Part shown: positions 1 through 64,000 of the stretch, one piece after another
How positions within the stretch are numbered: the stretch's first letter is position 1
How the letters are laid out: every line of letters begins with the position of its first letter
Assembly: GCF_000026545.1 (NCBI RefSeq)
Contig: NC_011601.1
Direction: 5' to 3' (one strand)
From: Escherichia coli O127:H6 str. E2348/69
Lineage (GTDB): Bacteria > Pseudomonadota > Gammaproteobacteria > Enterobacterales > Enterobacteriaceae
Length of the DNA: 64,000 bases
The notes under the pieces: model-generated
The model's database searches: none
The model's input: the letters and a program-made list of their open reading frames with translations, nothing else
What the model was told of the DNA's origin: nothing
Made by a program: the position numbers and the translations under genes

Positions 1-307
1 ACCGAGGTTCTATTTCCGTAAATAGTGGTGAGCCCTCATCCCAGATCCCAACATCATAGTGACTGCCGACGCCAAAGAATTTCGGTAGATCAACATAACC
101 ATAAAAATCAAACCAGTCTTTTCTTCCTGCTACAGTATATTCAGGGTAGAGGTCGTTAGTCAGTCTTGGGCCAAAGCGAGAGTCTGTGCGACCAATGACA
201 TTCAAGCTTTGATGTAACCAGCTTTCATCAATTTTAATTTCCTGAGCGTTTCCAATGCAAGGTATTAATAGAATGGATAAAGCTATCCAGTGCTTTTTTA
301 TATACAT
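1..307 (-). CDS. Tsx-family nucleoside-specific outer-membrane channel, N-terminal part only (gene continues beyond window start)
   Basis: Reverse-strand translation from ATG at 305-307 gives [21 protein letters not shown] (signal peptide) followed by ...FGPRL.ND.Y.EY....[10 protein letters not shown]...FFG.......GIW..GSPLF.EIEPR, which matches the conserved N-terminal region of E. coli Tsx as I recall it. Not in the ORF track because it runs off the window edge. Confidence 0.65.
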
Positions 308-383
308 AAATATATCTCTTATATATTGTTGATTTAGAGAGAAATAATGTCATCCAGTGAATGAATGGTATTATAAGTTTTTG

Positions 384-2003
384 TTATTTGCTTACTTCTA
401 CCCGCATTTCATTTACCTGTGCAGGAGTAATCTTGTGGCCTTTCTTAAAATAATCGATTACGACATTGGACATGTTATTTCCGGCGCGGACCTGGACATT
501 TTTCCCTTCTTTGAATGCCAGAAAACCATCGCCCCCAAGTGCAAGGAAAGTCGTAGTCGCAACATGGTAAATATTCGTATCAACGATCTCTTCACCATTA
601 ATTTTAAAAGATACAATGCGCTGACCTACTGGTTTCTGCAGGGTATAGCGCATTTCTGCGCCTTTTGACATTTGCAGGATGCCATTGGTAAGCGATGCCC
701 CGTGCTCCAGTAGGTTACGCAGATCCTTACCGCTGAGATCCATTTCAGTAAGTTCATTCTTGAAGGGGAATGTACTGGTAATGTCACCAAAGGTAATCGT
801 GCCTGCATTTATATCAGCACGTAAACTGCCGGAGTTTATCAACGCAATTTGTGCAGTCGGTGCAGCGACAAGCATTGCATCGGTAAACAGGTTGCCAAGT
901 TGCGATGACTCACCGTAGGCACGAGTTAATGCAATCGATGATTCACCGACTGGTTGGCGTACAATATCCGCCAGTTTTTTATTCCAGCCATTGATAACTT
1001 TTTGTGTGGTTGGATCGGGTATCCATTCATCGGCATAAACCGTTTTCAGCTCAAAGCTCTTCACTTTATGAGTACGAGCTGTAGGGTTGACATCAAGGAT
1101 TAATTTACCAATATCGATACCGCCACTGTCAGTCGAAAGGATTAAGGTGTTGCCGACTTTGATTGGTTCTGGCGTTCCGACGTGGGCATGCCCGGTAATC
1201 AGAATATCCAATCCTTTCACCTTGCTTGCGGTTTGAATATCTTTATCCAGCGCACGTCTAACATCTGTATTGCCAATGCTGGACTGACGCGCCGGTACGC
1301 CTTCATGAACCAGCGCCACGGTGAGGTCAACCTTATCACGTAACTCGTCGATATAATGCTGCAAATACTTCACTTCATCACGTGCTTCAATCCCCTGATT
1401 CTTGAGGGTCGCGGAAGATTTATCAAATCGGTTATTATTGTCATTATCGAGTCCCTGGAGAGAGAGCTCCGAGACCGTGTCATTAAATGCAAATACGCCG
1501 TGTAGCCCAACAATACCAATCTTGATGCCATCTTTTTCCAGGATGGTGTAGGGCTTGTTCCAGAAGGGTTTCTCACTCTCTTTATGATAAACATTGCCTA
1601 ATAAAACAGGGAAATTCGCTTTGCTTAATTGTCGGAGGGCATTATCCCAGCCATGGTCAAACTCATGATTACCGATTGATACTGCGTCAAAAGGCATGGT
1701 ATTCATAATATCAATTATTGCTTCGCCCTTTGTCAGGCTACTGATATATGGCCCGGTGAAATAGTCTCCAGCATCAAAATAAAAGGTGGCTTTATTTTTG
1801 GCTTTCTCTTGTTTTACTAACGTGGATATATTGGCAAAGCCACCAATGTCGCGTTTTCCGTCTGCGACATACGGTACTTTATAGGAATCCACATGAGCGT
1901 GAAGATCATTGGTATAAATAATCGTGACATCCTGCGCCATGACTGAGGTCGAAAAAATAGTCAGCAATGTTGCGGCAAGTAAAGTACGCTGCGCTGTTTT
2001 CAT
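384..2003 (-). CDS. periplasmic 5'-nucleotidase / metallophosphoesterase, UshA-CpdB family (paralog 1)
   Basis: ORF 384..2009; signal peptide (MKTAQRTLLAATLLTIFSTSVMA); calcineurin-like metallophosphatase motifs NDLHAH, DAGD, GNHEFD, GHAH. Start set at second ATG (2003) for better RBS spacing. Immediately upstream of and co-oriented with the Tsx-like gene. Confidence 0.8.
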   Translation of the reverse strand: MKTAQRTLLAATLLTIFSTSVMAQDVTIIYTNDLHAHVDSYKVPYVADGKRDIGGFANISTLVKQEKAKNKATFYFDAGDYFTGPYISSLTKGEAIIDIMNTMPFDAVSIGNHEFDHGWDNALRQLSKANFPVLLGNVYHKESEKPFWNKPYTILEKDGIKIGIVGLHGVFAFNDTVSELSLQGLDNDNNNRFDKSSATLKNQGIEARDEVKYLQHYIDELRDKVDLTVALVHEGVPARQSSIGNTDVRRALDKDIQTASKVKGLDILITGHAHVGTPEPIKVGNTLILSTDSGGIDIGKLILDVNPTARTHKVKSFELKTVYADEWIPDPTTQKVINGWNKKLADIVRQPVGESSIALTRAYGESSQLGNLFTDAMLVAAPTAQIALINSGSLRADINAGTITFGDITSTFPFKNELTEMDLSGKDLRNLLEHGASLTNGILQMSKGAEMRYTLQKPVGQRIVSFKINGEEIVDTNIYHVATTTFLALGGDGFLAFKEGKNVQVRAGNNMSNVVIDYFKKGHKITPAQVNEMRVEVSK

Positions 2004-2043
2004 TCGCATTCCTTGTTAAATAAATTGACTGATAAATGAGATT

Positions 2044-3597
2044 TTATTTGGCGACGTCCATGACTCGTTTAGTTAAGTCTGGGGTGACAGGTTTATGATT
2101 TTTGAAATAATCGATGATAGATTCCGCCGAGGTTGTTCCCGGTATCGTCTTCACATTTTTTCCATTCAAAAATGCTTCAAAACCGTCACCACCACTGGCA
2201 CAAAAGGAGTGCGTGGCAATACGATATGTTTGATTATCTTCCACGGGTTTGCCGTTAATGGTGAAAGAGATTAACCGTTGGTTGAGTGGTTTTTTGCTGT
2301 CATAGACAACCGCAACGCTTTTTGAAACCTGTAACACACCGTTAGTTAGATTGGTTGCATGCGTCATCAATGATTTGAGATCGCGGCCCGTCAAATCCAT
2401 CTCGATGAGGTCATTATTAAAGGGGAATGTGCTAATAACATCTCCCAGTGTGATATCGCCTTTAGGAAAATCAGCTCGCATCCCACCGCTATTTTGAAAT
2501 CCGGCAACGGCATCAGGTGTTTTTTCCATCATTGCATCAAGAATAAGGTTGCCGGTAGAAGAGGAACTACCATACTCACGTGTTAAAACTATGGGAGAAT
2601 GGCCGACAACTTCCTGTGTTATTTTGTTAAGCTGTGCACTCCATTTATCAATAGTATTTTGAACGATGGTGTCAGGTTTAAATTGATCTGCAAAGATGGT
2701 GATTAACTCACCATTATAACTATCAATTTTCTTCGTTTTCGGATTGTAATCAAGCACAAGTTTTCCGATGTTGGTGCCGTATGCATCGGTAGATACAATT
2801 AATGTGTTATTAACTTTTATTGGTTGCGGTGTTCCGACATGTGCGTGACCGGTAATTAAGACATCAACACCATTCACTTTTTTAGCTGTCTCAATATCTG
2901 CCTGTAGTAGCCGCTCCACATCTTTACTACCAAAGCTTGATTGACGCGCCGGGACACCTTCGTGAATTAGCAAAACGGTAATGTCGACTTTACCTTTTAA
3001 TTCTGCAAGTGCTTTATTTAAAAATTTAATTTCGTCTCTGGCTTCTACGCCTTCACGTGCTTTTGCCGCGACAGTATCATAGAAAGCGAATGCGCCATGC
3101 AATCCAATCACACCAATCTTTAAACCATCTTTTTCGATAATGGTCCACGGATGATCCCAAACTGGTTTATTCGTATCGGTGTAGTAGATATTTCCCAGCA
3201 GAATGGGGAATTTTGCTTTTGATAACTGAGACACCATATTGGGCACACCGTGATCGAACTCGTGATTACCAACAGACACCGCATCAAAGGGCATAGTGTT
3301 CATGATATCAATAATAGCTTCACCTTTGGTCAGTGTGCTGATATACGGCCCGGTAAAATAGTCGCCTGCATCAAAGAAAAACACATCTTTGCTTTTTTTC
3401 TTCGCTTCATTAACGATGCCTGCAATATTAGCCATACCACCTATAAGTCTGTTCTTATCAACAGCGATGATTTTTGCCGGATTGACATGTGCGTGAATGT
3501 CATTCGTATAATAAATAGTAACGTCCTGAGCTAGAACACTGTGAGAAAATATCACGCCGAATATGACTGATAATGTTGTAAATACAGTTTTCATCAT
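2044..3597 (-). CDS. periplasmic 5'-nucleotidase / metallophosphoesterase, UshA-CpdB family (paralog 2)
   Basis: 517-aa ORF with signal peptide and the same metallophosphatase motifs (NDIHAH, DAGD, GNHEFD, GHAH); more divergent than paralogs 1 and 3. AGGAGG-like RBS just upstream. Confidence 0.8.
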   Translation of the reverse strand: MMKTVFTTLSVIFGVIFSHSVLAQDVTIYYTNDIHAHVNPAKIIAVDKNRLIGGMANIAGIVNEAKKKSKDVFFFDAGDYFTGPYISTLTKGEAIIDIMNTMPFDAVSVGNHEFDHGVPNMVSQLSKAKFPILLGNIYYTDTNKPVWDHPWTIIEKDGLKIGVIGLHGAFAFYDTVAAKAREGVEARDEIKFLNKALAELKGKVDITVLLIHEGVPARQSSFGSKDVERLLQADIETAKKVNGVDVLITGHAHVGTPQPIKVNNTLIVSTDAYGTNIGKLVLDYNPKTKKIDSYNGELITIFADQFKPDTIVQNTIDKWSAQLNKITQEVVGHSPIVLTREYGSSSSTGNLILDAMMEKTPDAVAGFQNSGGMRADFPKGDITLGDVISTFPFNNDLIEMDLTGRDLKSLMTHATNLTNGVLQVSKSVAVVYDSKKPLNQRLISFTINGKPVEDNQTYRIATHSFCASGGDGFEAFLNGKNVKTIPGTTSAESIIDYFKNHKPVTPDLTKRVMDVAK

Positions 3598-3826
3598 CCC
3601 TCCTAGATAGGGGGTGTTACATTTGTTGAATTATTTAAATAAAAGACACATCGTGTCTTATTTTATGTAAGCATAGTTCAGAAAAGTATTGTGTGATCTT
3701 AGTAACAAATAATGTTATTAATTAAACATTGACCATGATTATATTTCACGGTCATACATTTATATATTTAATTAAATGAAAGGTAGTGATCTCTCTTAAT
3801 TTATGGTCGTTTGTCGAGTGTATTGA

Positions 3827-4951
3827 CTAACAAGATGGAGTGAGCGATTCATTGTATTTTAACGCCAGTGAGGTCAGCATTTGCGTTACGCGACCTGCGG
3901 ATAATAACGCGCTTTGGGTAAAGTCGTGTTGGTCTGTCAGCCATGTGATAAAACAACGACTGGTTGCCAGAGAAACATTTGCGCCCCTTTCTAAGCAGGC
4001 TCCCGTGAGTAGGCAGACCATCTTGCAGTTATTCCCCTGCTCCCAGCGCTGCCACTGATTTTGCCACCAACCATGGTATGTCGTTCCCTTAAAATGCCAG
4101 GGCGTATCAGCGTTACTGTCACTGATTTCTTCTTCTACGAACCAAAGTTCACCTTGTTGTTGGCGGAACTGATCTGCCCAGGCTGTAATAATTGCGCCTC
4201 TTAGAAAACATTCGTGTGAAATAATATGCGTTTTGACATCTGGATAGCGGATTTTCAGTATTCTGAAATGCCCGTGTGCCTTGATAACCGGGCGTAGTAT
4301 GGCTCCCTTACCGTTGCGCTTGAGTACAGCACTGCCATACTGAATTTCATCGAACTGGCTCCGGCGCAAGAATTGCGCTTCACGCATATCTACCTTCTGC
4401 ACGATATCGCGATGGTGCATAGTTGGTTCTGTGTTGCCCTTGTAACTGTACCGCAGACTGTCTCCTGTCTGATGTTGCGTATAATTCGTGGAGAGATGAA
4501 GAATGTTGCCACGAGTGGCGTCAAGACTGACTAAAACATACAGTTTTTGTACTGCGCTGGCCCCTTGAAAGGGTATGAACAGTTGAACGGTTTCAATGGC
4601 CTGGGGATGCGTAATTTCTTTCTGATATTTTTTAGGCGTCCAGACTTTTTTGCAGTTACGGCATTGAATGCGTTGCGAACCCTGTGGATTGTGACCATAA
4701 CAAATCATGTCTGTGCCATAACATACCGGGCAGAAATGGCCTTTCTCAATTGCATAAGTAGACAAGTGAACTGACAACCAGTCACGAAATTGTTGCTCGT
4801 CAAACAACGGCGGGTAACTGCCACATGCCCGACAGTGCAGTGCCGGATAACCCAGTTTATAGTCTGGCCAACTGTAATCTTCCGATGAGGCCAATCCCAA
4901 ATTTCGGCAACCGAACGTTTTACAGGCATTAATCGTAAACAGAGTCGACAT
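3827..4951 (-). CDS. hypothetical Cys-rich protein, predicted cytoplasmic, possible zinc-ribbon protein
   Basis: 374-aa ORF with no signal peptide. N-terminal half contains several CxxC pairs (CRACGS, CPVCYG, CRNCKK); C-terminal half is Trp/Gln-rich. I cannot assign a family from sequence alone. Confidence 0.55.
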   Translation of the reverse strand: MSTLFTINACKTFGCRNLGLASSEDYSWPDYKLGYPALHCRACGSYPPLFDEQQFRDWLSVHLSTYAIEKGHFCPVCYGTDMICYGHNPQGSQRIQCRNCKKVWTPKKYQKEITHPQAIETVQLFIPFQGASAVQKLYVLVSLDATRGNILHLSTNYTQHQTGDSLRYSYKGNTEPTMHHRDIVQKVDMREAQFLRRSQFDEIQYGSAVLKRNGKGAILRPVIKAHGHFRILKIRYPDVKTHIISHECFLRGAIITAWADQFRQQQGELWFVEEEISDSNADTPWHFKGTTYHGWWQNQWQRWEQGNNCKMVCLLTGACLERGANVSLATSRCFITWLTDQHDFTQSALLSAGRVTQMLTSLALKYNESLTPSC

Positions 4952-5083
4952 ATATCACCAACGATTTCACAAGGTCGTTGATTTTGTCCGGCAACTATCC
5001 CCTGCGGATGTGATTACTCTCACATAAATAAGTCTTTCAGAACGTAATGTAGCAATCCTTTATCTCACTGAAAGGGATTGTTT

Positions 5084-6637
5084 ATGAAAATTAAAATACT
5101 TGCTGCGGGTATCGCATTAACACTGCCGTTCTGGGCTTGCGCTAAAGATGTCACTATTATTTATACCAACGACCTCCATGCGCATGTAGAACCTTATAAA
5201 GTGCCGTGGATCGCTGACGGTAAACGGGATATTGGCGGCTGGGCAAATATCACTACGCTGGTTAAGCAAGAAAAAGCAAAAAATAAAGCGACATGGTTTT
5301 TTGATGCGGGCGACTATTTTACCGGGCCATATATCAGCAGCCTGACCAAAGGTAAGGCTATTATCGATATTATGAATACTATGCCGTTTGATGCCGTCAC
5401 AATAGGCAACCATGAATTTGACCACGGCTGGGACAACACATTATTACAGTTGAGCCAGGCAAAATTCCCTATTGTGCAGGGCAATATTTTTTATCAGAAC
5501 AGCAGTAAATCATTCTGGGATAAGCCCTATACCATCATCGAAAAAGACGGCGTGAAAATTGGCGTTATAGGTTTGCACGGAGTATTTGCCTTCAATGATA
5601 CGGTATCTGCTGCCACGCGCGTGGGTATTGAAGCGCGCGATGAAATTAAATGGCTACAACGTTATATCGATGAACTCAAAGGCAAGGTTGATTTGACCGT
5701 CGCCCTGATCCACGAAGGTGTTCCAGCCCGCCAGTCCAGTATGGGAGGCACAGATGTGCGTCGCGCGTTGGATAAAGATATTCAGACGGCAAGTCAGGTG
5801 AAAGGGCTGGATATTTTGATCACCGGACATGCACATGTGGGTACGCCGGAACCGATTAAAGTCGGCAATACGCTCATCCTCTCCACTGACAGCGGCGGGA
5901 TTGATGTGGGCAAACTGGTTCTCGACTACAAAGAGAAGCCGCATAATTTTACGGTGAAAAACTTCGAGCTTAAAACCATTTACGCTGACGAGTGGAAGCC
6001 CGATCTGCAAACGAAACAGGTGATCGACGGCTGGAATAAAAAGCTTGATGAAGTGGTGCAACAAACGGTGGCGCAATCGCCGGTTGAATTAAAACGTGCC
6101 TATGGTGAATCGGCTTCCCTCGGGAACCTGGCGGCTGACGCCTTACTGGCAGCAGCGGGTAAAAATACCCAACTGGCTTTAACAAACTCTGGTGGTATCC
6201 GCAATGAGATCCCCGCAGGGGCGATCACGATGGGCGGCGTCATCAGTACCTTCCCGTTCCCCAACGAACTGGTGACGATGGAACTCACGGGTAAACAATT
6301 ACGCAGTCTGATGGAACACGGCGCAAGTTTAAGCAATGGCGTTTTACAGGTATCGAAAGGCCTGGAAATGAAGTACGACAGCAGCAAGCCGGTTGGTCAG
6401 CGGGTAATCACACTGACTCTGAATGGCAAACCCATTGAAGATGCGACGGTTTATCACATTGCTACTCAGAGTTTCCTTGCTGATGGTGGAGATGGTTTTA
6501 CCGCCTTTACCGAAGGGAAAGCGCGTAACACAACGGGCGGTTATTACGTTTATCACGCGGTGGTTGATTACTTCAAAGCGGGCAACACCATTACGGATGA
6601 ACAGCTCAACGGTATGCGCGTGAAGGATATCAAATAA
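5084..6637 (+). CDS. periplasmic 5'-nucleotidase / metallophosphoesterase, UshA-CpdB family (paralog 3)
   Basis: ORF 5078..6637 begins with TTG; the ATG at 5084 with upstream AAGGGA is the likely start ([20 protein letters not shown] signal peptide). Closest paralog of the 384..2003 gene. Confidence 0.8.
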
Positions 6638-6914
6638 AAGTGCGCACTGAATTGACTCAACCGTTTGTTACCCGTTGATTGCGCAGATCCTGTATTCGGC
6701 CTACGCGAGGGCGCAGGCCGAATCAGATGCCTTAGCATCACCATCCGGTGGCAGGACGTTGTTTTTAGAATTAGCCCAGGTGTCGCTGTGTTGTCAGAAT
6801 ATGAGTCAAAACGTGCGAGGTGGATTGCGCTATAGAGAAATCTTTTATCGCCTCTAATTAAGATGAGTTTTTTTCATCTTCCCTGATTTTTCCTCACCAT
6901 CATTGGTTATTTTT

Positions 6915-6985
6915 CGGTTGACGCCCTTCGGCTTTTCCTTCATCTTTACATCTGGACGTCTAAACGGATAGATGTGCACAACACA
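6915..6985 (+). promoter_or_regulatory. metF promoter region with MetJ operator (met-box repeats)
   Basis: TTGACG at 6918-6923 and an AGACGTCT-like met box (GGACGTCTA at 6954-6962) followed by a related repeat, about 40-100 bp upstream of metF. Assigned by known metF regulation. Confidence 0.45.
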
Positions 6986-7015
6986 ACATATAACGATAAG
7001 CGATTGATGAGGTAA

Positions 7016-7909
<894 letters not shown>

Positions 7910-8183
7910 ATAGTGTGCCTTTTGTGAAAATCACACAGTGTTCACAAATTTTAAACAGAGCACAAAATGCTGCCTCGAAATGAGGGCGGGAAAATAAGGT
8001 TATCAGCCTTGTTTTCGCCTTCATTACTTGAAGGGTACCAGGCTAAAACCTTTTCTTATAAAGCATTCTGCCGAAATCAGACATACTCATAAAGGCTTAA
8101 TTACGATCAATTTGATCTACATCTCTTTAACCAACAATATGTAAGATCTCAACTATCGCATCCGTGGATTAATTCAATTATAA

Positions 8184-10418
<2,235 letters not shown>

Positions 10419-10428
10419 TCTGACCTTC

Positions 10429-10467
10429 TTCAGCGACTGCCTTGCATGCAGTCGCTGAAGTTTCTTT
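10429..10467 (+). terminator. rho-independent terminator after katG
   Basis: Perfect 12-bp inverted repeat TTCAGCGACTGC / GCAGTCGCTGAA with a 7-nt loop, followed by a T-rich tract, directly after the katG stop. Confidence 0.7.
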
Positions 10468-10511
10468 ACCGGCGTATAGTGTCCACAGGAAAACTACACA
10501 CTGGATCTCTC

Positions 10512-11417
10512 ATGTCTGCCGCAGGAAAGAGCAACCCACTGGCAATCAGTGGCCTGGTTGTGCTCACACTTATCTGGAGTTATAGCTGGATTTTCATGAA
10601 GCAAGTCACCAGCTACATCGGTGCCTTCGACTTCACCGCCTTACGCTGCATTTTCGGTGCTCTCGTTTTATTCATCGTCCTTTTATTACGTGGTCGCGGA
10701 ATGCGCCCGACGCCGTTTAAATACACCTTAGCCATTGCCCTGTTACAAACCTGCGGGATGGTTGGCCTGGCACAGTGGGCGCTGGTCAGCGGCGGAGCGG
10801 GGAAGGTGGCAATCCTGAGCTATACCATGCCGTTCTGGGTGGTAATTTTCGCCGCGTTGTTTCTCGGTGAACGCCTGCGACGTGGGCAATATTTCGCGAT
10901 ACTGATTGCCGCTTTCGGCTTATTTTTGGTGTTGCAGCCGTGGCAACTCGATTTCTCTTCGATGAAAAGTGCCATGCTGGCAATCCTCTCCGGTGTGAGT
11001 TGGGGGGCGAGCGCGATTGTTGCTAAACGTCTGTATGCCCGCCATCCGCGCGTGGATTTATTGTCGCTAACATCCTGGCAGATGCTGTATGCGGCGCTGG
11101 TGATGAGCGTGGTCGCTTTACTGGTGCCGCAACGTGAAATTGACTGGCAACCCACCGTGTTCTGGGCGCTGGCCTACAGTGCGATTCTGGCGACAGCGCT
11201 GGCCTGGAGCTTATGGTTGTTTGTATTGAAAAACTTGCCTGCCAGTATTGCCAGCTTAAGCACACTGGCCGTTCCCGTTTGCGGCGTACTCTTTTCCTGG
11301 TGGCTGCTCGGTGAGAATCCGGGGGCAGTTGAAGGTAGCGGTATTGTGCTGATTGTACTGGCACTGGCGCTGGTGAGCCGTAAGAAAAAAGAAGCCGTCA
11401 GTGTAAAAAGGATCTGA
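10512..11417 (+). CDS. yijE: EamA/DMT-family inner-membrane transporter
   Basis: ORF 10446..11417; start at ATG 10512 ([26 protein letters not shown]...) gives 301 aa; hydrophobic multi-pass protein in the K-12 yijE position. Confidence 0.9.
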
Positions 11418-11443
11418 ATTTTTTCTTCATGTGGGGCGATCGC

Positions 11444-12061
11444 TTATTTAGCAAAATACCGATAGTGCCCCACCATCCGCCAGCTAAACAGTACATCTTC
11501 TTCCTGCGCGCCTGCGCCAATGTTATGTATCACCAGCGGCGTACCGTCGCGGGCGAAGCCATCTGACACCACCCCAATATGTGCCAGCCCGTTATCTAAT
11601 CGCCAGGAGACAATATCGCCCGCTTGATAGTCACCGGGGGTCTTGCTGGTGGGGCGTGTTTTATCGTGGCGGGTAAACCAGGTTTCCAGATTAGGCACCC
11701 GACGGTGATCGATGTTGCTGTCCGGGCGCTTTAACTGCCATTTTTGCGGGTACTCAGCAAAATTCTTCGCCATATCTTCGTGAACCAGTTTCTGCAAATC
11801 GACCTTCTGGCTGCGCAATGCTCGGATCACCACATCAGAACAAACACCGCGTTCTTGCGGGACATCACCGCCAGGATAGGTAAGCCGCACATACGCCGGA
11901 TCGTAAAATAGCGTGCTGCCGATTTGCTGTCTGGCACCGTCCGCGATGGCAAGGTTGGTGTTGGCCTGGATTTGTACCACGGTTGGTTGAATGGCGGGAG
12001 ATTTTAAGGAGTAACTGGTAAATACCGTCAGAAGACTGAACAACGCCAGTGAAGCTTTCAT
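11444..12061 (-). CDS. yijF: DUF1287-family protein
   Basis: ORF 11444..12160; start set at ATG 12059-12061 (MKASLALFSLLTVFTSYSL... signal peptide), 205 aa; in the K-12 yijF position. Confidence 0.85.
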   Translation of the reverse strand: MKASLALFSLLTVFTSYSLKSPAIQPTVVQIQANTNLAIADGARQQIGSTLFYDPAYVRLTYPGGDVPQERGVCSDVVIRALRSQKVDLQKLVHEDMAKNFAEYPQKWQLKRPDSNIDHRRVPNLETWFTRHDKTRPTSKTPGDYQAGDIVSWRLDNGLAHIGVVSDGFARDGTPLVIHNIGAGAQEEDVLFSWRMVGHYRYFAK

Positions 12062-12257
12062 CTGTTTCGTCCGTGAAAAAATATTCACAGATTCGACCTT
12101 CAGGGCTAACGATTGTTCTGTGGAGAAAATGTCCAGAAGCGGATAAAAAAAACCGAACAAGGTGGAAGTTTCAGATTACTGGCACAGCGTGCCGGATACG
12201 GCGTGATGAACTGCACCCCAAATGTTGGACATAATCTGACATCTGAAGGTGCAGTTT

Positions 12258-23504: not shown

Positions 23505-24348
23505 CGTTGTGGAAACGCGCCGCAATGATGTGGCGCGCATTTTCAACATTCAGCGTTATTCACTGAATGACGGCGAGGGCATTCGTACGGTGGTCTTTTT
23601 TAAAGGCTGTCCACATCTTTGCCCGTGGTGTGCTAATCCGGAGTCGATCTCCGGCAAAATCCAGACTGTACGCAGAGAGGCGAAATGTCTGCACTGTGCG
23701 AAATGTTTGCGTGATGCGGATGAATGCCCCTCCGGTGCGTTTGAACGGATTGGTCGCGATATCAGCCTTGACGCTCTGGAACGGGAAGTGATGAAAGATG
23801 ACATTTTCTTTCGCACGTCCGGCGGCGGCGTCACGCTTTCTGGCGGCGAAGTGTTAATGCAGGCGGAGTTTGCTACTCTTTTTTTACAGCGGCTGCGGTT
23901 GTGGGGTGTGTCATGCGCCATCGAAACTGCCGGAGACGCGCCAGCCAGCAAGCTGTTACCGCTGGCGAAATTGTGCGATGAAGTGTTGTTCGATTTAAAA
24001 ATTATGGACGCGACTCAGGCGCGGGATGTGGTGAAGATGAACCTGCCACGCGTGCTGGAGAATCTGCGTTTGCTGGTGAGTGAGGGTGTCAACGTGATCC
24101 CGCGTTTACCGCTGATCCCCGGTTTCACGCTCAGTCGGGAGAATATGCAGCAGGCTCTGGACGTGCTGCTCCCGCTGAATATCAGGCAGATCCATCTGTT
24201 ACCGTTTCATCAGTACGGCGAACCGAAATACCGCCTGCTGGGGAAAACATGGTCGATGAAAGAGGTGCCTGCGCCGTCGTCAGCTGATGTGGCAACGATG
24301 CGCGAAATGGCAGAACGGGCCGGATTTCAGGTTACCGTGGGAGGTTAA
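23470..24348 (+). CDS. pflC: glycyl-radical enzyme activating protein (radical SAM)
   Basis: ORF 23401..24348; start at ATG 23470 (MTSSAGQRISCNVVETRRND...), 292 aa; CxxxCxxC radical-SAM motif (CPHLCPWC); overlaps the pflD 3' end. Confidence 0.9.
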   Translation: MTSSAGQRISCNVVETRRNDVARIFNIQRYSLNDGEGIRTVVFFKGCPHLCPWCANPESISGKIQTVRREAKCLHCAKCLRDADECPSGAFERIGRDISLDALEREVMKDDIFFRTSGGGVTLSGGEVLMQAEFATLFLQRLRLWGVSCAIETAGDAPASKLLPLAKLCDEVLFDLKIMDATQARDVVKMNLPRVLENLRLLVSEGVNVIPRLPLIPGFTLSRENMQQALDVLLPLNIRQIHLLPFHQYGEPKYRLLGKTWSMKEVPAPSSADVATMREMAERAGFQVTVGG

Positions 24349-24349
24349 A

Positions 24350-24691
24350 ATGGCATACCTGGTGGCAGTAACCGCCTGCGTCAGTGGCGTGGCGCATACT
24401 TATATGGCGGCGGAACGGCTGGAAAAGTTGTGCCTGTTAGAGAAGTGGGGCGTCAGCATTGAAACTCAGGGCGCGCTGGGAACGGAGAATCGTTTAGCGG
24501 ACGAGGATATCCGTCGGGCGGATGTTGCTCTGTTGATTACGGATATCGAGCTTGCCGGTGCCGAGCGATTTGAACATTGCCGCTACGTGCAATGCAGCAT
24601 CTACGCTTTCCTGCGTGAGCCGCAGCGGGTGATGAGCGCGGTACGCAAAGTGCTTTCTGCGCCGCAGCAAACCCATCTCATTCTGGAGTAG
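24350..24691 (+). CDS. frwD: PTS fructose-like EIIB component 2
   Basis: ORF 24287..24691; start at ATG 24350 with GGGAGG RBS (MAYLVAVTACVSGVAHTYMAAERLE...), 113 aa. Confidence 0.88.
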   Translation: MAYLVAVTACVSGVAHTYMAAERLEKLCLLEKWGVSIETQGALGTENRLADEDIRRADVALLITDIELAGAERFEHCRYVQCSIYAFLREPQRVMSAVRKVLSAPQQTHLILE

Positions 24692-25529
24692 TCGGTTTTT
24701 CTGTCAGTTGGCTGTGGTACTGCCGACGATATTCCGACGGCGAGCGTTCGGTATTTTTACGAAACAGACGGCAGAAGTAGTTGCTGTCGACAAAGCCGCA
24801 GGCGTGCGCCACTTCTTTTACCTTCAGGTCATAGCCTTTCAATAATGTCTTAGCGTGCTCCAGTCGCGTGTGATTCAGGTATTCGTTAAAACCAATGGCC
24901 CCCGTTTTTTGAAACAGGTGCGAGAGGTAATTTGGCGAAATATAGAACGCCTGTGCGACAGATTCGCGGGTAAGTGCGGAGGCATAGCGTTCGTCGATAT
25001 AATCACGAATAGCTTCGAATAGAGCCTGGCTGCGTGAGGCGGTCTGTATTTGGCTGCCGAGCAAATCGCGGCAGTGGCTAAGCAGGCTGGTGACGATAAG
25101 TCTGGCCGTTTGCTGCTCCTGCGACTGCATTTGCATTTCATTGAGCGTTTGTAGCAGAAAAGAACCAATGCGCGGGCCGCGTCGGGCGACGTGTTGCTTC
25201 GCCAGATTTTGATATTGTTTGCCATCCCATTGCACAACGCTGAAGCCGAGTTGCTGTTTGCCAAACAGCACGCTAAAGGTGGTGGCGGGGGCTTGCCATT
25301 GTGGAAAATTCCAGCCACCAGCAGGGACGTACAGCACATCGCCGGGAACTAACGCTGCTCCAGCGCCGGTATCAATAAACTCACCTTCCAGCACAATTTC
25401 CAGCCGTGGAAAATCGACCTGATACGCAAGATCGGGCACCGGGCCGTTGCTGCTGGCAAAGTAAATCTGGCGCAGGGACAGCGGGCCGTTGATCAGGCGG
25501 GAGAGCAGATAGCTGACGTCGTGATACAT
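24678..25529 (-). CDS. yijO: AraC-family transcriptional regulator
   Basis: 283-aa ORF with an AraC-type HTH C-terminus; K-12 yijO position, convergent with frwD. Confidence 0.88.
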   Translation of the reverse strand: MYHDVSYLLSRLINGPLSLRQIYFASSNGPVPDLAYQVDFPRLEIVLEGEFIDTGAGAALVPGDVLYVPAGGWNFPQWQAPATTFSVLFGKQQLGFSVVQWDGKQYQNLAKQHVARRGPRIGSFLLQTLNEMQMQSQEQQTARLIVTSLLSHCRDLLGSQIQTASRSQALFEAIRDYIDERYASALTRESVAQAFYISPNYLSHLFQKTGAIGFNEYLNHTRLEHAKTLLKGYDLKVKEVAHACGFVDSNYFCRLFRKNTERSPSEYRRQYHSQLTEKPTTPE

Positions 25530-25652
25530 GTTATTCCCTTAGGTATGTAGACGGGAAAACAGTAACTGGCATTATGAAAAAAGGCCACCTGAAAAGTGTG
25601 GCCTGATGGGAGTGAGATGTAAACATTGCGGCAGTTTCAGTCGACTTGTATT

Positions 25653-25735
<83 letters not shown>

Positions 25736-25754
25736 AATAACATCTGGCTGATAA

Positions 25755-27488
25755 TTACTGATTACCCACCTGATCGCCATACGGCAGAGTGTCGTAATCG
25801 ATCAGTGCGTTTTTCTTATACGGGTTACCAATCCAGCGGGTAGTTTCTTTGAACTGCGGATTCACCACTGAACGGGTTGGATCGTAACCGTCGTAAGATA
25901 AGCCCGCCAAATCTGACCAGGTGTGGATCAGTTCCGCCAGGCTGTATTTACGATCAACATCCTGTGAGAAATCACGCGGATGAGTCGCTTGCCATTTTTC
26001 TGACGTCCACAGCAGGAACGGAATGGTGTACATATGACGCGTCGGGTTGTCTTCATTACGCCCCTGAGTTTTGTGCGGCGGCGTGTCGTAAACCTCTTCA
26101 CCGTGGTCAGAGAAATAAACCAGGAAACCGTTCGGATCGGTCGCTTTAAAGTCTTTAATCAGGCTGGCAACCACGTGATCGTTGTACAGGTTAGCATTGT
26201 CATAATCATTATATGACTCCAGCTCTTCTGCGTTTAATCCCGGTGGAACATGCTCTGTATTACCGTCAAATTTGCCCTGATCTTCCGGATAACGGTACTT
26301 GTACTTGATATGCGTACCCAGCAGATGAACGATGATCAGTTTCTTCGGCGCAGGGTCCTTCAGCACTTCCTGGAACGGCTTCAGCACGTTGGTGTCATAT
26401 TCACGCGCACTCTGCGTACGTTGCTGGTTCATGTAGTACTGCTTGTCGGTCTGGCGCGAAAATACCGTCAGCATGGTATTGCGGGCGGTCATCGTCTGCT
26501 GGTTGGTGATCCAGAAGGTTTTATAACCCGCCTGTTTCATCATGTTCATCAGCGACGGATGCGTCAGATACAGATCCGGGTTCTTTTCATTGGCAAAGGT
26601 CAGCGCCTGTTGCAGGATTTCAATGGTGTACGGACGAGACGTAACCACGTTATTAAACACGGTCAGATTCGGATCGGTTTTATGCAGCGCATCCAGCTCC
26701 GGCGTGGTTTCACGCGGATAACCGTACAGACTCATGCGTCCACGCTGGGTCGATTCGCCAATTACCAGCACTAAGGTGCGCGGTTCGTTACCCGATTCAT
26801 CTTTGAAATTAGCCAGCGGCGGCAAGGCATTATTTTCATTCAGTAGCTTTGTTAGCGAGTTTAGTTGCTGACGATACTGATAATAGCCGGTCAGGAATTG
26901 CCACGGTGCGGCAGGCTCCATACGCGATGCCAGGTTACCCAACGTTTTCTCAAACGGCTTGTTCTTGATAAACGTATTCATGGCGATCGGATGCAGAATC
27001 AAGCCATAAAGCAGGGCAAAAGAGACAACATAACGCCACGGCTTTGGAATATAGACCGGGCGCAGGCGTGTCCACAGCAGAACTGCCACCGCCGTATAGG
27101 CCAGCGCGATAAGCACAATTTTCAGGCTGAAATACTGGCTTAAATACTCGCTGGCTTCGTTGGTGTTGGTTTCGAACATCACAAACAGAACGCTCTGCGA
27201 GAACTCCTGACCGTAGATGACGTAATAGCACAGCGCCGCCAGAGAGGCCGCCCATAGCACCACGCCGATCACTGCGGCAATAATTTTAATCCGCTTCGGA
27301 AAGAGGAATACCGGGATCAACCACAGCGAACTGAATAACAGCGAGTCGCGAATGCCGTTAGTGCCACTATAACCACTGATGTAAATAATGGCCTGTAGCA
27401 GAGTAGAGAAAAACCAAAAGTAGAGCAGTGCCCAACCCAGGGCTTTCCAGCTAAAAAGGGGTTTAGCCTGGACTTCTGTGGAATGCAT
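25755..27488 (-). CDS. eptC: phosphoethanolamine transferase (LPS core modification)
   Basis: ORF 25755..27533; start at ATG 27486-27488 (MHSTEVQAKPLFSWKALGWALLYFWFF...), 577 aa; sulfatase-family domain after N-terminal TM helices. Confidence 0.92.
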   Translation of the reverse strand: MHSTEVQAKPLFSWKALGWALLYFWFFSTLLQAIIYISGYSGTNGIRDSLLFSSLWLIPVFLFPKRIKIIAAVIGVVLWAASLAALCYYVIYGQEFSQSVLFVMFETNTNEASEYLSQYFSLKIVLIALAYTAVAVLLWTRLRPVYIPKPWRYVVSFALLYGLILHPIAMNTFIKNKPFEKTLGNLASRMEPAAPWQFLTGYYQYRQQLNSLTKLLNENNALPPLANFKDESGNEPRTLVLVIGESTQRGRMSLYGYPRETTPELDALHKTDPNLTVFNNVVTSRPYTIEILQQALTFANEKNPDLYLTHPSLMNMMKQAGYKTFWITNQQTMTARNTMLTVFSRQTDKQYYMNQQRTQSAREYDTNVLKPFQEVLKDPAPKKLIIVHLLGTHIKYKYRYPEDQGKFDGNTEHVPPGLNAEELESYNDYDNANLYNDHVVASLIKDFKATDPNGFLVYFSDHGEEVYDTPPHKTQGRNEDNPTRHMYTIPFLLWTSEKWQATHPRDFSQDVDRKYSLAELIHTWSDLAGLSYDGYDPTRSVVNPQFKETTRWIGNPYKKNALIDYDTLPYGDQVGNQ

Positions 27489-27670
27489 AGTAAGAACCTG
27501 TCTTGAAAAAAATATCGCCGAGTGTAACGACAATTCCTTAAGGATATCTGAAGGGATATCCAGATTTTGAATAAAATGCAGACAGAAATATATTGAAAAC
27601 GAGGGTGTTAGAACAGAAGTATTTCAGAAAACCCTCGCGCAAAAGCACGAGGGTTTGCAGGAGAGGAAGA

Positions 27671-30322
27671 TTAGCCGGTATTACGCATACCTGCCGCAAT
27701 CCCGGCAATAGTGACCATTAACGCCTGCTCGACGCGAGGATCCGGTTCCTGGCCTTCTTTTTCTGCCTGGCGGGAGCGGTGCAGCAACTCGGCCTGCAAT
27801 ACGTTCAGCGGGTCGGTGTAAATATTCCGTAGCTGAATAGACTCTGCAATCCACGGCAGATCGGCCATCAGGTGAGAATCGTTGGCAATCGCCAGCACCA
27901 CTTTGATGTCTTCTTCTTGCAGATTGCGTAACTCTTTACCTAACGGCCACAGTGCTTTGTCGACCAGGCGTTGGTCATAGTATTCTGCCAGCCACAGGTC
28001 TGCTTTGGCGAAGACCATCTCCAGCATGCCGAGACGCGTCGAGAAGAATGGCCAATCGCGGCACATGGCTTCCAGCTCGCTCTGTTTACCATCTTCGACC
28101 ACTTTTTGCAGCGCCGTACCTGCACCCAGCCAGGCGGGGAGCATCAGGCGGTTTTGCGTCCAGGCGAAAATCCACGGAATAGCGCGCAGTGACTCGACGC
28201 CGCCGGTTGGGCGACGTTTCGCCGGACGTGAACCCAACGGCAGTTTACCCAATTCTTGTTCCGGCGTAGCGGAGCGGAAGTAAGGCACAAAATCTTTGTT
28301 TTCACGTACGTAGCCGCGGTAGACATCGCAAGAGATAACAGACAGTTCATCCATAATACGACGCCAGCTCTCTTTCGGCTCAGGCGGTGGCAGCAGGTTG
28401 GCTTCCAGAATCGCCCCGGTGTACAGCGACAGGCTGCTGACGGTGATTTCTGGCAGACCATATTTAAAGCGGATCATCTCGCCCTGTTCGGTCACGCGCA
28501 GGCCACCTTTCAGGCTTCCTGGCGGTTGTGACAGCAGCGCCGCATGGGCAGGTGCGCCGCCGCGACCAATGGAACCGCCGCGACCGTGGAACAACGTCAG
28601 CTCAATACCCGCTTTTTCGCAGGTTTTGATTAATGCATCCTGTGCCTGATATTGCGCCCAGGAAGCTGCCATCACGCCCGCATCTTTTGCTGAGTCGGAA
28701 TAGCCAATCATCACCATCTGTTTGCCCTGAATCAGGCCGCGATACCAGTCGATATTCAGCAGCTGGGTCATGACATCGTTGGCGTTGTTCAGGTCATCGA
28801 GGGTTTCAAACAGCGGAGCAACCGGCATCGCAAACCCGATACCCGCTTCTTTCAGCAGCAGGTGGACAGCCAGCACGTCGGACGGCGTTTTCGCCATCGA
28901 GATCACGTAGGCGGCAATGGAGCCTTGCGGCGCTTCGGCAATCACCTGGCAGGTATCGAGCACTTCGCGCGTTTCGGCGCTTGGTTGCCAGTTGCGTGGT
29001 AGCAGCGGACGTTTGGAGTTCAGTTCGCGGATCAGGAATGCCTGTTTGTCGGCCTCTGACCAGCTTTCATAATCGCCGATGCCGAGATAGCGGGTCAGCT
29101 CGCCCAATGCTTCGGTATGGCGGGTGCTCTCCTGACGGATATCAATACGCACCAGCGGTACGCCGAAACATTTCACGCGGCGCAGGGTGTCGAGCAGATC
29201 GCCATTGGCGATAATACCCATGCCACACGCCTGAAGTGACTGGTAGCAAGCGTAGAGCGGTTCCCACAGTTCTTCGTTTTGTGTCAGCAGACCTTCTGGT
29301 TTTGGCAATTCTTCGCCTTTCAGGCGCGCTTCCAGCCATGCCTGTGTCGCCATCAGGCGAGAACGCAGGTTTTTCATCAGATAGCGATACGGTTCTGCGG
29401 CACCCTCTTCGCCAACCAGCGCCAGCAGTTCAGGGGTGGCTTCAACCATCGACAGTTCAGAAACCAGAACCTGAATATCTTTCAGGAACAAATCGGTGGC
29501 TTTCCAGCGGCTGAGTAGCAGGACGTGGCGGGTGATATCGGCAGTGACGTTCGGGTTGCCGTCGCGGTCACCGCCCATCCACGAGGTAAAACGGACCGGA
29601 ACAAATTCGACGGGCAGTTTGTAGCCGAGGTTCTCTTCCAGTTGTTCGTTCAGTTCGCGCAGGTAATTCGGTACGCCTTGCCACAGGCTGTTTTCTACTA
29701 CGGCAAAGCCCCATTTGGCTTCATCTACCGGGCTTGGGCGCAGTTTACGGATTTCATCGGTATGCCATGACTGGGCGATCAACTGGCGCAGGCGGCGCAT
29801 CAGCTGGTTGTGTTCGTAGTCGGCGATATCTTTGTTATCGAGCTGTTTTAAACAGGCGTTCACTTCCACCATTTTGTGGATCAGTGTACGACGGGTAATT
29901 TCGGTTGGGTGAGCCGTGAGGACCAGTTCCAGCGACAGCGATTCCACTGCTTTTTTGATGGTGTCTTCGCTCAGTTCCGGCTGGTTTTTCAGTTTACGCA
30001 GGGTGCGGGCGATCACTTCCGGGTTGCTGGCAGCTTCGCCTTTTGGCGAAATGCTGTGGTATTGCTCGGCGGTGTTGGCCAGGTTCAGAAACTGACTAAA
30101 CGCACGCGCAACGGGCAGCAGCTCGTCGTTCGACAAATTTTGTAAGGTGGTGAGCAACTCCTGGCGGTTAGCATCATTGCCAGCGCGTGAAGATTTGGAC
30201 AACTTACGGATAGTTTCTACGCGTTCAAGAATGTGTTCTCCTAACGCATCCTTGATGGTTTCTCCCAGCACTTTGCCGAGCATACTGACATTACTACGCA
30301 ATGCGGAATATTGTTCGTTCAT
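27671..30322 (-). CDS. ppc: phosphoenolpyruvate carboxylase
   Basis: 883-aa ORF ([29 protein letters not shown]...; C-terminus ...MRNTG) matching E. coli Ppc. Confidence 0.97.
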
Positions 30323-30570
30323 ATTACCCCAGACACCCCATCTTATCGTTTGATAGCCCTGTATCCTTCACGTCGCATTGGCGCGAATATGCTCGGGCTT
30401 TGCTTTTCGTCGTCTTTTATAAAGCCACGTAAAAGCGGTGACGTCAAATGCTGCGAAATCGCTTCAGCAAACGAATAAATAGCAGGAATTTACGCTATTA
30501 AATTCACGACGCTTTAAATAAGCGTAACTTATGGGAATGTTAAAAAATCGCCTCGAGTAACACCAAAGGT

Positions 30571-30608
30571 GTAGGTCGGATAAGATGCGTAAGCATCGCA
30601 TCCGACAT
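30571..30608. repeat. REP palindromic unit
   Basis: GTAGGTCGGATAAGATGCGTAAGCATCGCATCCGACA between ppc and argE. Confidence 0.7.
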
Positions 30609-30623
30609 TGTTTGGCCTACGTT

Positions 30624-31775
30624 TTAATGCCAGCAAAAATGGTGAATCACCTGGGTGATCAGTTCGCGGGTGGGCTTGATGAACCTCGTCTCCAGATATT
30701 CATCAGGCTGATGAGCCTGATTAATTGAGCCAGGCCCCAGAACCAGCGTCGGGCATAACGTTTGAATAAACGGCGCTTCGGTACAGTAATTCACCACTTC
30801 GGTCTTTGCTCCGAGCAATTTCTCAACCACTTCAACCAGTTTATGATTCGGTGGGCATTCATAGCCAGGGATCGGCGGATGCAGCTCGTCGACCGTCAGA
30901 CGACCCGGCCAGCGTTCGCTCACTGGAGCCAATGCATCGTTGAGCAAACCGTTAAGTTCATTGAGTGTCATGCCTGGCAGCGGACGAATATCCATATGCA
31001 ACTCACAGCAAGCACAAATACGGTTAGAAGCGTCGCCGCCGTGAATATGCCCGAGGTTGAGCGTAGGGTATGGCACGGTAAACGCGTCGTAGTGATAACG
31101 TTCTTTCAGGTTATCGCGCAATTGCAAAATATGCCCGATGGCGTCGTGCATCAGTTCGATAGCGTTAACTCCGCGTGCTGGATCGCTGGAGTGGCCCGAC
31201 TGGCCCTGAATACGGATGGCGTTAGAGATATGACCTTTATGCGCGCGTACCGGTTGCAGCGACGTTGGCTCGCCAATGATGGCGCAATCCGGGCGCAGGG
31301 CGGTAGTTTCGGCAAAATAACGCGCTCCGGCCATACTGGTTTCTTCATCGGCAGTCGCCAGAATGTAGAGCGGTTTTGCAAGCTTCGTGACGTCGACATC
31401 GCGTAGCGCATCAAGGATAAACGCAAAAAAGCCTTTCATGTCGGCGGTGCCTAAGCCGTAAAGCTTGCCGTCATGCTCCGTCAACGTAAATGGATCGCGC
31501 GTCCAGCGTCCGTCATCAAATGGCACCGTATCGGTATGCCCCGCCAGCAACAAACCGCCAGCCCCCTGTCCGCAACTGGCCAGCATATTAAATTTGTTGC
31601 GAGTTCCTGGCACAGGCTGTACTTCCACATTGAAGCCTAAATCCTTAAACCAGTCCGCCAGCAGAGTGATTAAATCTGCATTGCTTTGATCGAGTGCCTC
31701 TTCCGTGGCGCTTATTGAAGGTGTGGCAATCAGAGCACGGTAAATCTCGATAAATGGCGGTAATTTGTTTTTCAT
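30624..31775 (-). CDS. argE: acetylornithine deacetylase
   Basis: ORF 30624..31814; start at ATG 31773-31775 ([26 protein letters not shown]...), 383 aa, M20-family peptidase fold. Confidence 0.95.
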
Positions 31776-31802
31776 TGTTGACACACCTCTGGTCATGATA
31801 GT

Positions 31803-31842
31803 ATCAATATTCATGCAGTATTTATGAATAAAAATACACTAA
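31803..31842. promoter_or_regulatory. argE/argCBH divergent control region with ArgR operator (ARG boxes)
   Basis: AT-rich imperfect palindromes (AATATTCATGCAGTATTTATGAATAAAAATACA) resembling TGAAT....ATTCA ARG boxes between the divergent argE and argC starts. Confidence 0.45.
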
Positions 31843-31928
31843 CGTTGAGCGTAATAAAACCCACCAGCCGTAAGGTGAATGTTTTACGTTTAACCTGGCA
31901 ACCAGACATAAGAAGGTGAATAGCCCCG

Positions 31929-32933
31929 ATGTTGAATACGCTGATTGTGGGTGCCAGCGGCTACGCTGGCGCAGAGCTAGTGACCTATGTAAATCGCCAT
32001 CCGCATATGAACATAACCGCTTTGACTGTTTCAGCGCAAAGCAATGATGCGGGAAAGTTAATCTCCGATTTGCATCCGCAGCTAAAAGGCATCGTTGATC
32101 TGCCGTTGCAGCCGATGTCGGATATCAGCGAGTTTAGCCCAGGGGTGGACGTGGTGTTTCTCGCCACCGCCCATGAAGTCAGCCACGATTTAGCGCCGCA
32201 ATTTCTTGAAGCAGGCTGTGTGGTGTTCGACCTTTCCGGCGCGTTTCGTGTTAACGATGTCGCCTTCTATGAAAAATATTACGGCTTTACCCATCAATAC
32301 CCGGAACTGCTGGAACAGGCAGCCTACGGTCTGGCGGAGTGGTGCGGTAATAAATTAAAAGAAGCGAACTTGATTGCCGTGCCAGGCTGTTATCCGACGG
32401 CAGCACAGCTGGCGCTGAAACCGTTGATTGATGCCGATCTTCTTGACCTCAATCAGTGGCCGGTGATCAACGCCACCAGCGGCGTGAGCGGTGCAGGACG
32501 TAAGGCAGCGATTTCAAATAGTTTTTGTGAAGTTAGCCTGCAACCGTATGGCGTCTTTACCCATCGCCATCAACCAGAGATCGCCACACACCTCGGTGCT
32601 GACGTTATCTTCACCCCGCATCTGGGCAATTTCCCGCGCGGCATTCTCGAAACCATTACCTGCCGCCTGAAACCGGGTGTGAGCCAGGTGCAAGTGGCGC
32701 AAGCGTTACAGCAGGCGTATGCCCATAAACCACTGGTGCGGCTGTATGACAAAGGCGTTCCGGCGCTGAAAAATGTCGTTGGACTGCCATTCTGCGATAT
32801 CGGTTTTGCCGTTCAGGGCGAGCATCTGATTATTGTGGCGACCGAAGACAACTTACTGAAAGGCGCGGCGGCACAAGCGGTGCAGTGCGCCAATATTCGT
32901 TTCGGCTATGCGGAAACGCAGTCTCTTATTTAA
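31929..32933 (+). CDS. argC: N-acetyl-gamma-glutamyl-phosphate reductase
   Basis: 334-aa ORF ([32 protein letters not shown]...). Confidence 0.96.
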
Positions 32934-32940
32934 GGGTGCA

Positions 32941-33717
32941 ATGATGAATCCATTAATTATCAAACTGGGTGGCGTACTGCTGGATAGTGAAGAGGCGCTG
33001 GAACGTCTGTTTAGCGCACTGGTGAATTATCGCGAGTCACATCAGCGTCAGCTGGTGATTGTGCACGGCGGCGGTTGCGTGGTGGATGAGCTGATGAAAG
33101 GGCTGAATCTGCCGGTGAAAAAGAAAAATGGCCTGCGGGTGACGCCTGCGGATCAGATAGACATTATCACCGGAGCACTGGCGGGAACGGCAAATAAAAC
33201 CCTGCTGGCATGGGCGAAGAAGCATCAGATTGCGGCCGTAGGTTTGTTTCTCGGTGACGGCGACAGCGTCAAAGTGACCCAGCTTGATGAAGAGTTAGGC
33301 CATGTTGGACTGGCGCAGCCAGGTTCGCCTAAGCTTATCAACAGCTTGCTGGAGAACGGTTATCTGCCGGTGGTCAGCTCCATTGGCGTAACAAACGAAG
33401 GGCAACTGATGAACGTCAATGCCGACCAGGCGGCGACGGCGCTGGCGGCAACGCTGGGCGCGGATCTGATTTTGCTCTCTGACGTCAGCGGCATTCTCGA
33501 CGGCAAAGGGCAACGTATTGCCGAAATGACCGCCGCGAAAGCAGAACAACTGATTGAGCAGGGCATTATTACTGACGGCATGATTGTGAAAGTGAACGCG
33601 GCGCTGGATGCTGCGCGCACGTTGGGCCGTCCGGTAGATATCGCCTCCTGGCGTCATGCGGAACAGCTTCCGGCACTGTTTAACGGTATGCCGATGGGTA
33701 CGCGGATTTTAGCTTAA
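32941..33717 (+). CDS. argB: acetylglutamate kinase
   Basis: ORF 32908..33717; start at ATG 32941 ([24 protein letters not shown]...), 258 aa. Confidence 0.95.
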
Positions 33718-33777
33718 GTTTTGTTGGCCGGAGACGCAGCTTTCCGGCATTGAATTTCAAAATAAGGAAACAGAGTT

Positions 33778-35151
33778 ATGGCACTTTGGGGCGGGCGTTT
33801 TACCCAGGCAGCAGATCAACGGTTCAAACAATTCAACGACTCACTGCGCTTTGATTACCGTCTGGCGGAGCAGGATATTGTTGGCTCTGTGGCCTGGTCC
33901 AAAGCCCTGGTAACGGTCGGCGTGTTAACCGCAGAAGAGCAGGCGCAACTGGAAGAGGCGCTGAACGTGCTGCTGGAAGATGTTCGCGCCAGGCCACAAC
34001 AAATCCTTGAAAGCGACGCCGAAGATATCCATAGCTGGGTGGAAGGCAAACTGATCGACAAAGTGGGTCAGTTAGGCAAAAAACTGCATACCGGGCGTAG
34101 CCGTAATGATCAGGTAGCAACTGACCTGAAACTGTGGTGCAAAGATACCGTTAGCGAGTTGCTGACGGCTAACCGGCAGTTACAATCCGCTCTGGTCGAG
34201 ACCGCGCAGAACAATCAGGACGCGGTGATGCCGGGTTACACTCACCTGCAACGCGCCCAGCCGGTGACGTTCGCTCACTGGTGCCTGGCCTACGTTGAGA
34301 TGCTGGCGCGTGATGAAAGCCGTTTGCAGGACGCGCTTAAGCGTCTGGATGTCAGCCCGCTAGGCTGTGGCGCACTGGCAGGAACGGCCTATGAAATCGA
34401 CCGTGAACAGTTAGCAGGCTGGCTGGGCTTTGCTTCGGCGACCCGTAACAGTCTCGACAGCGTTTCTGACCGTGACCATGTGTTGGAACTGCTTTCTGCT
34501 GCCGCTATCGGCATGGTGCATCTGTCGCGTTTTGCTGAAGATCTGATTTTCTTTAACACCGGCGAAGCGGGGTTTGTGGAGCTTTCTGACCGTGTGACTT
34601 CCGGTTCATCATTAATGCCGCAGAAGAAAAACCCGGATGCGCTGGAGCTGATTCGCGGTAAATGCGGTCGGGTGCAGGGGGCGTTAACCGGCATGATGAT
34701 GACGCTGAAAGGTTTGCCGCTGGCTTACAACAAAGATATGCAGGAAGACAAAGAAGGTCTGTTCGACGCGCTCGATACCTGGCTGGACTGCCTGCATATG
34801 GCGGCGCTGGTGCTGGACGGCATTCAGGTGAAACGTCCGCGTTGCCAGGAAGCGGCGCAGCAGGGTTACGCCAACGCTACTGAACTGGCGGATTATCTGG
34901 TGGCGAAAGGCGTACCGTTCCGCGAGGCGCACCATATTGTGGGTGAGGCGGTGGTGGAAGCCATTCGTCAGGGCAAACCGCTGGAAGATCTGCCACTCAG
35001 TGAGTTGCAGAAATTCAGCCTGGTGATTGGCGAAGATGTCTATCCGATTCTGTCGCTGCAATCGTGCCTCGACAAGCGTGCGGCAAAAGGCGGTGTCTCA
35101 CCGCAACAGGTGGCGCAGGCGATTGCTTTTGCGCAGGCACGGTTGGGGTAA
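33778..35151 (+). CDS. argH: argininosuccinate lyase
   Basis: 457-aa ORF ([44 protein letters not shown]...), fumarate-lyase family. Confidence 0.96.
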
Positions 35152-35212
35152 TTTGTTTATATTGCTCCCCTGAAAATGGGGAGCTTACCACGCTTACAAA
35201 GTGTGACACTTC

Positions 35213-35245
35213 GTAGGCGGATAAGGCGTTTACGCCGCATCAGGC
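35213..35245. repeat. REP palindromic unit downstream of argH
   Basis: GTAGGCGGATAAGGCGTTTACGCCGCATCAGGC. Confidence 0.7.
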
Positions 35246-35648
35246 AGAAATTTGTCAGTATTCTGGTGACCTTAAATTTAACGCCCAACCAGAACCATTA
35301 TTTGCCACATTCCTTTTTATTCTTGCGTCTTCTTTACCTTCACTCTCCCCATAAAAATTATATTTTCAATACATCAACCAATACATACTTTAATTAATTG
35401 AATATAATTTATTTCTATTGTTGTGTTCATTTTTAATGATTAATGGAGTTTGTTATGTGATTACTTAACGTGTTGTTTTAACGATGATGGCTAATTATTC
35501 AGGTGGTTTTTGAGGGTGTTTTTTCTCCTCGGTAGAAATTTTTATTTTTAATGTGATCACGGTTGAATAATCACCTTTTCTCTCTTGTATGGTAGTAGGC
35601 GTAAAATTAAGTTTGAAGTGTCTATTTACAATACAGGAGATTGCAATA

Positions 35649-36863
35649 ATGAAAATTATTGCTGTGGATGTTTTTGTTACTTGTCCCGGGCGTAATTTCG
35701 TTACGCTTAAAATAACCACTGAAAGCGGACTTTGTGGATTAGGAGATGCCACGTTAAATGGTCGCGAATTGTCGGTCGCTTCTTATCTGAAAGATCATCT
35801 TTGTCCTCAATTAATTGGCCGCGATGCCAGCCGTATCGAAGATATCTGGCAATTCTTTTATAAAGGAGCTTACTGGCGACGTGGTCCCGTCACGATGTCG
35901 GCCATTTCTGCCATTGATATGGCGTTGTGGGATATCAAAGCTAAAGCGGCAAATATGCCATTGTATCAACTGCTTGGTGGCGCTTCTCGTGAAGGCGTGA
36001 TGGTTTATTGCCACACCACCGGGCGGACGATTGATGAAGTCCTTGAAGACTATGCAAAGCACCAGCAGATGGGCTTTAAGGCGATTCGTGTGCAGTGTGG
36101 TGTACCGGGTATGCAAACCACCTATGGTCTGGCGAAGGGCAAAGGACTGGCGTATGAACCAGCAACCAAAGGCCTGTGGCCAGAAGAGCAGTTGTGGTCT
36201 TCAGAAAAGTATCTCGATTTTACGCCGAAGTTATTTGAAGCGGTGCGTAATAAGTTCGGTTTTAACGAACATCTGTTGCATGACATGCACCATCGCCTGA
36301 CCCCCATCGAAGCGGCACGCTTTGGGAGGAGCATTGAGGATTACCACCTGTTCTGGATGGAAGATCCGACGCCTGCCGAGAACCAGGAATGTTTTCGTCT
36401 GATTCGCCAGCATACCGTGACGCCGATTGCGGTCGGTGAAGTGTTTAACAGTATCTGGGACTGCAAGCAGTTAATCGAAGAGCAGCTGATTGACTATATT
36501 CGCACGACGATTACCCATGCAGGCGGCATTACCGGGATGCGACGGATTGCCGATTTTGCATCGCTTTATCAGGTACGTACCGGTTCGCATGGCCCTTCAG
36601 ATTTATCGCCTGTTTGTCATGCGGCGGCGCTGCATTTTGACCTCTGGGTGCCAAACTTTGGCGTTCAGGAGTACATGGGCTATTCCGAACAAATGCTTGA
36701 AGTCTTCCCGCATAGCTGGCGCTTCGATGAAGGTTATATGCACCCAGGCGATGAACCGGGGCTGGGTATTTCTTTCGATGAGAAACTGGCGGCGAAATAT
36801 CCGTATGACCCAGCGTATCTCCCCGTCGCGCGACTGGAAGACGGTACATTGTGGAACTGGTAA
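35649..36863 (+). CDS. enolase-superfamily dehydratase, D-mannonate dehydratase (ManD) / RspA-like
   Basis: ORF 35589..36863; ATG at 35649 with AGGAG RBS gives 404 aa ([60 protein letters not shown]...). Very similar to the E. coli starvation-sensing protein RspA as I recall it, but at a different locus (between argH and oxyS). Confidence 0.8.
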
Positions 36864-36929
36864 TAGCGGTTCGCTTAATTATTTTCTGAATATTCATCAA
36901 ATCGATTAATTCCGCTCAAGGAGCTAAAA

Positions 36930-38213
36930 ATGGACATTGATGTGTCAACCAGTGTTGCGGGTAATAAACCGCAACGGATTCGTCGTATTCAGACAGTGAC
37001 CTTGGTTTTATTATTTATGGCGGGGATCGTTAATTTTCTCGACCGTTCATCATTGAGCGTGGCAGGTGAAGCGATTCGTGGCGAGTTAGGATTATCGGCG
37101 ACAGAGTTTGGTGTTTTGCTTTCTGCATTTTCTCTGTCTTATGGTTTTTCACAACTTCCTTCCGGTATTTTGCTAGACCGCTTTGGCCCACGAATAGTTT
37201 TAGGCGCAGGTTTAATATTCTGGTCATTAATGCAGGCATTAACAGGAATGGTTAATTCTTTTAGCCACTTTATTTTAATGCGTATCGGTCTGGGTATTGG
37301 CGAAGCGCCATTTATGCCTGCGGGAGTAAAGTCGATCACCGACTGGTATGCGCAAAAAGAACACGGCACGGCGCTGGGGATTTTTAACTCATCTACCGTT
37401 ATCGGTCAGGCTATCGCGCCTCCTGCTCTTGTGTTGATGCAACTGGCATGGGGCTGGCGGGCAATGTTCGTCATCATCGGCGTGGCGGGGATTCTGGTTG
37501 GGATCTGTTGGTACGCGTGGTATCGCAACCGGGCGCAGTTTGTCCTGACTGACGAAGAACGGACGTATCTCTCCGCGCCGGTTAAACCGCGTCCACAGCT
37601 GCAATTTAGCGAGTGGCTGGCGCTGTTTAAGCATCGGACAACCTGGGGGATGATTTTAGGTTTCTCTGGCGTCAATTATACCGGTTGGCTCTACATCGCG
37701 TGGTTACCCGGTTATTTACAAGCCGAGCAAGGCTTCAGTCTGGCGAAAACCGGTTGGGTGGCGGCGATTCCTTTCCTCGCGGCGGCGGTCGGGATGTGGG
37801 TTAACGGTATTGTTGTCGATCGGCTGGCGAAAAAAGGCTACGACCTGGCGAAGACGCGTAAAACGGCTATTGTCTGCGGTTTGATGATGTCGGCATTAGG
37901 CACGTTGCTGGTCGTGCAATCCTCCTCGCCAGCCCAGGCGGTAGCGTTTATCTCAATGGCGCTGTTCTGCGTGCATTTCGCGGGAACATCTGCATGGGGA
38001 CTGGTGCAGGTGATGGTGTCAGAAACAAAAGTGGCTTCCATCGCCGGGATTCAAAACTTTGGCAGTTTTGTTTTTGCTTCCTTTGCTCCGATCGTAACCG
38101 GTTGGGTAGTGGATACCACGCACTCGTTTAATCTGGCGCTGGTTATCGCGGCCTGTGTGACGTTCACCGGGGCGCTGTGTTACTTCTTTATTGTCAAAGA
38201 TCGGATTGAGTAA
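36930..38213 (+). CDS. MFS transporter, anion:cation symporter (ACS) family (hexuronate/galactonate/glucarate-type)
   Basis: 427-aa ORF with AAGGAG RBS; 12-TM-like hydropathy; N-terminal FLDRSSLSVAG motif characteristic of ExuT/DgoT/GudP-type acid-sugar permeases. Confidence 0.75.
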   Translation: MDIDVSTSVAGNKPQRIRRIQTVTLVLLFMAGIVNFLDRSSLSVAGEAIRGELGLSATEFGVLLSAFSLSYGFSQLPSGILLDRFGPRIVLGAGLIFWSLMQALTGMVNSFSHFILMRIGLGIGEAPFMPAGVKSITDWYAQKEHGTALGIFNSSTVIGQAIAPPALVLMQLAWGWRAMFVIIGVAGILVGICWYAWYRNRAQFVLTDEERTYLSAPVKPRPQLQFSEWLALFKHRTTWGMILGFSGVNYTGWLYIAWLPGYLQAEQGFSLAKTGWVAAIPFLAAAVGMWVNGIVVDRLAKKGYDLAKTRKTAIVCGLMMSALGTLLVVQSSSPAQAVAFISMALFCVHFAGTSAWGLVQVMVSETKVASIAGIQNFGSFVFASFAPIVTGWVVDTTHSFNLALVIAACVTFTGALCYFFIVKDRIE

Positions 38214-38256
38214 CCGTTACTATCAGGCTCTCTTGCTGTGGGCCTGTAGAATAAAA

Positions 38257-38369
38257 AAAAGCGGATCCTGGAGATCCGCAAAAGTTCACGTTGGCTTTAG
38301 TTATTCGAGTTGAGAAACTCTCGAAACGGGCAGTGACTTCAAGGGTTAAAAGAGGTGCCGCTCCGTTTC
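38257..38369 (-). ncRNA. oxyS: OxyS small regulatory RNA
   Basis: Reverse complement of 38257-38369 reads GAAACGGAGCGGCACCTCTTTTAACCCTTGAAGTCACTGCCCGTTTCGAGAGTTTCTCAACTCGAATAACTAAAGCCAACGTGAACTTTTGCGGATCTCCAGGATCCGC plus a U-tail, matching the E. coli oxyS sequence as I recall it; divergent from oxyR. Confidence 0.85.
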
Positions 38370-38464
38370 TGTGAGCAATTATCAGTCAGAATGCTTGATA
38401 GGGATAATCGTTCATTGCTATTCTACCTATCGCCATGAACTATCGTGGCGATGGAGGATGGATA

Positions 38465-39382
38465 ATGAATATTCGTGATCTTGAGTACCTGGTGGCATTG
38501 GCTGAACACCGCCATTTTCGGCGTGCGGCAGATTCCTGCCACGTTAGCCAGCCGACGCTTAGCGGGCAAATTCGTAAGCTGGAAGATGAGCTGGGCGTGA
38601 TGTTGCTGGAGCGGACCAGCCGTAAAGTGTTATTCACCCAAGCGGGAATGCTGCTGGTGGATCAGGCGCGTACCGTGCTGCGTGAGGTGAAAGTCCTTAA
38701 AGAGATGGCAAGCCAGCAGGGCGAGACGATGTCCGGGCCGCTGCATATTGGTTTGATTCCCACGGTTGGACCGTACCTGCTACCGCATATTATCCCGATG
38801 CTGCACCAGACCTTTCCAAAGCTGGAAATGTATCTGCATGAAGCACAGACCCACCAGTTACTGGCGCAACTGGACAGCGGCAAACTCGATTGCGTGATCC
38901 TCGCGCTGGTGAAAGAGAGCGAAGCATTCATTGAAGTGCCGTTGTTTGATGAGCCAATGTTGCTGGCTATCTATGAAGACCACCCGTGGGCGAACCGCGA
39001 ATGCGTACCGATGGCCGATCTGGCAGGGGAAAAACTGCTGATGCTGGAAGACGGTCACTGTTTGCGCGATCAGGCAATGGGTTTCTGTTTTGAAGCCGGG
39101 GCGGATGAAGATACACACTTCCGCGCGACCAGCCTGGAAACTCTGCGCAACATGGTGGCGGCAGGTAGCGGGATCACTTTACTGCCTGCGCTGGCTGTGC
39201 CGCCGGAGCGCAAACGCGATGGGGTTGTTTATTTGCCGTGTATTAAGCCGGAACCACGCCGTACCATTGGTCTGGTTTATCGTCCAGGCTCACCGCTGCG
39301 CAGCCGCTATGAGCAGCTGGCAGAGGCCATCCGCGCAAGAATGGATGGCCATTTCGATAAAGTGTTAAAACAGGCGGTTTAA
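38465..39382 (+). CDS. oxyR: LysR-family oxidative-stress regulator
   Basis: ORF 38435..39382; start at ATG 38465 ([44 protein letters not shown]...), 305 aa. Confidence 0.96.
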
Positions 39383-40765
39383 GCCATTTAGCGCAGCTAC
39401 CCGATAGGCTTCCGCCATCGTCGGGTAGTTAAAGGTGGTGTTGACGAAGTACTCAATAGTGTTGCCGCCACCTTTCTGTTCCATAATCGCCTGACCGATA
39501 TGAATAATTTCGGCAGCGCGCTCGCCAAAGCAGTGAATACCCAGAATCTCTTTTGTTTCCCGATGGAACAAAATTTTCAGCGTGCCCACGTTCATGCCGA
39601 CGATTTGTGCACGTGCCAGATGTTTAAACTGGGCGCGGCCCACTTCATATGGCACTTTCATCGCGGTCAGCTGCTGTTCGGTTTTGCCCACAGAGCTGAT
39701 TTCCGGGATGGTGTAAATACCGGTAGGGATATCTTCAATCAGATGTGCGGTGGCTTCACCTTTCACCAGCGCCTGCGCGGCAATGCGCCCCTGGTCATAG
39801 GCCGCCGACGCCAGGCTCGGATAACCAATCACGTCGCCCACCGCGTAAACGTGCGGCTGTGCGGTCTGATACATGCTGTTGACCTTCAGCTGTCCGCGAC
39901 TGTCAGTTTCCAGCCCAATGTTCTGTAATGCCAGCGAATCGGTATTACCGGTGCGACCGTTGGCATAGAGCAGACAGTCAGCTTTCAGTTTTTTACCCGA
40001 CTTCAGATGCATGATCACACCGTCGTCACAGCCTTCGATCTTCTCGTACTCTTCGTTGTGACGAATCACTACGCCACTGTTCCAGAAGTGATAGGAGAGA
40101 GAATCTGACATCTCTTGATCGAGAAATGCCAGCAGGCGATCGCGGGTGTTGATCAGATCCACTTTTACATCCATACCGCGGAAGATCGACGCATATTCAC
40201 AGCCGATCACTCCAGCACCGTAAATAAGTACATGGCGCGGTTCGTGGTGCATGCTAAGAATTGAGTCGCTGTCATAAATGCGTGGATGGGGGAAATCAAC
40301 ATCTGTTGGATGATATGGACGAGAACCGCAGGCAATAACAAATTTTTCAGCAGTTAGTGTTTCGACGCTGCCGTCCGGGCAATCCAGCGCCAACGTATGC
40401 TCATCAACAAAGCGAGCGTTCCCCTGCAATATTTCACAGTGATTACGTTCGTAAAATCCCTGACGCATGCGCGTTTGTTGATTAATCACGTTATCGGCAT
40501 GGTTAAGGATATCGGCAAAAGAAGAGCGGAGCAGTCGGGAATGGTCGCTGTATAGTGGGTTTTGATTGAATTCTATAATGCGGCTGACGGCGTGACGGAG
40601 AGCTTTCGACGGGATGGTGCCCCAGTGGGTGCAACCGCCGCCAACATTTTGATAACGCTCGATAACTGCGACGCGCGCACCTTGCTTAACCAGGCCCATT
40701 GCAGCGCCTTCGCCGCCGGGGCCGGAACCTATTACTATGGCATCGTAATCGTAGGAATGTGGCAT
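39365..40765 (-). CDS. sthA: soluble pyridine nucleotide transhydrogenase
   Basis: 466-aa ORF ([38 protein letters not shown]...), FAD/NAD-binding; convergent overlap with oxyR as in K-12. Confidence 0.96.
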
Positions 40766-41094
40766 GGTAGGGCTTACCTGTTCTTATACATAAAAGCAAC
40801 AGAATGGTAACATTTTATCGCGGGTAAGCCAATTGATCCCCGTCATTTATCTGGCTATATCGTGAGCGGCCTTTGCTTTGTCTTCCTCCTTCTTATTTTA
40901 TTTATTCACTATTAATAGCTTTTTCTTATGGCTGATAGTTTTATCTTGCCGAAGCGTGCTTTTTTGTTATTGTCTTTATGAAATATTCTTATAAAACAAA
41001 TATATAAATATTTTATATTGATGAGTTATTTGTATTTATACCATCAATATAATCCGTTAATTAGCCTGTTTATAAGTGAATAAAGGAATAGCCG

Positions 41095-42261
41095 ATGATC
41101 GAACACTATATTCGTGGGTTTGAGGAAGAACTTCGCGAGATCCGCCATCAGATCCACGAAAACCCGGAGCTGGGATTACAAGAATTTAAAACCAGTGCTT
41201 TGGTTGCGGAAAAGCTGCGCCAGTGGGGCTATGAGGTTGAGCAAGGGCTGGCGACAACCGGCGTGGTAGCCACGTTAAAAGTGGGCGACGGAGAGAAAAG
41301 TATTGGCCTGCGGGCGGATATGGATGCGTTGCCGATTTATGAAAATAGTGGCAAGCCCTGGGCCAGTAAACATCCTGGTTTAATGCACGCCTGCGGGCAT
41401 GACGGGCATACCACCATACTGCTGGGGGCTGCGCGTTATTTTGCCGAAACCCGCCGTTTTAACGGCACGTTACGCCTTATCTTCCAGCCTGCGGAAGAGA
41501 TGATTAACGGCGGTGAGATCATGGTTAAAGAGGGGCTTTTTGATCGTTTCCCCTGCGATGTCATTTTCGGGATGCACAACATGCCGGGTTTGCCGGTCGG
41601 CAAGTTTTTCTTCCAGCCTGGGGCGCTGATGGCGTCAATGGATCAGTTCCATATTACGGTTCGTGGTTGTGGCGGACACGGTGCGATCCCGCACAAAGCC
41701 ATCGATCCAGTGCTGGTTGCCGCACATATCACCACCGCATTACAAAGCATTGTGTCGCGCAATGTTGATCCGCTGGAAGCGGCGGTAATTACCGTCGGCA
41801 GCATTGTTGCGGGTGAGGCGGCTAACGTCATTCCTGACAGTGCTGAGATGAAAATCAGTGTCCGCTCTCTTAGCCGCGATACCCGACAACTTCTTCTGAC
41901 CCGTATTCCTGCTCTTGCACAAGCCCAGGCTGCCAGCTTTGGCGCTACGGCTGAGGTTACGCATGTTAACGGTACACCGGTATTAGTAAATGACGAGGAG
42001 ATGGCGCGCTTCGCCTGGCAGGTGGCGTGCAAAACATTTGGTGAAGATCGGGCTGAGTTTGGCATCAAACCCCTGATGGGCAGTGAAGATTTCTCTTTCA
42101 TGCTGGAAGCCCAACCCAAAGGCGGTTTCCTGTTATTCGGTAATGGCGATGTCGGGGAAGGTTCCTGCATGGTGCATAACCCCGGTTACGACTTTAACGA
42201 TGCAAGCCTGGTCCCGGCAAGCAGCTACTGGGGCGCACTGGTTGAAGCCTGGCTGCAATAA
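41095..42261 (+). CDS. M20D-family amidohydrolase (aminoacylase / hippurate hydrolase-like)
   Basis: 388-aa ORF with the HACGHDGH metal-binding motif and overall M20D architecture; preceded by about 300 bp of very AT-rich DNA. Confidence 0.75.
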   Translation: MIEHYIRGFEEELREIRHQIHENPELGLQEFKTSALVAEKLRQWGYEVEQGLATTGVVATLKVGDGEKSIGLRADMDALPIYENSGKPWASKHPGLMHACGHDGHTTILLGAARYFAETRRFNGTLRLIFQPAEEMINGGEIMVKEGLFDRFPCDVIFGMHNMPGLPVGKFFFQPGALMASMDQFHITVRGCGGHGAIPHKAIDPVLVAAHITTALQSIVSRNVDPLEAAVITVGSIVAGEAANVIPDSAEMKISVRSLSRDTRQLLLTRIPALAQAQAASFGATAEVTHVNGTPVLVNDEEMARFAWQVACKTFGEDRAEFGIKPLMGSEDFSFMLEAQPKGGFLLFGNGDVGEGSCMVHNPGYDFNDASLVPASSYWGALVEAWLQ

Positions 42262-42303
42262 ATAAAACAACACACAACAACACTTTTTGGCAAGGAACAT
42301 GGA

Positions 42304-43620
42304 ATGACGGCGATCGTAAATGAAACCGTGAGTGTGAAGAAAAAGCCCAGCGGCAGGCGGGTGATCTTTGCCTCGGCGTTTGGCAATGCGCTCGAATTTT
42401 TTGATTTTGGCGTCTACAACTTTTTTGTGGTCTATATCAGTACGCTTTTCTTCCCACCCAGTGCCGATCATAACGTCGCGCTGTTACTGGCATTTGCAAC
42501 GTTTGGTGTGAGCTTTTTTATGCGTCCGCTCGGTGGGATTATCGTTGGTGCCTGGGCCGATCGCTTCGGGCGTAAACCGGCGATGGTGTTCACTATTGCT
42601 CTGATGAGCCTCGGTACGCTGATGATCGGCATCGCACCGACGTATGAAACGGCGGGCTATTGGGGAACCGCAACGCTGGTGCTGGCGCGTCTAATTCAGG
42701 GTGTTGCGGCAGGTGGTGAAGTCGGGGCTTCAATGTCGCTACTGGTGGAGTCAGCTCCGGCAAATCGTCGCGGCTTTTACAGCAGTTGGTCACTGGCGAC
42801 TCAAGGCCTGGCAACAACTTTTGGCGGTGTTGTCGCTTTAGGTTTAAGCGCATGGCTACCGTTCGCCACAGGTTCAGAAACCGTAATGGCAGAATGGGGC
42901 TGGCGTGTGCCGTTTTTTATTGGCGTGTTATTAGCACCTATCGGTTGCTGGTTGCGTCTGAGCCTGGAAAATGACGTACCTGAGCCAGTGCGCAATAAAA
43001 AAGCTGCTACCAGCGAAAGCGCGTTTTCTCTGCTCCTGCAACATAAGGCGACTATCGTTAATGGCGTTTTACTCGCTATTGGTAGCACGGTAGCAACCTA
43101 TATTTCCCTCTTTTACTATGGCACATGGGCGGCGAAGTATCTGGCAATGCCTCAACACTATTCTCATGCAGCGATGTTACTGGCGGGGGTAATTACGTTT
43201 GTGGGCGCGCTGTTGGTGGGGATGCTATGTGATTCGGTTGGGCGTAAAAAGCTGATTTTAATCTCCCGTGTGATGGTGCTTCTCTGTAGCTGGCCGTCAT
43301 TCTGGCTGTTGGTGAATTACCCAAGCCCTGGCATGTTGCTGACGGTGGTTTTCGTGATGGTCAGCTTTACCACGCTTGGCGGTGTGCCAGTGATGTTGTT
43401 GATCTCTGAACTGTTGCCGAAACGGATTCGGGCATTAGGTTTCGCGCTGGTTTATAGCATTGGCGTAGCAATCTTTGGCGGTTTTGCGCAATATTTCGCC
43501 ACGCAATCCATCGTGTTGCTGGATAGTCTGACGGCTCCGGCGTGGTATCTGGGTGGAGGCACGTTGCTGTCGATGCTGGCGTTGTTGTACGTAAAAGAAC
43601 CGGCCAAAGAATTGCAGTAA
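42304..43620 (+). CDS. MFS transporter, metabolite:H+ symporter (MHS) family
   Basis: 438-aa ORF; MHS signature [10 protein letters not shown] in the loop 2-3 region; 12-TM-like hydropathy; 42 bp downstream of the amidohydrolase, likely co-transcribed. Confidence 0.75.
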
Positions 43621-43726
43621 ATATGTTTTATTGCGTTACCGTTCATTCACAACACTGGAGCAATCCAGTATGTTCATTCTCTGGTATAGTGCCAGCAGTA
43701 CTTTTGGCAAGGATTCAGACATCGTG

Positions 43727-44374
43727 ATGGGCGTAAGAGCGCAACAAAAAGAAAAAACCCGCCGTTCGCTGGTGGAAGCCGCATTTAGCCAATTAAGTGC
43801 TGAACGCAGCTTCGCCAGCCTGAGTTTGCGTGAAGTGGCACGAGAAGCAGGCATTGCTCCCACCTCTTTTTATCGGCATTTCCGCGACGTAGACGAACTG
43901 GGTCTGACCATGGTTGATGAGAGTGGTTTAATGCTACGCCAACTCATGCGTCAGGCGCGTCAGCGTATCGCCAAAGGCGGGAGTGTGATCCGTACCTCGG
44001 TCTCCACATTTATGGAGTTCATCGGTAATAATCCTAACGCCTTCCGGTTATTATTGCGGGAACGCTCCGGCACCTCCGCTGCGTTTCGTGCCGCCGTTGC
44101 GCGTGAAATTCAGCACTTCATTGCGGAACTTGCGGACTATCTGGAACTCGAAAACCATATGCCGCGTGCGTTTACTGAAGCGCAAGCCGAAGCAATGGTG
44201 ACGATTGTCTTCAGTGCGGGGGCCGAGGCGTTGGATGTCGGCGTCGAGCAACGCCGGCAATTAGAAGAGCGACTGGTACTGCAGCTGCGAATGATTTCGA
44301 AAGGGGCTTATTACTGGTATCGCCGTGAACAAGAGAAAACCGCAATTATTCCGGGAAATGTGAAGGACGAGTAA
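43727..44374 (+). CDS. fabR: TetR-family repressor of unsaturated fatty-acid biosynthesis
   Basis: ORF 43631..44374; start placed at ATG 43727 ([52 protein letters not shown]...), 215 aa; an upstream in-frame start is possible. Confidence 0.88.
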
Positions 44375-44733
44375 TGAAACAAGCAAATCAAGATAGAGGT
44401 ACGCTGCTGCTGGCGCTAGTGGCTGGCTTATCGATTAATGGTACTTTCGCAGCGCTGTTTAGCTCCATTGTACCATTTTCTGTATTCCCGATTATTTCTC
44501 TGGTGCTGACGGTTTACTGCCTGCATCAACGTTATCTTAATCGCACCATGCCGGTAGGCTTGCCGGGTCTGGCTGCTGCCTGTTTTATTCTCGGCGTACT
44601 GCTGTACAGCACGGTGGTTCGTGCGGAATATCCGGATATCGGCTCTAACTTCTTCCCGGCAGTACTGTCCGTCATTATGGTGTTCTGGATTGGCGCGAAG
44701 ATGCGTAACCGTAAGCAGGAAGTTGCTGAGTAA
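44374..44733 (+). CDS. yijD: DUF1422 inner-membrane protein
   Basis: 119-aa hydrophobic ORF immediately after fabR (overlapping start/stop), as in K-12. Confidence 0.88.
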
Positions 44734-44741
44734 TCGGTATC

Positions 44742-44772
44742 ATGCCGGATGCAGGCGCATCCGGCATGGGTT
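44742..44772. terminator. bidirectional hairpin between convergent yijD and trmA
   Basis: Inverted repeat ATGCCGGATGC / GCATCCGGCAT with a 4-nt loop; REP-like. Confidence 0.5.
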
Positions 44773-45873
44773 TTACTTCGCGGTCAGTAATACGCCGCAC
44801 TCCATATGGTGCGTGTAGGGGAACTGATCAAATAGAGCCAGACGTTCGACCTTGTGCGTCTGGCTTAATGTTTCCAGATTCTTGCATAACGTTTCCGGAT
44901 TGCAGGAGATATACAGAATACGTGGATACGCCTGCACCATTTTCTCGGTTTCACTGTCCAGACCGCTGCGCGGTGGGTCGACAAAAATGGTTTCGCACTG
45001 ATAACTCTTCAAGTCGATCCCTTGCAGGCGATTAAACTCGCGCACACCATTCATCGCCTGAGTAAATTCTTCTGCCGCCATACGAATAATTTGGACGTTA
45101 TCAATATGGTTAGCGGCAATGTTGTATTGCGCGGCAGCGACCGAAGGCTTGGCGATTTCGGTGGCTAATACCCGATCAAAATTGCGCGCCAGGGCTAATG
45201 AGAAGTTACCGTTGCCGCAATACAGCTCCAGTAAATCGCCTTTTGAGCCTTTGGTGACGTCCAGCGCCCATTCCAGCATCTGAATATTCATCGCCGCGTT
45301 CGGCTGGGTAAAGCTGTTTTCTACCTGACGGTAGATCATCTCTTTCCCTGCGACCGGCAGACGTTCATCGATGTAATCTTGGTCCAGCTCGATTTTGGTT
45401 TTCGTTGCCCGACCAATCAGATGCACATTCAGATTCTGCGCGCGCAGTGCATCGCGCAGGGCTTCCGCCTGCTGACGCCACTCATCATCCAGCTTCTTAT
45501 GGTACAGCAGGGAAACCACCGCCTGATTACTCAGCGTGGTGAGGTAATCAATCTGGAACAACTTGTGGCGCAGAACGGGATTATTACGCACACCCGCAAT
45601 CATCGCCGTCATCAACTGGTTGATAAGTTCACTGGCGGCGGGGAAGCTATCCACGCGGATGCGGCTTTTGGTTTGTTGATCGAAAATGATGTGATACAGG
45701 TCATCGCCATCGTGCCAGATGCGGAACTCCGCACGCATCCGGTAATGACTGACCGGCGAGCGAAACACTTCCGGAACCAGGTCAGAAAACGGTGCCATCA
45801 TACTTTGCAAACGTACCACTTTTTCGGCTAACTGCGCTTCATACTGTTCTGTTGGAAGGTGTTCGGGGGTCAT
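44773..45873 (-). CDS. trmA: tRNA (uracil54-C5)-methyltransferase
   Basis: 366-aa ORF ([29 protein letters not shown]...). Confidence 0.95.
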
Positions 45874-46001
45874 GATGTATCCTGAAAAATTAAAGTACGC
45901 GGCGATTGTAGGGATTGCCCATCAGATGTCCAGATCTTGATGAATTCCTATTTGTGAGCTACGTCTGGACAGTAACTTGTTACAACCTGTAGCATCCACT
46001 T

Positions 46002-46241
46002 GCCGGTCCTGTGAGTTAATAGGGAATCCAGTGCGAATCTGGAGCTGACGCGCAGCGGTAAGGAAAGGTGCGATGATTGCGTTATGCGGACACTGCCATC
46101 CGGTGGGAAGTCATCATCTCTTAGTATCTTAGATACCCCTCCAAGCCCGAAGACCTGCCGGCCAACGTCGCATCTGGTTCTCATCATCGCGTAATATTGA
46201 TGAAACCTGCGGCATCCTTCTTCTATTGTGGATGCTTTACA
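46002..46241 (+). ncRNA. cobalamin (adenosylcobalamin) riboswitch, btuB 5' leader
   Basis: Leader starting GCCGGTCCTGTGAGTTAATAGGGAATCCAGTGCGAATCTGGAGCTGACGCGCAGCGGTAAGGAAAGGTGCGATGATTGCG... matches the E. coli btuB leader as I recall it. Confidence 0.75.

Positions 46242-64000: not shown

Follow-up and report, generated by a model that had tools for sequence, protein, structure and literature searches.

In E. coli K-12, external nucleotides and nucleosides are scavenged by the periplasmic enzymes UshA, CpdB and AphA, the Tsx channel, and uptake and catabolic genes under the control of CytR, DeoR and CRP. Transposases that have been domesticated as cellular factors include the Piv invertase (IS110-like), the TnpB-derived TldR repressors and, in eukaryotes, FHY3/FAR1 and CENP-B. 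The closest described counterpart of the locus considered here is GR31, the metL-metF region of the APEC strain BEN2908 and other B2 strains, which is the same locus; in the available passages of its published account (PMC12928451, 2026), Tsx and three UshA-like ORFs are tabulated, and the idea put forward, in silico, is that nucleosides are processed and transported in a coordinated way. The preliminary description of this DNA had regarded the arrangement as undescribed, which does not hold, since the same role in scavenging had already been put forward in silico for GR31 and the structure of nuc3 is represented by a deposited entry. In those same passages, the hypothetical ORF encoding a Cys-rich protein is not tabulated, and GR31 is presented as a genomic region common to model strains, without mention of the ancestry of its core pair or of its mosaic structure.

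The window, i.e. the whole stretch analysed, comprises 64,000 nt of E. coli E2348/69, for which the RefSeq annotation was taken from the 100%-identical source NZ_CP059840.2. From metL to metF, ORFs and RefSeq annotation gave the order tsx-like, nuc1, nuc2, the Cys-rich gene and the divergent nuc3, with the following features:

1..307, minus strand: tsx-like gene, outer-membrane channel; N-terminal 102 codons (5' part), the rest lying beyond the left window edge.
384..2003, minus strand: nuc1, predicted periplasmic metallophosphatase/5'-nucleotidase of the UshA superfamily, 539 aa, orthogroup 1 (ORF, RefSeq, profile match, motifs).
2044..3594, minus strand: nuc2, predicted periplasmic nucleotidase, 516 aa, orthogroup 2 (ORF, RefSeq, profile match, motifs).
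3692..3707, unstranded: CRP-like site TGTTACTAAGATCACA, one mismatch, ~105 bp upstream of the nuc2 start.
3827..4951, minus strand: Cys-rich cytoplasmic protein, 374 aa, named CysR here (ORF, RefSeq).
4640..4940, unstranded: recombination transition within the CysR gene (sliding identity, E2348/69 vs. KE26).
4952..5083, unstranded: divergent control region common to the CysR gene and nuc3 (cross-genus alignments).
4959..4980, unstranded: inverted repeat CAACGA-N10-TCGTTG, just upstream of the CysR gene start.
5009..5024, unstranded: perfect CRP core TGTGATTACTCTCACA, ~65 bp from either divergent start codon.
5034..5074, unstranded: inverted repeat CTTTCAG-N27-CTGAAAG, covering the putative nuc3 -10 region and 5' UTR.
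5084..6637, plus strand: nuc3, predicted periplasmic nucleotidase, 517 aa, orthogroup 3, as a rule the divergent partner of the CysR gene (ORF, RefSeq, motifs, PDB match).
6638..6868, unstranded: right end of the segment absent from K-12, with a REP-like palindrome (comparison with K-12).
7019..7909, plus strand: metF (RefSeq).

The five genes are present where the preliminary description had placed them, and tsx-like, nuc1 and nuc2 do form the co-oriented unit that it proposed, tightly spaced with gaps of 76 and 40 bp when RefSeq starts are used. The RefSeq starts lie 6 nt inside the listed ORFs for nuc1 (2003, not 2009) and nuc3 (ATG at 5084, not TTG at 5078). The tsx-like gene extends 554 bp past the left window edge and is followed by metL; at full length (positions 8447-9307 of L001, RefSeq CDS) it is intact and encodes 286 aa. 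Its product scored 492.8 bits against the NCBIfam Tsx subfamily NF011686 (cut-off 311) over residues 2-286 of 286, and its residues 29-286 aligned with residues 11-272 of the solved 12-stranded Tsx barrel 1TLW (E 7e-115). With an intact CDS, a score above the subfamily cut-off and the whole barrel aligned, the gene is not a pseudogene, an outcome that had initially been left possible, and the product, which shares about 70% identity with Tsx, is predicted to be a genuine member of that channel family.

Metallophosphatase motifs I-V (NDxHA, GDYFTG, GNHEFD, xHEG, GHAH) are present in each of the three nucleotidases, whose N-termini, by inspection, resemble signal peptides (basic n-region, hydrophobic core and AxA site); the enzymes thus appear exported and catalytically intact, as was first proposed. 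The Cys of the nuc3 'WACA' motif is not conserved (WASA in C. freundii), making a lipoprotein unlikely. Orthologues of the nucleotidases possessed both PF00149 and PF02872 (Metallophos and 5_nucleotid_C), and nuc3 matched PDB 3IVD/3IVE, the deposited crystal structure of a nuc3 orthologue, over residues 21-519 (E = 0, 1123 bits), which places nuc1-nuc3 by homology in the UshA/CD73 superfamily. They are not UshA orthologues, as they reached 156, 165 and 152 bits respectively against a cut-off of 600 for the UshA equivalog (NF007109), and all three also fell under the curated cut-offs for CpdB, NadN, SoxB and YfkN-type identities. The nuc1 protein carries a ~22-aa insert and matches the distal nucleotidase of Klebsiella sp. 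L007 at 86% identity; nuc2 shares 71-72% identity with its orthologues in Enterobacter and Klebsiella, against 56-57% with nuc1 and nuc3; nuc3 is 90-91% identical in Citrobacter and Enterobacter. The three paralogues are old, distinct orthogroups, each retained in several genera and sharing 53-71% identity with the others, a pattern that fits the substrate diversification put forward in the preliminary description.

In K-12, just 199 unrelated bp lie between metL and metF, homology ending at the metL stop codon and restarting at window position 6869, which bears out the initial claim that these genes are absent upstream of metF in that strain. Across complete E. coli genomes, the CysR gene/nuc3 pair was found in 34% and was absent from 66%, and the tsx-nuc1-nuc2 block was found in 12%. 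The metL-metF pair is also present in Citrobacter, Klebsiella, Kosakonia, Phytobacter, Kluyvera, Pseudocitrobacter, Superficieibacter, Salmonella and Escherichia whittamii. Comparative synteny thus points to a pair ancestral at metL-metF in Enterobacteriaceae, and to loss as the origin of the K-12 state, because the pair holds the same site in those taxa. To the right of the 4640..4940 transition, E2348/69 matches KE26, which has the two-gene E. coli haplotype, at 98-100% identity, and to the left at 50-80%; dS is about 1.0 for the CysR gene vs. 0.03-0.05 for nuc3, metL and metF. These comparisons suggest that the imported block comprises tsx-nuc1-nuc2 and the 3' two-thirds of the CysR gene, joined by recombination inside that gene. 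The G+C content is 0.36-0.48 over window positions 1-5000 vs. 0.54-0.60 in metF and katG, and no integrase, tRNA or flanking repeat was found at the locus. The foreign character first attributed to the whole cluster is therefore retained for the apparently imported block but not for the CysR gene/nuc3 pair, which is syntenic across genera.

The CysR protein possesses eight invariant Cys, two Cys4 zinc ribbons and an RNase-H-like domain. The second ribbon is homologous to that of IS1 InsA (hhalign probability 96%), and Pfam Zn_ribbon_InsA was matched by 10 of the 59 family members at E <= 0.001. A helix-turn-helix of ~50 residues follows the ribbon in all longer relatives, where it is homologous to that of InsA, and is deleted in the E. 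coli/Enterobacteriaceae subfamily, so that DNA binding by CysR itself would depend on the zinc ribbons. The structures nearest to the RNase-H-like domain are DDE transposases, integrases, EndoV and Piwi. Acidic residues recur family-wide at positions 144 (78% D/E), 201 (88%) and 247 (100%), the D144-D201 spacing equalling our own count for IS1 InsB; R197 and H228 are invariant and H246 is near-invariant. Against the IS1 transposase equivalog (NF033558), CysR scored 22.5 bits for a cut-off of 100, through the zinc ribbon only. Its AFDB neighbours come from Enterobacterales and Vibrionales and carry the label 'cytoplasmic protein' or, wrongly, 'IS1 family transposase'. Homology thus assigns CysR to an uncharacterised IS1-transposase-derived family, which appears undescribed in the literature searched. 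The gene no longer behaves as a mobile element: it is single-copy in each of the 1844 E. coli genomes carrying it, its dN/dS is 0.08-0.25, no terminal inverted repeats were found, and it occurs in just 19 of 72,556 plasmid records, none mobilisable, those inspected being chromosome pieces.

The CysR gene is the most constant component of the locus, and in numerous bacteria of gut and marine origin its relatives adjoin genes for nucleoside/nucleotide utilisation. In all 35 enterobacterial loci with an upstream flank, the CysR gene and a nucleotidase gene were divergent (gap about 130-180 bp), and the CysR gene occupied the metL-metF site in 23 of 36 enterobacterial loci. Larger modules, with nuc1-Tsx-nuc2-nuc3 facing the CysR gene, lie at other chromosomal sites, and modules at non-homologous positions were found next to kdsA in an Escherichia strain of a cryptic clade and, at other sites, in Enterobacter and Klebsiella sp. 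All eight distant relatives (20-40% identity) adjoin nucleotidase, Tsx, NupC, PNP or deo genes, namely a nucleotidase (L008, L011, L048), a NupC-type transporter and PNP (L009, L010), a deo-like operon with a Bmp-type nucleoside ABC transporter (L049), Tsx and a nucleotidase (L050), or PNP (L051); two of them (L048 and L051) immediately follow the catabolic gene in the same orientation, in an operon-like position. A second E. coli paralogue, 25% identical to CysR, adjoins a Tsx-family channel gene. The 'unrelated' or 'orphan' protein of the preliminary description is instead an invariant nucleotidase partner in enterobacterial loci, with distant relatives that keep similar company.

The divergent control region showed a mean column identity of 86% over five loci from four genera, and its blocks were likewise conserved in a 37-sequence alignment. 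The arm AAATCGTTGGT of CAACGA-N10-TCGTTG was invariant in the 36 loci retaining that part of the region, and the 40%-identity subfamily has, at the same position, an inverted repeat with changed arms (CGACTGA...TCAGTTG). The right arm of CTTTCAG-N27-CTGAAAG overlaps the nuc3 ribosome-binding site; an RNA hairpin is unsupported there, because the repeat lacks compensatory changes. The perfect CRP core (TGTGA-N6-TCACA) is the sole match in the 64-kb window (0.06 expected) and is recognisably conserved across the aligned loci and genera. Allowing <=1 mismatch, two matches were found in window positions 1-7100 (5009-5024 and 3692-3707), both in promoter regions, and these candidate CRP-type sites sit at promoter-compatible distances in the nuc3/CysR and nuc2 promoter regions. 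Two weak CytR-like octamers (GTTGCATT), each with one mismatch, lie at 3616-3632 with a single CRP site nearby; none was found between the CysR gene and nuc3, and the locus yielded neither a Pho box nor a DeoR operator. Promoter, CRP and ribosome-binding elements could by themselves account for the conserved blocks.

Compared with the K-12 scavenging set, the module is alike in its Metallophos and 5_nucleotid_C superfamily enzymes, its predicted periplasmic setting, its Tsx-family channel and its CRP-type promoter sites. It differs in that its genes are clustered, whereas those of K-12 are scattered, in nucleotidases that fall below all curated equivalog cut-offs, with up to three or four paralogues per module, and in a zinc-ribbon/RNase-H-fold partner instead of a LacI-type (CytR) or DeoR-type regulator. 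With IS1, CysR shares the second zinc ribbon (InsAB'/InsA), a C-terminal transposase/integrase-type RNase-H fold, and an inverted repeat over the start region of its gene, comparable to the IS1 left end for insA; its longer relatives share the helix-turn-helix as well. Unlike IS1, it has an additional N-terminal Cys4 ribbon, lacks the helix-turn-helix in the E. coli subfamily and yielded no Pfam or NCBIfam DDE domain, and its gene is single-copy, syntenic across genera, devoid of terminal repeats and always beside nucleoside/nucleotide genes.

The gene content and CRP sites fit a nucleotide/nucleoside-scavenging role, and we see about an even chance that the locus is a chromosomal module for external nucleotide use with CysR as its putative locus-specific control protein; the substrates, the CRP dependence and the regulatory activity of CysR are what we infer. 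In such a module, cAMP-CRP probably turns on expression when preferred carbon sources are exhausted (sugar starvation). Up to three exported phosphoesterases, probably differing in substrate range, would then dephosphorylate nucleotides or nucleotide-containing compounds in the periplasm, and the Tsx paralogue may raise outer-membrane permeability for the substrates and/or nucleosides, after which the general nucleoside transporters of the inner membrane would take over, together with the deo/udp/cdd pathways. Nucleotide entry through this paralogue is speculative, since canonical Tsx is nucleoside-specific. The order initially proposed, extracellular stripping followed by import via Tsx, is illogical because the nucleotidases are predicted to be periplasmic and their substrates cross the outer membrane first; dephosphorylation would follow that passage. 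The invariant core would be nuc3 and the divergently transcribed cytoplasmic protein derived from an IS1-type transposase, which most likely binds DNA and would exert its control at the control-region inverted repeats and its own promoter; IS1 InsA acts on IS1 ends in such a regulatory manner. In E2348/69 and other B2-type strains, tsx-nuc1-nuc2 would have been added to this ancestral pair by recombination in the regulator gene.

A control function for CysR competes with the unlikely alternative that it is an enzyme (RNase-H-fold nuclease, recombinase or nucleic-acid processing) feeding or protecting nucleoside salvage and merely co-expressed. Its fold near DDE transposases, integrases, EndoV and Piwi, the conserved acidic, Arg and His positions, the loss of the helix-turn-helix in the E. 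coli subfamily and the operon-like arrangement in L048 and L051 would agree with an enzyme, whereas periplasmic nucleotide scavenging has no apparent need of a cytoplasmic nuclease and no Pfam catalytic domain, DDE families included, was recognised in any of the 59 family members. Close relatives are, moreover, always divergent with a conserved control region, the usual layout of a local regulator, and the module is without any other regulator gene. A working or recently decayed IS1-like transposase, with the nucleotidase and Tsx genes as its passengers, would explain the differing chromosomal sites of the module among genera and would accord with the InsA homology, the transposase-type fold and acidic residues, and the mosaic recombination in E. 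coli. We regard it as highly improbable, this mobile reading being largely refuted by copy number and synteny: all 1844 E. coli carriers have one copy, the two copies found in one genome share only about 68% identity and come from modules of different types, and the metL-metF site is occupied in at least eight genera, with inter-genus dS at or near saturation. The gene also runs up to, or into, the metL stop codon, so that there is no space for an element end; terminal inverted repeats and mobilisable plasmids are missing from its record, its score lies far under the IS1 cut-off, and hitch-hiking gives no explanation for distant relatives that keep the nucleoside-gene association in quite different arrangements.

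Another reading concerns the nucleotidases, which might act on signalling nucleotides (host ATP/ADP/AMP to adenosine, cyclic (di)nucleotides or NAD), the module then contributing to the fitness or virulence of B2, ExPEC and EPEC strains. CD73, NadN and CpdB belong to the same superfamily, the three paralogues suggest substrate breadth, and the five-gene form is carried by E2348/69 as well as by the ExPEC, APEC and AIEC strains that the available part of the GR31 account (PMC12928451) lists. This role nevertheless seems rather improbable, as environmental and commensal Enterobacteriaceae widely carry the core pair, which 34% of E. coli of diverse origin also have, the enzymes are predicted to reside in the periplasm and not at the cell surface, the CRP sites point to catabolism, and distant family members adjoin plainly catabolic deo, PNP and NupC genes.

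Like domesticated transposases, CysR keeps a transposase-derived fold, purifying selection, a stable gene and a fixed genomic partner. A domestication of IS1 lineage linked to nucleoside metabolism appears undescribed in the literature searched. We tentatively propose, at somewhat less than even probability, that CysR represents a domesticated IS1-type transposase family of Enterobacterales and Vibrionales, recruited as a controller of nucleoside/nucleotide scavenging, either as a nucleoside-responsive factor or as a DNA-acting enzyme. If this were true, the operator of CysR as a transcription factor would descend from a transposon end, while CysR as an enzyme would have a new active site formed from R197, H228, H246 and E247.

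The chromosome of the enteropathogenic strain E2348/69 was 100% identical to the window, and in its 25-kb surroundings (L001, whose coordinates minus 9000 give those of the window) RefSeq annotates, in order, metB, metL, a Tsx-family channel (286 aa, minus strand), two "bifunctional metallophosphatase/5'-nucleotidases" (nuc1 and nuc2, minus strand), a hypothetical protein (374 aa, minus strand; here the Cys-rich protein), a third nucleotidase (nuc3, plus strand), metF and katG. The mechanical ORF list was concordant with this order and confirmed the five genes where the preliminary description had placed them:

1-307, minus strand: tsx-like gene, running off the window
384-2003, minus strand: nuc1
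2044-3594, minus strand: nuc2
3827-4951, minus strand: Cys-rich gene
4952-5083: control region between the divergent Cys-rich gene and nuc3
5084-6637, plus strand: nuc3
7019-7909, plus strand: metF

The tsx-like gene, cut by the window edge after codon 102, was whole in L001; its product scored above the curated Tsx subfamily threshold and aligned end to end with solved Tsx, and the gene is not a pseudogene. Each of the three nucleotidases possessed all five metallophosphatase motifs and a signal-peptide-like N-terminus, as had been claimed, and all fell far under every curated equivalog threshold (UshA, CpdB, NadN, SoxB, YfkN-type). PDB 3IVD and 3IVE, titled "Nucleotidase", correspond to the crystallised nuc3 protein; these structural-genomics entries represent CFT073 c4898 in complex with uridine or cytidine and are not known to have an accompanying paper. 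The compositional profile proposed earlier as a check of foreign origin showed low G+C across window 1-5000 (0.36-0.48, against 0.54-0.60 in metF and katG). Nearby, an IS3-family IS1397, its transposase with a programmed frameshift, lies between yijF and gldA (window 12258-13603; L001 21258-22603). A 167-aa ORF of the mechanical list (window 6854-7357, minus strand) runs antisense across the metF start, and the RefSeq annotation of K-12 has a "hypothetical protein" of 44 aa (L002 2941-3075, minus strand) on the strand opposite the metF leader; both are probably spurious.

That K-12 lacks these genes upstream of metF proved correct: in place of the 7.64-kb segment it has 199 bp of unrelated sequence, and homology breaks off at the metL stop and restarts at window 6869. 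Of the 5426 complete E. coli genomes, 658 (12%) had 80% or more of the 7-kb segment and 1840 (34%) had the pair of Cys-rich gene and nuc3, this pair being in single copy in every case; the remaining genomes were K-12-like. Strain KE26 (L003) represents the two-gene haplotype, in which the Cys-rich gene and metL are convergent and the former runs into the metL stop codon. The two haplotypes shared 98-100% identity from window ~4940 rightwards (control region, nuc3 and metF), 82-95% over window 4640-4935 (the zinc-ribbon part of the Cys-rich gene) and 50-80% left of window 4640, and their synonymous divergence was ~1.0 in the Cys-rich gene, 0.054 in nuc3, 0.038 in metL and 0.025 in metF. These steps in identity and divergence indicate that the five-gene form arose through recombination of a block into a resident two-gene locus; in this block were tsx-like, nuc1 and nuc2, along with two-thirds (the 3' part) of a diverged Cys-rich allele. 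The closest relative of the Cys-rich protein outside E. coli was in Pseudocitrobacter cyperus (82%), which was dropped as a donor of the block, its gene lying in a plain two-gene locus. Both haplotypes also have REP-like palindromes immediately before the metF promoter region (window ~6688-6730; L002 ~2890-2930), unlike in sequence (GTATTCGGCCTACGCGAGGGCGCAGGCCGAATCAG in E2348/69, AGGCCGGATTAAGCG...AATCCGGCAAG in K-12).

A sequence search returned ~250 relatives of the Cys-rich protein, all from Enterobacteriaceae, with 57-99% identity, the label "cytoplasmic protein" and no Pfam domain. In Enterobacter hormaechei, Citrobacter freundii and Klebsiella sp., the Cys-rich gene was divergent from a nucleotidase gene across an identical 132-bp gap; two of these three contexts were at a site unrelated to metL-metF, with a Tsx gene and a second nucleotidase. 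A scan of one genome per species with a 17-sequence alignment gave 36 loci, which were annotated by BLASTP against reference proteins. A divergent nucleotidase gene neighboured the Cys-rich gene in all 35 loci having the upstream flank, which overturns the earlier view of this protein as an unrelated orphan. Twenty-three of the loci lay between metL and metF, in Citrobacter (many species), Klebsiella pneumoniae, K. oxytoca, K. spallanzanii, Kosakonia, Phytobacter, Superficieibacter, Pseudocitrobacter, Kluyvera, Salmonella arizonae and Escherichia whittamii; S. Senftenberg had the same arrangement. As the pair occupies this site in many genera, it is ancestral there and K-12 represents a loss. 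The synteny comparison thus upheld co-occurrence of the Cys-rich gene and its nucleotidase, while the core pair cannot be called simply foreign.

Larger modules at other sites comprised nuc1, Tsx, nuc2 (sometimes a second nuc2) and then nuc3, all divergent from the Cys-rich gene, and occurred in Enterobacter asburiae, Citrobacter sp. wls619 and two cryptic-clade Escherichia strains besides the metL-metF pair of the same genome. Identity across genera was ~90%, ~86% and ~71% within the nuc3-, nuc1- and nuc2-type orthogroups, respectively, and 53-71% between orthogroups; being conserved within and diverged between, the paralogues are old and separately maintained. Strain SCPM-O-B-8794 (L020, L013), labelled E. 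coli, shared only ~92.6% identity with E. coli across the kdsA-hemA region and probably belongs to a cryptic Escherichia clade; it carried the metL-metF pair and a five-gene module beside kdsA, and the Escherichia sp. MOD1-EC7003 entries (L016, L040) were grouped with it. The kdsA-side module was found in none of the 5426 complete E. coli genomes. Enterobacter asburiae and Citrobacter sp. wls619 have a conserved palindrome of hairpin type, AAGGGTTCATG...CATGAACCCTT, beyond the 3' end of the Cys-rich gene, and L021 has it also between nuc2 and nuc3 (L021 6256-6283 and 9195-9222; L043 9192-9227); it looks like a terminator or REP-type element. Cys-rich genes shortened or split into several frame pieces (L045 8001-8522, L041 8001-9100, L047 8001-9213, L040 8001-8630) occurred in Salmonella arizonae, Kluyvera genomosp. 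3, Citrobacter amalonaticus and one Escherichia sp. copy, some with a broken adjacent nucleotidase; they point to decay still under way in certain lineages or, for CP022114.1, in which katG and metL too are in pieces, to sequencing errors.

Searched exhaustively with HMMER, 1.84 billion representatives gave 124 clusters, many with members of 400-570 aa at 20-40% identity, and AFDB neighbours came from Vibrio, Photobacterium, Enterovibrio, Proteus, Serratia and Salmonella, many of them mislabelled "IS1 family transposase". Eight distant members were sampled from the 124 family representatives, and all eight had nucleoside or nucleotide genes beside them: a divergent nucleotidase (L008, L011); a divergent NupC-type transporter and nucleoside phosphorylase (L009, L010); a same-strand nucleotidase ending 16 bp upstream (L048); a divergent operon for transaldolase, adenosine deaminase, DeoC, DeoA, DeoB and DeoD and, on the opposite flank, a Bmp-type nucleoside ABC transporter (L049); Tsx and a nucleotidase two genes off (L050); and a same-strand nucleoside phosphorylase ending 42 bp upstream (L051). 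Some E. coli strains also encode a paralogue with 25% identity between mokC and nhaA, a spot that IS186 occupies in K-12. In RHB23-SO-C02 (L054 3597-7245), this paralogue (414 aa) scored over the cut-off of the IS1/IS1595 zinc ribbon; it adjoins a Tsx-family channel (253 aa) and a sulfatase-type hydrolase. These neighbourhoods are strong contextual evidence that the family is functionally linked to the uptake and breakdown of nutrients derived from nucleic acids.

Concerning the protein itself, eight invariant cysteines (C10, C15, C40, C43 and C74, C77, C97, C100) imply two Cys4 ribbons. The second ribbon gave sub-threshold matches to the IS1/IS1595 and InsA models, and ten of 59 family members matched Pfam Zn_ribbon_InsA at E <= 0.001. 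In a profile-profile comparison with a hand-entered IS1 InsAB' sequence, family positions 71-151 aligned with InsA residues 5-87 (probability 96%, E 1.4e-9), a stretch that takes in the InsA helix-turn-helix; this element is present in all longer relatives and was lost from the E. coli/Enterobacteriaceae subfamily through a ~50-residue deletion. The AlphaFold2 model was confident (pLDDT 93.7, pTM 0.93; 59-sequence alignment), and no Pfam or NCBIfam DDE model matched its RNase-H-like domain. Residues R197, H228, H246, E247, N156, Y168, Y205, W296 and W300 were conserved family-wide. Sequence-profile matches to C2H2 zinc fingers in the PDB were rejected as artefacts of Cys/His spacing, and a role in anti-phage defence was rejected with zero PADLOC matches for the Cys-rich protein, three relatives and the nucleotidases. 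The gene is best described as a transposase-derived host gene.

The ~130 bp between the Cys-rich gene and nuc3 were better conserved than the Cys-rich coding sequence, with 86% mean column identity over five loci from four genera and the same blocks in a 37-sequence alignment. A perfect CRP core (TGTGA-N6-TCACA, 5009-5024), the sole one in the 64-kb window (0.06 expected), lies ~65 bp from each start codon and may plausibly sit near -41.5 relative to putative -10 boxes CAAAAT (Cys-rich gene side) and TAAnGT (nuc3 side). Over the presumed Cys-rich transcript start is an inverted repeat (CAACGA-N10-TCGTTG, 4959-4980), whose right arm AAATCGTTGGT was invariant in all 36 loci keeping that part. 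The subfamily at 40% identity keeps a CRP-like site and has, in the equivalent position, an inverted repeat whose two arms differ (CGACTGA...TCAGTTG). A further repeat (CTTTCAG-N27-CTGAAAG, 5034-5074) had no compensatory changes; an RNA hairpin or riboswitch in the nuc3 leader was rejected as variant loci changed a single arm only, and an Rfam search of window 1-8300 gave zero matches even at E <= 1. Window 1-7100 had just one further CRP-core match with no more than one mismatch, upstream of nuc2 (3692-3707). Between it and the nuc2 start, two adjacent one-mismatch copies (GTTACATT, GTTGAATT) of the CytR octamer GTTGCATT were seen at 3616-3632, a weak and post hoc observation. At the locus, no DeoR operator matched, nor any Pho box within three mismatches, the four-mismatch matches being in or just beside the nuc2-nuc1 junction.

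At other loci, copies of the invariant control-region motif A(A/G)ATCGTTGGT lie within nucleotidase genes, 40-100 nt in (L021 3593-3603, 6118-6128 and 7771-7781; L004 8083-8093; L022 3045-3055; L038 2847-2857). Within these genes AAATCGTTGGT is the complement of the T-N-D codons of the catalytic YTNDLH motif, and its recurrence was set aside as probably coincidental; the internal copies could nevertheless be binding sites.

The CRP sites and repeats suggest catabolite control of both transcription units together with a second, local factor, for which the Cys-rich protein is the obvious candidate. The account we prefer, with chances we put at about even, is a cAMP-CRP-controlled periplasmic module for nucleotide dephosphorylation, in which a Tsx-type channel is an accessory and a transposase-derived protein the local regulator. 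As the enzymes are predicted to be periplasmic, substrates would cross the outer membrane before dephosphorylation, which reverses the order, stripping outside and then import, proposed in the preliminary description; the Tsx paralogue would admit nucleosides in parallel or have acquired wider specificity. That the nucleotidases act mainly on signalling nucleotides seems improbable to us.

It is somewhat less doubtful, though still unlikely, that the partner protein is instead an enzyme. Acidic residues occupied positions 144, 201 and 247 in 78%, 88% and 100% of members, and the D144-D201 spacing of 57 residues equals our own count for IS1 InsB; the catalytic centre may therefore still be live. 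A transposase carrying the other genes as cargo is very improbable. The Cys-rich gene has one copy per genome, conserved synteny and dN/dS of 0.08-0.25, paralogous copies are only ~68% identical, and it is essentially absent from plasmids. The modules are without terminal repeats: no inverted repeats surrounded any of five modules, and the repeats found in the search were hairpin terminators or paralogous coding sequence. Several PLSDB "plasmid" matches to the Cys-rich protein (NZ_LN868945.1, NZ_CP141089.1, CP125156.1, CP099174.1) were chromosome fragments or whole chromosomes, holding metJ-metB-metL-metF-katG or dnaK-dnaJ-nhaA.

Annotation of the locus in RefSeq and the deposited nuc3 structure are already known. 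The region is listed as GR31, with the same scavenging idea and in silico only, in a 2026 genome paper (PMC12928451); the passages retrieved from it make no mention of the hypothetical ORF. The claim that this is not a described system consequently no longer holds; the partner family appears to be undescribed. Literature searches on c4894-c4898 and on domesticated transposase regulators of nucleoside genes gave nothing relevant, and no description was found of the family derived from a transposase, of its constant link with nucleoside genes, of the core pair as ancestral or of the five-gene form as a mosaic.

The interest of the finding lies mainly in the partner protein. To our knowledge, a DDE-type transposase stably recruited as a host factor for one metabolic theme is rare in bacteria, and this single-copy gene, with a conserved 130-bp control region and easy phenotypes, offers a test case. 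What would pass for a "B2-specific island" is here an ancestral core and an add-on, joined via recombination within a gene. Textbook nucleotide and nucleoside scavenging in E. coli rests on K-12, a strain without an ancestral enterobacterial module that a third of E. coli, Klebsiella pneumoniae and most Citrobacter have kept.

Follow-up and report, generated by a model that had tools for sequence, protein, structure and literature searches.

Three old UshA/CD73-superfamily paralogues, one with a conserved loop, in an acquired Escherichia coli island that probably serves nucleotide harvesting

Introduction

The nucleoside catabolism regulon of E. coli, governed by CytR/CRP and DeoR, comprises tsx, nupC, nupG, deo, udp and cdd. 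The closest structures to the enzymes described here are PDB 3IVD and 3IVE, a 'putative 5′-nucleotidase (c4898)' from structural genomics in 2009, whose titles name uridine and cytidine complexes; a literature search found no publication or activity data on either entry. The closest described locus is GR31, a region extending from metL to metF that has been catalogued in APEC BEN2908 and other ExPEC strains, and for which the authors, in the passages of that article used for comparison here, suggest that nucleosides are processed and transported in a coordinated way (PMC12928451, 2026).

Here, we analyse the corresponding island of E. coli O127:H6 strain E2348/69 within a 64-kb stretch of the chromosome (64,000 nucleotides of NC_011601.1; hereafter, the window). 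The island contains the same four ORFs as GR31, one for Tsx and three for UshA-like proteins; the loop insertion, paralogue age, conversion allele, CRP sites and hyp family treated below do not appear in those passages (PMC12928451).

Results

An accessory island at metL/metF

The island occupies ~7.6 kb of the metL/metF interval of E2348/69 and is present in 658 of 5,426 complete E. coli genomes. Its order is tsx-like porin, p1, p2, hyp and p3. The genes p1 (384..2003, minus strand, 539 aa) and p2 (2044..3594/3597, minus strand, 516 aa, RefSeq) encode two of the three paralogues; hyp (3827..4951, minus strand, 374 aa) encodes a Cys-rich 'cytoplasmic protein' and is transcribed divergently from the third, p3 (5084/5078..6637, plus strand, 517 aa, RefSeq). 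An in-frame ATG at 2009 offers p1 an alternative start, giving 541 aa. The right-hand island end lies within 6638..6868, as located by blastn of the K-12 metL-metF spacer against L001, and homology to that spacer restarts at window position 6869. The island is a horizontally acquired, strain-variable element at metL/metF.

The string p2-p1-tsx ends with a gene for a Tsx-family outer-membrane nucleoside channel (RefSeq; NCBIfam NF011686), of which the window holds the 3′ part (1..307, minus strand); the 286-aa gene starts to the left of the window (L001 5447-6307). Its product scores 492.8 bits against NF011686 (cut-off 311), which places it in the Tsx nucleoside channel family, and is 65% identical to K-12 Tsx. 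RefSeq labels p1, p2 and p3 alike as bifunctional metallophosphatase/5′-nucleotidase, arguing for true relatedness rather than chance similarity.

The three paralogues are old

A preliminary description of the locus, made from the sequence, reported three paralogues of which p2 is the most divergent. That reading stands: the three ORFs are intact, and amino-acid identities are 67.8% for p1-p3, 55.5% for p1-p2 and 56.2% for p2-p3. Its statement that p1 and p3 are near-identical over long stretches holds for the protein, in the N-terminal catalytic domain only (81% identity, against 55% in the C-terminal domain), and fails for the DNA, where no 90-nt window exceeds ~83%. The same domain pattern extends to all three paralogues, with N-terminal domains 59-81% and C-terminal domains 47-55% identical. 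At the DNA level, the paralogues are 58-67% identical with longest exact runs of 17-20 nt, the values for p1-p3 being 66.6% and 17 nt. Synonymous sites are saturated, with pS of 0.79-0.82 (0.79 for p1-p3) versus pN of 0.20-0.30.

Each paralogue has its own orthologues, at 85-93% identity, in Citrobacter, E. albertii or Enterobacter; p2, for example, is 91% identical to its Citrobacter enshiensis orthologue, and E. albertii holds four paralogues within one operon. The term 'expansion' used in the preliminary description is therefore misleading, since separate orthologues for each paralogue make them older than the split of Escherichia, Citrobacter and Enterobacter. Overall, p1, p2 and p3 are old, functionally maintained paralogues.

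No inversion between p1 and p3

It had been suggested that p1 and p3, as close inverted paralogues, could mediate inversion of the DNA between them. In such a model, homologous recombination across the two genes would flip the segment holding p2 and hyp and generate inversion isomers and chimeric genes. The two genes are indeed inverted and ~3 kb apart, and one natural allele, described below, shows that p1 sequence can move into p3. That allele, however, is a two-junction conversion patch and not a crossover, and no long near-identical inverted repeats bound the segment. RecA-dependent exchange in E. coli requires a perfect match of ~20-30 bp, and the 17-nt match of p1 and p3 is below that. 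With this little matching DNA and saturated synonymous sites, p1 and p3 are too different for the intervening segment to be flipped.

The population data agree. The p1 region was found in 658 complete E. coli genomes, and in all 658 at least 80% of window positions 1-7000 was recovered as a single same-strand piece; all are collinear and none has the inverted orientation. RefSeq annotates no site-specific recombinase in or beside the island, and hyp, viewed as a recombinase, offers an InsA-like Zn ribbon only, with no conserved acidic triad visible in the family alignment. A p1/p3 inversion switch is refuted at the population level, and we give it almost no credence. Of the two observations that the preliminary description had named as telling against its account, DNA identity too low for recombination was found, whereas the insertion discussed below is not widespread in the family.

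Exchange between p1 and p3 was seen only as gene conversion, rare and short, with microhomologies at its junctions. Specifically, a natural p3 allele (P0015/L004) carries a p1-derived tract of ~400 nt that includes the insertion; the tract is 97.5% p1-like, and the sequence outside it is 93.6-93.8% p3-like. The junctions fall in shared strings of 14 nt and 11 nt, and the paralogues are ~59% identical over the tract, versus 66.6% overall. The draft contig stops at the very point at which the resident p1 runs into the shared tract, and this resident p1 was probably the donor. As the allele demonstrates, microhomology allows sequence to pass even between inverted copies that have diverged very far.

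A distinct subfamily of the UshA/CD73 superfamily

The two-domain architecture, a calcineurin-like metallophosphatase domain at the N-terminus (PF00149) and a substrate-binding 5′-nucleotidase domain at the C-terminus (PF02872), is present in E. coli database sequences of p1 (P0001), p2 (P0107/P0110) and p3 (P0042/P0052). The crystallised c4898 protein is p3, which scores 1123 bits against the 3IVD chain and differs from it, in the mature part, at two positions and a construct-junction residue. With 3IVD, p1 scores 769 bits at 66-67% identity and has 22 extra residues in its loop; p2 is joined to the group through its 56% identity to p3. The AF2 model of p1 matches 3IVD, the Thermus 5′-nucleotidase, CD73 and UshA with a probability of 1.00, and superposes on 3IVD with a TM of 0.85-0.92.

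The dimetal ligands and catalytic His-Asp (UshA D41, H43, D84, N116, H117, D120, H217 and H252) are conserved in p1, p2 and p3, in an alignment from which the known residue numbers of UshA and CD73 are recovered. The same holds for the Phe-Phe base clamp and the ribose Asp: the nucleoside clamp of UshA (F429/F498, D504 and R410) corresponds to p1 F416, F488, D494 and R397, and p2 and p3 have equivalent residues. Nevertheless, the paralogues are only 23-27% identical to UshA (23-26% for K-12 UshA) and score 156.1, 164.8 and 152.5 bits against the UshA equivalog NF007109, far from its cut-off of 600; all three also fall far below the cut-offs of the NadN (436), CpdB (486-883) and SoxB (550) equivalogs. 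The paralogues p1-p3 belong to a distinct subfamily of the UshA/CD73 superfamily, represented by PDB 3IVD. The N-termini are signal-peptide-like, with A-x-A followed by (Q/K)DVT, where the crystallised construct begins; p1-p3 are thus predicted to be exported to the periplasm, and would be two-domain dimetal phosphoesterases that hydrolyse nucleotide phosphoesters.

A conserved loop marks p1

The p1-specific segment ELSLQGLDNDNNNRFDKSSATLKNQ (1395..1469, minus strand; p1 aa 181-205) stands in for three residues of p2 and p3, a net gain of 22 aa. An insertion of about this size in p1 alone had been noted before; it proves to mark the entire p1 orthologue group across four genera, being kept in the p1 orthologues of Citrobacter, E. 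albertii and Enterobacter and absent from any other relative. It had also been taken for a loop, a reading supported by AF2 pLDDT below 50 for p1 residues 172-209.

Its N/D-rich composition, its AAT/GAC/AAC codon run and the absence of confident AF2 structure would suit a neutral, slippage-prone low-complexity Asn/Asp expansion without function. Such an expansion is very unlikely here, because the insertion is fixed in 658/658 island-bearing E. coli genomes with zero length variation and is near-identical in four genera despite synonymous sites that differ by 52-80% (pN 0.00-0.07 versus pS 0.52-0.80 among p1 orthologues). This substitution pattern shows purifying selection, and the insertion is thus a loop kept by selection and diagnostic of p1 orthologues. 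Its D-N-D-x-N-N-R-F-D run bears a putative likeness to a Ca-binding DxDxN loop.

Placed on UshA and CD73 by sequence alignment, the insertion falls at an N-domain loop approaching the nucleobase. Specifically, it aligns with the loop of CD73 L184/N186 and UshA I178/N180, an alignment in a variable region with a low-confidence AF2 segment. In the closed form of CD73, the Leu184 carbonyl lies 3.9 Å from adenine N6 (PMC8677862). Given this base-approaching position, an effect on substrate handling is plausible, and the most likely role of the loop is to adjust domain closure or the choice of substrate.

Candidate regulatory sites and the hyp family

A candidate CRP site with the perfect core TGTGA-N6-TCACA (5009..5024) precedes the p3 start codon by ~68 bp and is the sole perfect consensus match within the 64-kb window; allowing at most one mismatch, the window has four matches versus 1.85 expected, a background that counts against CRP control. 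Across six loci in four genera, the TGTGA half is invariant and the TCACA half differs in one. Upstream of p2, comparison of E. coli with Citrobacter reveals a block (3691..3730, minus strand) that is the only well-conserved stretch in the hyp-p2 spacer. Within it, the palindrome AATGTTTAATTAATAACATT (3711-3730) precedes a CRP-like site (3692-3707) that reads, in the minus-strand sense, TGTTA-N6-TCACA, with one mismatch. As conserved consensus matches, these sites suggest that the island may be under CRP control.

Directly upstream of hyp lies the inverted repeat CAACGA-N10-TCGTTG (4959..4980), a candidate operator also found by a hairpin scan, with arms invariant in the six loci and four genera. 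The hyp protein has two N-terminal Zn ribbons, the second of which is InsA-like, and no Pfam domain was detected beyond the InsA-like ribbon. Its distant relatives sit beside nucleoside or nucleotide scavenging genes in 6/6 informative loci examined, and they border deo, nupC and PNP operons of the classical catabolic kind. We regard hyp as a candidate local regulator.

Discussion

The reading that we consider probable is that three old paralogues, one with a selected loop, form part of an acquired island for catabolite-controlled harvesting of external nucleotides, without an inversion switch. In such a system, a Tsx-type channel would serve in the outer membrane; three Sec-exported periplasmic phosphoesterases, diverged chiefly in the substrate-binding C-terminal domain, would remove phosphate from nucleotides or related phosphoesters; and the divergently transcribed Zn-ribbon protein would act as the local regulator. 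Two points count against nucleotide harvesting: Tsx channels admit nucleosides, not nucleotides, and, as to substrates, none of p1-p3 belongs to a curated NCBIfam equivalog.

Alternatively, the substrates of the enzymes could be molecules of signalling or of the host, for example extracellular ATP/AMP (from which adenosine would be released), NAD, UDP-sugars, and cyclic or dinucleotides, with a role in host interaction or signal turnover that would explain enrichment in EPEC, ExPEC and APEC. The superfamily includes NadN, CpdB and adenosine-producing 5′-nucleotidases, as seen in the family matches, and the presence of three or four divergent paralogues points to several classes of substrate. 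The distribution cuts both ways: E2348/69, UTI89 and APEC strains carry the island, but so do environmental and commensal isolates. The conserved CRP boxes, the linkage to a Tsx nucleoside channel and the catabolic operons flanked by hyp relatives resemble catabolism instead, and we regard a signalling or host role as unlikely.

A more ambitious form of the harvesting proposal is speculative: a regulated machine in which each paralogue handles its own class of nucleotide or phosphoester, the p1 loop lies over the base pocket and sets specificity or acts as a gate, and hyp founds an undescribed regulator family. Members of this family may regulate transcription in response to nucleosides or nucleotides, with a DNA-binding ribbon like that of IS1 InsA as their core. 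If so, their targets throughout Gammaproteobacteria would be operons of the deo, nupC, porin/phosphatase and nucleotidase types.

Because the genes were already annotated, p3 had a crystal structure and the region was catalogued for ExPEC and APEC, little changes in these respects. In many bacteria, the uncharacterised hyp family is a candidate for regulating how nucleosides and nucleotides are scavenged. Furthermore, p1 and p3 provide a ready-made specificity pair in a drug-target superfamily, since nature has supplied, in the p1 loop, a clean and selected variant at the base-facing position of CD73.

Compared with UshA and CD73, p1-p3 share the two-domain fold, the metal ligands, the catalytic His-Asp, the Phe-Phe clamp and the ribose-binding Asp, and, with UshA, signal-peptide-like N-termini. 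They differ in the motif GHAH, which puts His at the position of UshA Gln254 and CD73 Asn245; in a Tyr at the position of CD73 Arg354; and in the 180s loop of UshA and CD73, which is missing in p2 and p3 and much longer in p1. As a locus, the island resembles the CytR/CRP and DeoR regulon in combining CRP boxes with a Tsx channel and enzymes related to nucleosides. Unlike that regulon, it contains no CytR or DeoR gene and no operator identified for either, and its own candidate regulator is a Zn-ribbon protein.

The locus between metL and metF

Window 1–7000 matches the E. coli E2348/69 (EPEC O127:H6) chromosome at 100% identity. The gene order in RefSeq is metB, metL, a Tsx-family channel gene on the minus strand, three genes annotated as 'bifunctional metallophosphatase/5'-nucleotidase' and one as 'hypothetical protein', metF and katG. 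The annotated features are the Tsx-family gene (tsx-like, up to 307, minus), the nucleotidase paralogues p1 (384–2003, minus) and p2 (2044–3594, minus), the hypothetical gene hyp (3827–4951, minus) and the third paralogue p3 (5084–6637, plus). Compared with K-12, they form an island of ~7.6 kb in place of about 200 bp of the metL–metF spacer, and homology to K-12 returns at window 6869, to the right of the island. To the right of the island, the metF promoter region (window 6940–6975), which carries repeated AGACGTCT-like MetJ boxes, is undamaged, and insertion of the island has thus left metF regulation in place. Directly downstream of p3, within the right end of the island, lies a GC-rich imperfect palindrome (..CGGCCTACGCGAGGGCGCAGGCCGAATC.., window 6675–6730), which could be REP-like or a terminator.

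The locus has three states in E. coli: it is empty (K-12 is an example) or holds either a short or a long island. The long island, as in E2348/69, is found in 658 of 5,426 complete E. coli genomes. In about 1,183 of the 5,426, the match to a p2–hyp query is limited to the hyp part, and the two genomes inspected from these hyp-only matches (loci L002 and L003) carry a short island with hyp and p3 only. The short form, set against window ~4014–6868, has a hyp gene that runs over the end of metL. Between the two forms, p3 is conserved at 99% identity, but hyp is only ~76–78% identical in protein and ~80% in DNA, with a 3′ end that cannot be aligned, which suggests that recombination with a foreign tsx–p1–p2–hyp block gave rise to the long form. 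In one strain (H60, NZ_CP190349.1, E. coli EC17CM2), the region matching window 2044–4951 is annotated as 'metallophosphatase | IS1 family transposase | bifunctional metallophosphatase/5'-nucleotidase', and p2 appears to be split by an IS1 insertion.

Three old paralogues

ORF positions and pairwise alignments bear out the three open reading frames and the relationships among them that the preliminary description gave. Amino-acid identity is 67.8% between p1 and p3, 55.5% between p1 and p2, and 56.2% between p2 and p3. The 'near-identical stretches' attributed to p1 and p3 hold as protein conservation in the N-terminal catalytic domain (81% identity, versus 55% in the C-terminal domain), but not as DNA, which is 66.6% identical. 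In all three pairs the proportion of synonymous differences is 0.79–0.82, a saturated value, indicating that p1, p2 and p3 are very old duplicates. Recent gene conversion was considered as the source of the raised p1–p3 identity at nt 60–300 and 720–840, and was rejected in favour of protein-level constraint, because synonymous sites are equally saturated there and the same peaks occur in p2.

Orthologues of the three genes form separate groups, with identities of 85–99% over four genera for p3, 85–93% for p1 and 91% to Citrobacter for p2, and two more paralogue groups (C520 and B522) occur in E. albertii and Enterobacter. The distribution of separate orthologue groups across genera argues against a 'three-fold expansion' in the sense of a recent amplification, and points to an old multigene set moving as a block. 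At metL–metF, Citrobacter enshiensis shares the gene arrangement of E. coli. In E. albertii, four co-oriented paralogues (L005, 3004–10611) form one operon with Tsx, and in Enterobacter asburiae three do so (L008, 4823–10611). Both operons lie elsewhere in the chromosome and are transcribed divergently from hyp. These gene orders could be read as a sign of paralogue-mediated inversion; however, the paralogues differ and the Tsx paralogue differs too (58% identical), indicating differently assembled modules.

A conserved insertion in p1

The p1 insertion is real: it reads ELSLQGLDNDNNNRFDKSSATLKNQ, spans residues 181–205 (window 1395–1469) and gives a net gain of 22 residues. The motif ELS[LI]QGLDNDxxNRFDKSxAxLKNQ is present in all proteins 80–99% identical to p1, which come from E. 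coli, Citrobacter, E. albertii and Enterobacter and are 536–539 aa long. Within the alignment, the insertion is absent from all non-mosaic homologues at most 74% identical to p1; those without it include the Cronobacter/Atlantibacter group, the p3 and p2 orthologues, Providencia and Vibrio. The database protein P0015, 74% identical to p1, carries it inside a converted tract. Being missing in the p2 and p3 groups and in distant homologues, the insertion is specific to paralogue 1, not family-wide. Between the four genera, the 25 insertion codons differ at 52–80% of synonymous sites but at 0–7% of non-synonymous sites, and the length of the insertion is invariant in the 658 E. coli genomes. The low non-synonymous change and constant length indicate that the insertion is selected, and speak against a slippery low-complexity tract.

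In an AF2 model of p1 (pLDDT 78 and pTM 0.78 overall), residues 172–209 have pLDDT <50, which fits the proposed flexible surface loop. An alignment with UshA and CD73, which recovers the known catalytic residue numbers of both, matches the insertion to UshA I178/N180 and CD73 L184/N186, a position at which p2 and p3 are gapped. The carbonyl of Leu184 is 3.9 Å from adenine N6 in closed CD73, and an influence on base preference has been proposed (PMC8677862). The alignment of the loop with the Leu184 position makes the suggested change of specificity reasonable, and the p1 loop may alter substrate specificity.

A proposed inversion and a conversion between p1 and p3

RecA-dependent exchange in E. 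coli requires roughly 20–30 bp of perfect identity and drops steeply with divergence. The longest perfect match between p1 and p3 is 17 nt and all 90-nt windows are at most about 83% identical; with an overall DNA identity of 66.6%, the pair is no substrate for such exchange. The p1 insertion region occurs in exactly 658 complete genomes, one copy each; exactly 658 match p2 and hyp at a coverage of at least 80%; and exactly 658 match at least 80% of window 1–7000 as a single same-strand match. Inversion of ~2000–5080 would bring this same-strand coverage below 60%, and no inverted p1–p3 segment was seen by this measure among the 658 island-bearing complete genomes. The RefSeq annotation of the island contains no recombinase gene. 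The observation in the preliminary description is confirmed, and half of its interpretation stands. The loop exists, is specific and conserved, and sits where it could well matter; the inversion switch is refuted.

Exchange between p1 and p3 is seen in another form. P0015 (E. coli, 537 aa, two database members) is a mosaic among the p1 homologues. Its gene, in draft assembly GCA_001520995.1 (L004, 3398–5011, the counterpart of window 5084–6637), has the position of p3, adjoining metF and divergent from hyp. At informative sites, the flanks of a 400-nt tract are p3-like (93.6% and 93.8% identity), while the tract, which contains the 22-aa p1 insertion, matches p1 at 97.5% identity and p3 at only 58.5%. 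The tract junctions lie within strings common to p1 and p3, GATATTATGAATAC (14 nt) and CATGAAGG.GT (11 nt). The draft contig stops 314 nt into the resident p1 and its final 20 nt are the mosaic-gene sequence directly before the p1-like tract, consistent with a repeat that would break the assembly there. The mosaic p3 is a non-reciprocal conversion patch, made probably by template switching at microhomology. It is rare, with 2 members where the main p1 cluster has 2,053, and no such mosaic was found among complete E. coli genomes. In E. albertii and Enterobacter, the p1 orthologues have a signal-peptide region that resembles p3, with 79% identity to p3 over the first 90 nt, versus 50% in E. coli, which is a further sign of older exchange.

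Candidate regulatory sites and the hyp family

A perfect CRP core, TGTGA-N6-TCACA, lies upstream of p3 at window 5009–5024 and is the sole perfect match in the 64-kb window. Among the six loci of four genera in which it is conserved, TGTGA is invariant and TCACA differs in one. In the divergent hyp–p3 spacer, directly upstream of hyp, there is an inverted repeat, CAACGA-N10-TCGTTG (window 4959–4980), whose arms are invariant in six loci from four genera. A CRP-like site with one mismatch (window 3692–3707) lies beside the 20-bp palindrome AATGTTTAATTAATAACATT, and together they make up the only block of the hyp–p2 spacer conserved between E. coli and Citrobacter (window 3691–3730), suggesting a separate regulated promoter for p2–p1–tsx. 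The tsx-like product scores 492.8 bits, above the cut-off of 311, and is 65% identical to K-12 Tsx. In combination, the CRP-like sites and the Tsx paralogue suggest that external nucleotides or nucleosides are used under catabolite control, with putative substrates, localisation and regulation. A nucleotide/nucleoside-use view of the same region, named GR31, is shared by a 2026 genome paper (PMC12928451). Alternatively, the enzymes may serve host-related nucleotide signalling, acting on ATP/AMP to adenosine, NAD or cyclic nucleotides. A defence-system reading of hyp and the three enzymes was rejected, with no match to PADLOC models.

The hyp gene encodes a 374-aa 'cytoplasmic protein'. Its family is small: of 1.8 billion cluster representatives, about 150 belong to it. 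By Pfam, hyp contains a weak InsA-type Zn ribbon and nothing else, and 7 of 29 family members (hyp and 28 relatives) have this ribbon at E<=0.001. PHROGs likewise return only the Zn ribbon, weakly; a family profile against PDB sequences returned only Cys-rich zinc-finger noise; and the AF2 model of hyp (26-sequence alignment) is unusable at pLDDT 41.8. The family conserves two N-terminal Cys4 ribbons, the second InsA-like, and a C-terminal region in which R197, P221 and H228 are invariant and H246, W296 and W300 nearly so; the family alignment shows no conserved acidic triad. Eight distant members were sought, of which one had no record, one lay on a 3-kb contig beside an unannotated neighbour and six were informative (L011/L012, L014/L015, L016, L018, L019, L020). 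In all six, nucleoside or nucleotide genes adjoin the hyp relative: NupC with a nucleoside phosphorylase (PNP); a porin with a class-B acid phosphatase and a class-II cyclic-nucleotide phosphodiesterase (L014, which has no match in E. coli genomes); a single nucleotidase; a deo-like operon beside a Bmp nucleoside ABC transporter; or Tsx with a nucleotidase and a phosphodiesterase. By guilt by association, the most economical reading is that hyp represents a family of dedicated DNA-binding regulators, a candidate new regulator family.

Comparison with known nucleotidases

All three paralogues have the Metallophos + 5_nucleotid_C architecture and, by alignment, retain the metal ligands, catalytic His-Asp, Phe-Phe clamp, ribose Asp and GG(I/M/L)R arginine. 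Their N-termini are signal-peptide-like, ending A-x-A before (Q/K)DVT. A literature search for c4898, 3IVD and the neighbouring CFT073 locus tags found nothing relevant. Since these are known genes with annotations, a crystal structure for one of them and an earlier listing in the literature, the finding is an ordinary one that adds a few useful details. Against curated NCBIfam equivalogs, p1, p2 and p3 fall well below UshA (152–165 bits versus 600), NadN, CpdB and SoxB, and they are only 23–27% identical to UshA. p3 is the protein of PDB entries 3IVD and 3IVE, 'putative 5'-nucleotidase (c4898)', crystallised with uridine and cytidine.

Follow-up and report, generated by a model that had tools for sequence, protein, structure and literature searches.

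How is the metL–metF island of E. coli E2348/69 controlled, and do its two AT-rich intergenic regions serve the same purpose? The 64-kb window analyzed here (64,000 nucleotides of the E2348/69 genome) contains this island, which comprises a tsx-like gene, three 5'-nucleotidase genes (nt1, nt2, and nt3) and one Cys-rich gene. The initial annotation viewed both regions as divergent control regions that probably contain the promoters of the flanking genes, as possible targets of H-NS silencing of the sort frequent in acquired DNA, and an inverted repeat as a possible operator or RNA structure. Our analyses favor another reading, to which we give a probability of roughly 0.6. The two regions, named IG1 and IG2, would be different things: IG2 a CRP-dependent two-way promoter shared by its neighbors, and IG1 a terminator plus a CRP promoter within an imported segment coated by H-NS/StpA, with the repeat upstream of nt3 playing a minor part. 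The relevant layout is as follows.

2044-3594, minus strand: nucleotidase 2 (nt2), start codon at 3594 or 3597
3595-3826: IG1 (PGAP boundaries), between the Cys-rich stop and the nt2 start, seen only in the long-form island
3827-4951, minus strand: Cys-rich "cytoplasmic protein" gene, 374 amino acids, start at 4951
4952-5083: IG2, 132 bp, a divergent control region flanked by the Cys-rich gene and nt3, without indels across Enterobacteriaceae
5084, plus strand: start of nt3

Only IG2 is divergent, since the Cys-rich gene (minus) and nt3 (plus) read apart from it. IG1 is not, because nt2 and the Cys-rich gene both lie on the minus strand; IG1 is downstream of one and upstream of the other. The marked AT-richness ascribed to both regions likewise applies to one of them. 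The GC content of 3598-3826 is 28.4%, compared with 50.6% for the window, and just 0.44% of 229-nt windows are equally low; IG1 ranks second lowest among 33 intergenic regions and lowest among those of at least 100 bp. IG2 has 39.4% GC (5th percentile of 132-nt windows, rank 7 of 33 intergenic regions), close to the metF/katG (38.1%) and argE/argC (37.3%) spacers, and its AT-richness is therefore typical of E. coli promoter regions. The whole island has 43.8% GC versus 51.4% in the rest of the window, with values of 41% for nt2, 23.7% for the tsx/nt1 spacer and 48%, near the genome average, for nt3.

Carriers of the long-form island are E. coli strains of phylogroup B2 or of the IAI39-like type. 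Comparison with the short form gives 99–100% identity for nt3 and IG2 but just 64–84% for 3827 to about 4626, a segment that makes up the 3' two-thirds of the Cys-rich gene and has diverged from the short-form allele. The tsx-like gene, nt1, nt2 and these 3' two-thirds probably recombined into B2/IAI39-like E. coli from a diverged lineage, with IG1 inside the imported segment. IG2 and nt3 also occupy the metL–metF position in Citrobacter, Klebsiella, Kluyvera, Phytobacter, Kosakonia, and S. arizonae. Horizontal acquisition thus fits the long-form segment but not IG2 and nt3, which are not recent arrivals. A single paper describes the island, as GR 31 in APEC BEN2908, and regulatory data are absent from it (PMC12928451).

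At the level of motifs, the main sequence-specific signal of both regions is the CRP site, which the initial annotation had overlooked. Three elements of IG2 are central.

4981-4986, minus strand: candidate -10 of the Cys-rich gene, cAAAAT, 30.5 bp from the CRP center, predicted start about 4974
5009-5024: CRP core TGTGATTACTCTCACA (TGTGA-N6-TCACA), center 5016.5, 10 of 10 positions
5045-5050, plus strand: candidate -10 of nt3, TAATGT (family consensus TAAnGT), 28.5 bp from the CRP center, predicted start about 5057

The core at 5009-5024 is the sole perfect CRP match within 64 kb, and two of the four cores with at most one mismatch in the 64 kb lie in IG1 and IG2. Measured from the center of this perfect core, the Cys-rich start codon is 65.5 bp away and the nt3 start codon 67.5 bp. 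In an alignment of IG2 from 33 Enterobacteriaceae taxa, TGTGA is invariant and T-C-A/G-C-A nearly so, with a variable N6 spacer, and no indel separates the site from either -10-like hexamer. The T, A, A and final T of the nt3 hexamer are invariant in the 33 taxa, as are the A at -11 and the T at -7 of the Cys-rich one. Among distant family members, CRP half-sites are the k-mers most common to the upstream regions and ACAAAAT also recurs; a search of these intergenic regions for a common operator by k-mer sharing returned only these two. The distances from CRP center to -10 (28.5 and 30.5 bp in IG2, 29.5 bp in IG1) are within 1 bp of class II geometry, the starts being predicted ones.

From these features we infer that nt3 and the Cys-rich gene share IG2 as an ancient, compact promoter region working in both directions, to which CRP would bind. 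One cAMP-CRP dimer at 5009-5024 would lie about 41 bp upstream of both predicted starts and would turn on nt3 and/or the Cys-rich gene once preferred sugars are exhausted, which would fit periplasmic nucleotide scavenging. Because a single dimer cannot serve two class II RNA polymerases simultaneously, activation of one gene would exclude that of the other or would occur on one side only. In E. coli K-12, the nucleoside genes tsx, deo, udp, and cdd are activated by cAMP-CRP.

The proposal that both regions hold promoters for the flanking genes agrees with the expected features found in each, namely CRP sites, -10-like hexamers and Shine-Dalgarno sequences. Generic promoter prediction lent it no support: a sigma-70 scan gave 3 sites versus 4.6 expected from shuffles, that is, no enrichment. 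Literature searches, including those for c4894-c4898 and UPEC crp transcriptomes, found no transcription-start, CRP-binding or crp/cya expression data on the island genes, and these genes are absent from the EPEC RIL-seq supplements. A CytR-regulated promoter was considered and rejected, as each region has one CRP-like site even at 2 mismatches and the other matches lie inside genes. Reading through IG1 and IG2 revealed no good GTTGCATT octamers or DeoR palindrome, and no conserved TGCAA-type octamers were seen by eye in the 33-taxon IG2 alignment.

Conservation in IG2 extends beyond the CRP site and the hexamers.

4957-4967: invariant block ACCAACGATTT, by the Cys-rich start codon
4959-4980: imperfect palindrome CAACGATTT / AGGTCGTTG, a candidate operator or leader element
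5034-5044: block CTTTCAGAACG, nearly invariant, lying after the CRP site and before the nt3 -10, a candidate site for a second factor

The conservation of CTTTCAGAACG in the 33-taxon alignment exceeds the needs of a promoter spacer, and neither ACCAACGATTT nor CTTTCAGAACG is accounted for by CRP or RNA polymerase. Both blocks are probably bound by a second, pathway-specific factor. In the palindrome, the left arm is invariant and the right arm variable among the 33 taxa, with zero compensatory change. We rejected this element as an RNA hairpin, as it folds no better than shuffles and shows no compensatory change.

The protein encoded by the Cys-rich gene carries a pair of Cys4 zinc ribbons at its N terminus, both conserved, and an RNase-H-like fold of the DDE-transposase type; the match to the IS1/IS1595-type zinc ribbon is sub-threshold. 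No conserved acidic residue is found on strand 1 or after strand 4 of the RNase-H-like core. An active DDE transposase was rejected for want of a conserved Asp-Asp-Glu triad on the core and of terminal inverted repeats, and in view of the fixed syntenic position. Most E. coli genomes have one match to the gene (median 1, highest 2). We also observed that the gene adjoins nucleoside/nucleotide scavenging genes in eight independent distant contexts, divergently paired in seven and adjacent in the eighth. The protein is best described as a zinc-ribbon protein of transposase origin, possibly a regulator of a new kind.

IG2 could then be mainly the operator of the Cys-rich protein, which would bind ACCAACGATTT / GGTCGTTGATTTTG and CTTTCAGAACGTAA and control nt3 and itself according to the nucleosides or nucleotides present, leaving CRP a mere co-factor. 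The transposase-like fold and zinc domain are compatible with such a role, IS1 InsA being a zinc-ribbon repressor that binds its own promoter. The invariant blocks exceed promoter needs, the zinc ribbons are conserved, strand 1 has no conserved acidic residue, and the divergent pairing with scavenging genes recurs in 7/8 distant contexts. However, the CAACGA motif is absent from the intergenic regions of distant family members, the right arm of the palindrome varies uncompensated against an invariant left arm, and the protein could be an enzyme instead. We regard this alternative as a credible contender that nonetheless falls short of even odds, and retain the CRP-dependent two-way promoter as the preferred account of IG2. 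The strict association with nucleoside genes across distant Gammaproteobacteria suggests an unrecognized regulator family. Tentatively, the Cys-rich protein might found an undescribed class of pathway-specific regulators, in which a domesticated transposase with two zinc ribbons and a catalytically dead RNase-H-like core would bind the invariant non-CRP blocks of IG2 and, together with CRP, control nucleotide/nucleoside scavenging genes in Enterobacteriaceae, Vibrionaceae, and Alteromonadales; we consider this rather less probable than its contrary.

Immediately upstream of nt3, the inverted repeat noted in the initial annotation does exist.

5053-5061 and 5072-5080, plus strand: inverted repeat CAATCCTTT / 10-nt loop / AAGGGATTG, 9 pairs including one G-T
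5072-5077, plus strand: nt3 Shine-Dalgarno sequence AAGGGA, within the 3' arm and 7 nt before the ATG

When the 132 bp are shuffled with dinucleotides preserved, 16% of the shuffles contain an equally good repeat, and the repeat alone is therefore not beyond chance. Could 5053-5080 nevertheless form a hairpin involving the nt3 ribosome-binding site? The 3' arm includes AAGGGA, the full hairpin has a predicted energy of -13.1 kcal/mol (z = -2.1), and 83% of cells are paired across the 33 taxa, with the inner five pairs retained in about 30 of 33. The 3' arm, being the ribosome-binding site, would be conserved anyway. Against the hairpin, the predicted start at about 5057 leaves 5 bp with -4.4 kcal/mol, no better than shuffles; two-sided changes occur at 2 pairs only, in 2 sequences each; the 5' arm is absent from two taxa (Silvania and one Citrobacter copy); and an Rfam scan of 3400-5300 with E-values up to 10 gave no relevant match, hence no family for 5053-5080. 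The description as "operator or RNA structure" is thus upheld for the presence of the repeat but weakened by the missing Rfam match, the weak covariation and a 5' arm that is mostly untranscribed with the predicted start. The repeat is probably only partly transcribed. A regulatory hairpin here appears unlikely; pairing of the nt3 ribosome-binding site with sequence near the transcription start would permit at most modest tuning of translation or mRNA stability.

IG1 is organized differently.

3599-3604, minus strand: nt2 Shine-Dalgarno sequence AGGAGG
3630-3659, minus strand: alternative sigma-70-like promoter AAGACA / 18 nt / AATAAT, predicted start about 3623
3665-3673, minus strand: TGcTTACAT, a candidate extended -10 serving a putative nt2-nt1-tsx operon, 29.5 bp from the CRP center, predicted start about 3658
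3692-3707: CRP-like site TGTGATCTTAGTAACA, center 3699.5, 9 of 10 core positions
3730-3754, minus strand: terminator-like hairpin TGACCGTG-loop-CATGGTCA followed by AUGUUUAAUU, from a pattern scan, extended fold about 3724-3762

The minus strand of 3720-3830 folds with -20.5 kcal/mol (z = -3.2), a stability reached by none of 200 shuffles. The hairpin shows one compensatory change, C-G to T-A, between B2-type and IAI39-type sequences; its tail AUGUUUAAUU is a weak U-tract. The CRP-like site and its flanks are identical in the IAI39-type IG1, which is roughly 91% identical overall. The candidate TGcTTACAT, predicted from sequence, is weak and has no A at -11, and it is conserved in the IAI39 type; a better hexamer, TAAAAT, lies 34.5 bp away from the CRP center and is altered in IAI39-type strains. 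The alternative promoter overlaps a palindrome, AAGACACGATGTGTCTT (3643-3659), which was rejected as a conserved element, being broken in IAI39-type strains. No terminator-like sites were found on the minus strand between nt2, nt1, and tsx. IG1 would thus first end the Cys-rich transcript at the hairpin and then drive a putative nt2-nt1-tsx operon from a promoter equipped with a separate CRP site (3692-3707).

IG1 might instead be mostly a recombination scar without dedicated regulation. Expression of nt2-nt1-tsx would then come either from transcripts running on out of the Cys-rich gene or from AT-rich sequence that happens to act as a promoter, and the CRP-like site would be a chance match. 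No IG1 homologue was found outside the long form among the 53 loci examined, which confines phylogenetic footprinting to two E. coli variants. Homologues of nt2 in Enterobacter, Citrobacter, and at a second E. coli locus have upstream regions with nothing in common with IG1. A degenerate direct repeat within IG1 (3618-3668 versus 3755-3806) and the non-conserved 3643-3659 palindrome point the same way, and chance alone would give about 1.9 CRP cores with one mismatch per 64 kb. Such a scar would not explain, however, why the CRP site and flanks are identical in two variants whose IG1 sequences otherwise show 9% divergence, why a stable hairpin with a compensatory change lies between the Cys-rich gene and this site, or why IG1 and IG2 hold two of the four best cores in the window. 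We therefore judge it quite improbable and continue with a terminator and a CRP promoter as the probable functions of IG1.

The H-NS question can be addressed with published data from strain CFT073, whose island is 99.5% identical to that of E2348/69 (IG2 100%, IG1 98.7%); no H-NS ChIP paper for E2348/69 was found in the literature. In CFT073 ChIP-seq, all five island genes belong to the H-NS/StpA-bound set (PMC9765446, Data set S1 sheet 1E). Occupancies, which are per-gene averages from this other strain under one growth condition and report binding rather than silencing, are 0.50 for the tsx-like gene, 0.26 for nt1, 0.43 for nt2, 0.11 for the Cys-rich gene and 0.12 for nt3 (c4894-c4898; cut-off 0.07; PMC9765446). 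Residual binding to c4894 and c4896 persists in the hns and hns stpA mutants of CFT073 (PMC9765446). The suggestion of H-NS targets, to be checked against published ChIP data, is thereby supported in CFT073 (PMC9765446), strongly for tsx, nt1, and nt2 and weakly for the Cys-rich gene and nt3; occupancy around IG2 (0.11–0.12) is barely over the cut-off. The high-affinity H-NS motif TCGATAAATT has one 2-mismatch match in IG1 (3798-3807) and none in IG2, and such matches are common (79 in the window versus 59 expected).

The imported AT-rich segment would accordingly be coated by H-NS/StpA, and because of this coating we propose that the operon is silenced in glucose-rich growth, needing CRP and possibly other factors for expression. 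Could H-NS silencing of two divergent promoters of acquired DNA, with the repeat as an operator or regulatory RNA, be the main control, in line with the initial annotation? The extreme AT-richness of IG1, the import of the long-form segment and the binding of every island gene in CFT073 all agree with it. But the neighbors of IG1 are co-directional, IG2 and nt3 are syntenic across Enterobacteriaceae with nt3 at 48% GC, and the genes flanking IG2 reach only 0.11–0.12 against a cut-off of 0.07. H-NS also leaves the strong conservation of the CRP site unexplained, and the repeat is not beyond chance and shows little covariation. This account is in our view improbable, and H-NS silencing, if it acts, would concern nt2-nt1-tsx.

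As control regions, IG1 and IG2 would be unremarkable, the former an AT-rich junction coated by H-NS and the latter a pair of promoters dependent on CRP. Together they provide a testable regulatory model for the nucleotide-scavenging island of B2 pathogens and probiotic-derived strains (E2348/69, CFT073, ST95 strains, and SYNB1934). If true, the island would be off when the medium is rich in glucose and on when carbon is limiting, which bears on the use of nucleotides from the host for growth. The neighboring transposase-derived zinc-ribbon protein is the more valuable lead.

Comparison with known systems places these elements. The 3' arm of 5053-5080 contains the ribosome-binding site, as in leader hairpins that sequester the Shine-Dalgarno sequence (RNA thermometers and translational operators); unlike those, it has no Rfam match and weak covariation, and its 5' arm straddles the predicted start. 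As in xenogeneic silencing by H-NS/StpA, the imported segment has a low GC content (IG1 28%, nt2 41%, tsx/nt1 spacer 24%) and is bound in CFT073, but occupancy over the Cys-rich gene and nt3 is weak and the high-affinity motif is not enriched. IG2 resembles class II cAMP-CRP promoters such as galP1, and divergent pairs with one CRP site, in its perfect core, a site that would take the place of the -35, the fixed spacing across taxa and a site center 28.5–30.5 bp from where a weak candidate -10 begins on each side. In contrast to these promoters, symmetric class II placement for opposed promoters is unusual and would make the RNA polymerases compete, and the extra invariant blocks suggest another factor. 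With IS1 InsA and other transposase-derived DNA-binding proteins, the Cys-rich protein shares an IS1/IS1595-type zinc ribbon, matched below threshold, and conserved blocks and an imperfect palindrome lie between its candidate -10 and start codon; its gene differs in being single copy at a fixed site, without terminal inverted repeats or a conserved strand 1 acidic residue, and always beside nucleoside/nucleotide genes. The island resembles the K-12 nucleoside regulon (tsx, deoCABD, udp, cdd, nupC, and nupG, controlled by CRP with CytR and/or DeoR) in its Tsx-type channel, nucleotide/nucleoside catabolism and predicted promoter CRP sites. It departs from that regulon in having one CRP site each in IG1 and IG2 rather than the tandem sites about 52 bp apart used by CytR, and in having as its partner gene one for a transposase-like zinc-ribbon protein rather than a LacI- or DeoR-family repressor.

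The window matches E. coli E2348/69 (EPEC) exactly, and its metL-metF interval is the site of a nucleotidase island. A 2026 paper designates the island 'GR 31 metL..metF' in APEC BEN2908 and other ExPEC strains and proposes nucleoside processing for it; regulatory data are absent from that paper (PMC12928451). The island genes are as follows:

Tsx-like channel gene (tsx), minus strand, first in island order
384-2003, minus strand, 5'-nucleotidase 1 (nt1)
2044-3594, minus strand, nucleotidase 2 (nt2)
3827-4951, minus strand, Cys-rich 'hypothetical/cytoplasmic protein', 374 aa
5084-6637, plus strand, nucleotidase 3 (nt3); metF next

Promoters are likely present both in IG1 (3595-3826, between the Cys-rich gene and nt2) and in IG2 (4952-5083, between the Cys-rich gene and nt3). 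The initial annotation had described both as markedly AT-rich, divergent control regions. Ranking of the 33 intergenic regions of the entire window by RefSeq annotation bears out the AT-richness for 3598-3826, where GC is 28.4% versus 50.6% for the window, a value matched by just 0.44% of 229-nt windows; IG1 is the second lowest of the 33 and the lowest among those of at least 100 bp. IG2 is ordinary (39.4% GC, seventh of 33) because its GC resembles that of the metF/katG and argE/argC spacers. IG2 is truly divergent; IG1 is not, since its flanking genes are both on the minus strand, with the Cys-rich stop at one end and the nt2 start at the other. The window's most AT-rich intergenic region (23.7% GC) is the 76-bp nt1/tsx spacer (308-383), which contains a sigma-70-like site that may be an internal promoter. 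The metF-katG region (7910-8237) appears as 'katG.metF' of E2348/69 in a chimera with the sRNA ArcZ in an EPEC RIL-seq supplement (PMC8550237).

Footprinting of IG2 in an alignment of 33 taxa revealed these conserved blocks, with zero indels between them:

4957-4967, ACCAACGATTT, invariant
GGTCGTTGATTTTG, containing cAAAAT on the minus strand (4986-4981); A at -11 and T at -7 invariant
5009-5024, CRP site; TGTGA (5009-5013) invariant, 6-bp spacer variable, then T-C-A/G-C-A (5020-5024)
5034-5044, CTTTCAGAACG, conserved
G-TAA-n-n-T, with hexamer TAATGT at 5045-5050; T, A, A and last T invariant
Shine-Dalgarno region before nt3, conserved

CRP sites typically leave this kind of footprint, with the half-sites conserved and the spacer free to vary. 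The IG2 core, TGTGA-N6-TCACA, is the sole perfect match in 64 kb, among four cores with at most one mismatch. Class-II promoters have CRP centred at -41.5 and the hexamer spanning -12 to -7. Measured from its centre at 5016.5, the IG2 site is 28.5 bp away from the hexamer on the plus strand and 30.5 bp away from that on the minus strand, and both distances fit class-II geometry within 1 bp. From this spacing, transcription of nt3 is predicted to begin near 5057 and that of the Cys-rich gene near 4974. In the alignment, ACCAACGATTT and CTTTCAGAACG are conserved beyond the needs of RNA polymerase or CRP. The other two one-mismatch CRP cores in the window are at 12883-12898 (TGTGAAACAGCTCATA) and 19543-19558 (TGCGACGCGTCTCACA).

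The inverted repeat noted earlier before nt3, as a possible operator or RNA structure, does exist (5053-5061/5072-5080, nine pairs including one G-T), and 16% of shuffled sequences contain one as good. Folded in full, the hairpin reaches -13.1 kcal/mol (z = -2.1), and 83% of cells are paired across the 33 taxa. Changes on both sides occur at just two pairs, in two sequences each, and the 5' arm is absent in two taxa. Because the ribosome-binding site AAGGGA (5072-5077) forms the 3' arm, that arm is conserved regardless of pairing. A transcript starting at 5057 keeps 5 bp of the hairpin, at -4.4 kcal/mol, no better than shuffles, and the repeat has no Rfam match. A regulatory hairpin here is unlikely. 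In a second palindrome, 4959-4980, the left arm is invariant and the right arm varies without compensation; its fold is not significant.

The island occurs in two forms. Among 5,426 complete genomes of E. coli, the long form, carrying all five genes, is present in 658, comprising B2 strains with at least 98.5% identity (CFT073, ST95 strains, clone D i2 and SYNB1934 among them) as well as IAI39-like strains at ~91-92%. The short form, found in about 1,170, has only the Cys-rich gene, whose 3' end overlaps metL by 37 bp, and nt3; the search gave no island match in the remaining genomes. Between the forms, nt3 and IG2 are 99-100% identical, whereas 3827-4626 of the Cys-rich gene is just 64-84% identical, with a sharp mosaic boundary within the gene (window 3827-4926 versus short-form L002 5808-6938). 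The left part of the long form was therefore recombined in from a diverged lineage. This imported part comprises tsx, nt1, nt2, IG1 and two-thirds of the Cys-rich gene at its 3' end, whereas IG2 with nt3 is the resident allele. The Cys-rich/nt3 pair also occupies the metL-metF position in Citrobacter, Klebsiella, Kluyvera, Phytobacter, Kosakonia, Superficieibacter, Pseudocitrobacter and S. enterica arizonae, and the locus is old rather than recently acquired. Horizontal acquisition, as first proposed, thus holds for the left segment and fails for IG2 and nt3. 'Divergent' and 'acquired' were each wrong for half of the original claim; its observation is partly confirmed and its interpretation partly supported. 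In Enterobacter, Citrobacter sp. wls619 and a second locus of some Escherichia (L015-L017, L033, L035, L038), the additional nucleotidase genes and tsx follow nt3 in the same orientation (nt3-nt2-tsx-nt1 or variants), while E2348/69 has them beyond the Cys-rich gene; some genomes carry two copies of the Cys-rich/nt3 module.

IG1 is restricted to the long form, so its footprinting rests on two variants (B2-type and IAI39-type, 90.6% identical within IG1), aligned with coding flanks. Its features, read along the minus strand from the stop codon of the Cys-rich gene, are:

3754-3730, hairpin, local fold -20.5 kcal/mol (z = -3.2), one C-G to T-A compensatory pair, weak U-tract; probably the terminator of the Cys-rich gene
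3707-3692, CRP-like site TGTTACTAAGATCACA, 9/10 positions, same in both variants
3673-3665, TGcTTACAT, extended -10 candidate, 29.5 bp from the CRP centre, without A at -11
3659-3643, palindrome, broken in the IAI39 type
3659-3630, sigma-70-like pair AAGACA / AATAAT
end of IG1, AGGAGG, then the ATG of nt2

The nt2-nt1-tsx gaps measure 40 and 76 bp, and their junctions contain no minus-strand terminator-like site; these genes therefore likely form an operon driven from IG1, with the exact promoter ambiguous. IG1 also contains a degenerate direct repeat of ~50 nt (3618-3668 versus 3755-3806, 137 nt apart; alignment score 31 versus 18.8 +/- 2.6 in shuffles, maximum 29), which may be a duplication remnant.

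H-NS silencing had also been suggested. An H-NS motif scan was uninformative. Published H-NS and StpA ChIP-seq data, from UPEC CFT073 cultured in a rich defined medium containing 0.2% glucose, use an occupancy scale of 0-1 and a cut-off of 0.07; they list among 795 H-NS-bound genes of 4,818 c4894 (861 nt, occupancy 0.50), c4895 (1620, 0.26), c4896 (1551, 0.43), c4897 (1125, 0.114) and c4898 (1554, 0.117) (PMC9765446). Exact length matches and 99.5% identity to the window (IG2 100%, IG1 98.7%) identify these as the same island, all five genes of which are thus H-NS-bound in a related strain. StpA shows the same pattern; c4894-c4896 remain bound in the hns mutant, and c4894 and c4896 are still flagged with anti-StpA serum in the hns stpA double mutant (PMC9765446). 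The signal is strong on the imported, AT-rich segment of tsx, nt1 and nt2, which lies downstream of IG1, and highest on the tsx-like gene (PMC9765446); occupancy of the resident genes flanking IG2 barely exceeds the cut-off. The data support H-NS binding, as distinct from silencing, for IG1 and its operon, and weakly for IG2.

The Cys-rich protein has no Pfam match above threshold and a sub-threshold match to an IS1/IS1595-type zinc ribbon. Its family comprises 124 cluster representatives (E-value <=0.001) among 1.84 billion proteins, and the members found carry no functional name, being labelled 'cytoplasmic protein', 'hypothetical' or 'IS1 family transposase'. Two Cys4 zinc ribbons are conserved family-wide; R197 and H228 are invariant, and H246, E247, R251, Y168, Y205, W296 and W300 nearly so. 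Its fold is a DDE-transposase/integrase-like RNase-H fold without a conserved catalytic triad, and across the family no acidic residue is conserved on the core's first strand or after the fourth strand. In eight independent contexts (window 3827-4951 and related loci L042, L046, L048, L049, L051, L052 and L053), the gene adjoins nucleotide/nucleoside scavenging genes, divergently in seven:

Enterobacteriaceae, 5'-nucleotidase
Vibrio taketomensis, 5'-nucleotidase
Photobacterium, 5'-nucleotidase
V. scophthalmi, 5'-nucleotidase, upstream, same strand
JGI genome (P0141), nupC and nucleoside phosphorylase
Agarivorans, nupC-deoC-deoA-deoB-deoD
Motilimonas, gene placed between deoD-tal-deoB and tsx/adenosine deaminase
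Salmonella Give, porin, AphA-like phosphatase and cyclic-nucleotide phosphodiesterase

CRP half-sites recur in the intergenic regions of the distant contexts. A dedicated regulator would be expected to keep such neighbours, and the protein may be a domesticated-transposase regulator; we regard a regulatory role as a tentative reading, at somewhat below even odds, and the protein may instead have an enzymatic role. In strain AVS0456 (L005 4524-6431), an IS1A insertion splits the short-form Cys-rich gene into two pseudogene pieces and nt3 and IG2 are intact, making it a natural knockout of the gene.

We propose that during glucose-rich growth low cAMP, together with an H-NS/StpA coat on the imported segment, would keep the nt2-nt1-tsx operon off. 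Under carbon limitation, cAMP-CRP at 5009-5024 would activate nt3, the Cys-rich gene or both, and CRP bound at 3692-3707 would help open the nt2-nt1-tsx promoter. In CFT073, cytR, whose product represses the nucleoside regulon of K-12, is located ~8 kb upstream of the island (L054 13126-14151; cytR-priA-rpmE-yiiX-metJ-metB-metL), probably a coincidence of core-genome order. The regulatory DNA itself holds modest interest, and the partner protein derived from a transposase is the lead to pursue. K-12 nucleoside genes such as tsx, deo, udp and cdd are under CRP control, with which the model is consistent. They differ from the two regions here, which have one CRP site apiece; the CRP-site scan and sequence reading recognised no CytR- or DeoR-type operators in IG1 or IG2. 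As regulatory DNA, the two regions are a fresh instance of familiar types, a predicted CRP-dependent promoter and AT-rich DNA bound by H-NS.

Follow-up and report, generated by a model that had tools for sequence, protein, structure and literature searches.

The 374-aa protein WP_000105533.1 of Escherichia coli E2348/69, referred to here together with its family as FAM, most likely represents a novel type of transcription regulator, since its gene is linked to nucleotide and nucleoside scavenging genes and has its own DNA box at constant spacing to a CRP site. We consider it fairly probable that FAM is a domesticated descendant of an IS1-type transposase, which now acts as a cytoplasmic DNA-binding regulator of nucleotide/nucleoside scavenging. 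The features identified within the window, i.e., the whole analyzed stretch of 64,000 nucleotides, are listed in Table 1.

Table 1. Features of the FAM locus, with positions counted from the first nucleotide of the window.
Feature	Position	Strand	Basis
FAM CDS, 374 aa, WP_000105533.1	3827..4951 (including stop codon)	minus	ORF list, RefSeq annotation, conserved N-terminus, dN/dS
Zinc ribbon 1, residues 8-48 (C10, C15, C40, C43)	4808..4930	minus	Cys conservation, AF2 model
Zinc ribbon 2, residues 72-105 (C74, C77, C97, C100), InsA/IS1-type zinc-binding domain	4637..4738	minus	NCBIfam, Pfam, hhalign
RNase H-like (DDE transposase/integrase-like) domain, residues ~116-372	3836..4606	minus	
Terminator-like hairpin, 73 nt beyond the FAM stop codon	3730..3754	minus	Consensus scan only
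CAAC box ACCAACGATTTCACAAGGTCGTTGATTTTG, predicted FAM operator	4957..4986	plus	Footprint, spacing, specificity
Consensus CRP site TGTGATTACTCTCACA, 10/10 core positions, center 5016.5	5009..5024	.	Sequence; conserved in all aligned loci
Core-promoter block CTTTCAGAACGTAA with candidate -10 TAATGT (5045-5050) of nucleotidase 3	5034..5050	plus	Conservation; promoter assignment inferred
Nucleotidase 3, periplasmic bifunctional metallophosphatase/5′-nucleotidase; predicted regulated target	5084..6637	plus	RefSeq
Nucleotidases 1 and 2; context genes	384..3597	minus	ORF list, RefSeq

The FAM open reading frame is a real gene. Its start codon is an ATG, and the residues M1, N8, C10 and K11 at the N-terminus are conserved in the family alignment. 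In E. coli E2348/69 the RefSeq label of the product is 'hypothetical protein', and the island carrying the gene is located between metL and metF. A tsx-like channel gene was found further downstream of nucleotidases 1 and 2, just beyond the start of the window. A paper from 2026 lists the island and passes over the FAM reading frame (PMC12928451), and no published description of the protein was found in the literature on the accession numbers, the island and transposase-derived bacterial regulators. An earlier reading of the same DNA, made from the sequence alone, had placed FAM divergent from nucleotidase 3, which agrees with the RefSeq start of the latter at 5084, and had described AT-rich regions on both sides of the gene. 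The latter holds for the 3′ side (GC content of 0.32-0.33 at 3451-3900), whereas the 5′ intergenic region is moderately AT-rich, with a GC content of approximately 0.42-0.43.

The sequence-only reading had also called the protein an orphan, which turned out to be wrong: 248 matches were obtained in the word index, and the relatives fall into 124 representative clusters. Homologues number in the hundreds and occur in Enterobacterales, Vibrionales and relatives. The gene was found in 1,841 of 5,426 complete E. coli genomes, in a single copy and at one place per genome, and at least 80% of the gene is covered in 1,838 of these 1,841 copies. The carriers include EPEC, UPEC-type B2 strains and Nissle 1917. 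Apart from a few non-mobilizable plasmids, the search for plasmid or phage carriage yielded, among the plasmid records, only chromosomal or chromid-sized ones that had been mislabelled. A role as a defense system was rejected, as the PADLOC anti-phage models gave no match for FAM or three of its relatives.

For the analysis of selection, 11 enterobacterial orthologues were used, all of them intact reading frames of 374-391 aa. Five pairs had a measurable dS; for these, the dN/dS ratio ranged between 0.10 and 0.16 in four pairs and was 0.32 in the closest pair. FAM is under purifying selection. These data bear on the possibility that FAM is a decaying IS remnant or a functionless pseudogene, as might be suspected from its weak matches to IS1-family models and from the automatic annotation of some relatives as 'IS1 family transposase'. 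Such a reading is already contradicted by the intact orthologous reading frames with their dN/dS values of 0.10-0.32, by the near-complete coverage of the E. coli copies, by a synteny that is conserved over deep divergence and by a very confident fold prediction, and we give it almost no credence.

The genomic neighborhood of the family was analyzed at 69 loci from Enterobacterales, Vibrionales and relatives. In 64 of these, a gene for a periplasmic 5′-nucleotidase, nupC, a nucleoside phosphorylase gene or tsx was found within a few kb of the family gene, usually adjacent to it. This linkage survives rearrangement, since the family gene may be divergent from or downstream of the 5′-nucleotidase gene, divergent from nupC or downstream of the phosphorylase gene. 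The synteny is kept across genera. An ortholog of nucleotidase 3 (87-99% identical) is the divergent neighbor in almost all enterobacterial loci; at one Klebsiella sp. locus this position is occupied by a nucleotidase-2-like gene instead.

The amino acid sequence of FAM indicates two four-Cys zinc ribbons with predicted metal binding. Three CxxC pairs had been noticed before and are present (C40/C43, C74/C77 and C97/C100), and a fourth pair could be added, C10/C15 (CKTFGC). All eight ribbon cysteines are conserved or invariant, being found in at least 79% to 100% of the 53 aligned sequences. Those of ribbon 1 occur in 49-50 of the 53 family sequences, the remainder being gaps, and in the AF2 model this ribbon consists of paired short strands. 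It is specific to the FAM family as an extra N-terminal ribbon, as IS1 InsA does not contain it. The Trp/Gln-rich stretch noted in the C-terminal half corresponds to HGWWQNQWQRWEQ at residues 293-305, in which W295, W296 and W300 are near-invariant in the 53-member alignment. Further conserved residues of the C-terminal domain are T121, R197, R220-P221, H228, H246-E247 and N367.

No helix-turn-helix (HTH) had been recognized in the protein, and in the AF2 model, likewise, ribbon 2 is followed by the first strand of the C-terminal domain without an intervening helix; only 17 residues separate C100 from this strand. In the hhalign alignment of FAM with InsA, a gap extends across InsA residues 40-87, the HTH region. 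Long or distant relatives have kept the InsA-type HTH, with three helices at residues 114-169 of P0141. As judged from the alignments and the structural model, this HTH has been lost from FAM of E. coli and the enterobacteria. In IS1, InsA acts as a sequence-specific repressor that contains a zinc finger and an HTH; it binds the inverted repeats of the element, for which it requires the HTH (PMC12428005). The loss of this HTH from enterobacterial FAM speaks against the regulator reading.

The profile searches, structure prediction and Foldseek comparison suggested earlier revealed an InsA-type ribbon and an RNase H-like, transposase-like fold. The very confident AF2 model matches the RNase H-like topology beta1-beta2-beta3-alpha1-beta4-alpha2-beta5-alpha, with structural similarity to solved members. 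Among these, the ISCth4 transposase (IS256/Mutator family) and the TnsB and retroviral integrase cores share 8-14% identity with FAM, and their canonical DDE residues do not appear to be conserved in it. A structure search of AFDB returned family members only, and Foldseek against the PDB gave no match below an E-value of 1e-3 and none better than 3e-3. The sequence and profile search of the PDB yielded compositional C2H2 zinc-finger matches and none for the C-terminal domain. With Pfam, the InsA ribbon was the sole domain found on the family alignment.

The relation to IS1 is most evident in the N-terminal region. FAM matched the NCBIfam models NF050000 (E 7e-5) and NF033558 (E 9e-5), both below the cut-off; for the latter model the score was 22.5 bits for FAM and 30.3 bits for the best of ten relatives, compared to a curated cut-off of 100 bits. 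The Pfam model PF03811 gave an E-value of 7e-3 for FAM and of at most 1e-3 in 7 of 53 members. The alignment of the family with IS1 InsAB′ using hhalign reached a probability of 96.4% (E 1e-9) over InsA residues 4-87. The CPxC...QRxxCxxCxKxW zinc ribbon is homologous to that of InsA/InsAB′, as is the following HTH in the long members of the family, and in IS1 as in FAM an RNase H-like domain comes after the zinc ribbon. The C-terminal domain of FAM, however, has roughly twice the length of InsB and cannot be aligned with it by sequence. Because the hhalign comparison of this domain with InsB was not significant (Prob 0.3%), the IS1 ancestry of the core is argued from the N-terminal homology and the fold only.

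FAM differs from IS1 also in its single-copy, syntenic occurrence and in having no terminal repeats. No convincing pair of terminal inverted repeats was found around 3400-5300, the best pair being located inside the nucleotidase-3 coding region, and no IS1-end pattern occurs within the window. This confirms the earlier statement that no such repeats flank the gene. The suggestion of a degenerate transposase is supported with respect to the origin, as the InsA-type ribbon and the RNase H-like fold point to a transposase-derived protein, but not with respect to a decaying IS, given the single copy, the synteny, the purifying selection and the missing IS ends.

The canonical DDE positions are probably not intact. 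In a mapping by secondary-structure order, D1 corresponds to T121 and D2 to R220-P221; together with the conservation pattern this suggests that the two aspartates of the ancestral site are gone. Acidic residues are conserved at E247 (100%), D201 (87%) and D144 (75%) in the 53-member alignment. The transposase-like fold and an inverted repeat beside the gene, with a core in common with the IS1 ends, could be taken to mean that FAM is an active recombinase which acts on the CAAC palindrome, e.g., by inverting or nicking the promoter for phase variation of the nucleotidase. We regard this as very improbable, since each locus contains a single repeat element without a second end, the promoter has the same orientation in 23 of 23 aligned enterobacterial loci, the gene occupies one place per E. 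coli genome and the positions of D1 and D2 are, according to the inferred mapping, not acidic.

An enzymatic role deserves more weight, although it is unlikely as well. Here, a remodelled RNase H-like site (R197, H228, H246, E247, D201) would cut or process nucleic acid or oligonucleotides in the cytoplasm and feed salvage, with the ribbons holding the substrate and the DNA box belonging to another regulator. The invariant His, Glu and Arg residues and the functional link to nucleotide catabolism are in line with this, and the RNase H-like fold is common to the nucleases EndoV, PIWI, NurA and UvrC. However, the canonical acidic positions are not conserved according to the secondary-structure mapping, the homologue of the N-terminal module is a repressor that binds DNA sequence-specifically, and a locus-specific box that is found only beside the FAM gene would be left unexplained.

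This box, the CAAC box, consists of (A/T)(C/T)CAACGA half-sites arranged as an inverted repeat. It lies between the start codon of FAM and the CRP site and overlaps the FAM leader and promoter. Across 23 enterobacterial loci its arms are conserved and its center is variable, and it is the only perfect instance within the window. The possibility that the inverted repeat forms a hairpin in the leader RNA of FAM was rejected because substitutions in the arms (G to A in L012, L019 and L037) are not compensated. The CRP site is common to the promoters of FAM and nucleotidase 3, which are divergent, and, judged from the E. coli CRP consensus, would be functional; CRP would sit near -41.5 of the nucleotidase-3 promoter. 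The putative core-promoter block of the latter is near-invariant, with one substitution each in 4 of 23 loci, and is unique in the window. Transcription is predicted to start near 4975 on the minus strand and near 5057 on the plus strand.

The distance between the box and the CRP site was found to be fixed at 58.5/59.5 bp. In 55 of the 69 loci a YCAAC lies exactly 58.5 bp from the center of the CRP site, with the latter between box and target gene, and this spacing was identified in 12 of 14 lineage representatives. The 55 YCAAC-46 nt-CRP composites, many of which are related by descent and which represent approximately six to seven independent lineages, compare with 1.3 expected by chance in the 69 loci. 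They occur once per locus, all at the predicted FAM-linked promoter, and none is present at the other nupC, tsx and phosphorylase genes within the 2 Mb of flanking sequence. The remaining 14 of the 69 loci, including the paralogous subfamily (L065, L070) as well as L009, L042 and L067, yielded no composite under the rule applied.

Elsewhere in the window the box half-site and the core-promoter block occur at chance level, which speaks against a local regulon that extends past nucleotidase 3. Nucleotidases 1 and 2 have their own CRP-like site (TGTTA-N6-TCACA, 3692-3707), and no CAAC box was present at the expected offset from it in the nucleotidase-2 promoter; control of the whole cluster by FAM is therefore not supported. 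The sequence-only reading had considered a regulator or sensor for the cluster. The regulator part is strengthened, though not proven, by the gene linkage and the locus-specific element of box and CRP site, while the extension to the whole cluster does not stand, as the box is found at the nucleotidase-3 promoter only.

CytR or another host factor could bind the box because its half-site (A-Y-CAAC, CAAC...GTTG) resembles TGCAAC/GTTGCA (PMC3454398). The box might then be an operator of such a factor, and FAM would act otherwise, e.g., by modulating the linked genes through the binding of RNA or protein. In line with this, CytR binds well to CAAC-N10-13-GTTG repeats (PMC3454398), it is a partner of CRP at nucleoside promoters, and the enterobacterial FAM has no HTH. 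The geometry differs, however: CytR operators lie at most 5 bp from a CRP site and in most cases are flanked by two such sites, which are separated by about 52 bp (PMC3454398), whereas the CAAC box begins at least 22 bp from a single CRP core, the end of the box in the window being 22 bp away from it, and no second CRP site was found distal to the box, where the FAM start codon is located. Furthermore, the base before CAAC is C or T and never the G of CytR sites, and a host factor would leave open why the other nupC, tsx and phosphorylase genes of the same flanks do not carry the composite. Taken together, a foreign operator is also rather improbable.

According to the preferred reading of FAM as a transposase-derived regulator, the protein would bind the CAAC box, as suggested by the co-occurrence of gene and box; in enterobacteria, a dimer would probably occupy the inverted repeat. 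Together with cAMP-CRP it would control the divergent nucleotidase-3 gene, for which both activation and anti-activation are allowed. FAM may in addition repress its own gene, since the box overlaps the FAM leader; this would parallel the repression of the IS1 promoter by InsA. The remodelled active-site region (T121, R220-P221, H228, H246-E247) and the Trp-rich sheet could serve dimerization or the sensing of a nucleoside- or nucleotide-derived signal. Both IS1 ends contain CCAACTTAYTGAT, and the CCAAC core common to the IS1 ends and the CAAC box may be a relic of terminal-repeat recognition. A more far-reaching version, which we put forward tentatively, holds that a whole family of transcription factors arose from a domesticated IS1-like DDE transposase, with a CCAAC operator derived from the terminal inverted repeat and a catalytic pocket reused for sensing. 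These factors would act only in a CRP complex of fixed geometry (58.5 bp) and form a hitherto unrecognized gammaproteobacterial circuit for the scavenging of extracellular nucleotides and nucleosides, parallel to CytR and DeoR.

If confirmed, FAM would constitute a third specific control system for nucleoside/nucleotide scavenging beside CytR and DeoR. It would provide an explanation for a 'hypothetical/cytoplasmic protein' in one third of the E. coli genomes and correct the annotations as 'IS1 family transposase' in Vibrio genomes. It would also be a model for how a terminal-repeat-binding module is rewired into a CRP-dependent promoter architecture, even after the loss of the HTH.

Among the known systems, the CytR/CRP promoters (deo, udp, cdd, tsx, nupC and nupG) have the physiological theme in common with the FAM loci. 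They are also similar in architecture, as the site of a specific factor with the half-site CAAC/GTTG is placed at fixed geometry beside a CRP site (PMC3454398). In contrast, CytR is a LacI-family protein and FAM is transposase-derived, the FAM box lies at least 22 bp from a single CRP site, and the composite occurs only beside FAM genes.

Host regulators that arose from domesticated transposases are well known from eukaryotes; in bacteria they are documented for TnpB, from which the TldR repressors are derived. In the literature searched, no case is described of a DDE-type IS transposase acting as a dedicated bacterial host regulator with its own operator. Plant FHY3/FAR1 derive from Mutator-like elements (PMC6000157). 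FAM resembles FHY3/FAR1 and TldR in that a DNA-recognizing protein of a transposon has lost its mobility and catalysis and was recruited as a host regulator. It differs from them in its ancestor, a bacterial DDE-type IS1-like transposase, and in acting without a guide RNA.

The window is chromosomal DNA of enteropathogenic E. coli E2348/69, which it matches with 100% identity. Its island between metL and metF holds a tsx-like nucleoside channel, three periplasmic metallophosphatase/5′-nucleotidases that are paralogs of one another (nucleotidases 1 to 3), and the family protein studied here, termed FAM. In a 2026 comparative paper this island was named GR31, and the channel and the three nucleotidases were discussed while the FAM ORF was skipped (PMC12928451). 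In the literature searched, no description of the FAM family or of a host regulator derived from a DDE insertion sequence in bacteria was found.

Coordinates of FAM, its intergenic region and further features of the window
Feature	Coordinates	Strand	Remark
FAM ORF	3827-4951	-	374 aa, WP_000105533.1, annotated 'hypothetical protein'
Inverted repeat (predicted YCAAC box)	4957-4986		ACCAACGATTTCACAAGGTCGTTGATTTTG; arms conserved, centre variable; adjoins FAM start
Candidate FAM -10, CAAAAT	4981-4986	-	would put CRP near -41.5
Perfect CRP site, TGTGA-N6-TCACA	5009-5024		footprint
Core-promoter block	5034-5047		footprint, nearly invariant
Candidate nucleotidase 3 -10, TAATGT	5045-5050	+	would put CRP near -41.5
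Nucleotidase 3 start	5084		divergent from FAM, RefSeq
Hairpin and T-run, AAGACACGATGTGTCTT TTATTT	3643-3659	-	~45 nt ahead of nucleotidase-2 start
CRP-like site, TGTTA-N6-TCACA	3692-3707		nucleotidase-2 promoter region, no CAAC box
IS1397 (IS3-family)	12258-15000		between yijF and gldA, split by IS110-family element
IS110-family transposase ORF	13603-14679		NF033542, 198 bits

The sequence-only reading had described an orphan protein with three CxxC pairs and a Trp/Gln-rich stretch, transcribed divergently from nucleotidase 3 between AT-rich flanks. The three pairs are present, with an additional fourth pair (C10/C15), as is the Trp/Gln-rich stretch, and the RefSeq start of nucleotidase 3 bears out the divergence. 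The 3′ flank is AT-rich, whereas the 5′ intergenic region is only moderately so. The description as an orphan was refuted, since 248 relatives were found by a word-indexed search (best label 'cytoplasmic protein') and matches in 124 clusters when 1.84 billion representatives were searched exhaustively with HMMER. Relatives with 58-88% identity occur in Escherichia, Citrobacter, Klebsiella, Enterobacter, Kluyvera, Pluralibacter and others, and the HMMER clusters include full-length proteins of 400-520 aa with 19-35% identity.

Residue conservation was judged across 53 diverse family members. Two zinc ribbons are conserved (C10, C15, C40, C43 and C74, C77, C97, C100), the second of which is of the IS1 InsA type. 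This ribbon is matched by NCBIfam NF050000 and NF033558 at E ~1e-4, far under the curated cut-offs, and 7 of the 53 members match Pfam PF03811 significantly. Aligned to IS1 InsAB′, the family profile covers InsA residues 4-87 at a probability of 96.4%; the IS1 DNA that underlies this InsAB′ sequence was checked against plasmid R100. The alignment spans the zinc finger and the HTH, and E. coli FAM is gapped across the entire HTH. In its AF2 model (pLDDT 94, pTM 0.93) ribbon 2 is joined to the next domain by only 17 residues without a helix, whereas in a 478-aa relative, modelled at pLDDT 92, three helices occupy the HTH position; the HTH has thus been deleted in the enterobacterial clade.

Residues ~116-372 adopt an RNase H-like fold. 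For this domain, Foldseek returned only weak matches in the PDB, mostly of the same superfamily, and only family members in AFDB, some auto-named 'IS1 family transposase'; a sequence comparison with InsB was not significant. In AFDB50, members from Vibrio and Photobacterium carry this name and two are called 'Lactate dehydrogenase', names that are probably misleading for a family that is single-copy and syntenic. By secondary-structure order, the first and second catalytic Asp positions would correspond to T121 and R220-P221. Among the 53 members R197 and H228 are invariant and E247 is acidic in 100%, and T121, P221, H246, W295, W296, W300 and N367 are conserved as well. The remodelled RNase H-like pocket may have an enzymatic role.

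The FAM gene is present in 1,841 of 5,426 complete E. coli genomes, with one copy in every carrier, and 1,838 of these copies span 80% or more of its length. The gene is essentially absent from mobilisable plasmids and from phages, no terminal inverted repeats were found around the gene, and no PADLOC model matched FAM. In the five orthologue pairs whose dS was measurable, dN/dS was 0.10-0.32 (nucleotidase 3 in the same comparison: 0.02-0.05); FAM is therefore a functional gene, and a pseudogene was ruled out. That FAM is transposase-derived, immobile and under selection is solid.

A minimal island, metL-FAM-nucleotidase 3-metF, occurs in many non-B2-type strains with a FAM allele that is ~77% identical. 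Between B2-type and common E. coli alleles (window 3827-6637 against loci L012/L013), synonymous divergence is ~1.1-1.3 for FAM and only 0.24-0.34 for the adjacent nucleotidase 3, a difference that points to a mosaic island with a recombination breakpoint within or close to their shared intergenic region. Citrobacter sp. wls619, the sole two-copy genome in the species scan, has two family genes (L026 and L037, with 64% and 69% identity to the query), one at a minimal locus and the other next to a complete cluster of nucleotidase 1, tsx, nucleotidase 2 and nucleotidase 3. The hairpin ahead of nucleotidase 2 could be a leader attenuator or else a second terminator for FAM. Elsewhere in the window, the LT827011 'variety 2' copy of E2348/69 is without the additional 1,374 bp at IS1397.

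In 69 collected FAM loci, nucleotidase, tsx, nupC and phosphorylase genes were marked by tblastn or precomputed Pfam matches. In the Enterobacteriaceae, FAM and a nucleotidase are always transcribed divergently across a gap of ~127-140 bp, with the pair at metL-metF or, in Klebsiella and Enterobacter, elsewhere; the neighbour is a nucleotidase-3 ortholog (87-99% identical) except at one Klebsiella sp. locus with a nucleotidase-2-like gene in its place. In the Vibrionaceae and one Psychromonas the gene lies directly 3′ of a 5′-nucleotidase on the same strand. In Aliagarivorans, Gynuella, Psychromonas and a metagenomic lineage it diverges from nupC, and a nucleoside phosphorylase gene is close by, and in the Aliagarivorans and Psychromonas loci of this type tsx is also near. 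Member P0203 is encoded 3′ of a phosphorylase, and P0156 between a phosphorylase-phosphopentomutase-nupC operon and tsx with adenosine deaminase. The functional tie of FAM to nucleotide and nucleoside scavenging is likewise solid, and FAM is very probably a domesticated IS1-like protein with this tie. Signal peptides are present on the linked enzymes and absent from FAM, so a direct protein partnership is unlikely.

In some E. coli a second family member, a paralog with 25% identity, is encoded on an island between dnaJ/mokC and nhaA. Like P0160, it lies 3′ of a sulfatase/phosphodiesterase-like gene; subfamily neighbours include a tsx-family channel (Pfam) and a 5′-nucleotidase in L065 and, likewise 5′ of the paralog, a 253-aa hypothetical protein in L070 (E. 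coli RHB23-SO-C02, 3597-7245). A conserved ORF of ~56 aa accompanies the nucleoside phosphorylase gene (L066 5026-5196, L067 5624-5794). It apparently encodes a membrane peptide, is assigned to no Pfam family by the precomputed data and, from raw sequence, may also lie upstream of the family gene in nupC-type L039, L047 and L049.

Comparison across genera shows a strong footprint in the FAM/nucleotidase-3 intergenic region. Substitutions in the arms of the inverted repeat are uncompensated, so it is a DNA site, and an RNA hairpin was ruled out. The otherwise unalignable upstream regions of Vibrio nucleotidases keep the order of a conserved ACCAAC(A/T)CA....G.AACT block, CRP site and -10. Counted from the first A of ACCAAC, the CRP centre lies 59.5 bp away, equal to 58.5 bp for YCAAC. 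This spacing was found in 16 of 20 Vibrio-type loci, in the window and all enterobacterial loci examined, in the HTH-bearing P0123 clade and three nupC-type lineages, and in 12 of 14 lineage representatives, YCAAC at other offsets being almost nil. Several Vibrionaceae promoters upstream of the Vibrio-type nucleotidase have a PurR-box-like element between box and CRP site, as a perfect palindrome (GCAAACGTTTGC; L008, L058, L063) or a near match (TAAACGTTTGC or GCAAACGATTGC; L051, L056, L059, L061); loci without it exist, and the box-to-CRP spacing is constant throughout.

A scan of the 69 loci, 2.09 Mb with both strands included, for YCAAC-46 nt-CRP core (at least 8 of 10 positions) gave 55 matches, whereas shuffles gave 1.3. 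Each positive locus has exactly one match, and all are at the predicted place: 40 in the divergent gap and directed at the target gene, 14 upstream of the nucleotidase preceding FAM and one upstream of a phosphorylase-FAM operon. No composite was found at other nucleoside genes in the same flanks. It is also absent from the paralog subfamily (L065, L070), which thus probably uses a different operator. That FAM loci carry a private box-plus-CRP element is solid. CytR could bind the box, which resembles its half-site TGCAAC and CAAC-N10-13-GTTG repeats (PMC3454398). However, CytR sits within 5 bp of CRP, usually between two sites, whereas the box is at least 22 bp from a single CRP site, its CAAC is preceded by a pyrimidine, and the composite occurs beside FAM genes only.

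If FAM itself binds the box, it would act with CRP on the target promoter and, in the enterobacteria, also on its own, because the box overlaps the FAM leader. CCAACTTAYTGAT is found in both ends of IS1, so a CCAAC core is common to these ends and the box; as a likeness of five bases this is suggestive only. A box-binding, CRP-dependent transcription regulator is slightly favoured, its main weaknesses being the E. coli form without the HTH and the likeness of the box to the CytR half-site. Both halves of the initial proposal, a regulator or a degenerate transposase, are right in part: FAM is transposase-derived but immobile and selected, and regulation is predicted from the private element.

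The homologous module, InsA, acts as a repressor and recognises the inverted repeats of IS1 via its zinc finger and HTH (PMC12428005). Like InsA and CytR, FAM is predicted to be a specific DNA-binding partner, here at a CRP-dependent promoter. FAM does not belong among the IS1-family insertion sequences, from which it differs in HTH, terminal repeats, copy number and score against the family cut-off, and probably, as far as the positions can be mapped, in the DDE triad. FAM adds to the known phenomenon of transposase domestication, an example of which in bacteria is the TnpB-derived TldR. In plants, FHY3/FAR1 is such an example (PMC6000157).

Follow-up and report, generated by a model that had tools for sequence, protein, structure and literature searches.

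Here we examined a segment of the Escherichia coli E2348/69 chromosome which lies between argH and oxyS, within a stretch of 64 kb (the window). From 5' to 3' the order is argH, a hairpin, a REP (repetitive extragenic palindromic) unit, an AT-rich leader, manD, an MFS permease gene and OxyS (Table 1). The initial annotation had listed a REP unit, AT-rich DNA and two genes that are missing from K-12, and all of these elements were recovered in place. Indeed, the gap between argH and oxyS in K-12 MG1655 contains only a 54-bp spacer which is unrelated in sequence. The stretch that diverges from K-12 begins directly past the argH stop codon at 35152 and extends to 38252; at 38253 identity with K-12 is back.

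Table 1. Features of the argH-oxyS segment and its flanks in the window of E. coli E2348/69.
Feature	Position	Strand	Basis or remark
argH	33778-35151	+	left flank
Hairpin GCTCCCC-tgaaaa-TGGGGAGC	35164..35184	+	read from sequence, directly past the argH stop
REP unit	about 35213-35249		repeated 23-mer
AT-rich leader	35260..35551	+	G+C content
CRP-like site	35549..35570	+	left half TGTGATC (35552-35558) perfect, right half poor
RspR-operator-like element	35581..35598	+	overlaps -35-like TTGTAT (35585-35590)
-10-like TAAGTT	35608..35613	+	17 nt after TTGTAT; homology only
manD, rspA paralogue, 404 aa	35649-36863	+	enolase-superfamily D-mannonate dehydratase subgroup
ACS-family (DgoT-type) MFS, predicted acid-sugar:H+ symporter, 427 aa	36930-38213	+	TIGR00893, DgoT
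Right junction: A8 run and OxyS terminator hairpin	38253..38279		K-12 identity resumes
OxyS	38260-38369	-	Rfam RF00035, 139.5 bits (gathering score 75)

The hairpin behind argH is specific to the allele that bears the gene pair and is kept in CFT073, O103:H2, E. whittamii and E1V33; the terminator of K-12 at this position is a different and canonical one. The exact 23-mer of the REP unit, GGATAAGGCGTTTACGCCGCATC (35219-35241), was found again on the minus strand at 25657-25679. The REP stretch (query 56-98) has a short match elsewhere in another E. coli genome, and a weak, sub-threshold Rfam match to naRNA4 spans 35215-35295. At the right border the OxyS hairpin was scored as a terminator on the minus strand only; on the plus strand no U-tract follows it. 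A plus-strand terminator was not found between the permease gene and oxyS and, thus, antisense read-through at oxyS is possible. Induced transcription of the pair may run antisense through oxyS into oxyR, coupling an acid sugar to an oxidative-stress locus.

The product of manD matched the NCBIfam ManD equivalog NF043051 with 731.3 bits (cutoff 550; residues 1-404 on 1-403 of 403) and is 91.1% identical to RspA of K-12, the starvation-sensing protein A of E. coli and a member of the ManD subgroup. This bears out the earlier designation as an RspA/ManD-like dehydratase of the enolase superfamily. The best solved relative is RspA of CFT073 (4IL2; E = 3.9e-269, 896 bits); solved chains of other bacteria that are annotated as D-mannonate dehydratases score about 600-640 bits. 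The ATG at 35649 is supported as the translation start by an AGGAG Shine-Dalgarno sequence, by a model match over the full length and by the start annotated in RefSeq. On this evidence an upstream ATG at 35589 was discarded. The catalytic residues are intact on alignment: R147, Y159, D212, H214, E238, E264 and H314 are conserved, and all of these except H314 were scored as invariant in 16 ManD/RspA sequences, including that of the window. Numbering and roles follow work on the Novosphingobium ManD, in which three carboxylates are metal ligands, Tyr159 and Arg147 are the base dyad and a His is the acid.

ManD has the length of RspA and the same metal ligands, base dyad (Tyr and Arg) and acid (His), and the promoter architectures are homologous as well. 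Yet ManD is a separate clade; the RspA orthologues, with 93-98% identity among themselves, all group apart from it. Ten substitutions are fixed in the ManD clade, and Q156 and L161 flank the catalytic Y159. RspA is encoded between ynfA and rspB and its gene is followed by that for RspB, whereas manD at argH-oxyS is followed by a transporter gene. As far as the searchable literature shows, ManD is an uncharacterised paralogue; by its similarity to RspA it is predicted to dehydrate D-mannonate and/or D-gluconate. RspA-type enzymes are reportedly of low efficiency, according to Wichelecki and colleagues in 2014, and the true substrate may therefore be a different compound.

The permease gene is preceded by an AAGGAG Shine-Dalgarno sequence and begins 66 bp past manD; probably, both genes constitute one operon. 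The protein aligned with positions 2-399 of the 399 in TIGR00893, '2A0114 D-galactonate transporter' (E = 7.8e-81), with 272 bits against a curated cutoff of 395. Its best solved relative is the D-galactonate:H+ symporter DgoT (TC 2.A.1.14; 6E9N, E = 1.8e-56; also 6E9O). The alignment with DgoT is full-length at about one third residue identity and pairs LDRSS of the permease with VDRAN, and GIGEAP with GIFEAP. In DgoT, the residues that align with the Asp-Arg in the first helix and with the Glu of GEAP serve proton coupling and carboxylate binding. A crude hydropathy count gave overlapping transmembrane segments. Overall, the matches support the initial assignment of the permease to the ACS family of the MFS and, among the types named there (ExuT, DgoT and GudP), to that of DgoT. 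In contrast to DgoT, however, the genomic context of the permease is the rsp system and not dgo. Judged by this context L-gulonate or D-mannonate would be the most likely substrate, and D-gluconate a possible one.

Between 35200 and 35700 the G+C content is 26-37% (200-nt windows). The AT-rich composition reported at the outset is thus correct, but the region is not an anonymous spacer because its last ~100 bp are a conserved promoter. The leader (35252-35551) is 78-90% identical to that of E. whittamii, and the promoter core 96%. Across Escherichia species the identity amounts to 94-96% in the promoter core and 78-86% in the upstream leader. Within the leader the block TAACGTGTTGTTTTAA (35466-35481) is conserved; it is present only in argH-type loci, including that of Citrobacter R56. 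Compared by eye, it fits a CRP site at best by half, and at best a half site was seen in comparison with the consensus of KdgR or UxuR/ExuR operators. These assignments were dropped.

The manD promoter was assigned by homology to the rspA promoter, the transcription start site of which has been mapped in K-12 (PMC8249747). A scan for consensus promoters did not flag it. Positions 35552-35613 match the K-12 rspA promoter in the succession TGTGATC, 26 nt, CTTGTATGGTAGTAG and a -10-like hexamer; the latter, TAAGTT, aligns with the hexamer TAGATT ahead of the mapped rspA start. By this homology the CRP-like site would be centred near -61, i.e. in a class I position. The sequence CTTGTATGGTAG (35584-35595), which has a single occurrence in the window, is the same in the K-12 rspA promoter. 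It is invariant, as is TGTGA, in 17 aligned rsp-type promoters from 9 genera, and the gap between TGTGA and TTGTAT is 26 nt in manD, as it is in rspA of K-12 and in most other promoters of the set. In addition, CTTGTATGGTAG precedes ydfI in two genera and a lone MFS gene in Shimwellia. The coding sequences of manD and rspA are saturated at synonymous sites (pS 0.72); therefore, neutral DNA would not have kept these promoter elements. In K-12, RspR protects 31 bp centred on ATACnnGTAT at the corresponding rspA position and represses rspA (PMC8249747). At manD the right half of this box and the adjacent GGTAGTAG are as in rspA, but the left half is TCTC and retains one of the four bases. The same kind of left-half deviation is found in MFS-type promoters of other genera. 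Because of the degenerate left half the affinity for RspR may be low or absent, and the binding of RspR and CRP at the manD promoter is putative.

The relationship with the rsp system extends to gene order. An orthologous transporter (82-89% identical) is located inside the rsp locus, beside rspA, in nine other enterobacterial genera; named cases are Enterobacter, Pluralibacter, Raoultella, Klebsiella, Citrobacter sp. 18056, Lelliottia, Siccibacter and Atlantibacter. In these genomes ynfA precedes MFS and rspA, the order of which varies; rspB, ydfJ and ydfI come next, followed by rspR, ydfG and dcp, and the neighbours were verified as orthologues of the K-12 genes. A single transporter copy was found per genome, either at rsp or at argH. 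With the rsp locus and the RspR (YdfH) regulon the manD promoter shares a CRP half-site, a -35 region that resembles the RspR operator, and a -10 region. There are two differences: manD has not kept ATAC, the left half of the box, and in Escherichia the pair is detached from the rsp locus and variably present. Among the complete E. coli genomes rspR is present in 5416 of 5426 and rspAB in at least 4922; E2348/69 has rspA, rspB and ydfI (PMC3891560). The initial annotation had found neither a dedicated regulator nor a partner dehydrogenase. This holds in cis only; in view of the rspA-type promoter and the orthologous transporters in rsp loci the pair is no orphan. From promoter homology and synteny, RspR and CRP, RspB and YdfI are probably supplied in trans. 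RspR has been classed as a single-target regulator from studies in K-12, which lacks a manD-MFS operon (PMC8249747).

On balance, we think it probable that manD-MFS is an old chromosomal accessory operon and a detached satellite of the rsp acid-sugar system, the genes of which (rspR, rspA, rspB, ydfJ and ydfI) are located elsewhere on the chromosome. The DgoT-type permease would import a hexonate together with protons. If this were L-gulonate, the core enzymes RspB, a Zn-dependent dehydrogenase, and YdfI, of the fructuronate reductase family, would convert it via D-fructuronate to D-mannonate. ManD would dehydrate D-mannonate to 2-keto-3-deoxy-gluconate, which would enter central metabolism via KdgK and Eda, core enzymes of the Ashwell/Entner-Doudoroff route. 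Transcription would start from the rspA-type promoter, in which a CRP half-site is placed near -61 and the RspR-operator-like element encloses the -35 region; carbon limitation would activate the operon, and the core GntR-family repressor RspR would repress it in trans. Co-operation of the pair with RspB and YdfI and a role in L-gulonate use are putative. The sequence L-gulonate, D-fructuronate, D-mannonate, 2-keto-3-deoxy-gluconate has been demonstrated in H. influenzae (PMC5788505). The enzymes of this pathway, GulD, UxuB and UxuA, have their likeness in E. coli in an RspB-type dehydrogenase, a YdfI-type fructuronate reductase and a mannonate dehydratase; however, pathways of the H. influenzae type use TRAP uptake and UxuA or an in-cluster ManD, whereas here the MFS gene is far from the dehydrogenase genes. 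An L-gulonate catabolic pathway is also known from Chromohalobacter salexigens. The L-gulonate pathway of CFT073 is said to have been called 'cryptic' by Wichelecki and colleagues in 2014. As CFT073 carries the MFS transporter, this speaks against the idea that the transporter alone is enough for growth on L-gulonate.

No earlier description of the argH-oxyS pair was found in the searchable literature. The sole trace of the locus is E2348C_4274, a 'predicted transporter', in a row of a Ler microarray table. In this microarray, the only one found for E2348/69, the probable transporter gene was up 2-fold with Ler in mid-log phase, and rspA, rspB and ydfI were down 2-3-fold in late log phase. With such opposite shifts, co-regulation is not shown. 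The increase with Ler, an H-NS antagonist, and the low G+C content of the leader would fit a different organisation, close to that of the initial annotation, in which the pair is a self-contained scavenging unit that is controlled by CRP and by H-NS silencing of the leader and has no link to rsp: the permease would take up D-mannonate or D-gluconate and ManD would yield 2-keto-3-deoxy-gluconate. With KdgK and Eda in the core genome the pair is chemically sufficient for this; further, the RspR box is degenerate in its left half, and Citrobacter sp. R56 keeps the transporter without manD, i.e. the genes are separable. Nevertheless, 12 invariant bases overlap the RspR footprint, at a fixed spacing from TGTGA and across saturated divergence, the same motif precedes ydfI, and in nine genera the orthologous transporter belongs to the rsp locus. 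We therefore consider a self-contained unit unlikely.

How widespread and how old is the segment? The pair is present in 1860 of 5426 complete E. coli genomes (34%), among them CFT073 and E2348/69, both of them B2 pathogens, and Shiga-toxin producers of type O103:H2; 3553 have the K-12-type site. As anticipated, the pair is not universal in the species. Three other Escherichia species have the same layout at the same site. Against E. whittamii dS was 0.377 for manD and 0.258 for the MFS gene, concordant with the flanking core genes argH (0.312), oxyR (0.288) and sthA (0.414). In comparisons with CFT073, E. whittamii and Escherichia sp. E1V33, dN/dS was 0.017-0.040 for manD and 0.019-0.046 for the MFS gene. 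Both genes are under strong purifying selection and, thus, are real genes and not chance open reading frames. In Citrobacter sp. R56 the segment is located at argH-oxyR with the MFS gene kept and manD internally deleted.

If the pair were an evolutionary relic, in which a redundant dehydratase of low efficiency and a transporter have no current physiological role and drift toward loss, its absence from two thirds of E. coli would be explained. A relic would agree with the 3553 genomes devoid of the pair, with the deletion in Citrobacter sp. R56 and with the shorter ManD entries of Shigella flexneri (385 aa; 399 aa, marked partial). In addition, E. coli already has UxuA for mannonate dehydration, i.e. 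for the chemistry of ManD, and in 2014 Wichelecki and colleagues reportedly suggested that members of the ManD subgroup with low efficiency may be relics. Yet the low dN/dS of both genes at a dS of up to about 0.38, the full set of catalytic residues in ManD and a promoter core that is better conserved than the leader are at odds with decay, and we regard a relic as improbable.

The initial annotation had further termed the segment an insertion. At the segment no integrase, IS element, tRNA or flanking repeat was found, and it was never found on plasmids; coding G+C of the pair is about 50%. The segment does not qualify as a mobile genomic island, and with no flanking repeats or mobility genes an origin as a mobile element was ruled out. 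Nor is the K-12 spacer a deletion remnant, because local BLAST found nothing homologous to it within the segment. Rather than being a simple empty site, the K-12 state is an alternative allele and has an unrelated spacer of its own. In about 200 E. coli genomes a 9-kb sugar-utilisation island replaces the part left of ~35445. A recent horizontal gain into an ancestrally K-12-like spacer might be surmised from this island in the same gap, from the AT-rich edge and from a patchy distribution in which, besides E. coli strains, only three Escherichia species representatives carry the pair, but it is most improbable given the missing mobility signature, the coding G+C, the flank-like dS, the occupied locus in Citrobacter sp. 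R56 and a K-12 spacer that is no target site. The shared site in Escherichia, the dS values and Citrobacter sp. R56 instead identify the segment as an old resident allele.

What would an old satellite operon of the rsp system imply? RspA-type dehydratases have solved structures and weak measured activities but are not known to have a physiological role. With its own transporter, strain-variable occurrence and an rspA-type promoter, manD-MFS offers a natural experiment on the acid sugar of the rsp system. Apart from its useful regulatory link, the locus belongs to ordinary accessory carbohydrate metabolism. Speculatively, RspR may not be a single-target regulator in one third of E. coli but may also control manD-MFS, and the permease might provide the uptake that is otherwise missing and so determine, from strain to strain, whether an rsp pathway regarded as 'cryptic', for L-gulonate or some related hexonate, is usable. 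The locus also suggests that regulon maps derived from K-12, in which RspR counts as a single-target factor, miss targets which are present in many pathogenic lineages.

The segment between argH and oxyS of enteropathogenic E. coli E2348/69 matched the description in the initial annotation: all elements were found as listed, among them the RspA/ManD-family dehydratase gene (manD) and the MFS permease gene. RefSeq already labels the two 'manD' and 'MFS transporter'. In K-12 MG1655 the argH-oxyS gap is only 54 bp, its own canonical argH terminator included. This spacer had no homology to any part of the E2348/69 segment; the two genomes become identical again from 38253, the A-run ahead of the OxyS terminator. 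From the permease stop to oxyS (38214-38300) there was no plus-strand intrinsic terminator; each of two hairpins is followed by A-rich, not U-rich sequence. Transcripts of manD-MFS might run antisense across oxyS toward oxyR, whereas K-12 has its canonical argH terminator at this place.

Features of the argH-oxyR interval and of related loci (window positions unless a retrieved locus, L, is named)
Feature	Position	Strand	Remark
argC, argB, argH	argH end 35151	+	
Hairpin	35164-35184	+	after argH
REP unit	~35213-35249		exact 23-mer repeated at 25657-25679
AT-rich leader	upstream of manD		G+C 26-37%
Leader block TAACGTGTTGTTTTAA	35466-35481		
TGTGATC	35552-35558		manD promoter
CTTGTATGGTAGTAG	35584-35598		manD promoter
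TAAGTT	35608-35613		manD promoter, -10-like
manD ORF	35649-36863	+	404 aa
MFS permease ORF	36930-38213	+	427 aa
OxyS	38260-38369	-	Rfam 139.5 bits
oxyR, then sthA	beyond OxyS		
M20 aminoacylase-family gene	41095-42261		between sthA and fabR (pair 41095-43620)
'Citrate-proton symporter' MFS gene	42304-43620		between sthA and fabR
manD remnant	L019 7694-7885		Citrobacter sp. R56; 63-codon ORF, intact rsp-type promoter before, intact transporter after
9-kb cluster	L028 6961-16027		E. coli 15.TR.026_OXA; takes the place of window 35152-35444
Qin prophage	L024 12278-32746		K-12

The pair is not universal in E. coli. At least 80% of the segment was present in 1860 of the 5426 complete genomes, always on the chromosome, and 3553 had a contiguous K-12-type argH-spacer-oxyS site; together these states cover all but 13 genomes. 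CFT073 and O103:H2 are carriers, O157:H7 and K-12 derivatives have the K-12-type site, and consecutive argH/oxyR locus tags suggest that the ST131 strain EC958 lacks the pair too (PMC10936160). A third state was seen in about 200 genomes, with a 9-kb cluster in place of the leader's left part. Its genes (araD-like epimerase, DeoR regulator, ABC sugar transporter, L-ribulose-5-P 3-epimerase, FGGY kinase) look like an L-xylulose or pentitol-type pathway. Because this cluster also sits there, the argH-manD gap is a site of repeated gene gain. Between sthA and fabR there are another two genes that K-12 lacks. They occur in E2348/69, CFT073, E. whittamii and Escherichia sp. E1V33, and O103:H2, a manD-MFS carrier, is without them; therefore, the two polymorphisms are independent.

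The pair had initially been taken for an insertion. A recent event of this kind does not agree with the data. No integrase, IS element, tRNA or flanking repeats were seen in the segment, and the G+C content of its genes is usual for the host. The argH-manD-MFS-oxyR layout recurs in E. whittamii and two further Escherichia species. Compared with E. whittamii, dS was 0.377 for manD and 0.258 for the MFS gene, similar to argH (0.312), oxyR (0.288) and sthA (0.414); thus the divergence of the pair keeps pace with that of the core genes on either side. At argH-oxyR, Citrobacter sp. R56 carries a homologous leader and promoter and an intact transporter; a large internal deletion has reduced its manD to about 30 initial codons fused in frame to about 15 final codons. 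Taken together, this identifies the segment as an old resident allele. Within E. coli, either allele may be the ancestral one; the transporter scan found no match in the genomes that represent E. coli and its other named relatives.

Profile and structure matches upheld the gene identities proposed at the outset. ManD matched the NCBIfam ManD equivalog over its full length (731 bits, cutoff 550); among solved structures, RspA of CFT073 (4IL2) and a Pectobacterium ManD (4E4F) match it best, and it is 91.1% identical to K-12 RspA. The catalytic residues of the ManD subgroup, namely the Arg147-Tyr159 dyad, the metal ligands Asp212/Glu238/Glu264 and His214, were found without exception and do not vary among 16 homologues. 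The permease, by its sequence, is an anion:cation-symporter-type MFS protein: it matched TIGR00893 with E = 7.8e-81 at a score under the curated cutoff, and the Asp-Arg and GEAP-Glu motifs align with its best solved relative, the D-galactonate:H+ symporter DgoT. Both genes are under strong purifying selection (dN/dS 0.017-0.046 against CFT073, E. whittamii and Escherichia sp. E1V33).

The closest transporter relatives outside Escherichia, 82-89% identical, adjoin rspA (Enterobacter, Pluralibacter, Raoultella, Klebsiella, Citrobacter sp. 18056, Lelliottia, Siccibacter, Atlantibacter). There, the order is ynfA, MFS and rspA in either order, rspB, ydfJ and ydfI, followed by rspR, ydfG and dcp; a check confirmed that these neighbours are orthologues of the K-12 genes. 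The K-12 rsp locus has the same genes without the transporter, and the Qin prophage interrupts it between rspB and ydfJ. Consecutive locus tags (ydfI 1662, rspB 1664, rspA 1665) make the E2348/69 locus appear uninterrupted, unlike that of K-12. An assembly labelled 'Chryseobacterium sp. 18061' (L009, CACSKA010000003.1) holds an enterobacterial rsp locus near-identical to that of Citrobacter sp. 18056 (RspA 98.5%) and is probably mislabelled or contaminated. The scan turned up one transporter copy per genome, either at rsp or at argH, whereas Escherichia has a pair of dehydratases. All RspA orthologues form a clade that excludes the ManD of the argH locus, which has ten clade-specific substitutions. 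Synonymous sites are saturated between manD and rspA (pS 0.72), and the duplication is therefore an old one.

Conservation of the leader is highest in the last 100 bp ahead of manD, with 94-96% identity between Escherichia species compared with 78-86% farther upstream. These 100 bp align with the K-12 rspA promoter: TGTGATC, 26 nt, CTTGTATGGTAGTAG and, after it, the -10-like TAAGTT. TGTGA and the 12-mer CTTGTATGGTAG, which occurs once in the 64-kb window, are invariant in 17 aligned promoters upstream of rspA, the transporter or manD, and the 26-nt spacing is kept in K-12 and most of the others. Further copies of the 12-mer lie upstream of ydfI in Lelliottia and Raoultella, and upstream of the lone transporter gene in Shimwellia. 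In K-12, RspR (YdfH) represses the rspA promoter; its footprint spans 31 bp with ATACnnGTAT at the centre, and the ATG of rspA lies 30 bp downstream of the transcription start (Shimada et al., PMC8249747). With this start transferred to the alignment, TTGTAT would be the -35 element of the manD promoter and TGTGA, near -61, would occupy a class I CRP position. The manD promoter keeps the right half of the RspR box and, after it, GGTAGTAG, but has TCTC as the left half. Promoters of the transporter in other genera depart likewise (TTCTTGTAT). We regard the site as a candidate RspR operator. That these elements are kept though coding synonymous sites are saturated implies that the regulatory sites are under selection. 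Conservation of another leader block, TAACGTGTTGTTTTAA, reaches from E. coli as far as Citrobacter sp. R56. In other genera the promoters at the rsp locus lack this block, and it had no convincing match to known operator consensus sequences.

Most likely, the operon would take up a hexonate and lead it to 2-keto-3-deoxy-gluconate, with core genes providing regulator and partner enzymes in trans. rspR is present in 5416 and rspAB in at least 4922 of the 5426 genomes; rspA, rspB and ydfI are present in E2348/69 (PMC3891560). That a dedicated regulator and partner are missing is correct only in cis; the regulator RspR and the partner dehydrogenases RspB and YdfI probably act in trans. RspB, YdfI and ManD would suit the demonstrated route from L-gulonate via D-fructuronate and D-mannonate to 2-keto-3-deoxy-gluconate (PMC5788505). 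Some rsp loci (L006, L007, L011, L012; Enterobacter, Pluralibacter, Raoultella, Atlantibacter) hold a uxaC-like glucuronate isomerase gene and a GPH-family glucuronide-type transporter, and there an alternative glucuronate or glucuronide route could also operate. Against the L-gulonate route counts that CFT073 carries the transporter, yet its L-gulonate pathway is said to be cryptic. RspA-type enzymes are reportedly inefficient, so the real substrate may differ. In the only expression data found, E2348C_4274, probably the transporter gene, was activated 2-fold by Ler at mid-log, rspA, rspB and ydfI of E2348/69 were repressed by Ler at late log, and co-regulation was not seen. Activation by Ler would fit silencing of the AT-rich leader by H-NS, as initially proposed.

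manD-MFS is an accessory operon, correctly observed, already annotated and uncharacterised. What is new is its age, its two-allele distribution and its membership in the rsp system at the level of promoter and synteny.

Follow-up and report, generated by a model that had tools for sequence, protein, structure and literature searches.

The window, by which we mean the whole 64,000-nucleotide stretch of DNA that was analyzed, is 100% identical to Escherichia coli E2348/69, and the RefSeq annotation of that genome gives the same gene order. In MG1655 (K-12), sthA and fabR are divergent and adjoining, with 276 bp between them as annotated. Within the window, an M20D metallo-amidohydrolase gene and a gene for an MHS-like MFS symporter lie between sthA and fabR, and the features of this locus are as follows.

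39365-40765, minus strand: sthA, from the list of open reading frames.
40766-40883, no strand: sthA-side intergenic part common to K-12 (99.2% identity to K-12, 96.6% to E. albertii).
40884-43585, plus strand: polymorphic block of 2,702 bp, with breakpoints from BLAST and alignment against K-12.
40884-41094, plus strand: AT-rich leader/promoter region of 211 bp, 74.9% A+T.
40988-41016, plus strand: AT-rich motif CTTATAAAACAAATATATAAATATTTTAT, taken from Table S2 of PMC5956150 and placed in the window here.
41013-41052, no strand: perfect inverted repeat TTATATTGATG-N18-CATCAATATAA, a candidate operator that overlaps the candidate -10.
41048-41053, plus strand: candidate -10 hexamer TATAAT, read from the sequence.
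41083-41087, plus strand: Shine-Dalgarno sequence AAGGA, 7 nt before the hydrolase ATG, read from the sequence.
41095-42261, plus strand: M20D metallo-amidohydrolase gene, 388 aa (c4924 of CFT073; ECs4892 of Sakai; WP_000569571.1).
42304-43620, plus strand: MHS-like MFS symporter gene, 438 aa, a putative proton symporter (ECs4893 of Sakai; Pfam Sugar_tr and MFS_1).
43586-43620, plus strand: last 35 nt of the transporter reading frame (…VKEPAKELQ and stop), 100% identical in K-12.
43646-43674, plus strand: sigma-70-like promoter match upstream of fabR (TTCACA, 17-nt spacer, TATGTT).
43724-44374, plus strand: fabR, a context gene, from the RefSeq annotation.

The preliminary description had named the two genes an M20D amidohydrolase, on the strength of its HACGHDGH motif, and an MHS-family transporter, and profile matches bore out both identities, the second as an MHS-like symporter. 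The hydrolase matches the Pfam families PF01546 (Peptidase_M20; E 5.8e-44) and PF07687 (M20_dimer; E 8.5e-13) and scores 358.7 bits against TIGR01891 ('amidohydrolases'; cutoff 153.75), which places it within M20D. The metal-ligand and catalytic motifs expected of this family are present as HACGHDGH at residues 98-105 and PAEE at residues 132-135, further motifs occur as GMHN at 159-162 and HNPGYDF at 361-367, and the hydrolase motifs align with those of YxeP. As described for CsAga, the Cys of HxCGHD forms a bridge between the two metals (PMC11511702). Among solved structures, the strongest similarities are to YxeP (1.3e-71), ILL2 (3.6e-69), and an N-acyl-glutamine aminoacylase (1.9e-67). Two more specific assignments were rejected, as the protein scores 336.3 bits against the CpsA carboxypeptidase model (NF040868; equivalog cutoff 500) and 322.1 bits against the DoeB2 deacetylase model (NF038260; equivalog cutoff 550).

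The transporter exceeds the cutoffs of Pfam Sugar_tr (114.4 bits; cutoff 22.3) and MFS_1 (98.8 bits; cutoff 33.4), which places it in the MFS. Its top NCBIfam match is the MHS model TIGR00883, which aligns over its full length (protein residues 27-416 against profile positions 1-392) and yields 323.5 bits, under the curated cutoff of 443.45. The other NCBIfam scores are 286.3 bits for TcuC, 212 for PRK10406, 205 for ProP, and 185 for ShiA. Because the protein falls under the curated cutoff of every NCBIfam model, the MHS subfamily model included, it is an equivalog of none of TcuC/CitA, KgtP, ProP, and ShiA. A search of solved structures found none close to the transporter, the best PDB E-value being 3e-7.

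These scores bear on the existing annotation, which would make the pair a citrate/tricarboxylate unit or the hydrolase an AbgA p-aminobenzoyl-glutamate hydrolase. The transporter is called 'citrate-proton symporter' in RefSeq and has TcuC as its second-best NCBIfam match, PMC2831201 assigns 'citrate metabolism', and ECs_4892 of Sakai is named abgA. We consider this reading highly improbable, since the TcuC score lies below the cutoff of 445 for that model (NF011656) and the use of citrate itself would give no reason for a hydrolase partner. As for the AbgA reading, identity of the hydrolase reaches only 28% with AbgA and 24% with AbgB, and neither abgB nor abgT is present at the locus. The AbgA label was also rejected in a direct comparison, in which a 33-residue gap lies opposite an AbgA-specific segment and similarity falls short of the level of an orthologue.

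We also compared the locus among genomes. The preliminary description had assigned the interval 40766-43630 to a two-gene insertion relative to K-12, and of this interval only 40884-43585 is absent from K-12, while the remainder is shared with it. In K-12-type genomes, a 75-bp filler takes the place of the block, and what is left of the transporter gene is its final 35 nt with the stop codon. Of 5,426 complete E. coli genomes, 1,505 carry the block, and one common scar is found in 3,918 complete genomes, K-12 included (about 72% of complete E. coli). Scar carriers include K-12 (phylogroup A) and SMS-3-5 (phylogroup F), in the latter of which scar and filler recur at 98.5% identity, and the operon is kept by B2 strains (E2348/69, CFT073, ST131) and by O157:H7/O55:H7. 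The presence/absence polymorphism goes back at least to the phylogroup split. As to the source of the filler, comparisons with the alleles of B2, E, and E. albertii, with the window, and with the fetched loci all failed to detect any similarity. A MAFFT alignment of the filler to the leader reached the level expected for T-rich DNA.

The synteny comparison upheld the absence of the pair from K-12 but placed the pair at the same position in E. albertii, where the gene order is oxyR-sthA-[M20D-MHS]-fabR-yijD-trmA-btuB, so that the pair is not new to the E. coli locus. Divergence at synonymous sites between B2 and O55:H7 is higher in the block (dS 0.17 for the M20D gene and 0.43 for the MHS gene) than in the flanking genes (0.07-0.10). 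Against E. albertii, dS is 0.22 for the M20D gene and 0.66 for the MHS gene, with flanks at 0.33-0.62. The M20D value lies below those of the flanks, which leaves room for some interspecies exchange. The transporters of Burkholderia and Paraburkholderia cassettes end in …KET-AGRALD, which aligns residue for residue, stop included, with the E. coli terminus …VKEP-A-KELQ.

A horizontally acquired insertion, by which the B2 lineage gained the pair within an ancestral K-12-like sthA-fabR junction, would account for the absence of the pair from K-12 and 72% of genomes, for the AT-rich leader, and for the nearest non-Escherichia relatives, which are from Beta- and Alphaproteobacteria and are at most 63% identical among the matches listed. 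We regard such an event as very unlikely. K-12 holds the homologous last 35 bases of the transporter gene, which argues that the difference is not an insertion, and the pair occupies the same locus in E. albertii. Furthermore, the alleles of the block coalesce deeper than the flanking genes, which indicates that the K-12 state is a deletion. Mobility genes and target-site repeats are absent, and the coding G+C of the pair (0.48-0.59) is like that of the flanks and the genome. The polarity proposed in the preliminary description is therefore reversed by the remnant in K-12, the shared locus in E. albertii, and the deep alleles.

No integrase or tRNA gene was found at the locus, and no direct repeats flank the ends of the block. 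A recent genomic island was rejected, as the locus lacks mobility genes, a tRNA/att target, and repeats, its G+C is typical, and the 'empty' site is a scar. A plasmid source was likewise rejected, with all 1,196 plasmid homologues below 60% identity. On these alignments, the operon is best read as an old Escherichia unit that was lost once, with K-12 carrying the deletion scar. The operon would have entered the lineage before the split of E. coli and E. albertii, the sole outgroup by which the depth of acquisition was gauged, from a LysR-regulated M20D-MHS cassette like those that Burkholderiales and other Proteobacteria still carry, with the LysR gene absent here. The low identity of relatives outside Escherichia (at most 63% among the matches listed) points to horizontal transfer at some such earlier point. 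A single old deletion would then have taken out 2.7 kb, leaving 35 nt of the transporter gene and the 75-bp filler.

Where the operon is kept, both genes are under purifying selection and appear to be functional. Values of dN/dS are 0.03-0.04 for the M20D gene and 0.035-0.038 for the MHS gene in all pairs compared, and the reading frames are intact in E2348/69, CFT073, Sakai, and DEC5D. It is hardly credible that the pair is instead a relic without function, decaying toward eventual loss from all lineages. Most E. coli are already without it, the LysR regulator of other cassettes is absent, and basal expression seems low, as judged from an induction of 100-fold, all of which would fit decay. 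Yet dN/dS stays at 0.03-0.04 across divergence of up to dS 0.66, full-length 388-aa proteins are encoded on thousands of contigs, and the leader is 96% conserved between species.

That leader was first described as about 300 bp of extremely AT-rich, possibly H-NS-bound DNA at 40800-41094. An AT-rich leader is indeed present but is shorter, since 40766-40883 is ordinary in composition and shared with K-12; this sthA-side part, where the sthA promoter presumably lies, is outside the polymorphic block. The leader proper (40884-41094) is the most AT-rich 211-bp stretch of the 64-kb window (99.94th percentile) and shows 96.2% identity with E. albertii and 95.7% with O55:H7, with dS of the adjacent genes at 0.17-0.66. 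The protein encoded by c4924 of CFT073 is identical to the window hydrolase, WP_000569571.1. Overproduction of TosR raised c4924 by log2 6.6, or approximately 100-fold, and the CTTATAAAACAAATATATAAATATTTTAT motif was reported upstream of c4924 among TosR-responsive genes (PMC5956150). TosR is a PapB-family regulator that binds AT-rich DNA, and its effect under overproduction may be indirect. In O157, the transporter gene ECs4893 rose by log2 2.09 (about 4-fold) at the transition to stationary phase (PMC2241611). These published data establish that the operon is inducible, and the TosR response of c4924 lends indirect support to the leader as a target of nucleoid proteins.

Candidate regulatory elements can be placed tentatively. 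The perfect inverted repeat has a chance probability of about 0.02 by a rough estimate, and in O55:H7 and E. albertii its left arm is invariant and its right arm matches at 10 of 11 bases. The candidate -10 reads TAAAAT in those two genomes, and no good -35 lies upstream of it, which is why a consensus scan did not report it. A search of the leader for CRP sites (TGTGA-N6-TCACA, up to 3 mismatches) gave no match, and there is thus no obvious CRP basis for the stationary-phase induction. The high-affinity H-NS motif gave one weak match only, in the K-12-shared part of the intergenic region, which is uninformative. The leader contains no Rfam match, the only nearby ones being OxyS and the btuB cobalamin riboswitch, and no convincing small open reading frames, and the predicted fold of the 5' UTR is unremarkable (z = +0.42). 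We infer that the operon is driven from this conserved, very AT-rich leader at a position near the candidate -10, and that its expression would be low in standard culture and strongly switchable; silencing by H-NS may contribute.

On the fabR side, the preliminary description had suggested that DNA separating sthA from fabR might change fabR regulation. The case for such a change is weak, because both states of the locus have the same 141 bp upstream of fabR, including the match at 43646-43674, which is the sole promoter-like match that the consensus scan returned in 40600-43900. Only read-through from the operon could differ for fabR. Between the transporter gene and fabR there is no convincing intrinsic terminator, with 43621-43723 containing weak hairpins that lack a T-run, and the RNA fold of this spacer is unremarkable (z = -1.39).

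Next, we considered what the pair might do. An M20D gene followed by an MHS gene occurs as the same pair in at least nine unrelated non-Escherichia loci from Beta-, Alpha-, and Gammaproteobacteria, where the transporters that adjoin the M20D gene are 36-45% identical to that of E. coli. At least five of these nine loci also have, upstream of the pair, a divergent LysR gene, which is lacking in E. coli. Conservation of the pair across such distant loci suggests that the two genes work together and strengthens the earlier proposal of an uptake-plus-deacylation unit. The neighbors gave no clue to the substrate, as the genes outside the cassette vary in every distant locus (CoA-transferase, luciferase-like monooxygenase, DAO, methyltransferase, amidase). 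In Klebsiella, the partner of the hydrolase copy is a different MFS type, with an AraC regulator. Among the matches listed, neither of the two proteins and no relative more than 63% identical has a demonstrated substrate. By our model, the MHS-like symporter would use the proton gradient to import, as its presumed direction, an amide-linked anion, with an N-acyl- or N-aroyl-L-amino acid or similar conjugate as the most likely candidate, and the cytoplasmic, di-metal M20D amidohydrolase would cleave the amide, so that the free amino acid and the carboxylic acid could serve as nutrients.

A narrower possibility is that the pair takes up and hydrolyzes hippurate (N-benzoylglycine), which would help in urine, a fluid rich in this compound. 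JGI and KEGG label the hydrolase 'hipO' or 'putative hippuricase' (HipO = K01451), HipO of Pseudomonas putida (PP_2704) adjoins an MFS transporter and a LysR gene and prefers hippurate as a purified enzyme, and the operon is enriched in B2/UPEC lineages and co-induced with fimbrial operons by TosR. We nevertheless think hippurate unlikely. According to Perry 1998, as cited in PMC4867780, 42 E. coli strains were negative for hydrolysis of N-benzoylglycine, a result to be read with the possibility that the operon is silent in culture. Strain NCTC 10418 was negative by GC-MS, the operon genotypes of such strains being unrecorded, and substrate ranges of M20D enzymes shift at 50-60% identity (review PMC11511702).

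Alternatively, the hydrolase could be a Met-X carboxy-dipeptidase like BcepM20D, HmrA, and the D. radiodurans enzyme, with the transporter importing small peptides or their derivatives. Met-X carboxydipeptidases are known within M20D from Burkholderia cepacia, D. radiodurans, and S. aureus (Jamdar 2015, cited in PMC11511702), and the structure of an S. aureus M20 peptidase, 4EWT, matches the hydrolase at 6.8e-64. The partner gene makes this function improbable, as the NCBIfam neighbors of the transporter are TcuC, KgtP-like proteins, ProP, and ShiA, and E. coli already has dedicated peptide permeases. To our knowledge, MHS carriers (TC 2.A.1.6) transport organic acids and osmolytes rather than peptides, which also counts against a dipeptidase.

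Taken together, our best explanation, which we hold with somewhat more confidence than doubt, is that the locus carries an ancient, vertically inherited two-gene Escherichia operon that scavenges amide conjugates and was deleted once. It is a speculative and quite unlikely extension of this explanation that the operon scavenges host conjugates (hippurate, phenylacetylglutamine, and N-acyl amino acids of urine or gut), is silenced by nucleoid proteins on the leader, and is induced together with adhesins by PapB-family regulators (TosR) in extraintestinal pathogens, with the polymorphism kept by niche-dependent selection and not by drift. The genes c4924-c4926 were listed in 2010 as a set of UPEC genes that K-12 lacks (PMC2831201), and the pair is an ordinary uncharacterized accessory operon, already listed then. 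General concepts are unchanged by these findings. They do mean that the reference region for both promoters, sthA-fabR of K-12, is a deletion scar that contains a transporter end and 75 bp of filler, which matters for mapping sthA or fabR regulation and for treating K-12 as ancestral. The operon marks the B2 (ExPEC, EPEC E2348/69, ST131) and O157:H7 lineages, and one regulator induces it strongly. Three labels in use lack support, namely abgA, which fails the comparison, citrate-proton symporter, which is below the cutoff, and hippurate hydrolase.

Several known systems resemble parts of the operon. The hydrolase shows full-length homology (E 1e-64 to 1e-72) to YxeP of B. subtilis (1YSJ), ILL2 of Arabidopsis (1XMB), the N-alpha-acyl-glutamine aminoacylase of Corynebacterium (6SLF), and the S. 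aureus M20 peptidase (4EWT), and it shares their conserved Cys/His, Glu-Glu, and His motifs. These four enzymes are distant, and their names imply substrates as varied as IAA-amino acid conjugates and N-acyl-glutamines; none of them predicts the substrate of the window enzyme. For the transporter, the best-scoring models are TcuC/CitA, KgtP, ProP, and ShiA (TC 2.A.1.6), 12-TM proton symporters of organic acids, and the protein differs from them in falling below each cutoff.

At the level of gene clusters, the closest counterparts are the LysR-M20D-MHS cassettes of Burkholderia, Paraburkholderia, and related Proteobacteria (loci L047, L007, L010, L015, L022, L030, and L052). They share the order M20D then MHS at 20-150 bp apart, with hydrolases 51-58% and transporters 37-45% identical and with a homologous transporter C-terminus and stop position, whereas they have a divergent LysR regulator and GC-rich genomes; they are uncharacterized too. 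P. putida KT2440 is likened here by description, as PP_2701, PP_2703, and PP_2704 (LysR, MFS, HipO) also combine an M20D hydrolase with an adjoining MFS transporter under a nearby LysR, whereas the reported order is transporter then hydrolase. Purified PP_2704 hydrolyzes hippurate and, weakly, N-acetyl-L-alanine (bioRxiv 10.64898/2025.12.09.693157). The hydrolase of a Pseudomonas cassette (L020) is 53% identical to the E. coli enzyme. Finally, abgR-abgABT of K-12, which takes up and hydrolyzes p-aminobenzoyl-glutamate, depends on two hydrolase subunits, and its carrier belongs to the AbgT family rather than the MFS. Its divergent LysR-type regulator is as in the non-Escherichia M20D-MHS cassettes, whereas the sthA-fabR operon includes no gene for a regulator. 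In both abg and the proposed function of the operon, a proton symporter imports an N-acyl amino acid that M20D-type hydrolases cleave.

The chromosome of E. coli E2348/69 matches the window with 100% identity. Listed ORFs and RefSeq annotation both give the order oxyR, sthA, 388-aa ORF, 438-aa ORF, fabR, yijD, trmA and btuB, with the following features at the locus.

39365-40765, minus strand, sthA (ORF listing and RefSeq)
41095-42261, plus strand, 388-aa ORF, M20D amidohydrolase (ORF listing and RefSeq)
42304-43620, plus strand, 438-aa ORF, MFS carrier (ORF listing and RefSeq)
43724-44374, plus strand, fabR (RefSeq)

The 388-aa protein matched Pfam Peptidase_M20 and M20_dimer, scored 358.7 bits against TIGR01891 (cutoff 153.75), and aligned over its full length with the solved M20D structures of YxeP (1.3e-71), ILL2 (3.6e-69) and a Corynebacterium N-acyl-glutamine aminoacylase (1.9e-67). 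The HACGHD, PAEE, GMHN and HNPGYDF motifs are all present, and its identity as an M20D amidohydrolase is clear. We rejected abgA, the label of the hydrolase in Sakai, because identity to AbgA is 28% and an AbgB/AbgT partner is absent. The 438-aa protein is an MFS carrier, for which the metabolite:H+ symporter subfamily was the top family model with a score under its curated cutoff; the same search left the protein under the TcuC cutoff too, and citrate-proton symporter was set aside as a name because that model match is under its cutoff. In K-12 MG1655, sthA and fabR are directly adjacent and divergent. The preliminary description had placed an M20D amidohydrolase and an MHS-like symporter between these two genes, and the ORFs, RefSeq and family matches bear this out, which confirms both the feature and its gene calls.

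The same description had read the pair as an insertion relative to K-12. Breakpoints were obtained by aligning the sthA-fabR spacer of K-12 with the window; homology ends at 40883 and restarts at 43586, and the intervening block is replaced in K-12 by the following filler.

3910-3984 of L002 (the K-12 locus used for comparison), 75-bp filler of the scar, replacing window 40884-43585

These 75 bp are without match to the block and precede the 3'-terminal 35 nt of the transporter ORF, which K-12 keeps, stop codon included, with 100% identity. The ends of transporter homologues from the unrelated genomes of Burkholderia and Paraburkholderia (…KET-AGRALD, then stop) align with that of E. coli (…VKEP-A-KELQ, then stop), including the stop position. 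The 35 nt are thus a remnant of the transporter gene, and K-12 carries a deletion. Further backing comes from E. albertii NBRC 107761, which has the pair at the identical locus in identical gene order, and from the pattern of synonymous divergence. When E. coli is compared with E. albertii, dS for the pair is 0.22 (M20D) and 0.66 (MHS), broadly comparable with the 0.33-0.62 of the flanking core genes; between B2 and O55:H7 it is 0.17 and 0.43, with lower values of 0.07-0.10 in the flanks. A lack of mobility genes, tRNA genes and flanking repeats at the block also supports a deletion, and the coding G+C of the block genes is typical of the genome. Taken together, the remnant, the E. albertii locus and the deeper allele divergence indicate that K-12 lost the operon, and the evolutionary reading is to be reversed. 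Synteny comparison places the pair between sthA and fabR in E. albertii NBRC 107761, and the scar in K-12 and SMS-3-5.

A survey of 5,426 complete E. coli genomes found the block in 1,505, the K-12-type scar in 3,918 and hardly any intermediates. The block has two groups of alleles, one sharing at least 98.5% identity with E2348/69 (ST131, CFT073, PMV-1 and MP1 among its members) and one 93-95% identical (O157:H7, O55:H7 and O166:H15 among its members). The scar of SMS-3-5 (phylogroup F) has the breakpoints and filler of K-12 at 98.5% identity, with 3 differences in the filler. The deletion therefore occurred once and is old enough for the scar to have diverged. Today it occurs in lineages, those of K-12 and SMS-3-5 among them, that are not sister to one another. 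No source of the filler was detectable among the block alleles or fetched loci. A 2010 synteny survey lists c4924-c4926 as a gene set present in CFT073, F11, 536, UTI89 and E2348/69 and absent from 042, SMS-3-5, K-12, HS, other surveyed intestinal pathotype strains and Shigella (PMC2831201). That survey scored O157:H7 as negative (PMC2831201); contrary to this score, both genes are clearly present in O157:H7 Sakai, as ECs_4892 and ECs_4893.

The DNA between sthA and fabR had also been suspected of altering fabR upstream regulation. Both the block and the scar states share the 141 bp 5' of the fabR start, which include one promoter match.

43646-43674, plus strand, sigma-70-like promoter match TTCACA-17-TATGTT, the sole such match in the region

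The breakpoints would therefore spare the proximal fabR promoter, and the suspected change finds no support in a predicted promoter that is intact in both states. We did not find a convincing terminator between the transporter stop and fabR, and in block-carrying strains transcription could run on from the induced operon into fabR-yijD. K-12 b3963 (fabR) is annotated from an upstream ATG (window 43670; 234 aa), and RefSeq fabR of E2348/69, CFT073 and SMS-3-5 begins at a GTG 54 nt downstream (43724; 216 aa). Because the upstream ATG overlaps the predicted -10 hexamer (43669-43674), the shorter form is favoured.

An extremely AT-rich leader had been proposed upstream of the hydrolase gene. Its composition stands, since the 211 bp at 40884-41094 are 74.9% A+T and the richest 211-bp stretch of the 64-kb window, but its extent does not, since only this segment is extreme and the first 118 bp beyond sthA are of ordinary composition and common to K-12. 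E. coli and E. albertii share 96% identity over the leader despite divergence of 0.2-0.66 at adjacent synonymous sites, which points to functional constraint. Two elements were located within it.

41048-41053, plus strand, candidate -10, a perfect TATAAT read from the sequence (TAAAAT in the other two alleles, O55:H7 and E. albertii)
41013-41052, perfect 11-bp inverted repeat TTATATTGATG…CATCAATATAA with an 18-nt spacer, overlapping the candidate -10 of the operon

The leader lacks a good -35 element for this candidate; the inverted repeat could serve as an operator for some regulator, and a Shine-Dalgarno sequence (AAGGA) lies 7 nt 5' of the hydrolase ATG. The c4924 product of CFT073 is identical to the 388-aa protein (WP_000569571.1). 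Overproduction of the PapB-family protein TosR in CFT073 placed c4924 among the top five induced genes (log2 fold change 6.6), and an AT-rich motif was reported 78 bp 5' of c4924 (PMC5956150), which maps to window 40988-41016. In O157:H7 Sakai grown in glucose minimal medium, the transporter gene ECs4893 rose by log2 2.09 on entry into stationary phase (PMC2241611). These two data sets suggest an operon that is little expressed in ordinary culture and can be strongly induced, which is consistent with, and does not prove, nucleoid-protein silencing via the AT-rich leader.

Other accessory DNA was observed in the window. A second two-gene block (~35650-38213, argH to oxyR) encodes D-mannonate dehydratase ManD and an MFS transporter, lies by an AT-rich stretch (~75% A+T) near 35350, and is present in E2348/69 and CFT073. 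K-12, O55:H7, Sakai and SMS-3-5 lack it and have oxyS/oxyR immediately after argH. Between metL and metF (~1-6100), three paralogous 'bifunctional metallophosphatase/5'-nucleotidase' genes, a hypothetical gene and a Tsx-like nucleoside channel gene, with AT-rich stretches near 208, 2615 and 3616, look like another accessory cluster. The IS3-family element IS1397 lies between gldA and yijF (~13760-15110). BtuB is a receptor for vitamin B12, colicins and phage; the E2348/69 protein (btuB 46242-48125; 627 aa) is just 56% identical to that of CFT073 (614 aa), with nearly identical first ~35 and last ~50 residues, a pattern that resembles mosaic replacement of the part forming the barrel and loops. 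The cobalamin riboswitch 5' of btuB (45987-46176) is normal.

Among the matches listed, the nearest hydrolases outside Escherichia are 47-63% identical and belong to Beta-, Alpha- and some Gammaproteobacteria; plasmid-borne relatives all fall below 60%. At least nine non-Escherichia loci have, immediately after the hydrolase gene, an MHS homologue that shares 36-45% identity with the E. coli transporter, and at least five of the nine have a divergent LysR-type regulator gene upstream. The E. coli block contains no LysR-type gene, the sole nearby match being oxyR. These loci argue that the pair is a conserved functional cassette, acquired by the Escherichia lineage minus its LysR regulator. A locus of K. 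pneumoniae 19PDR22 ('plasmid p2' 187951-199081) has an M20D gene, 57% identical, together with an MFS transporter of another type and a regulator of the AraC type; although its label is that of a 221-kb linear non-mobilizable plasmid, the record has genes of chromosomal appearance (sapA, pspF, pspABCD) and is possibly a misassigned chromosomal contig. Published work already mentions the sthA-fabR locus, and thousands of genomes have it annotated; the new points are that the K-12 reference carries a deletion scar, that the conserved cassette lacks its regulator in Escherichia, and that the conserved AT-rich leader is tied to the published TosR response.

Both genes show dN/dS of 0.03-0.04 in all comparisons and are annotated intact in E2348/69, CFT073, Sakai and every other genome examined, and full-length hydrolase proteins occur on thousands of contigs. 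Pseudogenisation in related strains, named earlier as grounds against the two-gene unit, was not seen in these genomes. M20D enzymes at such similarity act on hippurate, N-acetyl amino acids, N-acyl-glutamines, IAA-amino acids and Met-X dipeptides (PMC11511702), a range that includes the substrate implied by hippurate hydrolase, the popular label of the 388-aa protein. Against that label, the statement in PMC4867780 that cites Perry 1998 gives N-benzoylglycine hydrolysis as negative in E. coli strains of unstated genotype, although a silent operon would look alike. The exact substrate is not readable from sequence. Most likely, the transporter would take up an anionic amide-linked compound, which would be hydrolysed in the cytoplasm to an amino acid and an acid. 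This reading of uptake followed by hydrolysis draws on analogy with two known systems, the abgR-abgABT locus of K-12 and the LysR/MFS/HipO locus of P. putida.
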